Shown: positions 1 through 55,507 of the stretch, in pieces | Position numbering within the stretch: the first letter of the stretch is position 1 | How the letters are laid out: every line of letters begins with the position of its first letter | Assembly (NCBI GenBank): GCA_001938485.1 | Contig: MQRK01187548.1 | Coordinates: 1-55,507, forward strand | DNA: 55,507 nucleotides | Source of the DNA: Girardia tigrina | Lineage: Eukaryota | Direction: 5' to 3' | Program-made: the position numbers and the translations under genes | Notes under the pieces: generated by a model | Seen by the model: the letters and a program-made list of their open reading frames with translations, nothing else | Told to the model about the DNA's origin: nothing | The model's database searches: none

Positions 1-240
1 CTCACTTTCCATTTTACGTAGTTCGTACATATTGGTAACTACGCTTTTTATATCTTTGGTTTCAGTGGTTCCCCTCAGTTTTAATTCTTTTTTGATTTCA
101 TAACTGTCAACCATATTTACATAGGCAAGGTTGAGTAGTTCTTTTTTAGACAATTTTTCTTTTGTTAGTGTATTCACAAGTTCTTCTGCTTTTTTATATG
201 TTTCTTCTGGGTTGGAGGATCCCCACCGTAAGTTTACCAA
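1..240 (-). mobile_element. Gypsy gag fragment, same family as the gag at 24556
   Basis: Minus strand reads LVNLRWGSSNPEETYKKAEELV...NMVDSYEIKKELKLRGTTETKDIKSVVTNMYELRKM, closely matching the 24556-25161 ORF (NIRWGSSDHEEMLKKADELV...ETKDIKDVVSNMYELRKM). Confidence 0.8.
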
Positions 241-291
241 CNNNNNNNNNNNNNNNNNNNNNNNNNNNNNNNNNNNNNNNNNNNNNNNNNN

Positions 292-645
292 AAATAAAAA
301 ATATCTTTAATGTATCTAAATAATATTAAATATCTTAAAATTAAAAATGTCAAGAAAACAAAAATATTAAATATTTATTTATAAATAAAAATGTTTTTAA
401 TAAGAAATTGATTTTGAAAATAAAGTTTAAATAATTTTTTGAAATAAATTTTCGAAATAAATTATCAGGGTTTTAAAAATTAAATCGAAAAAAATTAATA
501 GATTAATTTGGGTCGAGATAATTAAATTAAATTAACAGGAAAATTTGTTTTAGAAATGTGAATTGTTATATTAATAAATTTTTGTGGTGTTGAATCATGG
601 CTCTAGAATATGATAATAATGAAAGTGGCATAAACGCTACTTACA
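292..645 (+). repeat. AT-rich LTR-like dispersed repeat, diverged inverted copy of 14618-15036
   Basis: 480-645 aligns with the reverse complement of about 14618-14780; homology stops exactly at ...GCTACTTACA, a typical LTR CA end. Confidence 0.55.
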
Positions 646-2014
646 ATCATCATAATTATATGATCTAAAATGCTATCTTTTACATGACCATGTCTAAGTT
701 AAGTGTTACCATTAAAAACAAACATCAATCAAAAAGAGTTACTCTTACTGCTGCAGTTTCAAAGGACCATCATGGAACATAATGTTCCTTTTAAAGAATG
801 GTCATACAAAATAAGTATCACTATACGAATGAGGGGAACTGGCAATACTTTATTATACCACCTAACTGCTCAACAGAGTCGAAATAAGAAAACACAGGTA
901 AAATTATCATGTTTACTGTAACCAAGATAACATTTTATATTATATGTAAAAACGACATAAAAAACTTCTATTATACTAAAAGCATGCATAAGCATTATTA
1001 ACAACATCACAAATTGAATGCAAACATTTATTTACAACACACACAGATTCTTCACAACAATTTTCAGTGATCATCTTTCTTTGATTAATATAGTTTTTGA
1101 TTAAATACTTAAATATGAAAAAAATTAATGAATGGGGAAATATTAATATTACATTTTAATTTCTCTTAATTTTTATTGGATAAAAATACNNNNNNNNNNN
1201 NNNNNNNNNNNNNNNNNNNNNNNNNNNNNNNNNNNNNNNNNNNNNNNNNNNNNNNNNNNNNNNNNNNNNNNNNNNNNNNNNNNNNNNNNNNNNNNNNNNN
1301 NNNNNNNNNNNNNNNNNNNNNNNNNNNNNNNNNNNNNTTCATTAGATTCAAATAATTAATCAAATAACATATCAATCCCATCTGAGTAGGAGAGTCACAA
1401 ATCTAAACAGCATAAAAACAACAAACTTACAACATTCACAATTATCCCTCACAGGCATTATACAAAACATCTACATAATCAGCTAATTATCTGAGCTTAC
1501 GAATCAATCATTAAAAGTATCTAGGTTACCGTAACCATGATACCTTTTAAGATTATATATATAAACAATCTAAATCAACTTAGAAACCATCACTGTTATC
1601 TTTAAAATCATGAAAAACAAATTAAAACACCTTAAAAATCATCGAAATCATGTAAAAACCACCAAAATTACAGAAAAAGTACAATAATCAATACTACACT
1701 CGTCTGCCTAGGCCGAACTGTGCTAATCAATAATGCACATGTGTTAATCAATACTTCACATTTGTCAGTGTGCAAAATCAATAAGTTTACAATTCTGCAA
1801 AGTGTACTATATTTATGTTTTTTATATAATAGTGCTAAGCATAGATCGAAGGTAGTAAGATATCGAAAATCTGTTTGAACACATGGATAGTAACTCATAT
1901 ATAAATAGTTAGATTCAATATCAACATTTTTGAAAAATCGATACGTAGTGCTTTTTCGAATATATGCACATTATGTGTGCAAATATTAAATTATAGATAT
2001 GTATTATATTATGA

Positions 2015-2627
2015 CTAGTAAATAACCCGTCATGTATGACGGGTAAAATTGAGAAAAGAAATTTCATTTTTTAATTTTAATTTGAGTAATTTTGGATGTG
2101 GAACAGATGCATTAAAACAAAGAAGACACAATTATATCACTTTTTATAATTTGTTTTCATATATAAAATTTTCATATATCAAGTAGATAATTATTTTATC
2201 TTATAAAAGCCCAAGTCACTCCGAATCAATTTTTTTTACCGAATCAATTAAATCAATTTCTTAAATAATAAAGGTTTTACAAATCTAATATATAAAATTT
2301 ATACATGATTTGAATATCGTTCTGATTTGATTAATTCATTGCGTGATAAAATTGAGTCGAAAAGAAAGGAAATTTATATTAATAATAATTCATATGGAAA
2401 ATTATTATTAGCAGAATTTTCCATATGAATTATTATTAATATAATTATCTACTTACAATTGTAAGTAGATAATTATATTAATAATAATTCATATGGAAAA
2501 TTCTGCTAATAATAATTTTCCATATGAATTATTATTAATATAAATATCTACTTACAATTGTAAGTAGATAATATGAGCGTTAGTGAAGCAGGCAGGCAGT
2601 GAGTGACTTGGGCTTTTATAATATAAA
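2015..2627 (-). mobile_element. Non-autonomous Helitron
   Basis: Minus-strand 3' end: hairpin ACCCGTCAT-AC-ATGACGGGT, 6 nt, then CTAG followed by T. The 5' end A|TTTATATTATAAAAGCCCAAGTCACTCACTGCCTGCC resembles a Helitron TC start with one substitution. No TSD; sits between A and T. Confidence 0.7.
2372..2545. repeat. Perfect 174-bp palindrome with nested hairpins
   Basis: Arms mirror around CAA|TTG at 2458/2459; each arm is itself a hairpin. Confidence 0.9.
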
Positions 2628-2809
2628 TGTTATACTATGTTATCAACCAATATCGTATCAAACATTCAAAACATGACCGTATCCAAGGTGATATCGTCAT
2701 GCATTCATCGTGTCGACGTATTGCACCCATCATATCAATACACAGCTGAACATGTAAAAAATACAGAAAATGATGAATAATATATAAAATACTGAAAGAA
2801 CTACCTAAT

Positions 2810-3330
2810 CAAACATTACCATCATGCTATCAGCCTTCAAATTTATCATATGAAACATCAAAAATACCTTATCAACCATATCATCAACCATCACATTTAC
2901 CTCAACAACCATCAAAATCATCATATCAACTATCCAATATACCTTATCAGCCGTACAGTCAACTATCAAATTTACCATATCAATTTGCTTTTAATTAGCA
3001 TTGCTGTCAAATATACATCATCAACCATACCATTAACCATCACATTTACCTCAACAACCATCAAAATTGACATATCAACCATCAAAATACCTTACTAGCC
3101 ATATCATCAACCATCAAAATTACCATATACTTTATCAGATATATCAACAAACATCAAATATACTCTATAAACCATTCAAAGTACCATATCAGCTATCAAA
3201 TATACCTTAACAACCATATCATCAACCATCAAAATCACCTAATGAACAGCCATTTGTATATAAAAGCCTTCAAATCTACCATAACAGCAATAAAAGTGAC
3301 CCTCATTGTATCAACCATTACCTTATCAAC
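2810..3330 (+). repeat. Degenerate tandem repeat (CATATCATCAACCATCAAAAT-like units)
   Basis: Recurrent catatcatcaaccatca / cacatttacctcaacaaccatcaaaat motifs. Confidence 0.7.
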
Positions 3331-3541
3331 CTTTCAAAAAGTGAACATTTTAATATACATATGTTACATATATATTATTGTTACATGCTATATGATCACA
3401 ACTTGTGATCATATAGTGATTCACAACACAGTTCAAATGTTTCTATGGTGTTTTACATGTTATATGTTATATTATTATCTATTTGTAATATATCTGTTTG
3501 TAACGTTATCTTAAAACATTACACTGTTCAATGAATGTTAT
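3131..3541 (+). repeat. Left copy of a ~410-bp inverted repeat (partner 8459-8870)
   Basis: Near-identical reverse complement of 8459-8870. Confidence 0.9.
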
Positions 3542-3614
3542 TATATATATATATAACATTACAATGTCTAATGAATGTCATATGTAATAACATTACACTG
3601 TTTAATAAACGCTA

Positions 3615-3622
<8 letters not shown>

Positions 3623-3696
<74 letters not shown>

Positions 3697-3760
3697 NNNN
3701 NNNNNNNNNNNNNNNNNNNNNNNNNNNNNNNNNNNNNNNNNNNNNNATATATATATATAT
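3623..3760. repeat. (TA)n microsatellite spanning a gap
   Basis: Pure TA dinucleotide run. Confidence 0.95.
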
Positions 3761-4734
3761 GTATACAAAATTTTATTAGCACAAAACAAGTACAAAATTA
3801 GGGTCACAGAGGACCACAGAGAAAGGGCCGTTTTAGACTACAGCGTCTTTTAAACGTCCAGTGATTGGATTCGTTCCAGGATTGAGTTGGTAGGTGTATC
3901 CTTTGAACAGGCATTGTAACAGAGAGTGTTATGTTTCGCCCAAGTCGATGCACAGTGTTTGATGCTGGAAATTACACATCTTCTCCTGAGACTATTGATT
4001 GCGGTTTCGGATAACTTCAAATCTTCGAGTACCTCATTATTCTTTTCTGGCGAGGAGCCGAGACATCTTACGACAATAGTCCCGAGTTTAATGTTCCATC
4101 CTGGGTATTAGCTTCTTTNNNTTTGGGCTTTAGCTTCTTTTTCCAGGGGCCCATACTTGGTTTCATTAAGTTCTCTTGCAGACTTGAGGTTTTCAGTCTC
4201 GTCATACGGAGTTTTGATATCAACTGGCCATAGAGTTCTTCCTCCGGTGTTTTTGGCTTGGATATCAATTCTTCTGGTTGAAGTTGAGAAGTCGCTTTGT
4301 TCGTCATTCTTGATTTCGTAGTAAGGTATTTCGAAATCAATAGCTTCGACAACAAGGTCAACCACTGCAGTGACAAGCGCCATGTTCATGTTGCAGTGAC
4401 ACAGAACATGCATTTGTGTTTCGACATGTTGTCGGCATGCTCTGCAGAGTGTATGTTCCCTTGGTTTCCCTGGTTTGAAGTTGACAGGCAGATTTCCTGT
4501 TCGAGCTTGGTGGATGNNNNNNNNNNNNNNNNNNNNNNNNNNNNNNNNNNNNNNNNNNNNNNNNNNCGGCATGCTCTGCAGAGTGTATGTTCCCTTGGTT
4601 TCCCTGGTTTGAAGTTGACAGGCAGATTTCCTGTTCGAGCTTGGTGGATGAATCGCCATTCTGTTGCAGTGAGGCTTCCATCATACAATACTTGGCTGGA
4701 TATTTTATTTTTGCTCAGAGCGTCAGCCGATCTA

Positions 4735-6225
4735 CTAGCATTCGATTGTCTTGACCAATCCACAAATTTCTGGTGACGATATAGTCTGTGAAATTGGAAG
4801 GACAGAGTTTTCTTGTTTGCGGCAGATATTGTTAAGGATTCTTTGGATGATTTGATATTTAGACATATGCCNNNNNNNNNNNNNNNNNNNNNNNNNNNNN
4901 NNNNNNNNNNNNNNNNNNNNNNNNNNNNNNNNNNNNNNNNNNNNNNNNNNNNNNNNNNNNNNNNNNNNNNNNNNNNNNNNNNNNNNNNNNNNNNNNNNNN
5001 NNNNNNNNNNNNNNNNNNNNNNNNNNNNNNNNNNNNNNNNNNNNNNNNNNNNNNNNNNNNNNNNNNNNNNNNNNNNNNNNNNNNNNNNNNNNNNNNNNNN
5101 NNNNNNNNNNCAGGTTAGGTTCCTGAATGCCTGGATGATTGATTGTATGGCATATTCATCGCGGGTTTCAACGAGTCCGAGTCCGCCATATTCTTTCCCA
5201 GCATAGAGATAGTCATTGGAGGCTGTTGGTTGAAGTCCACATATAGGCTTTATGATCTTTCTGATTTCTATGTCAAGACCGTAATCAAAGACTTTGTTTT
5301 TGACTTCTGAATGACCATATTTGGATAGTTCTCTATTCGGAATATTGTAATTTCGGAATTGGAATATCAGGCGCGAATGAATGAAGACCTTGTATGCGTC
5401 TAATTTTTGCCACGGGTCAAGAGATGAGTCGGCAATCTTTTTCATATCGTTGATGATACCTTTGAATAGTTCGATGGGGGAACTTTTTGTTTTTCTTGTA
5501 AAATCTACCCCCAGGTATCTATATCCCTTTTCGTCGTCCACTATCGGAATTTCTTCTTCATTGATGAAGATTTTTTCATTCGCCTTTGTTGTTGATAGAT
5601 AGCCGGATTTGCTCGGATTAAAGGTCATTGATGTCCAAGAGGCCCATTTGAAGGCATTATTGACCATTTCTTGCAGACCTTCATTGGTGTTGGAAATCAA
5701 GGTAATATCGTCGGCATAGGCTAGACAGGAAATTTTGATGTCTTTGATCGTGATCCCAGAGTCTGGAGAGTTGTGAATCTCTGTCAAGATTGGATCAATA
5801 CCGATGTTGAAGAGTAACATTGATAGTGGGTATCCCTGTCGAACCCCTCTGTTAATTGGTATTGCTTGAATCGAGCGGCCATTACAGGAATAATCAGATG
5901 TGTTGTCTGTGTAGATCTGACGTATTAGGTCACAGGATTTGGAGTTCATTCCTTTTCTACGTAGTATCTCTATCACATGAGCAATGGGCATTCTGCTAAA
6001 TGCATCTGTGAGATCAAGGAATGCTACGTGTACTTCTTCCAGTTCTTCCAAAATGATCCTGAGCACATTGTTGTGTTCCGCACACCCATCTGAAGTTCCA
6101 GTTCTTTTTTGGAGTGGAAAAATTATGTCATTGTCTGATAACCATTTTTCAAGCTGGGATGTCAAGCAGGACGCAAAAACTTTGTATATGCACTCAAGTA
6201 GAGCTATTGGCCTCCAGGAGGACAC
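4735..6225 (-). pseudogene. Non-LTR reverse transcriptase domain
   Basis: RT motifs including YADD; frameshifted relative to 6230-6787 and 4108-4763. Confidence 0.9.
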
Positions 6226-6949
6226 TTCATCATATTTGCCTATATATTGGAATCAGTATGGTGATAAATTCGCCCCAGTTCTTTGGAGTTTCGCTTTTGT
6301 CCATGATTTTTTCAAATAGCTTGGTTAGAATTTTGCCACTGGGATCACAATATTCAATGTCTTTGTATGTGATGTTTGATTTTCCAGGGCTAGATTTTTT
6401 CATTTTTGATAACACGGATAGAACTTCTGTTTCTGTTATCTTCTTGAATTGAAATTCCGGTCCTTGATCTATAAGAGGACAATTGGTCCAGTCAGTCACA
6501 GGGGGGTCCGGTGTTTTTGTTTGACCATATTCCTGGATCTTTTCAATTGGTGGACTTGTATTCACCTTTGTATCCGATAGAATCATTTCTATCACCTTTT
6601 TGGGCTCGGTTCTGTANTTGATGTGGAGGTGTGAATCGTTCTTACCTCTGTCTTTACCGATTTTGCCCATGTATGGTTTTTTACAGCTTTTTTTCTGTTT
6701 TTGCAGAATGAATAACTGGAGCTTTTCAGAATATTCTTCCATGGGGTCATTTGAAGCTGATTTGAGGAATTCTTCAGCATCTGTCAATCAGTCTTGGTAC
6801 GTTTGGTTCTGTTCATTTTGTTTTCCTTTTTCTGTAGGATGAGCAGAGATTTTGTTGAATCTTTTCTTTTTTGATAGTTCCCATATAGTTTGCCCATTGC
6901 CTTGATTAACGTCGTCATTGTTTATTATTTGGTAGATGTAATTGGCGAT

Positions 6950-7705
6950 TCAATAACCATTGCCAGCAAATTTTTCCGATTTTGTTGTATCAATTTCGGC
7001 AGGATCCCAAAGGTTGTCGTTCCTGTAGAATGAGTGGATATTCTTATTCAGGGTTTTAATGGCTATCCATTGTTCATCAGATATCCTTGGTAGTCTGTTT
7101 AAGACGGTTGTCCTTTGATTCTCTTGATCAAAGGATATCAAGATCCATTGCATATCTGATATGCAGAGTGGACAAAGGACAAGTCTTTTCCCGTCAAACG
7201 ATGAGTAGGAGATGTGTTTTTTTATGAATTCTTCATTCCCCTTGCTTATTATGTGGGTGATTCTGTGGTCCAAGATCATAATGTCATCTGGTATTTGTAG
7301 ATTTTGACTTAACTTGGACATTTGTTCAGCTCGGAAGTTGTACAGATCGGCTTTGACTTGTCTTTTCTCATTATGTTCTTTTTCAGTCTTTTTGCTTTCT
7401 TTTTTTGTGTACTTTTTTGTTCGTGGTTTGCGTTGCTGCTTTTTGTTGGTGGTAGGTTCTCTTCCTCCCCCTCTGGATTTTGGTTTTATTTGGCTGTTGA
7501 CATGTGGTTTCAACGCGTGCGCTTTTAACCTGATTTCCCAGATGGGTATATCAAATAGGGGGTTCTCCTTTCTATTGATGAAATTCTCAATAAACCCACA
7601 GGTGAATGGTCCGCAGTCATAGTTATTTTTCTGCTGTTGACATGTGCTATATCTGATTGGAAGTTTAATGTTGAAGAGGTTGTTATTTTTATCTGTTGCT
7701 GTTAT
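6950..7705 (-). pseudogene. Ulp1/C48-like cysteine protease region of the non-LTR element
   Basis: QQQKNNYDCG catalytic-Cys motif, then a second unit resembling a Ulp1 N-terminal half (ILDHRITHII...LVLCPLCISDMQWILISFD). Confidence 0.65.
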
Positions 7706-7708
7706 CTT

Positions 7709-8052
7709 ATATATATAGAGTCTTGGGAACGCAAGTTTAATATTTCGAAAATATAATTTGATTAAAGCTTTTTTTATATAATTATTGGACATGTTTCGAT
7801 GTTTACATACATCATCATCGGCAATTTTCAGATGTTTAGTATATGAATATTGAATTGTTTGAATAATACAATTTTAACAGTTATATTTACTTTAATAGGT
7901 AACAAAAAATTAATTATTATTATTTATCAAAGTATTATTGGGTAATAATGGCAAAAAGAATATTTTAATTAAAAATTTTAAGTATTGAAATAACCTTACG
8001 TTGCCCATTCTGAATGTTAATTGATGGGTTGTAGTGTCTTATTAGTAGAGAT
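7709..8052 (-). mobile_element. Penelope-like pseudo-LTR (GIY-YIG C-terminus, 3' UTR, hammerhead)
   Basis: Minus strand starts SLLIRHYNPSINIQNGQ...ILKIFN*, a typical PLE endonuclease tail. Homologous copies at 43080-45428 (split by a mariner) and 49325-49410. Confidence 0.75.
7784..7825 (-). ncRNA. Minimal type I hammerhead ribozyme, core variant
   Basis: AUUG-CCGAUGA-U-GAUGU(AUGUAA)ACAUC-GAAAC-AU-GUC-CAAU; U4 to C change in the CUGAnGA core. Confidence 0.7.
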
Positions 8053-8458
8053 TCACAAAAATGTCGTTCGTAATGTGAATCAAAACCCTTTTGTAGAACA
8101 GATAGATGAGTTTTCTATAAGACATGTATTACATATGTCTTTATCATTGAAAAAAATGCATATATTACATGATTTTACATGAAAATCATGTATTTGTCTA
8201 TGTTTTTCAGTAACGTATGTAAATTTTTATATATACATTCTTACAAAACCTATAAATAGTTTACACACTACATATAGATTATAGCCTGATAGGCTTAGTG
8301 CAGCCTGCCTAGGCGTAGTGCTACATATAACAAATAGATTGCATTTACTTTGATGATTCAAGTTTCAGTGTGCTATATAACCATAATATATTACAAATAG
8401 ATAATAATATAACATATAACATGTAAAACACCATAGAATATATATTTCTAACTTTTAT

Positions 8459-8870
8459 ATAACATTCATTGAACAGTGTAATGTTTTAAGATAACGTTAC
8501 AAACAGATATATTACAAATAGATAATAATATAACATATAACATGTAAAACACCATAGAAACATTTGAACTGTGTTGTGAATCACTATATGATCACAAGTT
8601 GTGATCATATAGCATGTAACAATAATATATATTTAACATATGTATATTAAAATGTTCACTTTTTGAAAGGTTGATAAGGTAATGGTTGATACAATTAGGG
8701 TCACTTTTTATTGCTGTTATGGTAGATTTGAAGGCTTTTATATACAAATGGCTGTTCATTAGGTGATTTTGATGGTTGATGATATGGTTGTTAAGATATA
8801 TTTGATAGCTGATATGGTACTTTTAATGGTTTATAAAGTATATTTGATGTTTGATGATATATCTGATAAG
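8459..8870 (-). repeat. Right copy of the ~410-bp inverted repeat (partner 3131-3541)
   Basis: Reverse complement of 3131-3541; a partial duplicate lies at about 8385-8440. Confidence 0.9.
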
Positions 8871-10959
8871 ATATATCAAGTCGATTGAGTAGGGCTCCTG
8901 ATAACTGGTTACATTGTAAAATAGAATTACTGGTACTTTATTGCTTCAATCGCAAATTTGTTAAGATAAGTGAAATTGCATAAAAATTAAGTTACATTAG
9001 AATTGAAATTAAATAAGAAATTAGTTGACACTACATCAATAAAATATAAAAAAAATCAAGTACAATTAAATTTTAATGAAGATAACCAAGGAAAATATTG
9101 TACGTACAGATTTGTAATTCAGCCTTTTATGTGACTAATAACCGAGGGATTATATTTTTATCAAATTAATTGCCAATTAAACATCTGAAGATCTGAATAT
9201 TTGCCATTTAGAAAATTCTTTAAACACAAATACGTTTGTCTTTCAATTCTTCATTCCAAAAAATTAACGTTAGATATTTATAGACTTTTTTATTTAATTT
9301 AAAACTTAGTTAAAAGTTATTTACTTTATTTAAATTTTTAATACGAAAATTTGAAACGATTTAATATTTTTAAAATTTTTAAATATCTTATGCTGTACTT
9401 TAAAATGCAAATTATACTCGAATAATTATTTATCGTGAACATCCAAAATATCAATTTTCCATCTGGATCGGAGAAACACATTTCCAAATACTAAACTGAA
9501 CTTACAAAATTCAACAAACCAATTTCAACATACCAAATTTATTATATTCCTCCCACTGGGCAAAAAAATATTTGACTGAATTATATTCAGTTTGAATTCA
9601 AATTTAATTTTTAATTTGTTATTTATGTGTTTATATCTTGTTCTATTATGCTAATAAACATGTATCATAACGAACAGAAAAGGCAAAGCAATTGAGCGAA
9701 AATGGATAAGCAAATTGTCATTCGATAAATAAGACAATCTAAAATTCAAATTAAGATTATTTTTTGGAATAGAAAAACATTTTTCGATATCAATAAGGAT
9801 AACAAAACGATGTTGTAAATAAAGATTTATTCCGTAACACCCGCCATGTCTTTACAATATCTAATTGCACGCATCTGATGTAACATTATTGTAATCTTGT
9901 GATTCAAATACATATTCTTTTTTGTGTAAAATACGCATGTTTTAAAATACGCAAGTGACAAAGTGTAGTGGTATCGAATTTTCAAGCATAAATGAGCACA
10001 GAAATGCCTTAATATCCCATACGCCTAGTTTGACATGGATTCTATGTTTTATTGGGAAAACTTGTAGATCGTCTCTCTTCCTTTGTTCTATAATTTAGAA
10101 TCCATACTAAATATTGAAAACTGTATGAATCTCAACAGTAATCACAAACATTTAACCTAGTGAAATAATACTCCAAGTCACAAGTGTCTGAATCAACAAA
10201 TTGTCAAGAGGGGTCAAACTATTTATGTTTATTTGATTGTGTCGGAATTCCTATAGAAGTGTTATTGTACAACATGTATTGGCCTTCTCACAATATCAAG
10301 TAAGATTCGGATAATTACAATATAAGGGTATTCCATTGTACACTCGAAATTGTATCAAGTAATACAAATAAATAAAATTAGAGAAGACGTCAAATTTCTA
10401 TGAAGTACTTAGTTATTTTAGAAAGACTTCTTATTATAGTCAAAGTTTTGTGAAAAAAGGATTTTGCTTTCGGTATTAGCTCTATGGACAAGGGAAACCT
10501 CTTCTCGTCTTAAGTGATGAGACATTTGCCATAATTTGTTTACCACTCTTTTAAGCTTCCTTCTCTATTGCTAGGCAATAAACAAGTGCTGGGGCTGACT
10601 CACATGCAATATAAATCTGAGAATATTTGAAAAATCTTCTCAACATTATCTAAAATAACTCAAAAATTCATGCTAGCTGCATCATGTAGAGCAGACATTT
10701 TCTACAAACGTTTATATTTATCAATGCTATGAATGCATTTTCATGTTAAAGAGAAATTCCGCTGCCTGGACAAGTTTAGAACAAACTCCGGTTGCATAGA
10801 AAATTTTCTAAGAAGAGGAAACAGTTCAGCTATGGTATTCAGCTATAGTGCAATGTATTTTGAGCATTGACCTAAACTAAAATTTGGTCTGACCCATCGA
10901 TTCTTTTTTAATTTTCCTTCTGAACGTCTTCCTTACCAGAAGCTTCTTAAAGACGCTCC

Positions 10960-11050
10960 AGAGATATAAATTATAGTAAATGGTGAGTGTAACAGTGTTT
11001 TGATAGACACTGGTATCTTTTTATCGGTTATCAAGCGAAGTAAAACTGAA
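10960..11050 (+). pseudogene. Degenerate retroviral-type aspartic protease fragment (Gypsy relic)
   Basis: Reads IVNGECNSVLIDTG. Confidence 0.45.
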
Positions 11051-11862
11051 AGATTTTCCATGTGAAAGTTACAATAGGTAATGAATCAGACGTGGCGACA
11101 GGGTACTATGAAGAAAATTGTAGTTTTGAAACGAGTTTTAGTTTTAATACAGACTTTAGTTCAGCAAAACAAAAATTAGACTGGTATTCTGCTTTTAACA
11201 ATTAAGCAAGCAGCAAAAACAAACATGAGTTTGCTTTCAAAATGTAAATAGTGACGGTCTTTTTGAAAAATGGAAAAAGGGTTTTTATTAGGGACAAATT
11301 TCCGGTACAGATGGACTGTCTATAAAATGAAATTCAACCGCAACATGTATTTAAGTCATATTAATTATAGATCATCGAGATTTGCAATATGGAGTTAAAT
11401 TTATAATGGAAATGAAAATTTGTAATACAAGTGTAAAAATGAGTAGACAGATTTATCGCGCTTATTAAAATCAGTAAACACACCTTTAACCATAATAAAA
11501 TAAATAATATTAATAAATATTAAGGTGTGATGGTTAATAGATGAATACTCAAACTGAATCGTTTTAATTAGATTATTAAGAACACCAATATGACTTTTAA
11601 TATTTTTATTAATATTACAAGTTTGATTGTCCTCACAACCGTTGGTCGCGCTGCGATTCCATTTTAACTCATTTTTTAACCCATTTGTTAAAAATAAAAT
11701 CAATATTTTAAATAATTTAATTAAAATAATTGATTAAACTAATTAAAATAAAATTAAATAATTAAAATAAATTAATACTTTAAATAAAATCATTAAGAAA
11801 AAATTAAATTAATTAAATTAAATAAAATATATAAATATATNNNNNNNNNNNNNNNNNNNNNN

Positions 11863-12351
11863 ATCATCACGTTCATATGGTTTAGTGATGATGTATATAG
11901 TTAAATCAAATATGAATCCGTTTTCGTTTCGAGTAAAAGTGTTGAAATAAAACTGCCCTCTCTGTCTTGGAAAATTCTTAAAAGAATAACACAAAAAGAT
12001 AAATCTCGTTTATTATCAAATATGAAAGATTTGTTACTAGAAATTATTTTGGATACTTTAAACTCAGATTTAAATCTGAAAATCAAAAATGTTGCTACTG
12101 ATGTATTTTTAAATATTCTCGTTCTCCATTATGTAGAATTCACAAGTCTTACAAAGGAATTTGATTCCATTCAGATTTTATTAAATCGAGTGCATTTTGA
12201 GCATCAAGAAATAATCTCATGTCACAAAATCACGATTGAAAGATGTTTTACTTGGCGTAATGACATTCTGAATAATATATTAATCCCGTATGGATTTTGT
12301 TACGAAATCGACTCAGAAAAACACGAGTTTTTTTTGAATAAACAAATTTGA
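11863..12351 (+). CDS. Hypothetical protein, intronless, one internal stop, 5' end lost in a gap
   Basis: The frame of ORF 12022-12351 continues upstream (IITFIWFSDDVYS*IKYESVF...RLLSNMKD); no family recognised. Confidence 0.4.
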
Positions 12352-12699
12352 AAATTGTGTGCGAATGAATTCCGACGACAGTTCTACAACATTTTTTTTG
12401 GTTAATGTGATGGTGAGCCTCATTTTTATTTTATTTTTTTTGTAATTGGTCTTTCTCACTCTGTTTGTGTGTTTTGAGCCAGTGAAATGTGTTGTGTATC
12501 ATGAAATGAAAATATGTGTGTATGTTTGCCCAATGGCGAACAAGTGTGTATGTATGTTGGAGAGAAAAGTCATTGTAAAAAGACATTTTAAAAAAAAAAT
12601 TAACTGAGTTCAAATAAAATTTTTGAATTTGACGAGTCTTTTCCTTTTTGAATTAATAAAAGGCAAAATAAAAAAAATTAAAAAAAGTTAAATTCTTCT

Positions 12700-13773
12700 A
12701 TGGAAATTCAATTGAATCTTGATGATGTTTCCCAACGAATTAAATGTATCCAACTGTTAATTGAGTTCTTCCATAAAGACGTCGAACACATCGAAGAAGT
12801 TCTCGACGGAATAATAAATAGTTTATTAGTGATTTTGAATTGTCGGGAGAATTTGTTTGACCAAATTAAAATAGAAATAATCGATAAAATTTGTCTGATT
12901 AAGGTGTTTTTGAAAAGTGTCACCTGGTATTTGAATATGACCATTAAAAATGAATTTCACACCAAAATGATTAATTTTGTCAATTCCTTGATTCGATTGT
13001 CGATGAGACAGGGATTGGCCGTTTATCTATCGATCATTGATGGCGTTTTTGTCAGTTTTGGAGAACTATTAAATTGTGTTTCTATCATTCAAATCGCAGA
13101 AATAGATAGTAAAATCGTTGTGGTGGAGTCGATGCCAGATTTNNNNNNNNNNNNNNNNNNNNNNNNNNNNNNNNNNGATGATTTGCTTGCGTTTTTGAAA
13201 GTCGGTGATTCCCGAGCCAAATCTGTTGTGATCGGTTGTTTGTTTCAAATTTTTGATGCTCAAGGATTGCATGGATTGAAGGATCAATCATCTTTAAAGC
13301 CAAAAGTGGTTATGTTAATGGCCAGCTTATTTATTGAGTTTTCCAGAGTCGTAATCAGTTTTGAATGCGATTTGATAACAACAATGGATTCCGGTTGTGT
13401 TTTCAATTTCGAGGCTTTAGAGAGAGAGTGTTTTGCATTGTTTGCATTGTTGATGAGCGCCAACAATGACAATGGTTTGTCCTTATTTAATTTTTTCCAA
13501 AAAGTTGAAGGACTCTTGCAATGGATGCAAAATGATAATAATNNNNNNNNNNNNNNNNNNNNNNNNNNNNNNNNNNNNNNNNNNNNNNNNNNNNNNNNNN
13601 NNNNTATTAAAGTGAAAACAAATAAAGATATGAAATTCCTGTTTGATATAATTTTGAAATCTTTTGATCACATTTCTCAAAATATACAATTTAAAAAATT
13701 AAGAACCTCTGCGGAGATACAACAACCGTCTTTGTTAAAACTTTCGTACGATTGCATCCGTCTAATTAATTAA
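12700..13773 (+). CDS. Helical-repeat protein resembling the N-terminal HEAT region of ATR kinase
   Basis: 357-aa ORF (with two gaps). Segments IINSLLVIL...IIDKICLIKVFLKS and FLKVGDSRAKSVVIGCLFQIFDAQGL resemble, from memory, ATR N-terminal IITRLLRIA...ICEVICSLLFLFKS and LLEYGSPKIKSLAISFLTELFQLGGL. Confidence 0.5.
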   Translation: MEIQLNLDDVSQRIKCIQLLIEFFHKDVEHIEEVLDGIINSLLVILNCRENLFDQIKIEIIDKICLIKVFLKSVTWYLNMTIKNEFHTKMINFVNSLIRLSMRQGLAVYLSIIDGVFVSFGELLNCVSIIQIAEIDSKIVVVESMPDXXXXXXXXXXXXDDLLAFLKVGDSRAKSVVIGCLFQIFDAQGLHGLKDQSSLKPKVVMLMASLFIEFSRVVISFECDLITTMDSGCVFNFEALERECFALFALLMSANNDNGLSLFNFFQKVEGLLQWMQNDNNXXXXXXXXXXXXXXXXXXXXXIKVKTNKDMKFLFDIILKSFDHISQNIQFKKLRTSAEIQQPSLLKLSYDCIRLIN

Positions 13774-14617
13774 AAACTTTAATCTTATTAACTACACAAA
13801 TGGAGAATTACATTAATTGTTAAAATATTTATTCCAAATTTAATTGGTTAAAAATAATTCAATTTATTTATTTAAAAATTGTAAATAAAATGAATAAACT
13901 TATTTAAAATTTAAATAACTAACTTCAAAATTAAATTAATATATCATAATTAATATATCTAAAATACTTTTAAAAATAATTAAAATTATTTTTGTTATTT
14001 ATATTATAAATTATTTTTAAATCGAATTGTAAATAAATTGTAATTTAAATTTGTTTAAATAATAAGACATTTGGAAATATAATTAAATATAATCAATCAA
14101 GAATGATGACTAGCTAGTGGAAATCCTAGTGGAAATTCAAGTTGTGATATCAATAAATGTATTGAAAATTCAATTAGTGTTTTTAATACAAATTATAATA
14201 ATTAAAGTATTAATCATCCATCTGGGTTGGGGAGACACAATTACAAATCAGCGCACAACATTTAAACATAAAACATCAAATATTCAAAATATTCCTTAGA
14301 TTAAGTAACAAAATAGTAATAGATTAAGTAACATAGATAAAGTAAAAAAAAATAGTTTCAAAATATTATTTAATAAATTATATTGCCTTAAACAACTTCT
14401 TAAATATCTCAAAACGAAAAGATGAAGTTAAAGAAATTACAAACACAAATAAATAACTTTAAATATCCGATGTCTATCACAAATAATAAATTTAAATAAA
14501 TAGGTGTCCATAATATGGTTTGGCGAGAATTAATATCCACTGGACGAACTGGTTCCAAATCGGCGGTCGTTGCAAGAAAGATTAAGATAAGATTAAGGAT
14601 AAGATTGTCTTTATAAG

Positions 14618-15036
14618 TGTAAGTAGCGTTTATTCCACTTTCATTATTATCAAATTCCGAAGTCATAATTTAACACCACAAAATTTATTAATATCAACAA
14701 TTCACATATTTAAACAAATTTCTTGTTAATTCAATTATTTCACCCCAAATTAATTCATTATATTTTTTCGATTAAATTTAGAAAATTTACGAAATTTAAA
14801 CCTTAAAATAATTCAAACATTTTTACGAAAATTTATCATAAAAACTAATTAATTTAAATTTACAATAAACCCTTTTATTAAAAAAATTATTTCTTAAAAT
14901 ATTAATCTTTTAATTATTTATTTTAAAATTTATTTGCTAAAACTTATTTCATAACTTTTATTAAAATATTTCAATTGTTATTACTGTAAACATATTTTAA
15001 ATAAGTATTTATTTTTTATCCTATTTTTACTCTACA
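14618..15036 (-). repeat. LTR-like element (TG...CA)
   Basis: Termini TGTAAGTA...TACTCTACA form a short inverted repeat; second copy at 292-645; no TSD seen. Confidence 0.5.
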
Positions 15037-16538
15037 TCTTAATTTTTTAATTTATTTCTTTTATATTTTTAGATTAAAAAAATAATAAACTATTTTGGCG
15101 AAACTTAAATTTAAACTAACCCCTCATTATAAGTTTTGTGAAGGAAACATTTTCTGAATCTTTGTTTAAGAAATAATCAGTAAAATTAATATTGATTGTT
15201 GACCGTAAATAAATCTCATATAATTTATAAATTTAATTAAAATATTTAATACTAATTATCTTATAGGGCTAATGATTTATTTATTTAATATTTAAAATCT
15301 TCATTTTAATTTTCTTTTTTCCCATTATAAATTTATAATTATAATTATAATTCCTGATTCTTTTTCTCTTTCTTTCCTTCAAACAAATTCCTTCGAGATT
15401 AATGTAATTGCTCAAGATTCTTTTTATTAGTAGACTCTTTCGACAATCAGTCATTCTGCCCTCTCTATCCATCCATTCTTAAGGAAATGCAGCACAAACC
15501 CTCTGGCCATCACTTTCTCTGGAAGTGGAGACCAAGAATAACAAGACCGGTAACGGCTGACACAGTTCCAAACAAAATGTTTTTTTTCTTCATGAATGAC
15601 AAATGGAAAAAAATAAATAAAAACAATATACCAAAAAAAAACAATATTCAAGTTCTCAACATACGTAAATATCAAAACACGAAAAGTATAAATAAAAATA
15701 AATAATTATTATACAGATGAACATAAACGGTAACGCCAGGTATAAAATGTGTAAAAACAGGTCAATATTTTACCAGTTTTTATCTAGTACAAGTGGAGCG
15801 GAGAATTGCCAATTTTGACCGAACATTTATTTTGCCAGTTTCAGTATATCAAATAAAATATATTATTAAATTAATTAAATTAAATAAAAGAAAGTAAATA
15901 AATTAATAAAATAAATTAATCATAAATAAATTAAATAAATAATTAAACAGATTAAATAATGAGAATTGAGCTCTCTTTTATCTCGATAATCCTGGCACAT
16001 TGATTTCATTATTGAGCGTTTTTTAGGTTTGCCTTTTTATTTACTGTCGTTTTTGCTTTCGTCGATTGAGTCTTTCCAATTAAATTTTTAATACAAATTT
16101 TGGTCAGATTGAGGTCAAATTATGTAATCGCCAATCAATTTGAAAATTAATATTCGATCGATTGGTGAGCCTCATTGTTTTTTTGTTTTGTTTGCAAATA
16201 AATGGATTTTTTTCTGCATGTAAGTGTATGTGCATGTTTAAGTGTATGTTTGTGTATGCATGTGTTTGTGTAATGAGCCAATGAATGTAATTTGTGAATG
16301 ATATTTTAATTGATTGACTGTGTGTGTGTTATTTTTTTTAAATTGTGAATTATAATCACAATTTCAATTTTTCTAAATCAATTTTGTGTTTTTTAAAAAG
16401 GGAAGTGTTGATAGTGAGTGGATCGATCGAATCCAATTAAAAACAATTTAAAAAATAAAAGGTGTTTTGTGTTTGCTCTGTTTTGAACAATTTAAAAAAT
16501 ATTTGAATAAAAAAAATGGTGTCGTAAAAAAAATATAA

Positions 16539-17320
16539 ATGTCATTGGTATTGAATTCGGAAGAAATTGATCGTATTCTTGAACATTTAAAGGTTACCGA
16601 TAGAATTGCAAGGGAAACAAAAATATATTATTCCGACGTGTCTTATCTTTTGCATGTGTTTTGTGAGAGAAATAATGTTTCTGCTATCAACTTTCTGATT
16701 GGAAAGGGTGCCGATCTTAATTCTGATGGCATACATCACCGGAGACCGTTGTGGTGGGTGGTTTGGAATCAGAACGAGCAAATAGTTCAAAAATTCGTGA
16801 ATAAAAATTGTGAAATAAATTTTGTCGATAAAAAAACTGGCCCACACCATTAGATCTTGCGGTTTCTTACAAAAAATATCGAATTTGTCAACTGTTATTG
16901 AGTGCCGGTGCAACTTATTACCCTCACAACTCTTTATATTGCTTCGTTGAGAATTATATAAGTATCAGTGACGATGATTTTGAAAACTGTAATTATCGTA
17001 AACAAAATAATCTACCAAATATCGATATTATTGCATGTTGTGAAGATACTGAGAATATGAAAGATTCTGATGACCAAAATAATTCCGTAAAAATCGAATT
17101 AACATTTTCCAGCGATACTAAGACTGTATGTGTTAGTGAAAACTCTTGTGAATTTGAATTATGTAAACGAAATGGGATTCCGCTGAATATTTTGTTTAAT
17201 AAAATGAAAAGCACCTTTCAACCGACATGTAAAATGAGAAATAATTCTTCTCAGCCTAAAATATCATGGAGACACGGCTTCCTGTCCACAAGGATAATTG
17301 AAAGAGGAAGAGATGGCTAA
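16539..17320 (+). pseudogene. Ankyrin-repeat protein (about 3 repeats), frameshifted
   Basis: LLHVFCERNNVSAINFLIGKGADLN, RPLWWVVWNQNEQIVQKFVNKNCEIN and, across frameshifts near 16845-16880, TPLDLAVSY..IEFVNCLLSAGA. Confidence 0.75.
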
Positions 17321-18699
17321 GAATCCGCAGCACCGATAAGGGGTCCCATTCCAGCGCTTTTAACAATCATAATTATCAATTAATTGTTCGAGCATGTAAT
17401 TTAGAAACATAATTTAGTTTTAAAGAAAACGAGACTTATTTATTTATATTTTATCTATATTTTTATATATTTTTCTTCACGTTTTCACAAATAAAATTTT
17501 GGTGTAATTATATTTTTGTAAAAAATATATAAAATTATTCTATCCTTTATTTATATAAGAAAAAGAAGTATGAAAGTTCAAATTAAAAAGGTCAGAAAGA
17601 GGGTAGAAATACGTAGCAGTGTCGTTGCGGAAAGAATAAATGCGTAGCGATACGCAAATAAAAAGTAATATAAATAGAATCAAAGAAGAGTGCGACTCAC
17701 ACATTTTTACTTCTAATTTCAGGTAAGATCACCCATTATTCGACGAACGTGGATCCTTCCATTTTACAATCGGAGATATTGGGAAGAAGATTATCGCGAA
17801 AAGATAAAGAACAATTTTTCGAATAATCATTAATAAAAGGACAGAAATAAAACCAATTGGAATCAAATCAAATTGTTGAAGATCTTCCGAGAGTCGTGAG
17901 GACTCTAGATGTTATGTTAATAAATGTTTTTATAATAATTGGCAGTGCTAATTACAGACCGTACTCACAAAATCTTGGGAATAGAAGGTTGTGAAGATGA
18001 CTTGTTGCCTCTCGATTTTATCATGAAACGTTGCTTTTAACTTCTAATCTTTATTTTCTTTCACAATTTTTGTGTTTCCATTCGATTTTGAACTTTATTT
18101 TCCAATTTTTATAACATAAATTACTGAAGTTATGGAAAAATGATTAATTGTAAAGGTTTCATTTTGTCATATAATGATTATGTTGAATTACTAAGTACAT
18201 TATGTTTCTTCCGTAAAATGCCTCAAACTTTTTTCACAAATAAAGCTCGTTGTCCTAATGTTACTCGAACTGCATGACATAAGCCGAATGTTGAAACGAG
18301 TTTTACTTATTGACATTGTTCGACCCTTACTTTATGGTGTGAAAATCTCAATTTGTTTTGTACAATAACACTTATAGAATATTAACAAGTGTGATTAAGT
18401 TGAGATAACTATTGACGCTGACCCCATTGACATTTTATTTTTAACCATTTTTTAAAATATTACGTTTTTAATGCGCAGGATGTGACCAAATTAGGGCTAC
18501 ACTTAACACTTAAACATTTTTCTTTCACTTGAAAATTAAAAATTTATTTACACATTATATTTAAATATTAAACATTTTACGTTTAATCGGATGCCTACTA
18601 CTGCTCCCGTAATCCATTGCAAACTGTATTGGAGTATAGGTAAGAGGAATTCATTTTACTAAAGATATAGCCGAATTTCACCATGGTTTTTAAAATTAA

Positions 18700-18920
18700 C
18701 CCATTTGGTACCAAATTTTTTATTTCAGATTTTATACTTAAGTGTATTTAGTTGATAATACGGATTATCACCTTAGTCTAAAAGGTAATATCATACAATA
18801 ATATTTTTTGTTTAAATAATAAATACCATTTGGCTGACTGGACTGAAAGATTTCATCTCCTGAAATGTATAACAAAAATTAAAAAATCAAACTCAAAGGT
18901 CGTCATTTGACAACGCTGGG
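18700..18920. mobile_element. piggyBac-like MITE
   Basis: TTAA-CCCA...TGGG-TTAA with imperfect TIRs. Confidence 0.5.
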
Positions 18921-19057
18921 TTAAATAAGTCACTCGTATTAGTTACAAATTATGATTGCTACAAATTATGCCTCTTACAGGAAAAGGTCAATATAAAAGA
19001 TTAATGCAAATTCCACAGACCTCATTGATGCACTATTGAACCCGTATTGTGCGAGTA

Positions 19058-19439
19058 ACCCGACAAATGCGCTAAAAAAGGGATGACATAAATGTTTTTG
19101 AATTTTTTTATCATTAATTAATTAATGCTAAAAATATTTTTGAAATATGAATTTAATAAAATGAACAAGAAGATAAAAAAACAAATTCATTATCAATTAA
19201 ATATATATCCAAAAGACAATCTAAATTCCACTAAATATACGCCTGACAAATCCTGTACATGGCGGCAATGATCGACCAATGTGTAAATTGTAGAATGATG
19301 ACAAGCAACAGATGACTGAACTGCATTATGCCTCAACTGAATTACTTTCAAATACATTTATTAAATTTAAAATTTAAATTCAAAAATTATTTTTAGCATT
19401 ATCGAATCAATAATAAAAAAATTAGCGCATTTGTCGGGT
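19058..19439. mobile_element. MITE with 18-bp perfect TIRs and longer imperfect subterminal IRs
   Basis: ACCCGACAAATGCGCTAA / TTAGCGCATTTGTCGGGT; TSD unclear. Confidence 0.7.
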
Positions 19440-20125
19440 CATTAATTGTGCGACGTACATACTTTACAACAATCTTTGCGGGATGTATTGAAATACAAAA
19501 TATTGTTGTATTAATATAGAAGTTAAGTGAAGCTATAATTATTACAAGAGTATCTAAAATTAATACGATATTAATAACGCCAAGGGGAAAGTTGTGTTAT
19601 AATAAACTAAGAAAGTGGATTGGGGTAGTACTGACCCAAAGATTTTGTGTCTTCTTGAATTGAAAGACATTACATTTGGTGAAGTTCATTTTTAATGTAA
19701 TTCTGTCAGAAGAAATTTGAATAAAGTAACTGAGCAGGAACGTATTCTCCTTCCTCCTCACTACTTTAAATCAAAACAAATTTAATGACATTCACTTCAC
19801 ATATAAAAAAAGCATCTTGATGCGGATTGTTGAGCATGAAGGAAATTATAACATCAAAGAACATTGTGATTAATTACACAAGATTGAAGAGTAAAAATAT
19901 CACAACATTCATTATTGTGTAATTTATCTTGAAATGTCAAAGTAACTTTTAAATTAAAATAAAGATTTTATCCTTAAAGTTGGCTGACTCTCTTCTCGAA
20001 TTTTATCAAATGAATTTTCCCTTTACTTCTCTGACATAATTGTGTTTACTCACTAATGTGATTTGAATGCCTAAGAAACTTACCAATTTTGAAATTAGTG
20101 AAAATAAAACGTTATATGAAATATA

Positions 20126-20714
20126 CAGTCAGGTACAAAAGTTTGCATACGCTTGTTTCTATACTTCTTTTTGTTGTTGCACTGCATGTTTGTGTATTCC
20201 TTGTTAAGTATACATAAACAATTTAAATGATTAAATGCATATTTTATTTTTATTACTTTTCAAGTTATATATTTTCATTATTTATTTTAGAATCATGCCT
20301 GTCCACGGCAAGGAGCTAACAACAGAACAGCGTGCAGCAGTTTTGGCATTGCAGAAGCACGGCGTTTTTTATAGACAAATAGCAACAACTCTTAATGTTT
20401 CTCTTGGAGTTAAGTGTCAGACTGTTCAGAGAGAAAGGGAGACTGGTTCCTTATGTTCAAGATCTGGTCGTCCAAGGTCAACAAGTCAAAGAGACTGGTT
20501 AAAATATTAATATTAATTATCAATACACAAAATACTAAAAATACATTGGTTTTTCGTGGTTTATGTGCCAGTTATGACAAGTTTTGATAAATTTTTGTCT
20601 TATTATAATGTTCTAATAAAATCTTTGTATTTTGGTATGCTTTTGTCAACATAATTGCAGTTGGTATAAAAGAAAATTTAACCACAAGCGTTCACACACT
20701 TTTGCACCTGACTG
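20126..20714 (+). mobile_element. Tc1-like internally deleted element
   Basis: TA-CAGTCAGGTACAAAAGT...ACTTTTGCACCTGACTG-TA; N-terminal transposase HTH fragment MPVHGKELTTEQRAAVLAL...RSGRPR. Confidence 0.85.
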
Positions 20715-21424
20715 TAATACCGACTAATTATTATCCAAAGTACGTTAACTGATTCGACATCAAGCTACATTTTATCAAGTTGACCGATTATCACACTAAC
20801 ACACATCTAATTACAAGTAACTATACTATTTTATCGTTTTGTTATATCTTCAATTCGTCCAACACTTTGATCCAGAATTGGATTTCTTCATTTTACAACA
20901 TTATCTCTCAGCTTATTAATGCTTGTATTACTGCGTTATAACATTGAAATTTATATTTTTATTAATATTAACGAATTCATTTTTTGTATTCGTAAATCTT
21001 TTATAACATGGTAGTGAATATTGTTCGCCATTATCTATCATGAACCAGAATATTACTACAGATACATTTAATACGACCATTGTTGGTGTCCCAGGTACTT
21101 GGGCCAGCCAGTCAACAAAGGCGTTACAGTTGATCGGCTTGAAGAACACACCATGTCATTTTTTTTAATGTCATAAAATTGGTTGAGATTGGAAATTCGA
21201 TTATGTTGTTAGATGTTTTAATAAAATATGTAAAAAAGATTCTTCAATAAGAACTACTCTTTATCTCTCGGTCTGTGGGATATGTCTTAATAATTGACAT
21301 AAAAATAAGTCACATTTTCAAGACTCATTAATCAACATATACATGACCAGGCACCGGATAGTTTCAGTATAAATATCGCATTTGCATCACTTCAAGTATT
21401 TTGTTTAGTACTCCTCAAGTTGAA

Positions 21425-22607
21425 ATGTCGATAAACTCATTCATTTTACTAAGTAATATTTATTTTTTTTAATTTTCAAAATTTCTGTTTGAGTACATTT
21501 TTCATCATCAAAATATTTTTTTCAGCTATTCTTTTGAACAGTTTGGTTGTTTTTAAAACGGTCAATGGAACTACTAAGTTGAAGGTCTCGAAAAATTCTA
21601 CGAAATTTCCTCATCCTTTTAGTAGCCCATTTGATATTCAACTTACACCTCTTAAACCTTTAGTCAAAAATTTGAGCGATTGGAAAATGGATACGTTGGT
21701 AGTGAGACTTAGAGATAAATCAAATTCCGAGATTGAGAGAGCGACGTGTACATACGGGGGTCAATCTGGGACGTGTGATCATTTTCTCGGAGATTTCATT
21801 CAAATTCCTTCTTGGAACATCAATCGCAAAAAACATTATATTGCTTTTTATATTATGTTTACAAAACACTCAGATCGAATGTTTATAGAAATATACCAAA
21901 TCTCAGCTAAATCAAGACACGAGCTGGCCATAAAAACGGACAATCTAAAAGCGGAGAATATAATTTATAATTCTCAAATTTTGTTAAGTATTCCTCCAAC
22001 CCTTGACATGAGAATCAAAATGGAAGGGGATCGTCAAGATAAATCAGAGGAAGGAGAAATCGGGGTAATCACTTGTAGATCATATGGGATCATCTTCTCA
22101 ATCAAACCGGAAATTGTTAATAAAAATCAGTTCAATATTCTTTCTGAAAGTTATGATAAAGATAAAAATGAGATCGAATTGCGAATTCAACTCTCGATTG
22201 TTGATCATAAAGAGAAGGTTGTCTGTCGTTCAGGAAATGCAAAAGCTGAAGTCGAAATCAAAGTGTCGCGTATGAATCTATTTTGTAAATTGACATCAAT
22301 AATATTTTATGTACAGATTCTCCAACTAAAGTCATGGTTTACCCAAACGTAAATACAAAATTGAAAATAGGTAAACGTGTACTTTGTCGGTACGTAGACG
22401 GCTATCCGATACCAAATACGTATTGGTCATTTATCGAAGGACCTCAAAATGCTTTGAAATATTATGTGATTAGTAAAAACGGAAAGAACTTATATTTTAA
22501 AAACGAAGTTCCGAAAGATTCCAAATGGATGTTTAACTGCAGTGCTTCTTCTAGTGTATCAAAATTTAATGCTATATTAAATAGAACTTTACTGATGCAG
22601 ATCAACG
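21425..22607 (+). CDS. Spliced secreted/cell-surface Ig-superfamily protein; exons 21425-21452, 21526-22269, 22317-22607, 3' exons unresolved
   Basis: GT-AG phase-1 introns join in frame to give a signal peptide (MSINSFILLTILLNSLVVFKTVNG). Ig-like C...C pairs: ITCRS...VVCRSGN and LCRYVDGYPIPNTYW...FNCSASS. Donor GTGAGT at 22608. Confidence 0.75.
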
Positions 22608-22749
22608 GTGAGTATGAATATTGTAATAGATTGCGCAAACATTAAACCCTCTCGTAAATGTCAATAATGTAGTTTATTATATGTGCAATGTGTTTTTCTT
22701 ACATCCCTTCTACATAATAATTTCTGAGGATAACTTAATTTTATAATTA

Positions 22750-23135
22750 TTTTTTACAAGCTTTTATTACGTTTCATTTATTTGTCTGTCTGGATGCATC
22801 AAATCTTGTGATCGAAAATTCACCCACTTCTCGTTCACCTAGCGACATGAAACTTTCAGGACTGATGCATTCTAGGTGACAATACACTTTTTCACTGTCA
22901 CTGCTCATCTACCGCCTTTAGTTTGGCCGCAAAAGTAATTAAAGTGTCGTTCTCATGTTTTCCTCAGTAGTAGGCTTTGAAATTTGCTACATCTAAATGC
23001 AAATAGATAGCGGGTTTTCACCTAGTAGGCTTTGATAATTCAGTCAAAAAATGTGGGAAGTGGTTGATATAGATACAGAACCGTAAACATATGACAAATT
23101 ATAAAAGCTTGTACACCAAAAATTTTTTGGTATGG
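22750..23135 (+). mobile_element. Helentron-associated (HINE/DINE-like) element
   Basis: SubTIR pair TACAAGCTTTTAT (22755) / ATAAAAGCTTGTA (23101), TTTGTCTGTCTG after the 5' subTIR, 3' hairpin ACCAAAAATTTTTTGGT; related to 52690-53145. Confidence 0.55.
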
Positions 23136-23944
23136 TTATACTTAATTTATAATTATGATACATAATTCAAAATATTAGATTTAAAATATTATTTCATTCG
23201 AATCATAACTTTCGACAATTGATACTTGGTCACGGAATTATTTTCTCATACAAAACTAAACTATTTTTCAAAGGGAACGAAATTATATGGTTGAACAATT
23301 ATATATTTTCAAGTCGAATTTGTTCTATTCACACGACGGTTTCCCTGTTCATAATATGGCTCTTCATCTGTCAAAATTCAATTGACTGATATTTGGCTTT
23401 TGAACAATGGGATTTCACAAATAATCTATTTATTGTTCCTATTATTCTACTTCACATCTTTCTATTTTTGTGATATATATTGTCGATCATTTTTTATTCC
23501 TTCTGTTAGTTATTGTCATAAATAATATAATTATTAATTTATTATTATTATTTTTTATGTAAAATAATTATTATTTAAAGGAGGATTTTGTCATTTTTTA
23601 CTAATTTTAGGGGAGAACTGTTTTAATAAAAATTCATACAAAATGAAAAATGTATCTCATAATTACTGACTCTTTTGTTTTATATTATTGTATATACCCT
23701 TTGATATTTTTGTATCATAAACTTTAAAAATAATTACCCGTACAATCTTATAGTCTGTATTATACTTGTGGACTGTGCTATATGACTCAGACAAGTTAGG
23801 TACATACTTTCATTTTAAATTCAGAGTTTTTCATTTTAATTGATATTTCTTTCAATTATAAAGGATTATGTGATTCTATATTAACATTCAAAAATAAATT
23901 TTAATTATCATATTTATATTTTAAAAACGTATCTACCATTGTTA

Positions 23945-24390
23945 CAGTGCGCGCAAATTTATTAGTTCCGCTTACATTTTTTTACATTTTGGGCCTACTC
24001 TTTGCAAATAATGAGTCACTGCCAAACAAATGAATATATAATATATTTAAATGATAACATAATTACAGACATAAGAAATAAAAGCATACAAATAACAATA
24101 TAGAAAAAAAACAAATAGTTCATTTTTTGTAATTTAGAAAATTAGTATTTTGTTGGGCCTCCTTTTGCTTTGATAACTGCTTCGACTCTATTGGGCATTT
24201 GCCAAACTGATCAAGGTTTGTTGAACTGATGCGTTATGGTTCCAAAAATGTAAAATTCTTCCAATTAATCCTTGTTTTGATGTTATCGTCTCCTCCTTAA
24301 GCTTTCTTTTGACGATACCCTAAAGTTTTTCGATGGGGTTGAGGTCAGGACTATTCCCTGCCCATGGAAGTAACTGAATTTTGTTGTCTT
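23945..24390 (-). mobile_element. Tc1 3' fragment
   Basis: TA-CAGTG TIR; minus strand LPWAGNSPDLNPIEKL motif near 24325-24375. Confidence 0.8.
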
Positions 24391-24555
24391 TTATTATCTT
24401 TAATTTAAAATTTTAATATATTAATTTATTATGTTCTTTTTTTAAAAAATATTTTTAGATTTAATTTCAACCAATTAAATTCTTTATAATTAATTTTTAT
24501 TAACAGATTTTCATTTATTGAAAATAATTAGTTTGAAATAAATTCATCAAGAGAG

Positions 24556-26830
24556 ATGTCAAATAGTGAATGTGCTTGTGATATTAATAAATGTTGTAAA
24601 CCTCATATTGATGTTGTTAATATGGCGACCACAGCTCATTTGACAATGACCATTATGGGACACGAAAAATTTGATGGATCCGAGTCGAAATTAGATGACT
24701 TCGTAAAAAAATTCAAACGTTATGCGGATATTATGGGTATAACAGAAGATAAAAGATTAGTGATGGTGACGATCTTCATGACTCTATATGCAATCACAAA
24801 ATTTTCAGAAGCAGATAGAAATACGTATAAAGAAAAGCTTAAAACGGAATTTGTGAAAGAAAAATCTTTGCTCGAAACAATGAAGGATATTTCAAATATC
24901 CGGTGGGGATCTTCAGATCACGAAGAAATGTTAAAAAAAGCCGACGAGTTAGTAACGATATTAACAGAAAGTAAACTTTTTAAGAAAAAGCTGCTCAGCC
25001 TTGTTTGCATGAATATGGTTGACGATTATGAGGTGAAAAGAGGATTTAAATTGAGAGGAGCTACCGAAACAAAGGACATAAAAGATGTAGTTTCAAATAT
25101 GTATGAACTACGCAAAATGAAAAAAAGAAGAAACAGTTGCGGCATACAATACGGTAGGTAAACATGATAAATGGAAAACGGTAGGCAAACGTAAACCACA
25201 CTATAAAGAATGCAACCAACAAAGAAATATCGAAAATAGGTACACTAATCAAAGAAATAACTATTCAAAAGTTGTAAAATGCTGGGTATGCCACGAAGAA
25301 GGACACATCAGAAGAAACTGTCCAAATATAAAGTGTTCATATTGCAATAAAAATGGCCATATCAGGACGCAATGCTACATGAACAAGAATATATTTAAAG
25401 AAAGAGCCCAATATGCCAGGAAAAAGGAATGACAAAGAACAAATAAGCCACGAAATCAACAGAGGCATCAAAATCGAAGATATGATATTGCAGAAATGCA
25501 TGATGAAAACAATTACAACGAATATGAAGAAAAACGATCAAATGAAGGAAACTCGAGGCAAAGAATGTTAACAGATAATAGACAAGTATACGACAAAGAC
25601 AAGGGAATCTAGGATGCACGATCACAAGGACAGGTGATCAGTGTGCTTCACTAAAAAGTAAAAATGTGTGTGTGTGATTGTGTATGTAATCATATGTATG
25701 ACTGTATGTGTGATTGTGTGTTGGAAGATACCCCTCTCGAAGTTTGTGAATTAGATTGTTGGAAAGAAGATTTTGAAACATACTGTTTTGATAAGGAGAT
25801 AAAGAAAAAAATCGCAAAAGTTGAAACAGGAAGAAATGTTGAAAATATCAAAGCTCAATATTAGATATGACAAATTGAATGGAAGACCAAGCATTGAATT
25901 TAATACAAAGAATATGAATGTTGAATGTCTTTTGGATACCGATGCCAAAGTAAATGTTGTTAAAGCAGATATACTTAAAAGTATGAAAGATGTTCAGATA
26001 GAGAAAACGAGTAAACGCATTCATTGTGCAAATGATTCATAACTTATAAATTATGGAATTGTTAAATTAAAAGTAATAATTGAAGTACAAAAAAATAATA
26101 GAATTTTATGTAGTCAAAGAACTCAACCCAGAAATGATAGCAGGAGTTGACTTTTTGGACAAATGTGGAATAAAACTAAAGAAGGAAATTTTAGATTCAA
26201 GTGACATATGGATGATTAGAGATAGTCCAACAGATGATGTCAGACTAAAGAGAATTAAAGAAATATTTAACACCAAAGTTGACAACGAACTAATGAGACT
26301 ATTAACAGAATATAAATCAATATTCATGGCTGACAAGTGGGATGTTGGGAAAACTTCCTTAACGAAACAAAAAATAGAAACAACCGTGGAGAACCAGTTT
26401 TAGTGAAGCCTTATTGACTACCACAACATTTTGAAGAGAAACTAGATGATCTCATTAGAAATTTTGAAGAAAACGGTATAATTGAAAAGTGTAGTTCTCC
26501 ATCGAACTTCCCTCTGGTGTGTGTATGGAAAAAAGAGAAACAAGACATCCGAGTATGTGTCGATTTTCGACAGTTGAATAGAATTACAGTAAGACCAGCA
26601 TTTCCCATTTCAAGTGTGGATTACATGTTAAACACGTTGAATGGAGCAAAATATTTTAGTACAATCGATCTGGGAAATGCATATTATCAGGTTTAATTAA
26701 AAGAAGATTCAAAGATTAAAACTGCGTTTTCAACAAAGAATGGTCAATATTGTTTTAAAAGAATGCCTTTTAGAATTGCTGCGGCTCCAGCTACCTTTCA
26801 AGAATTAATGGTGAAAGTTCTAGGAGAAGT
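24556..26830 (+). mobile_element. Gypsy LTR retrotransposon relic (gag, protease, 5' RT)
   Basis: Gag with CWVCHEEGHIRRNC and CSYCNKNGHIRTQC knuckles, LLDTDAKVNV protease, RVCVDFRQLN and FSTIDLGNAYYQ RT motifs; multiple stops. Confidence 0.9.
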
Positions 26831-28878
26831 GCGTTGATAATCAAGCGCCTTCCGTTCTCTTCTAGCATCACTGGGACTGTCCTCAAGGCCACGTAGTAGT
26901 TTTCGTCCCTTGTCCCAACCTTTCATGTAACTAATGTCTGCTCTCCTTTTACCGTCCATTCAGTAACTCTTTTTCAACGTAATGGATCAACTGGTGGTGT
27001 TTCCTTCCGCACTGTTTGAATTTCCAAAAACTCCGACAATCCTTCGCCTGATGAGAACTTTTGAGACAGTTGAAATATAGTCCTTTCTTTTTAACTAGCT
27101 GGATCCTTTCCTCCACTGTCAGCTCTTTGATTTGTTTACATTCTGTCAACATGTGCTCTGTTTTTTCGCATAATATGTATCTTTTTATCCACTCCTGTCT
27201 TGATTTTGCTCGTCCTGTCTCATCTGAAGTTTTCCTTCGTTGATTGTTCTTTCTGTATTCCGTTCCTGATTGAGTTGTATCAACTTGTGCCACATATGTG
27301 CGTTTCTCATCTTCTTTACTATGTTTCCGGATCCCAGTCAAGGTTTCTTGCACTCCTCTTCTCAGTATCGCTTCCTTTTGAACCCACTTTAACAACTCTT
27401 CGACACTGGCTGACACTGACTGATCTTGTACACATCTTTGATGTTGCAATAATGTTTCTGGTGAGAGTTTTTTCATTAGAGTCTGGAGCATAAATCCGTC
27501 CTGCAGTTCCGACTCCTTCTTCATCTCTTTGAATCTCACCATCGCGTTCTCCACTAACTCCGCAAACCGTTCGAAATCTCCAATCTCCCCCGACCTAATT
27601 GGTCGGAATCTCTCCACGTCTTCTAAAACCGATAAATATAGCCGTCTATTCCCACCATATCTCGTTTCTAGGCGTTGTAGAGCCAATTTGAAAGCCGCTT
27701 CTCCATAACCAAGGTTTTCAATCAATCGAAGAGCTGGCCCATTCAAATAGTTTCGGAGCTGTAGGACCTTCTCTTCATTAGACGCATTTGTAATTTCAAT
27801 GCAATGTCTGAATGCAGCTCTCCAGTTTTCATATTCTTTAGAATTACCACTGAACTAAATCACCAATCTTTAAATCATGTTCTTTTGTTTTCTTATCATA
27901 TGTTTCTTTATATGATTCTTGACTATATTTAACATTTAAAAATAATATAAAAATAAATAAAAATAAATATTTATTTAATATTTAAAAATAAATTAAATAT
28001 TAAAAATATAATATAAAAAATATTTATTAAAAGAAAAAAAATTATTATATAAAAAAATATACAAAAAATTAAAAATATAAAGAATTTATATAAATAAAAA
28101 AAAAGTAAAATTAATAAAATTAAAAAAATTATAATTAAAATTATTAAAAAAAAATAAGAAAAAAAGAAAAAAAATAAAAAAAGAATAGAAAAAAAAATAT
28201 TTTTTTTAATTTCGTCAGTTTTCGAAATCCGGACAAGGTTCGTTGTTGTGCAACCTTAGTTTCAGAATTATTCGATCTGCACTGCTCTGCTGCACTATTT
28301 TCTCCTTTAATGAGCATTAATGGCTCCATTTCCTCATATTTTTTCTCTATTCCCTTAAGGTCTTCTTCGATCTCGTCCACTCTGTTTTCTTTTCCCAATC
28401 GAATTCTCAGATCTTTTATATTTTCTAATTTTTCCACTAATTCTAAGTATTTCTCTTCATACTGGAGTATTGCTTCAGTTTTCTCTTCACTTGACTTGGC
28501 ATCACACGTTTTATTTCTCAGCCTCGTCAATAGCCCTTTCTCGAACCGTTTTCTCTTCTATTCATTTTCGAACTCGTCTTCTAGGTGCGCCGTTTCCATA
28601 CCGCCTCTAAGTCGTAAGAGCATCTGGATAGTGCACCCATGTTTTATGTTGCAGCTCCCTGCAGTTCTCCCATCCAGAAGCTCTATACGACTGAGAATCA
28701 ATCTTTGTAACCGCACTGGAATCCCTTCTTTGCGCCACAATCTTTCCTTTTGAGTCTCGATGCCGTTTAGCGAGACTCTTCTTCGAGCATTTGACATAAT
28801 TACAATTTTCGGCTCCTGCAACGCCTCAGGCAAAGATAACATTCGAAGAGTTTTCGCACCTTTTTCGACAGATTTCAC
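26825..28878 (-). mobile_element. BEL/Pao LTR retrotransposon relic (ubiquitin-like domain, gag, start of protease)
   Basis: DUF1759-type FSGNSKEYENWRAAF...EKVLQLRNYLNGPALRLI, BEL zinc knuckles (FNCLKSSHQAKDC..CGRKHHQLIH), protease start VALRTVPV...IINALL; AT-rich insertion at about 27856-28220. Confidence 0.85.
28597..28812 (-). pseudogene. Ubiquitin-like domain N-terminal to BEL Gag
   Basis: KIVIMSNARRRVSL...IETQKERLWRKEGIPVRLQRLILSRIELLDGRTAGSCNIKHGCTIQMLLRLRGG aligns with ubiquitin [44 protein letters not shown]. Confidence 0.85.
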
Positions 28879-29301
28879 CCCCCCCCNNNNNNNNNNNNNN
28901 NNNNNNNNNNNNNNNNNNNNNNNNNNNNNNNNNNNNGTCGCAACAAAATAGGGAAGGACATAATAAATGTGGATTTATTTTTATTAATATTATAAAATAT
29001 ATTTTTTAAATTATTAATGTGTCTTATTTTATTAATTTTGTAAAATATATTCTCAAAATTATCAATATTTTTTATTTTATTAATATTTTTTTATTTTATT
29101 AATATTAATGTTTTTCATTTTGTTAATATTAATGTATTTTATTTTGTTAATATTAATGTTTTTTTATTTTATTAATATTAAAGTTTTTTATTTTATTAAT
29201 ATTATAAAATATATTTTTTAAATTATTATAAATATTAATATTACAAAAAAACATCAATTTTAAATTCTAAATAAAGGTCATTGCACAAAATCACCTCGCT
29301 T

Positions 29302-29335
29302 GCCGGCGGCTGCCGGCGGCTGCCGGCGGCTGCCG
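29302..29335. repeat. GC-rich 10-bp tandem repeat (TGCCGGCGGC)
   Basis: About 3.5 perfect units in an AT-rich context. Confidence 0.9.
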
Positions 29336-29337
29336 AC

Positions 29338-29355
29338 AACCACGCTCTGTTACCA
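29338..29355 (-). other. Putative primer-binding site complementary to the initiator tRNA-Met 3' end
   Basis: TGGTAACAGAGCGTGGTT resembles the iMet PBS consensus TGGTAGCAGAG; no clear LTR CA end adjacent. Confidence 0.5.
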
Positions 29356-29722
29356 ATATTTTTTTTTCGATTTTAAATTTCTCGGCCCACTGATGTCCAT
29401 TTCTCTCTCCCATTGACCATTATAATTCAAAACCATTACTCTTATAGAAGTTATGTTACTCGTATTTATACAACACAAATATAATATTATTACATAACCC
29501 TGTAATATATTTTCGCTCTCGGTGTAATCATTGAAATAGTTTACTTTCGTAAAAAGTATTAGTTTTTTACTATTTACTACTTAGAAAATTATTACTTTTC
29601 TCGAAAGTCAAATACTTCCACGATTACACAAGAAGGAAAGATACATAAGAAAAAATTAAAATCTAGAATTATTAGGCTGTCCAGTATGAAATTTGTAGGC
29701 ATGATAAAAATCAATTTAAATA

Positions 29723-30690
29723 TTAGGTTGGCCAAAAAGTCATTGCGTTTTTTACTAAAATATTTATTATCAAAAAATGACATGGATGCACAAATATTTT
29801 TATACGATATACTGTCCATTATTTTCAATCACTTTCTTCCACCTTTCCGGTAGCTTCATTATTCCTGATTCATAAAAACCTTTGCCTTTGTCAGCAAAAA
29901 AGTCGTCTAGGAACGATTTGATGTCATCATCACTGGCGAATGTTTTTCAGTTTAAGGAATTCTGCAGTGATCTAAATAAGTGAAAATTCAATGGGGCCAA
30001 GTCTGGAGAATACGGTGGGTCCAGCGAAACCTCCCAACCCAGTGATAAGAGTTTCTGGCTAGTGTTCAAACTTGTATGCGGTCTTGCGTTATCATGCTAA
30101 ATTACAACTCATTTTCGATTTGCCAATTTAGGACGTTCCTGTTGAATTGAATCAGCCAATTTCTCCAGTTGACCACAATATCTGTCTGAATTGATGGTTT
30201 CATTCCTCGGAAGGAGTTCAAAAATACAATTTCTTTAAAATCCCATCAGATGGAAAGCATAAACTTCTTTTAGTGAATTTCTGCTTTTGAAATCGTTTTG
30301 GCAGACTCACCACGTTTTGTCCATGAACTATTCCACATTGTTGTAAACAATCCATTTTTCATCACCCGTAATCAAGCTCAATTGATGGTTTCATTCCTCG
30401 GAAGGAGTTCAAAAACACAATTCCTTTAAAATCCCATCAGATGGAAAGCATAAACTTCTTTAAGTGAATTTCTGCTTTTGAAATCGTTTTGACAGACTCA
30501 CCACGTTTTGTCCATGATCGTCGGCATTCCACATTGTTGTAAACAATCCATTTTTCATCACCCGTAATCAAGCTCTTCAAAAATGGATTACTTTGTTCTC
30601 CCTTCAAAAGAAACCAGAAACCAAGACTTCTGATAATATTATATATGTCCTTAAATGTTGGCATTAACTTTAACATTTTGAAAAAATTAT
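29723..30690 (-). mobile_element. Mariner transposon relic, 5'-truncated, with an internal ~190-bp tandem duplication
   Basis: TA-TTAGGTTGGCCAAAAAG TIR; ITGDEKWIVY and PPYSPDLAP motifs; about 30189-30379 repeated at 30380-30575. Confidence 0.9.
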
Positions 30691-31050
30691 TGTGGTGATG
30701 TCACTCATCACCATATTCAATAAAATTTAACTTCAGAGATGTCACATAACATGGCATCACTAGAATTCAAATTCCGTTGATTTCATACGTCACTGGAATA
30801 TGTAATTGCAAGGTCAATTTCAATTGCATCAATTGACCCCGGGTAATATTATACAATATTGCCTTAATCTAAAAGAGGAGGATTTTCCGGTTTAATTGGT
30901 TATCAAACCTCGATCAATATTTTATATAATAAATTTTGTTATCTAGTTTGCGTTCTTTACACTCATATTTTAAGTAAATGTGATTTCACAGATTATTATG
31001 GCTACTTTTTTTGTGTTTTATATTATTTTTGTTTAGGCAATCATTTTAAT

Positions 31051-31998
31051 ATGATCGACAATCAGACCAGAACACCGCCGGTTCCCGAATGGAAGGTTTA
31101 TATGAATCAGAAAGAAAAAGATTGGAATTCACTTTATCAACAAGTTTCCTTACGACAGTATGATGTAAAAAATAGTTTAAAAACAGTTATTTCAAAATTC
31201 GATGAATTCAAACAAAAATATACAATGGATTTTAATAAAACGAACTTCGAAGATGAAAAAACTAATAGAGACATTGCTCAATTGAAGCATCTAATTGAGG
31301 GTCACAATAAAACAATAGTTAACTTAAGTATGAGTTTAAAAGCCACTGGAAAGAATCTTGGAAATCCTTCGATCGATCTTATGCAAACGACTCGTGATCT
31401 CAACAGACAAAATCGGATGATTCAAGGGTTGAAAGAAGGTCTTTATGTTCTCGAGAGAGGATTAAAAAATATGAATGTAAGGATGATAACCTATTTGTAT
31501 TTTTTAAACTAATTTCAGATTACAGTTTTTCAAATCATGTTGAAAAATCTCTTATTAAAGCATTCTCAGCTTGTCTTGACTGAACAAATTAAGTTTGTCA
31601 AGCAGCATCTTTACTGGGTGTCACCAATAACATGGTCTATCAGTAATACTACTATTACTGACCATGACAAGGAAGCTTTAAGTGATCCCTTTTATTCCTC
31701 AATCAAAGGATATAAAATGTACCTTTTCGCGAGTTTTTCAAAGGAAAACATACGATTCCATTTATATTTACCTAATACCATTCGAAACAATTATAATGGT
31801 AAACCTTTTAAGTTTAGCATTGCTGTAACAATTAAGCACCAACGATTCGACAGTATCACAAAACAAGTCAAAATTCAATCAGTTATCTACAGTTTTCCAG
31901 GAGTAAGCGGATTTTTAAATTTTAATCATCTCGAGCTGGAGCAGGAAGGATTCATTTCCGGTGGTCTTCTTACTCTAACCTGTGATGTAACGGAATAA
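31051..31998 (+). CDS. TRAF-like coiled-coil + MATH domain protein; exons 31051(or upstream)-31476 and 31519-31998
   Basis: A 42-nt phase-0 GT-AG intron joins the two ORFs in frame. MATH motifs: ITWSISN, SDPFYSSIKGYKMYL, GFISGGLLTLTCDV. Confidence 0.8.
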
Positions 31999-32094
31999 TG
32001 CAGACCAATTTTTTCAGTATAATTAGTTAAAATAAATATTCTTGACATAAGACTTTCTTTGTTTTTCTTAGTTTTATATTGGCATTGATTTAAA

Positions 32095-32330
32095 TGCTCA
32101 GTCAAATAAACGAATCCTATGTATCATAATCATCCTCTCAGTAAATTAATATATTCTCAGTATAATAATTGGTCGCTCAGTAAATAAAAAATATGATATG
32201 TATAATAATATATATCTCAGTAAAATAAAATAAAGCTAGGTAAAAAATTAACATCTCAGTAAAAAAATCAAAAGTATCGGTATATTAAAAAAATTCTGTT
32301 ATTTTTAATAAAACAATCAGTAAAACGGAA
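32095..32330 (+). repeat. Degenerate minisatellite with a recurring CTCAGTA core
   Basis: About seven (ct)cagta(aa) cores at 20-60 bp spacing. Confidence 0.55.
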
Positions 32331-32429
32331 ATAAGTAATGTCAAAAAAACACAAGTTTCATCTTTGTTCTACTATAAAAAATTAATTAAGTTGCAATGTC
32401 TTTTGCTAAAATAGTTAAAATAATCAAAA

Positions 32430-33060
32430 CGCTAAAATAATCAATTGCTAAAATAGTTATCATTGTTATAAATATTTATTAATTTCGACGGTTTAACCGT
32501 CATCGTCAGAACAAATGATTTTTCAAACGAAATTTACTTATATAGTGCAGTTAATGATTATGTAATCAAGGCGTCTTCAGTACATCATTTAAAAACTCTC
32601 AACAAAGTTGTAGAGAGTGCAGTTTGAACGTTAATTTTAGGATCCAAAGATCTTATATATAACGCTTCACATGTCACTCTCTCCCAATAATTTTTAAATT
32701 GAGTGCACAGTGTTGTGAAGTTATATCTCCTTTAAATTGAAAATGAAAGCATGTTTGGCAATAAATCTCCAACGCCATTGGGATTGTGTTCGGATCTCAT
32801 TTATCAATATACATGTAATGGGTGTAACATCACATACATTGGAGAGACTTCATGTCATCTCTGTAAGAGAATCCAGGAACACAGTTGCAATGAAGGCGGA
32901 AGTAACATTGCAGGACATAGAAGACATTGTAAAGGAGATATAACTTCACAACACTTTAAAATTCTGTGCTCTCGATTTAAGAATTATTGGGAGAGAGCGA
33001 CATGTGAAGCGTTAAACCTCGTTAAGCGTCGACGGTTAAACCGTCGAAATTAATAATCAT
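32430..33060. mobile_element. Penelope-like element fragment with inverted pseudo-LTR
   Basis: Plus strand GIY-YIG LIYQYTCNGCNITYIGET...RIQEH (32751-33053); about 32660-32734 is an inverted copy of 32930-33014 that continues to the EN stop, 3' UTR and hammerhead on the minus strand. Confidence 0.85.
32473..32513 (-). ncRNA. Minimal type I hammerhead ribozyme with intact core
   Basis: UGUU-CUGACGA-U-GACGG(UUAAA)CCGUC-GAAA-UUA-AUA-AAUA; palindromic stem III AUUAAU. A partial plus-strand copy lacking CUGA lies at 33031-33056. Confidence 0.8.
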
Positions 33061-33139
33061 TGATTGGCTTAAGAATTTTCTATTTGATAATTTGCCAATT
33101 TTTTTCACTTTATTCACAATTAGTAAATATTATTTGTCT

Positions 33140-34159
33140 TCAACATGAGGAAGCTAAGAAAGAAAAAATCAAGACACGTGCACTAGATGTAGTATCAGAA
33201 GCTGATGCCACAAAGCCACTCGAAGATATTATCTGGTAAATCCTTCGAATGTTGGCACACGCGGGTGCAAAAAAAGTTGAGTATTATTTAAGAGACTCTA
33301 AGGATTTTGACAAGCTAAAAGGTAAGATCAAAGCGATTGTACGCAGTTGTGAATTATGCCAAAAGTATAAAACATATACGGCAAAAACAAAAGAGAACTC
33401 GATAAAATTAGAATCTGCCGACGTGTTTGAATGTATTTATGTGGATATTTGTGGACCGTTGAAGGAGACTTCTGAGAAAAGAAATATATTCTTGGCATCA
33501 TTGATCAGTTCAGTAAATACATTATGTTATTAGCAATATGGAAACAAGATGAATAGTCGATAATAAAGGGAATAATGCGGAATTGGATACTGAAATTTGG
33601 TTCTCCCTTAGCGATGAATGTGAATTGCGGTAAGGTTTTTGAGTCAAAAAAGATGAAAGAGTTCACAGAGAAACAGAATTTTGAAATTAGATTCTCCAGC
33701 CCATATCATCATAACACAAACGGAGAAATTGAACGACAATTCCGTACAGCGAGAGAATTGATAAATGCAACATTGCATGAAAGAAGAAGTTCAGACTGGG
33801 CAGAGATTCTACCGGAGATCGAGTTCTCATTAAATGTCACATTACAGACGACTATCGGGATTTGTCCAGTTGAAATCATTTTCGAAAGACGCATTAGCAG
33901 GGAGAAATTGGATGGAAAAAATAGCAAAACATTTCAATATGAGCGGTACCAGGAGCCTATCAGGCGAAGACAATTCTTCTCAGGAGATGATGTATTGGTA
34001 AAAGTAGAATCTAGAACAAATGATCAAGGGAGATACGACGGGCCATATAAAGTCGTTCGAAATGTACATGATAGAAGATATATTCTTGAAGATATGTCTG
34101 GAAAAACATGTGAAAGAAATGTGGAGAAAATTAAAAAATTCTTGCGTGCAGGGGTGTAA
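33140..34159 (+). mobile_element. Gypsy integrase relic with PPT; 3' LTR starts at 34155
   Basis: H..G/CELCQK zinc finger, YVDICGP, SSPYHHNTNGEIER, GPY motif; GCAGGGG then TGTAAG and an AT-rich LTR-like tract. Confidence 0.88.
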
Positions 34160-36021
34160 GAGAGTGTTATTAATTTTTTAATTTTCGGAAATAAGAATTT
34201 TGGTTTTTAAAAATTTCGAATTATAATCGAAATTAAAAAAATAATGGAAAATAGAATTCAAAAAAAAGAAAATAAAAAAATGAAAATTTGTTTAAATAAC
34301 AAATTTAACCTGTTGTAGTTAATAAATTTTGCAAGTCTTAATTTCTTTTTGATTTAGAATGGATGATAATTCCCAACCTAACATTGACGATGACCGAAAA
34401 AATTAAATAAGATTAACTGTAAAAAAATTACAATTTAAAAATAAGTAGATTTACAAAAATTAACGTTTTATTTTTCGTATACACAATTTTAATTTAAAAT
34501 TATGTTCACTACATCAAATATTTACAATCCAAAAGTTGATGAAAGAACCAATAACAATAATATTAAAAATGAAGATGGAAAAAAGAAAAAAAATCAACGA
34601 ATTGTTTAAATCAACTAATTCAAACAGTTTTAAAAATGTCAAAAAATTTTAACTTGGAAAAAATTTTTTGTCGAAAATCTGATCCAAATTAAAATTTTGA
34701 GTGACTGTACTGCTTTTAAATACATACTGAGAATTACCTGCTATTTTTCATAGTTCTAAACTTAATTTAAAGCTGAGTAACAAACTTTATTTCTAATTCT
34801 CAAATTCATGTTTAATGGACCTTTAATTAAAGACCATGTAGTTTCTTACTCAACGATCGCGCTTTTAAATAGGCTTAGTTAAATATTTTTCTATAATCGT
34901 GTACAACCATCGTTTGACGCCGAAGCTTGAATGGGCACGTACAAATGATTTGCTCCACAAACAGCATCCAGTCACATAATGACTCAATGATCACATACAA
35001 AAGTAACCACAACGCAATTAACTTATTTTTTAAGTTTTAAAAATAATTTGAATTATTTTATATTTGTTTAACAAATCTATTTTATAAAATATACCAAATT
35101 CATATTTAAAAAATTATGAATACACAAAACACTTGAAAATATTCCTCACAATGATAATAATGAAAATAATAATAGTAATAATAATAATAATAGAACAATA
35201 TATATATTTTAATTACCTAATATTGTACAAAGGAAGGGACAAGAATAGGCAAAATTTTATTAGTGTTGCTCACACCAAAATTAAAATTATATATACATCA
35301 AGAAAAATAGAATTCATAAGCTGTTCTCCACAAATCTCTTTTTATGTCGAATACTGACGGTTTTAACCTCATGTCACCGTCTTCAAGAACGGTGCAACAT
35401 CTCAAAAACGTTTGACCGTCCGCAGACGAACAAACGGTGTGAAACATTATCCTGAAATGAAATATTGTTACTTTAATAAAATAAAAAATATTAAGACAAA
35501 TAAACAAAAGTAGAGAAATAATATTCTACCTAAATATTAGTAGAAGTAGTTATAGAGACATAAATTGCTGTATGAAAAATAACAGAAACTTAGAGCTACT
35601 GTTGTTAATGGTCACGACAATTCCGTCACGACTCCTTGTATCTCTGCATATTTTTACAAAATAATGATTATAGAATTAATAAAAATTTATTACAAATCAA
35701 AGAGGATTAAGTAAAAAGTACAATTCTTTAACGTGGACATGAAAGAAATTAACATGAATGTCTTTTTATAGAAATCATTTTATTTGAACGTTGCGCTAAT
35801 ATTTCCAGTAACAATTTAAACATTTCTAAAAGATTCTTTTACTGATAGAGAAAACAAAATTTATTGTTTGATGTTTCTTAAAGGTATTTATCGAAATACG
35901 CAAAAGATTCGTTGTTTGATTTGATAATTTTGAATCTCCTCGTGTATCCACAAATAAGTGCAAAAGTATTTCATACTGTTGGGTCTTATTTATTTTACAC
36001 ACACATACTCACATGTATATA

Positions 36022-37291
36022 CAGGGTGTCCCAAAAATATGTATACACATTAAAAATTTAATTTTATTGATTAAAAAAGTAAAAATAAGTACGAGTAATA
36101 TTTATTTATATTGGTCACAGTTTGTTCTCAAACTNNNNNNNNNNNNNNNNNNNNNNNNNNNNNNNNNNNNNNNNNNNNNNNNNNNNNNCATCAACAAACA
36201 TTTCCCTTGGTATTTTGCTGCATTCATGTTCAATTGCTTCTCTCAATTCAGCGATTGTTGCAGGTTTCTTAGCGTAGACTTTGTCTTTTAAGTATCCCCA
36301 TAAGAAATAATCTAGTGGTGTTAGGTCTGATGAACGGGGAGGATATTCAACAAAACCTCTTCGACCAATCCACCTGTTTGTCAAGAGCTCATCCAGAAAG
36401 GAACGAACATCGCGATGGTAATGTGGGAGTGCCCCATCTTGCTGAAAAAAAACTCTTCATCTTCAAAGTCAATTCTAATGCTTGGAATAACAAACTGTTG
36501 NNNNNNNNNNNNNNNNNNNNNNNNNNNNNNNNNNNNNNNNNNNNNNNNNNNNNNNNNNNNNNNNNNNNNNNNNNNNNNNNNNNNNNNNNNNNNNNNNNNN
36601 NNNNNNNNNNNNNNNNNNNNNNNNNNNNNNNNNNNNNNNNNNNNNNNNNNNNNNNNNNNNNNNNNNNNNNNNNNNNNNNNNNNNNNNNNNNNNNNNNNNN
36701 NNNNNNNNNNNNNNNNNNNNNNNNNNNNNNNNNNNNNNNNNNNNNNNNNNNNNNNNNNNNNNNNNNNNNNNNNNNNNNNNNNNNNNNNNNNNNNNNNNNN
36801 NNNNNNNNNNNNNNNNNNNNNNNNNNNNNNNNNNNNNNNNNNNNNNNNNNNNNNNNNNNNNNNNNNNNNNNNNNNNNNNNNNNNNNNNNNNNNNNNNNNN
36901 NNNNNNNNNNNNNNNNNNNNNNNNNNNNNNNNNNNNNNNNNNNNNNNNNNNNNNNNNNNNNNNNNNNNNNNNNNNNNNNNNNNNNNNNNNNNNNNNNNNN
37001 NNNNNNNNNNNNNNNNNNNNNNNNNNNNNNNNNNNNNNNNNNNNNNNNNNNNNNNNNNNNNNNNNNNNNNNNNNNNNNNNNNNNNNNNNNNNNNNNNNNN
37101 NNNNNTTCATAATAAATTTTCTTTCTTCGAAGTTAAGCCTGCATGCCATTCCTATGATAGGGACTGAATCTACAAAAAACCTATTTATGTTAAAAAAAAA
37201 CTATTTATATTAAATATAATGAAATTTAAACATAAATAAAATTCAATAAAATTAAATTTTTAATGTGTATACATATTTTTGGGACACCATG
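36022..37291 (-). mobile_element. Tc1/mariner-superfamily element (DD41D-like)
   Basis: About 50-bp TIRs CAGGGTGTCCCAAAAATATGTATACAC flanked by TA; FQQDGALPH and WIGRRG..EYPPRSSDLTPLDYFLWGYLK motifs; centre lies in a gap. Confidence 0.88.
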
Positions 37292-37295
37292 TATA

Positions 37296-38103
37296 TGTTG
37301 AGTATAGTATTTAATTTTATTCTTTTATTCAATAAAAGTATTTTTATAAAATCCTTGTTTAAATTAACCCAAAGTTAAATAGAAATATTTACTTTTATTA
37401 CATTAAAAAATATAAATTATATATAAATAATAAGAATAAAACTCATTAAAAAGATAAATAAATTAAATAGAATAAAAAGAATGATTATGAAAGAAAGGAA
37501 AACACTATATTTAAAAAGATAAATAAAGACAATTATATATTAGAGAAGGACTACAAAAGGAGAAAGAATTTAAAGAAAATGGCGCCCAAAAAAGTTATGT
37601 TAATAATTTATATTATTAATTAAAGGAAAGTTCTAAATTATATTATTAAGCAGCTGTTTTCAGAAAAAGACTAACAGCTGATTCTAAATTGAAAAAGAAA
37701 AAGATTGAAGTATAATTGAGTTGGAAAAGAAATACTGAAGTTGATTTTGAATTGTAAAAGAAAGACTGAAAGTAGAAAATTATCGATTTAAAAAAGGAGA
37801 AAACATCTGTCACCACATATAAAAAGAACTCTGAGAAAAGCGAAGGAGAGTTGTGATTACTAGAGCTAAAAGGTTCATATAATTATATACTTTATATCAT
37901 TATATATCTTTTTATTAAAATAATCTGGGAAAGAGAATTCTCTTCTCGGTATTATCGCAAAATCTAAAATCTTAGCATAAGGCTTAAATTATTTTTAAAT
38001 ACTTTGTAAAATGTGTAAAGTGTGATTATTAAATAAACGTTGAAATATTAATAATCTTATTATTTTATTTCTATTTTTGCTATAATCACCCAATATCCCA
38101 ACA
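37296..38103. mobile_element. Putative solo LTR
   Basis: TGTTGAG...CCCAACA termini, flanks TATA / TACA (one mismatch), AT-rich interior. Confidence 0.5.
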
Positions 38104-38409
38104 TACATATACGTTTTATATTTTTTCTAACTGAACACATTATTTGTCATGAACCCAAACAAAGACTCTTTTCAATGTTCAAAAAGGTTAATATGGTACC
38201 CGGTTAAATTCATAATCTCGCCAGTAAATATAATCAATTATCTCTCGGATTCTTACTACGCTTAGATTTGATTTGATTTAATTATTTATTATTTCTCATT
38301 TCTTTATTTAAATTTGAATTTCATGTAAATGTAATTTTTTTAGTAAAGAATACGTACAAAATTAATGAATTTAATTATTAAAAAAACTAAAAACAAATAA
38401 GAATAAATA

Positions 38410-39007
38410 TTATGTTGAGAAATAAGTTCCCGCCGTTTTTTGAATCTTTAATCAATTTTTAATTAATTTAATATTTAAATAAAGTTTTTTGATGTAATGT
38501 TATATGTTATTTGAAAGCTATTGTTTTGCTCTAAAAATGGTGTATTTTGTTTTTTTATTCATATTAATTTTTGTCGATTTTTAGACCATTGAAATGGAGT
38601 GTCAAGTCGACAAAAATGAGCATTTCCGACACCATCTATTGTTTGCGTATAATCGAGGCGCCAAATCCGCAGACGAAGCTCGAGAGCTTTGTGCTGTATA
38701 TAGAGAAGGTACTATAGCTGATAGAACCGCTCGTGATTGGTTCGCAAATTTAAAATTGGCAATTTGACCTCAAAGATGCACCTCGTTCAGGATGACCAAA
38801 TGAATTCGATGAAGAGCGTTTGAACAAACTTTTGCATGAAGACCGGGCGATTTCTACCAAAGAGGCATTGAAAAACTCGTTGAACGTTGGGAACAAGTCG
38901 TGAACAATGGCGGAGATTATATTTGTGATTAATTTGTAGTAACTTTTTTGTTAAAAAATAAAATTTTAATTTTTCAAAAAACGGCGGGAACTTATTCCTG
39001 AACCCAA
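38410..39007 (+). mobile_element. Mariner internal-deletion derivative
   Basis: TIRs around AATAAGTTCCCGCCGTTTTTTGAA with TA flanks; MECQVDKNEHFRHHLLFAY N-terminus joined to the ...LVERWEQVVNNGGDY C-terminus. Confidence 0.88.
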
Positions 39008-39749
39008 TAAAAGTTAAACGGAATGGATAATCTACTCATCGTCCTCAAGCTACCAAGAGGTAATATCGTTTTTTCCCATTCTTCATATCTCATTTTTGGA
39101 TCCAAAGATTTCTGTCTTTCGTTTATCCAGCTGTAACTGTTAGTCTGAAAATGCAACCCAACTTTATTGTTTATATTCTATTGAGAAGATCTCTTTGAAC
39201 TTGAACAGGCTTCAGTAGAAAACTTAAAATTCTCAATAAAATCATCGAAATCCCCAAAGTCATGAATCTTTTGCAAATCGATTTTGGCCTATTTAAACAT
39301 TTGGTCCCTTCGTTTTATCTGCTCGAATCGCTTTTGAGTTCTGCTAAAGGCACCTGATACAATGTCCTCTGTTATAATCGCTTCGTAAATTGTAGAATTG
39401 GAAATAAATGGTTCCTTATCTAGATGACTGACTTTCTTTATTCATATCTTGGTCACCTAGATGTTCGTGCGAGACTCTCAATAACCTTTCGATGATAATT
39501 GAGAAAATTCTGTTTTATTTTTATTTATTTTTAAATTAATTTTTTTTCACATGTTTTAATTTAATTGCTTCATTTCTAATCTTCCAATGGTAACCAAATT
39601 TATGATGGCTTTAAAAATTTATTATTGTGGAATAATTATGTAAATATAAATGCATTTTAATATGGAAGTTGTTTTAATAATCCTTATGGTTAACCTATAA
39701 TTTAAATATATTTTTTGTTATTTAGAGATTCGCTTTTACAACAGTGGCA

Positions 39750-42700
39750 TAATGAACACGATGAAATCTGATAGTGGGGATTACCAGTCAAAATTACGGA
39801 AAGTAATTTTAATTTTGAACAGAATTCTGAAAAAGGACTCCATAAAAATTCCGAAAACGTTCGAAGAAGAGGACAATACTGACCAATCTTTGAAAAACAG
39901 ATGCATTTATGCGGTAGCTGGAGATATCGGATAAAGCACAAGCTGAATACTACATGGAATACTTGGAGGAATATGTCCACTGTTTCTTGAAAGTACACAC
40001 AAAAAATGGTTACACACTAAATTAAAAGAGTTTCGAATGGCTCAAAGAAACTTTTTTGGAATTGTACGAATAACAAAAAGTCAGATATTTCATGGTGGAT
40101 GAAACTATTCTGAATTCGACAGAAAGATGGTCAATCAACGAAGGAGTTTAAGAAACAAGAAGGAATTCGTTGTTTTAAAGAATTACCGGAGTTGACCTCC
40201 GAAGAAAGGGAGCCAAAAACTCTATAAGTTTTTATAAAGGGTTCAATGAATGACAGTTCTCAAAAGGCACTAAGTGTTGTAGCCTAAAACATTGGATGAA
40301 GCATTCAAGATGATAAAAAAGAATGTTTAACTCAGGATATATTGGTAACAATAAATTTACTGGTCGAGAATGATGAAATTCGTTATTATCCAAAATCAAA
40401 GAGGCCATTGCACCAGCAAAGTGCCATTTTTGCAAGGGATGTAAAGTACATGGGTCATAGAGTATTAGCCAATGGAATCTCAGTGGATAAGGATAAAATA
40501 AAGTGTTTCCAAGATTTTCCCCAGCCAGATTCTCAAGAAGAAATGAGAAAAGTCCTTGGACTTTGAGGATACTATTATAATTATATGAAAGAGTACGTCA
40601 AAATTTTTGCATCATTGGACGAGGCGTGTAAAGAAAGTTGGAACAAAGCTCACACTAGAAAATCATTCGTTACAATAGTTAGAATATATGGTCAAAGCAT
40701 TTCTTCATTTGTAACAATGTTTAATAACCACTTCGATTTTAGAAGTTCCAATCTACGATTTATTCAAATTAGATACGGATGCATGTGACAATACAATTGG
40801 ATATGTCGTTTCTCAAGTAACAAAGTGGTGAAGAAAATGTAATAGCCTACGCTTCACATAAGTTGTCTACAGCAGAACAACATTATTGTGTGACTCGAAA
40901 GAGTTGCTTAGTGTCGATAAATACATAAAAATGTTTAAACACTTTATTTTTAAGAAAATTTAGTATAAGAAGATACCATAAGGCTCTATGATCGATGATG
41001 AATAGGAAAAAACACAGAGTACAAGACAATTTAGTTCATGGCCTAATAAATTGAGTGTCTTTGATATGGATATCCAAGACAGGAAAGGAGAAAAACATAA
41101 GAATGTGGACGCTCTATCCCGAGCGCCAGAACAATGTCAACAATGTGCAATGAACCACAAATATCCGAAGGCAAAGCGAAATGTTAAATACTAAAATGAA
41201 AATCAAAATAATAAAAAAACTGTTGTCTATTACCGCAGGATAGTAATGGAAGAAGAGGAGGTCTGCCAGATGGATGATAATAATCTGACGTTGATAACAC
41301 TGACTTGCATTTTGAAAAACATTTTTAGATGTCTCAAATATTTTAATTATTCTAACATAATTCGAACACGCTGATTTAAATATGTACGTGAAATATTTCT
41401 ATCTCGTCAGAATTTTTCAAAAATTCAATTTTAACATTTTTATTTTTTTACTGATTTTTAACATTCTAGCTTCACGATTATTTACAAAATAATTTGTTCA
41501 AAATAATAATTAGTTAATTTTTTACAAAACATTAATAAAATGTAAAGTACATAAAATACATGAAACTTCAAATTAAGTACAAAAACTTTTTGATTTTCTT
41601 CCACATTCTTTAACCGTCAAATTCTCCCTTTTCAGCACCCAAGAATAGTCCGCTATCATGTTAACATCCCATCGTCTTTGATATCTGATTCCGATTGTTT
41701 TAATGTTGGTGTCTGTGTGTGTGTACAACATTGTCCATGTGAGTAATGAATATATACACAGATACATGCACATATATATTGGATTATATCATTGAAATAT
41801 CAGACGTTATCTGGATTGTGTAAAGTATTTTAGTTATATGTTGTTTTAAACCACTTTTTGAAATTTTGAAAAAAACTGAACGTCATAGAAAAAAAATATT
41901 TGAAATTAGCACATTGAAATATATTAGAAACAAGTTGCATTTTTAAAACATTTGATATCATGTATACCAGTGTAATTAAACTAATGAAAAACTAAAACTT
42001 TGAAGATCAATATCCTGGAGAATTTCAGAATGCAGAAAGAGAAGCCCGTGTGCTATGGCGTAATTGGAAGGAGTTGCGATTTAGAGGACACTTGCTATAT
42101 ATTATTCGCCAAGGGAACTATAAACTGCTGTTACCAAAAAAATAGAAGAGATGAAATCATGTTGCATGGGCATATCGGAATCAGCGAAACAACAGTTCTT
42201 TTAAAAGAGAAAGTCTACTGTTCAGGTATGTCTTTTGATGTTGAAATCTTTTTGATGAGCCGAAAAAATCAACGGCCAGTCAGAAATAAGGTTAATGGAT
42301 TCCTAAATGCAGGGTACCCCTTTGGAATAAAATCTATTGATTTAACAAGACCTCTTCCAGAAAGTAAAAAGTGATATAGATAAATCTTTGGAATTATTGA
42401 TAACTTTTTAAAATACCATATGTTTATACCGCTAAAAAATATGACTCCATGTTTGACAAGTAGATGGTGCAATTCGGAATCCCTAACAGGATACACTCAG
42501 ATAGAGGTACTGCTTTTGAGAGCGAGATCATACAGGAACTATGTGCACTTCTTGGAATAAGAATATTTTGCACCTCACCATATCTTTACCAGGGCGATGG
42601 GGTAATTGAAAGATTATTTGGTACAGCAAAAGACATGTTTTACACAACAGCCAAGTTATCCAGCTGTGAGCGGGTAGAAACAATTCCATTTGTTGAATTT

Positions 42701-42800
42701 GGACGAAGAAATACAATTTATAGAAGCACTGGATTCTCATCATTTTGTCGGAAAATGAGGTCATTCTACTCGTAAAAGTAATTGCGTCAAGCAAATGAGG
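39750..42800 (+). mobile_element. Highly degenerate Gypsy pol relic
   Basis: VKYMGHRVLANGISVD (RT end), IAYASH..STAEQHYCVTRK (RNase H), QFGIPNRIHSDRGTAFES and TSPY..QGDGVIER (integrase). Confidence 0.82.
41298..41972. mobile_element. Non-autonomous CMC (Chapaev3/CACTA-like) element inside the Gypsy
   Basis: CACTG...CAGTG termini with a 3-bp TAA TSD; excision restores the reading DDNNLTLIIKLMK. Confidence 0.7.
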
Positions 42801-43154
42801 AGAAACTATAAAAAAAATGTATCACAGAGCTTCAACAAGTGCTATAAGTAGTGAGCCTTTATTGTAACTTTTTATTAATTTTATTCCTATAAATTTCCTT
42901 CGTATAAATTTCTTTCGAATAAATGCATTCGTATAGATTTCCTAGAATCGAAATTATATATATGCGCTTTAGTCCCTTATATAAATAAAAATCAATATAC
43001 TAAAATGAAAAGATTCCAAAATGCGATCGAAAATCACATATAGGAATCAATACTAACTTCTACAAAAGTGTAGATAAGTATAATATATTGAGTCTTGTGA
43101 ACGCAAGTTTAATATTTTGAAAATATAATTTGATTAAAGCTTTTTTATATAATT

Positions 43155-43196
43155 ATTGGTCATGTTTCGATGTTTATATACATCATCATCAGCAAT
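43155..43196 (-). ncRNA. Minimal hammerhead ribozyme, cleavage-triplet variant
   Basis: AUUG-CUGAUGA-U-GAUGU(AUAUAA)ACAUC-GAAAC-AU-GAC-CAAU; GUC changed to GAC. Confidence 0.7.
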
Positions 43197-43248
43197 TTTC
43201 GGATATTTAGTCTATGAATATTGAATTTTTTAATAATACAATTTAATA

Positions 43249-45255
43249 TTAGGTGTACAACTAATTAATTTCGTATTTGTTACGAAATAACCTTATATTC
43301 GTATTTGGTACCTCATTTCATATTTGTTACCTCATTTCGAATTTGTTACTAACCTCATATCTATTTATGTAGTCAATAGTCAATTTTATTGAATTTTAGT
43401 AAACACACAAATTTTTTTTATTACAGTCAAAATGTCAAATTATGTTCCAACAAAACAGCATTTGCGGGATGTTTGCTTTTGTTCTTTAATTTAAGGAAAA
43501 GTGCAACAGAAGCACATCGTTTACTCTCAGAAGCTTATCCTCAATATGCTCCAGAGGTTAGAGTATGTCAGTAGTGGATTGCACGATTTAAAATTGGCGA
43601 TTTTGACACAGAAGACAAAGAGCGATCAGGTCCATCAAAAAAGTTTGAAGACAAAGAATTGAAGGCATTACTCGATCAAGATCCATGTCAAACTTAGGAA
43701 GAACTTGGAAAAACATTGGAAGTCACTCATCAAGTCATTTCTAAACGTTTAAAAGCAGCCGGATACATTCAGAAACAAGAAAATTGGATGCCACACGAAT
43801 TGAAGCCGAGAGACATTGAGAGACGATTTTGCATGTCTGTATTTATCGCCACAAAAAGAAACCGTTTTTACATCGTATTGTCACTGGCGATGAAAAGTGG
43901 ATGCATTACGACAACCCAAAGCGTAAAAGATCATATGTGAAGCCAGGCCAACCAGCCAAATCGACACCAAAGCCGAATATTCATGATTTGAAGGTAATGC
44001 TCTGTATTTGGTGGGATCAGAAGGGTGTTCTGTACTATGAGCTATTAAAATCGGGCCAGACGATCACGGGAGAGCTATACAGGCAACAATTTATACGTTT
44101 GAAGCAAGCAATAGCCGAAAAACGGCCAGAATGGGCGACCATTCACGAGAAATTAATTTTCCATCATGACAATGCTCGGCCACATGTTGCAGTACCGGTC
44201 AAAAATTATTTGGAAAATGCCGGATGGGAAATTCTACCTCACCCGCCTTATAGCACAGACATAGCTCCTTCTGANNNNNNNNNNNNNNNNNNNNNNNNNN
44301 NNNNNNNNNNNNNNNNNNNNNNNNCAAAGAGCGATCAGGTCCATCAAAAAAGTTTGAAGACAAAGAATTGGAGGCATTACTCGATCAAGATCCATGTCAA
44401 ACTCAAGAAGAACTTGGAAAAATATTGGAAGTCACTCAACAAGACATTTCTAAACGTTTAAAAGCAGCCGGATACATTCAGAAACAAGGAAATTGGGTGC
44501 CACGCGAAGTGAAGCGGAGATACGTTGAGAGACGATTTTGCATGTCTGAAATGCTGCTTAATCGCCACAAAAAGAAACCGTTTTTACATCGTATTGTCAC
44601 TGGCGATGAAAAGTGGATTCATTACAACAACCCAAAGCGTNNNNNNNNNNNNNNNNNNNNNNNNNNNNNNNNNNNNNNNNNNNNNNNNNNNNNNNNNNNN
44701 NNNNNNNNNNNNNNNNNNNNNNNNNNNNNNNNNNNNNNNNNNNNNNNNNNNNNNNNNNNNNNNNNNNNNNNNCCAGACGATCACGGGAGAGCTATACAGG
44801 CAACAATTGATACGTTTGAAGCAAGCAATAACCGAAAAACGGCCAGAATGGGCGACCAGACACGAGAAATTGATTTTCCATCATGACAATATTCGGCCAC
44901 ATGTTGTAGTACCGGTCAAAAATTATTTGGAAAATGCCGGAATTTGAAATTCTACCTCACCCGACTTATAGCCCAGACATAGCTCCTTCTGACTACCACT
45001 TGGTTCGGTCGATGCAGAATCACTTTTCTGGAATACGGTTCACCAATGTTGAAGGTATTAAAAAATGGCTTGATGACTTTCTCGGCGCAAAAGATGAGAA
45101 GTTTTTTTGGGATGGAATCCATAAATTGCCTGACAGATGGGAAAAAGTTGCTGCTTCCGATGGACAATATTTTGAATAAAATATTTTTTCACTTTTATAC
45201 TTAAATAAATGGTTTTTTAACAAAAAAATACGAAATTAATTAGTTGTACATCCAA
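43249..45255 (+). mobile_element. Mariner (DD34D) transposon, pseudogenised
   Basis: TIRs TTAGGTGTACAACTAATTAATTTCGTATTT / AAATACGAAATTAATTAGTTGTACATCCAA with TA TSD; WMPHEL, TGDEKW, HDNARPH, YSPDIAPSDY motifs; middle part duplicated across a gap. Confidence 0.95.
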
Positions 45256-45439
45256 TAGATATATTAACTTTAAAAGGTATTGTGAAAATTAAATATTATT
45301 ATTAATTAAAGTATTATTGTGTAATAATGGCAAAAATATTTATTTAAAAATTTTAAGTATTAAATAAACCTTACTTTGCCCATTCTGAATGTTAATTGAT
45401 GTGTTGTAGTGTCTTTTTAGTAGAGATTAAAAAAAATTG

Positions 45440-48400
45440 AATTGCTGAGATAGTAGAGGTGTCAGATAGTAGATGGTGGAGTCATGTTAAGCTGAACAAT
45501 CACAATGTATTAATGCTGTGGGATAGTGGAGCGGGTGTTTCAGTTATTAGTGAGAAGGTTTGGTTGGAAATCTGGCAAACCAGATTAGAAAAGAGTCCAA
45601 TGGAGCGTTTTCAGAAAGCCATAAGTGTTTGGGGAAAATGACAGTGAAGTTGAAATGGAAAGAAGAGTGCCATGTGGTAGATTTTTTAGTGGTGAAAACA
45701 ATCCAACCGACAGTCATTGGAGGTGTTAATGTCATACATACATTCGGAATCAAACTTGAAAAAATTACCAAGAAGTCAGTTGTGATAGTGGAGAAAGATA
45801 TGAAACTGCAAGAGCAAAACAAACGAGTGGAAGACCTTGTGAAACGATATGATGATGTTTTCATGAAACGTGAATACGATTTTGGAAACAACGGATATTG
45901 TTGTCAATAAAATTGAAACAGAAGGTAAATCGATTTTTCTGAATGCAAGAAGGCAATCGATTCATTCAGAAAGTCAAATCGAAGGATTTTTGAAAGGATT
46001 AGAAAAGGCAGGAATAATTCGGAAATGTAAAAGTTAATGGAACTTCCCGTTAGTCATTACGCCAAAGATAGAGGTATTCGAATTTTTCTAGATTTCAGAA
46101 AATTGAATGATGTATCAAAGAAAGTTTCCTTTCCAATGCCAGACAGCCAAATGTTAATGGATGCTCTGGTTGGCTCCAGAATTTTTTCCAGTATACATTT
46201 AGGCCAAGCATACCATTAAGTAGCATTGGTTCTCAGGAAAAGACTGCATTTAGCACAAGAAAACAGAAGTATTGTTTTAACCGTGTACCGTTTGGACTTT
46301 CAACAGCACCCGGAACGTTTCAGAGAATAATAAATTCATTATTTGAAGATTTACCATTCTCTGGAGTAGTAATATACCTAGATGATGTCTTAATTTACTC
46401 AAAATCTATGAAGGATCATATGAGACTATTAGAAGAAGTATTGAATAGACTGAAGAAAGCAGGTTTAAAAGTCAATCCATGGAAATGCAAATTCGGAGTG
46501 GGGGAGCTGGTATTTCTGGGACATATAATTAATAAAGAAGGTATCTCAACAAATAAATTGAAAGTGGCAGAAATTCAAAATTTTCCGATTCCAAAGTGTA
46601 CTCGAAATTTACGAGCATTTTTAGGTCTGTGTAACTACTATCGACGATTTATCAAGAAATACGCCGAATTAGCAGCACCTTTACACAGTGCATGTAGCGG
46701 AAAATGTAAAGAAATATTTTGGTCAGACCAGTGCGACAGAAGTTTTAACGAATTAAAGCAAAAGCTAGTGGTGTACCAATATTAGCATTTGTGAACCCGA
46801 ATAATAATATCATCTTAGACACAGATGGATCATTCGGATCGATAAGAGCATTTTTTAGTCAGATATCCGAAGAGAAAGAAGTAGTAATCGCGTATGCATC
46901 GAGGAGTTTAACCACACATGAAAAAGGGTACTGTGTGACAAGAAAGGAACTATTAGCTTTACAAGAGTTAATGTTACATTTCAAGAAATATTTATATGGC
47001 AAGCGATTTACATCAAGAACTGATCATAACGCACTGGTTTATATGAAGAGTACTTCCAAACCAATAACTTCTCAATTCCAGACATGGTTATTAAACATGG
47101 CGGATTTTGACTTTGATTTGAAGTATAGAAAAGGTGACGAACATGGAAATGCAGATGGATTATCACGGCTATATGACGACGTTTGTGCACAATGTGAAAC
47201 AAACCACGAAAAACCAAAATCATTAAAAGCAAGGGTGAAATACATCAATACAGAAGTGATTCAGTCTACAATTCAATGGATAAAAGACGAACAAGAAAAG
47301 TGCTCAGAGTTGAACCAGTTGAAACAAATACATGAGGCAGCAGAGGATGAAAAGAATGAAATAACCAAGGCTTTATTACAACTAAAGGATCAAATAGTTT
47401 ATCAGAATGGGTTATGGGATAGGTAAGAAGGAAATGGTGTGTTACCATTGGTTCCGAAGCAAATTAGAAGAGATTTCATCCGGAAAATACACAGATTTTT
47501 ATGTCTTGTAGGTATCAAAAAGACAATGAAGTATATCCAAAATCATTTTATGCTACCAGATTTAGCGAAAGAGGTGCAAATCGTTATAGGAGAATGTCTG
47601 GAATGTATACGCAGAAACATTCCAAGTGAAAACAAACAAAGGAGAAGTTGATTCCAATAAGAAGTGACGAGTTTTTAGAGCAAGTCGTGATGGATATCGC
47701 ATATTTGGGTGACAAGAATAGCATGTACCCATATACAGGGTGGGCCAAAAGTAGGGTTACAGTTGCTTCATTATCTGTTTCGCCTTCACAATCACGTTTA
47801 GATATAAATTATAGAAAGTGAATGAATTGAAAGATTACATTTCAGATGCATTCACTGAAATTGATGGAGATCGGAATTTGTGTCGTACTGTGTGTCAGAG
47901 TGTTTTGTACAGATATAGAGATTGTTGCAAGGTTGAAGGTGGACATTTTGAGCACTTGAGAGATTAAATGTTCAATGTAAAATGTTTATTATGTAAATAT
48001 AATGTATGTAAATAAATGTCTAAATTTCTAATAAAGATAAAATGTTTAAGTGTTAACTGTAACCCTACTTTTGGCCCACCCTGTATATTGGTCATGGTGG
48101 ACCACTTTTTGAAATTAGTCTCTTTGACAAAGATAAGAACTCAAAAGGAAGACACCATAGTTCAATGCGTGTTGATAAAATGGATATATAGATATGGGAA
48201 GCGAAAAACAATATTAACAGACAATGAAAAATGTTTTACTGACGGAAAATTTAACGATTTTTGCAGGAAATATGGAATCGAACAAAGATTTGGTAGCCCA
48301 TTTCAACATCAATCAAACGGGCTGGCAGAAAGAACTATTCGAACAGTGAGAGACATGATATTATAAAGCACAGGAGACACTACCAAACGATTATGGTGGC

Positions 48401-48825
48401 AAATTGTTTCGGAGATAGATTTCTGTATAAATGCAACAGTTCAGAGTACGACCGGATATTTACCCTTCGAAGTTGTGTTTGGTAGAAAAATAAACTTAAA
48501 GCGGCAACAGGAATAGCTAAAACGCATGAAAGCAACGTGATCAAGATGAAGGTAAGAGAAAATTTAGAGAAAGTGGCAAGACGAATGGAAAATTGGGAGA
48601 GAGAGAAGAGAACAAATTGACATTTTGAGGACAATCAAAAAGTCTTTGTAAAACAAGATCCTACAAAACTGAGAAAGGACACTTTCCCACTCAATGGACC
48701 TCACCAATTTTTAAGACATATCGCCACACCAATTGGAACTACAGAATCTTAAAGATGGAAACATAATTCGTCGAAGAATTGAGTAGATTAAGAAAGTATA
48801 TGACGAATTATACGAGGGGAAAGTT
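45440..48825 (+). mobile_element. Gypsy pol relic (protease, RT, RNase H, integrase) with PPT
   Basis: LWDSGAGVSVI, LDFRKLN, IYLDDV, FLGLCNYYRRFI, LDTDGS, TDHNAL, NADGLSR, SPFQHQSNGLAER; GAGGGGAAAG-TTGT at about 48814. Confidence 0.92.
47736..48083. mobile_element. Tc1/mariner MITE inserted in the Gypsy integrase
   Basis: Perfect TIRs CAGGGTGGGCCAAAAGTAGGGTTACAGTT with TA TSD; removal restores VVMDIAYL...YPYILVMVDHF. Confidence 0.93.
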
Positions 48826-48949
48826 GTGATTATTAATTTGTTTAAGTATTCTAAAAAGATTGTAAATACTAAATAAATTCTACTTGTTGATATTATGAAT
48901 GCTGAAGTGAAATCTGGAGATTTAACTGTCACCAACGCCTTCCATGAAG

Positions 48950-49320
48950 GATTTAAAGGTTCAATATGGGATAAAACCTTCAATATGAACATAGGAGTTA
49001 GAACAAGGTTGTGCTTTAGGTCCGTTCCTATTAAATATCATCTTCTATACAGTCCTGAAACGAGCAATATTGAATGGTCTTTCAGGAGTAGCAAAGATGA
49101 CTATTGAAGATAGAAGCTGCGTCGAGATCAACAGACTGGCTTACGCGGACGATCTCTGCCTGACGACGACCGACTGAAACAATCTTATCAGAAACCTAAA
49201 TCTACTGAATGACTCCTTTGTTGATTTAGGACTAAAGTTCAATATCAATAAGACCAAAGTTATGAACCTAAACGGAAATACCAAAGTTCTCACCATTGCA
49301 CACCAGCCTCAGACCGGTAT
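48950..49320 (+). pseudogene. Non-LTR reverse transcriptase fragment
   Basis: NIGVR/QGCALGPFLLNI, LAYADDLCL, LGLKFNINKTKVM. Confidence 0.8.
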
Positions 49321-49324
49321 TGAG

Positions 49325-49410
49325 TACCCAATACTTAAAATTTTCAATACTTAAAATTTTTAATAAAAATATTTTTGCCATTATTACACAATATTACTTT
49401 AATAAATTAA
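49325..49410 (+). repeat. Partial third copy of the Penelope-like pseudo-LTR
   Basis: Reverse complement of about 7915-7990. Confidence 0.65.
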
Positions 49411-50001
49411 AATAAAAAAAATAATAATAATTTTATTTTTTTAGTAAATAACTGTTGATGAAATTCGATTTTCTGATTGATTTTATCTGAAATTTTAGTT
49501 TTTTCGTTTCGTAAACGATTTGCGGGATATCTTGTTCTCGGTATCTGGTTTAAATAATTCAAAATCTTTAGATCTATCTGTCGAATTTCCATCAATACTA
49601 ACGATATTTGCGATTCGATTTCATGATCTGCTTATAGTGGTTTTTTGATAATTGATGTAGTTTAATCGGTGGACCATTTCTATTTCTCACCCTCTACAAT
49701 CAAACAGTCGGAATAAAGAAAAGATTCGAATGATTTACTTCAAAGAAGTATCTTAGGTTTGTATAATGTAAATAAATCATTTAATTTTGAAATTTTCATT
49801 TCTTAACAATGTTAAAAAATTAAAAAAAGCCTTATGGTCATTTTAAACTAAATACAATAAGTACATGACTCCCGTATAACGCGAGTTTATACAATGCGAT
49901 TTCATACATGTTTTCTTATGTCTTATTTTATACGATCCATTTTTATATGTTCGTCATTCATATTTTAAAAGTTTTTACTCTATCAACGAAATCTCATACA
50001 A

Positions 50002-50343
50002 CAGAGGTGTCAAAGTGGCGGCCCGCTTGCAACTTGCGGCCCTCAGATGCAAATCGTGCGGCCCGCGTCAGAAGTCTCACAAATCTAAATAGAACCACAA
50101 ACAGTATAATTTTACATAACAGTGACTAAAATTTCACTAAAAGCATAAACAGCTAGTGTTATTATAGTACTGTGGCATGGTTTCTTTTAGAATAAATGTT
50201 TTTTTTGAATAAATGTTTTCTTTTATACTTAGTTAAACAGTTTTTTCTGTGTTTGATAATGTAATTGACATTTCCATTGTGGCCCGCCGTTGCAATTCTG
50301 TTGTATTTAGTGGCCTGCACAACAAAAAGGTTTGACACCACTG
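50002..50343. mobile_element. hAT (Charlie/Buster-like) MITE
   Basis: CAGAGGTGTCAAA...TTTGACACCACTG with a perfect 8-bp TSD TCATACAA and subterminal GCGGCCCGC motifs. Confidence 0.92.
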
Positions 50344-52689
50344 TCATACAATATGTAGCATATTACTCGTGTAATATGGGAATCTACTGTAATAATAAAC
50401 AATCAAATGCATTGACAATATTAATATTTAGAGTTATTATACTGATCAACGCAATTCTAAGAGCAAATCTTTGCTTCCCAATTCAGGCAAAATAATATTT
50501 TGGATGGGAAGAAACATATTCCTTTAGTAAACATAACAATGGTTGCTTAAATGATTTAAATAATAATAAATCACAATAAAGTTTCAAAGTTCAATAATTC
50601 TTTGTTATTATAATACAGAAAGAAATGGACATTGAAAGATGACTCGTTCACGCCATTGATAAAAAAATAAAAATACAAATAATTTGAAATATTGACTTTT
50701 ATTTTGAAACAGAAACTATGCATGTAAACGGAGTATGTATGATCATTATTTCAATGCGTATATACACGTGTCTATGATCAATGATAAGTACAATGATATG
50801 TATCAGATAAAATACCAATGTTCAATTGACGCGGTGTGTCAAACCCTAATTGACCAATGATATGTGACACACACATGAATCATAAATTCTTGGAATTAAC
50901 TCCAATCCTCTATACAAATTCAATGTCTGGAAATCAGAATTTACTTATTATAATTATACTGATTTTATTTAATTTTCACGAAATATTTGTCGACAGATCG
51001 TTACTTATCACTACTATACGTCATCATCCGTAATATTGCTTTTCAATTGATTAATGTATAGGCTATTGATTAATGTATAGGCTATTGATTTAATTAATGA
51101 TTAAATAATTAAGAAAAAATAATAAAAAATCAGCAAAATTATTTTGATATTTTAGACAAAAATGATTGTTTATCAAATATTTATGGTGACTTTAAATGAC
51201 TCATTTAATAAAGAAATCAAAAATATTCTAATTAGAAAAAAATAGAACAAGCATTGTCTGAAACAGTGATTTTCAAGCTGTGAATATGTCGAAGACTTGC
51301 CTAATACCACCGGAGGTATTTTGTTCGTATGATTAGGATTGATAATGCACAAATGTTTTTCAATTGATGACTGCTCTTTTACGAAAATTGTCATTCAAAG
51401 TTGTTGAAGACTTTTAAGAGTTGAATCAAGAATCCCTTTTAATCATCATGTCTATTATTTTTAAAGGAATTTTACGTTTAGGGCCACCATAACAAAGATC
51501 CTTGCATTATACAAAAAAAATTGATATTTGAACTAAACAAATTCAAAATTAAATCACGCTCCTTATTGTGCATTAATGGAAGAGATTTTTGAAGATAATT
51601 AATTTATTTTTCATTTATAACGAAGCCAGATCACATAGTCCCAAGACTAATGCTCTTAAGTATGCTTGCTTAAGTTTCAGAGCTGATGCTTAACATGATT
51701 TCGCAACAAAGTCAAAAAGAATTTGGTTTTGCAAAGTAACAAAATATTAGTTCAAAAAAGTTAGTTAAACGGTTTTATAATGTAACAAATACATGCACAT
51801 GATGCTTAAATATGATGGATGTTTGATTTTAAATACCAATCATGATTGTCCACAGCTGAAATAGTTTTAATTACATTTCCTTTTACTGTATCATTAAAAT
51901 AAAAATCATTTTGAACGTTCATTAACAATTTATAGTTTTCATTACTCCGCGTGAATTCCATTAGTTCCTGTACCATAACTCTGAAATATATATTACTCAT
52001 AATCGCATCACACATTTTCCATTTATATGGATCGGTTTTAGGGATTTTTAGTTGTTGTATTTGTTTGATTAAATGTAGTCGTAATAATGATTATAGTCAT
52101 TAATGAAGTTAGAAAATATAATAATTAATGTGTTCAAAATTATTTTGAAATTGAATGACTGTGGAATGACACAGTGGAATCCGCTTAAGAGATACACCAC
52201 TTAACTTAGCCAAAAGAGCCAATAATGGAACAAAGTAATATCACTACCAATGAAATTGACTATTTTACATGGTCAACATAACGGTTAACGTAACCAAGTC
52301 TAAAAATAATAAATAAATCAATAAACAACCAAAATTAATATTTACTTAATTTAAGTAAAATTAATTAAAAAGTTAGTAATTGTTGCAAATTGATGATAAA
52401 ATTTTTAACTTATTTATTTCTATTGACAATATTTAATCTACTTAAACAAATATATCACCAAATATTTAATTACAACCCCGTGATCTCAAGATCAAATCAC
52501 AGTAATCCAAATGTACTCTTTAATTTCCATTGTTTTTCTGAGGTGAGATATGTGTATTATGATCCGATTATCACCGAACTATACGACAAATGCTACTTTC
52601 AATGATATGATTACATGTGGTCCATAACAATTTCCATTGATTCTCAAATAAACACTCACAAAGACTTTAATCTTATAACGCTTTAGTAT

Positions 52690-53145
52690 TTTTATTACCA
52701 CGTTTTTATTAGCTTGCTTTCTTGTCTCTCTGTTTGTCTGTCTGGAACAAATCTTGCGATTGATTTTTCGACCACTTTCAGTCATCCAATTCAGCTGAAT
52801 TTTTTATACAGGCTTGCTTCCGATGATAATACAATTTGATAAAAAAAATTTGAAAAAAAATAATTTTTTCTAATTTTTTTTGCAAAAAACCACTTACGAT
52901 TATCTACAAATTTATACACTGTATTAAATAGCAATCTTTTCGTTTATTTTCATGAATGAAGTTTTATATAGGCTTGCTTCCGATGACAATACAATTTGAT
53001 AAAAAAAATTTTGAAAAAAAAATTCCTAAATGATAACTAAAAAAAGTTAAATAATATTATTAATAAAAAAATTTTTTTATAAAAACAACCACGTTTATCA
53101 AGCATTACCAATGCACTAAAAAGAGGAAAATAATTTTTTTCTAGA
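52690..53145 (+). mobile_element. Helentron-associated (HINE-like) element
   Basis: SubTIRs CCACGTTTTT (about 52698) / AAAAACGTGG (53191-53200; element may extend to there), TGTTTGTCTGTCTG motif shared with 22780, internal ~60-bp direct duplication. Confidence 0.5.
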
Positions 53146-53444
53146 CATGTGCGAAATTTTATACCTAACCAAAAACGTGGGGCATAGAAATAATCGATTG
53201 TTACTAAAAAGCAGTANNNNNNNNNNNNNNNNNNNNNNNNNNNNNNNNNNNNNNNNNNNNNNNNNNAGAGGAAATAGCAGTTACTAATAGCAGTAATTCA
53301 GAAATCCGCCCCACGTTTTTGGTTAGGTATAAAATTTCTCACATATCTAGAAAAAATTATTTTCCTCTTTTTAGTGCATTGGTAATGCTTGAAAAACGTG
53401 GTTGCTTTTATAAAAAAAAATTTTTATTAATAATATTTTAACTT
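53045..53444. repeat. Long inverted repeat (arms about 140 bp) centred on a gap
   Basis: About 53045-53183 is the near-perfect reverse complement of 53308-53444. Confidence 0.85.
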
Positions 53445-54256
53445 ATTAACTATTTATTAGATTATAATTTAATTTAATAAATAATGTGTTAATAGTTAAA
53501 AAAAACACTTTTAAATAATAATTTCTTTAAATAATTTATTTTTATGCTATTTTAAAATATATAAGTTCGCTAACCCTAACAATTTATTTTGAAAATTTTT
53601 TTACATTTTTCAGATCAAACCAGAACCAAAAATTATATTACTTTATTTTTATTTTTTATTAATTTTTCTTTCAACATTCAGTTATATTAATTTCTTTTTT
53701 TAATTACTAATGACCTTTACTTTTCATTCGAAAATTTTCTTAATTGCGTTTTAATTCCTGACAATTTCTATTTTTAAACATTCTTAAGTAATAAATTTTT
53801 AAAATTTGAAATTAGTTATATTAATCAGTTTAATAATGCAAACTAACGAATGTTGTGGCAATACTTATCCTTTGGACCAATAAGCTTGTAATGATAATCT
53901 GTCGAAATCCATATTAGTATTCTTAATAGAGATTGAATTCTCAAAACGGAGAACTTTAAATCCCTTTTCTGACACTATTTATTTAAAGAAAATTCAACAG
54001 CTTTAATAAACTCTATTGAGCTTTCATCTATATTCTCTATTTGAATTTACAAAAGGTAAGAAAGGTTTAGAACCCATAACAACAAATCTTTTGTGGAAAT
54101 ACTAAATAAGCGCCTGCAATTAAATAAAGACGAGAGTAATTCAGTACTTTCAGATAACTAAATTTATTGTCACTATTAAAAAAGTAAATTCGTGTTTCCT
54201 GAATCTTAATTCTATATTTATAAATAAAAAACATTATTAAAATATGCTGTTTAAAT

Positions 54257-55507
54257 CTACTTGTTTCGAAACTGCGCCAGGACACTCGACTGATGTATTA
54301 CAACATTTGGTTCATTGGCAGTCCGAAAATACTGATCATTTGGAATGGCAATATTTTGGAAAAAGGCTGAAAGAAAAGCTGACTTTATTAGGCAATTAGA
54401 AAGATATCTGTCATGGTTCAGCTGTCTATTGAAATTTGGAACGACGTTATTCAACTGATTGACAATTTTCACAACGTACAATAAGCACGAATGATTCAAA
54501 TGATTCGTTGTGCACCATTCTTTACTAAAAGAATTCTCTTTACCAGTTTGATAAATATCAATCAATCTAAATAGATCTCCGTGTTCATTATTGAATTCAC
54601 TTCTATGATGATTAATAGCGCTTCTCGTGTTTTTCATAACATTCTTTCCATTTAACATTCCGACCATTATATTAACGTATTTCCTAACGCCGACCTTCGA
54701 CCCAACAATGGCCACCTTCCCCAAACTCGGATCAAGTGGCAGTGGTGCAACGTGCCTCCCCAATCTTGATAATCGTCCGCTGTTTTCGTCCAATAACGAC
54801 AAATCAGTAAGCTGTTTAATCGCTTCCTTCAACCGATCATTGTCGGGTCTTTCGATAAACGGAAAATGAAGAATATTACCAATATTCATTAATTTTAGAG
54901 TCAATATCATCGAGCCGAGATTTCCGGTTCTGATTTCCGATTCCGGATAAGGAAGAAATGATTGATTTTCGGTGTCGATTTCAGGAGCAGGCGTCGATGA
55001 TGAAATATAGGGAAATCGGATTCGATTCTCGTTTGGTGTGTTCGGAGGTTGCACAAATCTCTCTTCATACAATCGATAACATCTTCCGCGATTTATTCGT
55101 CCAGTTCGACCTCTTCTTTGATCGGCTTCGGCCACAGACACATAAGTCGTCATCCATCTCTCAACTGCAGTTCTATGATCATAGTGAATTCGCTTAACGG
55201 CCCCGGAGTCGATAACGATATCAATCCCGGGAATGGTCAGACTGGTCTCGGCGACATTCGTCGACACGATTATTTTTCTCTTAGATGGATAAGTGCGAAA
55301 CGCTTTCATTTTCGATCCGCTGTCCATGAAAGAAAACAGCTTTATAATTTTAGATCGTGGGAGATTAGCTCTTCCCAATATGTCACAACACTTCCGCACT
55401 TTCATTTCGCTCTGGAGAAAGATGAGAATGTCTCCTTTCGATGGGGATGTCGGAGAGAAGAGCTCTTCAACAAGCACTCTGATTTGATTCAGATAGTCTT
55501 GTGATGT
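54257..55507 (-). CDS. DEAH/RHA-family RNA helicase, C-terminal half (RecA2, HA2, start of OB fold); 5' part outside the window
   Basis: GDILIFL, STNVAETSLTIPGI..VIDSG, QRRGRTGR, CYRLY, LSRLGRHVAPLPLDP, HQSSVL motifs; frame is open to the window edge. Confidence 0.92.
   Translation of the reverse strand, partial: TSQDYLNQIRVLVEELFSPTSPSKGDILIFLQSEMKVRKCCDILGRANLPRSKIIKLFSFMDSGSKMKAFRTYPSKRKIIVSTNVAETSLTIPGIDIVIDSGAVKRIHYDHRTAVERWMTTYVSVAEADQRRGRTGRINRGRCYRLYEERFVQPPNTPNENRIRFPYISSSTPAPEIDTENQSFLPYPESEIRTGNLGSMILTLKLMNIGNILHFPFIERPDNDRLKEAIKQLTDLSLLDENSGRLSRLGRHVAPLPLDPSLGKVAIVGSKVGVRKYVNIMVGMLNGKNVMKNTRSAINHHRSEFNNEHGDLFRLIDIYQTGKENSFSKEWCTTNHLNHSCLLYVVKIVNQLNNVVPNFNRQLNHDRYLSNCLIKSAFLSAFFQNIAIPNDQYFRTANEPNVVIHQSSVLAQFRNK

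What the first reader, a model, noticed from the sequence alone, without database searches (positions are those of the whole stretch)
26825..28878. Ubiquitin-Gag fusion at the head of a BEL/Pao retrotransposon
Seen: a diverged ubiquitin-like domain with an intact LRLRGG C-terminus is followed directly by METAHLEDEFENE, one TAG (28558-28560), then in the same frame (28557 to 28530 is 27 nt) KRKRFEKGLLTRLRNK..., a BEL-Gag-like helical start leading towards DUF1759, the zinc knuckles and the protease. Known: linear ubiquitin fusions are cut after GG by deubiquitinases, as in ubiquitin-ribosomal protein precursors and in ubiquitin insertions in pestivirus polyproteins. Inference: this family encoded a Ub-Gag-Pol polyprotein that uses host DUBs to release Gag with a defined N-terminus, or uses the Ub-like domain as a decoy or chaperone. 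Strong divergence with GG retained suggests selection within the element rather than a recent chance insertion. I do not know of this architecture as standard for BEL/Pao.
Basis: partly seen in the sequence, partly recalled or inferred. Interest (0 to 1): 0.8.

Follow-up and report, generated by a model that had tools for sequence, protein, structure and literature searches.

The report
Ubiquitin spacer frees retrotransposon Gag
This is a broken copy of a BEL/Pao retrotransposon family that, like at least six sister families in the same genome, has a ubiquitin fused right in front of its Gag protein; host enzymes likely cut there, which would free Gag from pieces of captured host genes that sit in the element's terminal repeats and are likely translated ahead of it.

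Summary
Of 46 copies, 40 keep GG, 40 keep the Met after it and 42 have a sense codon where the window has TAG. The window copy is dead: a 345-bp deletion removes ubiquitin residues 1-22, and it has an insertion and both ends truncated. Intact copies hold a full 76-aa ubiquitin (AlphaFold pLDDT 86; about 1 A rmsd to ubiquitin) with a modest purifying-selection signal (p = 0.025). Ubiquitin-GG precedes Gag in 36 of 40 readable top DUF1759 loci, in seven families. Their ubiquitins are 30-96% identical to the host's. The LTRs carry ATG-started frames with host gene fragments (beta-tubulin, cyclophilin, BTB; PRMT, HSP70, Vac14 in sisters); the tubulin piece lacks the host intron. In sister families one frame runs LTR-PBS-ubiquitin-Gag. 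In this family 0 of 10 gap-free copies are open that far, so that step is inferred. Best reading: a DUB-cleavable spacer that frees Gag from a variable passenger. Cleavage and expression are untested, and I showed no second species. Ten literature searches found no report. An unchecked note of this scan read another genome the same way.

The parts
29358..29420 (-). Last 63 bp of the 5' LTR (end of the cyclophilin-cargo LTR type); the rest of the LTR is lost
   Evidence: blastn to the LTR of L058, 87% over 63 bp
29340..29355 (-). Primer-binding site; the LTR frame runs through it in family copies. Assignment to initiator tRNA-Met is recalled, not tested
   Evidence: motif located; 35 exact pattern matches in G000, 0 for the reversed control
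28949..29339 (-). AT-rich leader with 18-nt-type repeats; open in the PBS frame in many family copies, frame-broken here
   Evidence: PBS-to-motif distance is a multiple of 3 in 16 of 28 copies, binomial p = 0.008
28879..28960 (-). Pyrimidine tract and G-run, predicted hairpin; an assembly gap of 50 N lies at 28887-28936
   Evidence: RNAfold hairpins in 5 family copies and 4 copies of a sister family
28762..28878 (-). Remnant of the 131-codon linker in front of ubiquitin
28758..28761 (-). Junction of a 345-bp in-frame deletion (4-bp microhomology) that removed most of the linker and ubiquitin residues 1-22
   Evidence: 243 bp here against 588 bp in 16 of 27 copies; breakpoints; a loose contig end in run X2 carries the upstream letters at the same place
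28600..28761 (-). Ubiquitin-like domain, residues 23-76, ending LRLRGG
   Evidence: PF00240 39.7 bits; PDB
28212..28599 (-). Gag N-terminal helical region, starting with Met directly after GG
   Evidence: helix predicted right after the junction
28558..28560 (-). Premature TAG; a stop at this site in only 3 of 46 copies
27856..28211 (.). AT-rich insertion of about 356 bp inside gag, absent from other copies
   Evidence: gap between blastn blocks 28761-28212 and 27855-26825
27435..27854 (-). DUF1759 (BEL/Pao capsid region)
   Evidence: PF03564 49 bits
26982..27179 (-). Three degenerate zinc knuckles, each lacking a Cys ligand that other copies keep
   Evidence: translations
26825..26950 (-). 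Start of the aspartic protease after a frame break; the element is truncated here, with no pol or 3' LTR in the window

Best explanation
This is a decayed copy of a BEL/Pao LTR retrotransposon whose Gag-Pol is fused directly behind a ubiquitin domain, and the ubiquitin likely serves as a spacer that host deubiquitinases cut after GG, which would free Gag from a variable passenger that is likely translated from the LTR. SHOWN: a 7.6-kb element with TG..CA LTRs, PBS, polypurine tract and gag-PR-RT-RH-IN; a whole ubiquitin in frame with Met-Gag; the same layout in six sister families; LTRs holding ATG-started frames with host gene fragments in the PBS frame; a tubulin fragment lacking the host intron; single open frames from LTR through PBS to ubiquitin and Gag in sister families. 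INFERRED: (1) the cargo lies in U5, since its ATG sits 34-56 nt after an AATAAA/ATTAAA signal; (2) reverse transcriptase switches onto co-packaged abundant mRNAs while copying U5, so the fragments enter both LTRs; (3) ribosomes start at the cargo ATG and read about 450-500 codons to Gag; (4) a USP- or UCH-type enzyme cuts after G76. On this reading the passenger only has to stay open while ubiquitin and Gag are conserved.
For: Junction kept: GG in 40 of 46, Met in 40 of 46, frame in 38 of 46. Shared changes, synonymous:nonsynonymous:stop: ubiquitin 10:8:2, Gag N-terminus 16:10:1, DUF1759 16:5:0, linker 7:36:0; singletons are near neutral. Ubiquitin against singletons p = 0.025, against linker p = 0.013, against Gag p = 0.27. 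Sister-family ubiquitin against the closest host gene: pS 0.28-0.36 with pN 0.02-0.03 (fam2); pS 0.49-0.60 with pN 0.03-0.06 (4 fam3 copies). 36 of 40 readable DUF1759 loci have ubiquitin within 1 kb upstream. All seven families end ubiquitin at GG with Gag next, at 30-96% identity to host ubiquitin. In three families Ser or Thr follows GG, so Gag cannot start there on its own Met. Fold: pLDDT 86, with 92-96 in six of seven blocks over residues 1-70 and a flexible 75-77; Foldseek to ubiquitin E 5e-10, rmsd about 1 A. R42, R72 and R74 are kept in 6 of 6 rows and I44 in 5 of 6, while K48 and K63 are lost in 6 of 6. L139, L144, L153 and L166 are open without gaps from LTR through PBS to GG. LTR cargo: shared stops 0 of 68 against 14 of 223 singletons (p = 0.046), with no amino-acid constraint. 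Tubulin cargo runs across the intron that 4 of 4 host beta-tubulin genes have after codon 19.
Against: No cleavage, protein or proven RNA evidence. The runs laid are contigs whose RNA status is a guess. In this family 0 of 10 gap-free copies are open from PBS to GG. At the G-run only 8 of 29 copies continue in frame and 14 of 29 have a stop right after it, so translation from the LTR is inferred from sister families. The PBS frame is the longest open frame upstream in only 20 of 29 loci; fam7 is registered differently. The within-family selection signal on ubiquitin is modest and absent among changes shared by 2-3 copies (8:33). Glycines are well kept elsewhere in ubiquitin too (G10 at 90% or more), so GG retention alone is weak. 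R74 is replaced by C, Q or L in fam2, famP and fam7, which could slow cleavage (from general knowledge of DUB specificity). Four families have Met after GG and could start Gag independently. Some copies are assembly duplicates. The DUF1759 sample is the top 50 of 150 scored hits, not a random sample.
Confidence: 0.7

Rival explanations
1. The ubiquitin stays attached and works as an interaction domain on Gag, for example recruiting ubiquitin-binding trafficking or budding factors, aiding folding, or acting as a decoy for ubiquitin receptors.
For: The I44 patch is largely kept. The domain is under purifying selection along its length, not only at the tail. R74 varies among families.
Against: Integral ubiquitin-like domains usually lose the terminal GG (general knowledge), whereas all seven families keep GG exactly at the Gag boundary. 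In fam1 the domain has drifted to 45% identity yet 34 of 46 copies keep LRLRGG.
Confidence: 0.14
2. Cleavage happens, but the selected product is the passenger-ubiquitin-GG half: a conjugatable or dominant-negative host fragment, or an RNA decoy that turns silencing onto host genes.
For: Cleavage would leave a free GG end. K48 and K63 are lost in fam1. Cargo types are amplified into many copies (20 cyclophilin, 12 tubulin, 9 BTB in my loci; 61 PRMT matches).
Against: Cargo shows no amino-acid constraint (shared changes 24 synonymous to 68 nonsynonymous, against an expected synonymous share of 0.25). The tubulin piece has drifted to 49% identity. Cargo differs between near-identical elements, and one LTR type is shared between fam1 and fam7.
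Confidence: 0.1
3. Ubiquitin is one more captured fragment lying in an untranslated leader; Gag starts at its own Met and the fusion is neutral.
For: These elements capture many abundant mRNAs, and ubiquitin mRNA is abundant. Met follows GG in four families. No fam1 copy is open from the LTR.
Against: pN is far below pS for ubiquitin. The position is fixed in 36 of 40 loci across families only 28-65% identical in Gag-Pol. Three families have no Met after GG.
Confidence: 0.05

Closest known systems
BEL/Pao LTR retrotransposons (Belpaoviridae; ICTV profile PMC8742986, whole text read)
   Same: LTRs of 0.56-0.82 kb, 7.6-kb length, PBS, polypurine tract, DUF1759, three zinc knuckles, PR-RT-RH-IN order, a single gag-pol frame in the sister family of P0001.
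   Different: An N-terminal ubiquitin-GG and an LTR-borne frame with host fragments are not in the ICTV profile. 'Ubiquitin' occurs 0 times in the main text of the 73-genome survey PMC3118150 (passages seen). The profile names tRNA-Arg or tRNA-Gly primers; this PBS looks like initiator Met (recalled).
Ubiquitin insertions in cytopathic pestiviruses (BVDV Osloss, CP1, CP Rit; PMC8310069, passages read)
   Same: A captured host ubiquitin in a viral polyprotein that cellular ubiquitin C-terminal hydrolases cut to give an authentic N-terminus. In CP Rit another host fragment (S27a) lies upstream of it.
   Different: There it arises sporadically in single strains of an RNA virus; here it is fixed across at least seven old families, has diverged to as little as 30% identity and precedes Gag.
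LTR-mediated retroposition (Tan et al. 2016, PMC5131818, abstract and outline read)
   Same: Template-switch capture of spliced mRNAs by LTR elements, mosaics of several genes, frequent in-frame sense transcription.
   Different: Those retrocopies replace internal sequence between LTR pieces. Here the fragments sit inside the LTR itself and in the leader of elements that keep gag-pol, and they are followed by a constant ubiquitin.
Burro giant Gypsy elements of planarians (PMC6431247, passages read)
   Same: An LTR element polyprotein with host-derived domains, including a Ubi2/SUMO-like motif.
   Different: Gypsy rather than BEL/Pao; the motif is internal, after an N-terminal Gag, and no GG cleavage role is described in the passages seen.
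Host ubiquitin precursors (polyubiquitin, Ub-L40; loci L093, L104, L112)
   Same: Linear ubiquitin-GG fusion with a partner protein; likely the source of the domain.
   Different: Host precursors start at ubiquitin Met1 and keep the sequence invariant; the element's ubiquitin is internal to a longer frame and has lost Met1, K48 and K63 in fam1.

Membership tests
BEL/Pao (Belpaoviridae) | LTRs of 0.2-1.2 kb, genome of 4.2-10 kb | tested here: met
   L033 and L046: paired LTRs 92% and 95-98% identical, TG..CA ends, about 7.6 kb; the window copy itself keeps 63 bp
BEL/Pao (Belpaoviridae) | Gag with DUF1759 and zinc knuckles; PR-RT-RH(Peptidase_A17)-IN order | tested here: met
   PF03564 in the window; full order in P0001, to which 5 fam1 copies align over 966-1021 of 1030 positions at 58-61%
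BEL/Pao (Belpaoviridae) | Polypurine tract before the 3' LTR | tested here: met
   G-rich purine run directly before the 3' LTR in L033 and L046
BEL/Pao (Belpaoviridae) | PBS complementary to tRNA-Arg or tRNA-Gly | tested here: inconclusive
   A conserved PBS abuts the LTR; I did not match it to a host tRNA gene; the initiator-Met assignment is recalled
BEL/Pao (Belpaoviridae) | Placement in a named lineage (BEL, Tas, Pao, Sinbad, Suzu, Dan, Flow) | not tested
   No named references were at hand; the tree holds only unnamed relatives and one sea-cucumber protein
Ubiquitin domain (PF00240) | Beta-grasp fold, 76 aa, C-terminal GG | tested here: met
   Family copies 56-59 bits over 72 of 72 positions; AlphaFold and Foldseek. 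The window copy has residues 23-76 only
DUB-cleaved linear ubiquitin fusions | Ubiquitin ends at G76 and the partner begins with a non-proline residue | tested here: met
   Met in fam1, famP, fam5, fam7; Ser or Thr in fam2, fam3, fam6
DUB-cleaved linear ubiquitin fusions | Cleavage after G76 in cells | not testable with these tools
   needs bench work
LTR-mediated retrocopies | Loss of host introns | tested here: met
   Beta-tubulin cargo crosses the codon-19/20 intron of 4 of 4 host genes; source genes for the cyclophilin and PRMT cargo were not found
LTR-mediated retrocopies | Microsimilarity at the fusion points | not tested
   The cargo is too diverged from the host genes found; one suggestive HSP90/ubiquitin-tail join in fam3 was seen at protein level only

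The most novel reading that the evidence does not exclude
The BEL/Pao elements of this animal use their LTR as a standing gene-fragment trap. Reverse transcriptase keeps sampling host mRNAs into U5, the fragments are translated as the head of the polyprotein, and a ubiquitin that is itself re-captured from host mRNA from time to time lets DUBs cut them off. Cleavage also leaves passenger-ubiquitin-GG proteins that could be conjugated or act as decoys. This would be a transposon-run exon-shuffling library with a built-in release tag.
Probability: 0.3. Interest if true: 0.9.

Novelty: new variant of a known kind. Interest (0 to 1): 0.74.

Why it matters
It would be a retroelement lineage that hands the maturation of its Gag N-terminus to host deubiquitinases, a trick known from sporadic pestivirus mutants but not found in my searches for LTR retrotransposons. 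It also explains how an element can tolerate constant capture of host coding sequence ahead of gag. That gives a testable route for host-gene fragments to be copied many times and translated, and a natural series of ubiquitin variants (30-96% identity) for mapping what DUBs need to cut a linear fusion.

Tried and rejected
1) The upstream LLLRLGGG as a second ubiquitin tail: rejected for this family. The same place reads differently in famP and folds as a pyrimidine/G-run hairpin in both (no shuffle control run). Fam3 does have a true partial second tail. 2) The deletion as a splice: the joined letters do not fit GT-AG; they fit a 4-bp microhomology. 3) TAG readthrough as regulation: a stop at that site occurs in only 3 of 46 copies. 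4) P0001, P0268 and P0129 as independent species: rejected. P0001's DUF1759 is 100% identical to L145, P0268 is 74-86% identical to the six best G000 loci, and P0129 is this family (82%). 5) Metagenome contig scan with P0001: 72 pattern matches, none confirmed. 6) Protein searches with ubiquitin in the query were swamped by polyubiquitin; the Gag-only search returned one protein. 7) Single-sequence fold failed (pLDDT 45). 8) The tree cannot say whether ubiquitin was gained once: deep nodes have support 0.61 and 0.71, many rows cover under 200 of 1030 columns, L122 gave no usable row, and six outside BEL proteins without PF00240 group weakly with fam1, famP and fam5. 9) Host source genes for the cyclophilin and PRMT cargo were not found. 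11) ESM Atlas gave no answer. 12) Host taxon was not determined; 'planarian' in two literature searches was a guess. 13) Literature: 10 searches found no ubiquitin-Gag BEL/Pao report; Repbase, Dfam, GyDB and subscription journals were not searchable, and no supplements were read, where such domain lists could stand.
Full report
Observation. The ubiquitin match is real (PF00240 39.7 bits; PDB) and DUF1759 follows (49 bits). The copy is a ruin: 63 bp of 5' LTR, a 345-bp in-frame deletion that removes ubiquitin residues 1-22, a TAG, an insertion of about 356 bp in gag, damaged zinc knuckles and truncation at 26825. Without its first two strands this copy's ubiquitin could not fold (inference).

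The family. A DNA search of the genome scored 40 of 148 candidates; all 39 besides the window match the ubiquitin-Gag part at 88-95%. I gathered 66 contigs, 46 with the ubiquitin end and 44 with the PBS; a few are assembly duplicates. Full elements are about 7.6 kb with TG..CA LTRs; LTR pairs are 92%, 95-98% and 98-99% identical in L033, L046 and L066. Intact copies carry a 76-aa ubiquitin (56-59 bits over the whole profile). At the junction 40 of 46 keep GG, 34 keep LRLRGG, 40 keep Met, 38 stay in frame, 42 have a sense codon at the TAG site and 3 a stop. An alignment-based model folds as ubiquitin (pLDDT 86; Foldseek E 5e-10, rmsd about 1 A). The alignment included host ubiquitin, so this shows compatibility with the fold, not proof. 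Against host ubiquitin, R42, R72 and R74 are kept, I44 in 5 of 6 rows, and K48 and K63 are lost.

Selection. Changes private to one copy are near neutral in every region. Changes shared by four or more copies give synonymous:nonsynonymous:stop counts of 10:8:2 in ubiquitin, 16:10:1 and 16:5:0 in Gag, and 7:36:0 in the linker. Ubiquitin differs from singletons (p = 0.025) and from the linker (p = 0.013) but not from Gag (p = 0.27). The class shared by 2-3 copies shows no such signal (8:33:0). These are counts of codon variants, not a tree-based dN/dS.

Sister families. A PF00240 search gave 3445 first-look candidates, of which 150 were scored, many in long frames. Of 50 top DUF1759 loci (30 best plus 20 chosen for long contigs, out of 150 scored), 40 had readable upstream DNA and 36 of these have ubiquitin within 1 kb; L148 and L209 appear disrupted upstream, and I did not establish why L152 and L214 lack it. 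Seven families emerge, 28-65% identical to P0001's family in the aligned Gag-Pol parts. Their tails are LRLRGG, LRLQGG, LRIRGG, LRLCGG and KLLGG, always directly before Gag, which starts with Met in four and Ser or Thr in three. Identity to host ubiquitin runs from 30% to 96%. In fam2 and fam3 synonymous differences to the closest host gene exceed nonsynonymous ones about tenfold. Within fam3, near-identical Gags carry ubiquitins of 91-92% (L166, L169) or 65-67% identity (L168, L210), and some carry part of a second ubiquitin tail, which suggests re-capture. The database proteins P0001, P0268 and P0129 all belong to families present in this genome, so I have not shown the system in a second species.

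The LTR cargo. Fam1 LTRs come in at least five or six types. Each has an ATG-started frame that reaches the LTR end in the PBS frame. Pfam names tubulin (E 1e-6) and cyclophilin (E 1e-5) in two types, and BTB (E 4e-4) in a third type, scored on a fam7 copy that shares it. Sister families carry RNA polymerase N, LSM, PRMT, HSP70, MAP65 and Vac14 pieces upstream of the PBS, and HSP90 and leucine-rich-repeat pieces between PBS and ubiquitin. Four of four host beta-tubulin genes have an intron after codon 19; the cargo runs across that point, so it came from spliced mRNA. In 13 of the 15 LTRs listed an ATG lies 34-56 nt after an AATAAA/ATTAAA signal (read by eye; these LTRs are AT-rich and hold several such signals), which places the cargo in U5 if that is the poly(A) signal (inferred). 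The cargo shows no amino-acid constraint but no shared stops (0 of 68 against 14 of 223, p = 0.046). Four gap-free sister copies are open from LTR through PBS to GG; L166 is one 1087-codon frame with Vac14 piece, ubiquitin and DUF1759. In fam1 the leader keeps frame in 16 of 28 copies and the linker in 20 of 27, but the G-run between them varies (in frame in 8 of 29, a stop right after in 14 of 29) and 0 of 10 gap-free copies are open throughout. Continuity in fam1 is therefore inferred from homology with famP; a frameshift or restart at the G-run hairpin is not excluded.

Mechanism. Most likely (0.7), translation starts in the LTR, a variable passenger precedes ubiquitin, and host DUBs cut after G76 to release Gag with a fixed start. 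This explains why the passenger is free to change, why ubiquitin always ends at the Gag boundary and why three families need no Met. Cleavage, translation and the capture step are inferred. Rivals: an uncleaved interaction domain (0.14), a functional passenger-ubiquitin product (0.10), a neutral neighbour (0.05).

Known systems. It is a BEL/Pao member on all tested structural features (ICTV profile, whole text); the primer tRNA and lineage are open. It works like pestivirus ubiquitin insertions (passages) and captures like LTR-mediated retroposition (abstract and outline). Burro elements have an internal SUMO-like motif (passages). The BEL/Pao survey has no mention of ubiquitin in its main text; a plant survey of extra LTR domains has it only in a reference title. 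Ten searches found no report of this layout; Repbase and Dfam could not be checked. An unchecked AI note of this scan (e1-7907883) reached the same reading on another genome; I had stated my reading before seeing it, and it is not independent evidence.

Verdict. Real, family-wide and genome-wide; a new variant of BEL/Pao. Interest 0.74.

Noticed in passing
window 4108-7873 (-): Non-LTR retrotransposon-like frames: RT (PF00078, 108 bits) with a zf-RVT hint, and upstream a partial Ulp1/SUMO protease match (PF02902, 25.1 bits, over cut-off). A retroelement with its own ubiquitin-like protease; NeSL-type elements are known for this (recalled).
   Followed up: partly
window 30868-31998 (+): A coiled-coil-like frame followed after a stop by a MATH-domain frame (PF22486 E 1e-4, under cut-off). 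MATH occurs in Burro elements; not examined.
   Followed up: no
window 24532-26700 (+): Gag-like frame and CCHC knuckles (PF00098) of another, probably Gypsy-type, element that abuts the truncated end of the BEL copy.
   Followed up: partly
window 29620-30000 (-) and 43820-44947 (+): Mariner-like transposase fragments (PF01359 at 43820-44458 and 44513-44944; the piece near 29800-30000 recognised by recall only).
   Followed up: no
L121, L132, L137, L166: Fam2 and fam3 Gags have CCCH-type zinc-finger matches where BEL elements usually have CCHC knuckles.
   Followed up: no
L066, L027, L208, L076: One LTR type (BTB cargo) is found on fam1, fam7 and fam5 bodies, which suggests LTR swapping between families.
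   Followed up: partly
L122, L123, L125: Fam2 Gag holds 252-bp tandem repeats in some copies.
   Followed up: no
G000: Dozens of tubulin matches covering profile positions 56-189 lie in open frames of 400-1300 codons; they may be tubulin pieces in other mobile elements.
   Followed up: no
L093-L102: A three-unit polyubiquitin found in several near-identical copies, with saturated synonymous distance to the other host ubiquitin genes, is the closest source of the fam2 and fam3 ubiquitin.
   Followed up: partly
window 32736-33050 (+), 46111-47423 (+), 12682-13770 (+), 21453-22349 (+): GIY-YIG fragment, Gypsy-type RT and RNase H fragments, and two long frames without a Pfam match.
   Followed up: no
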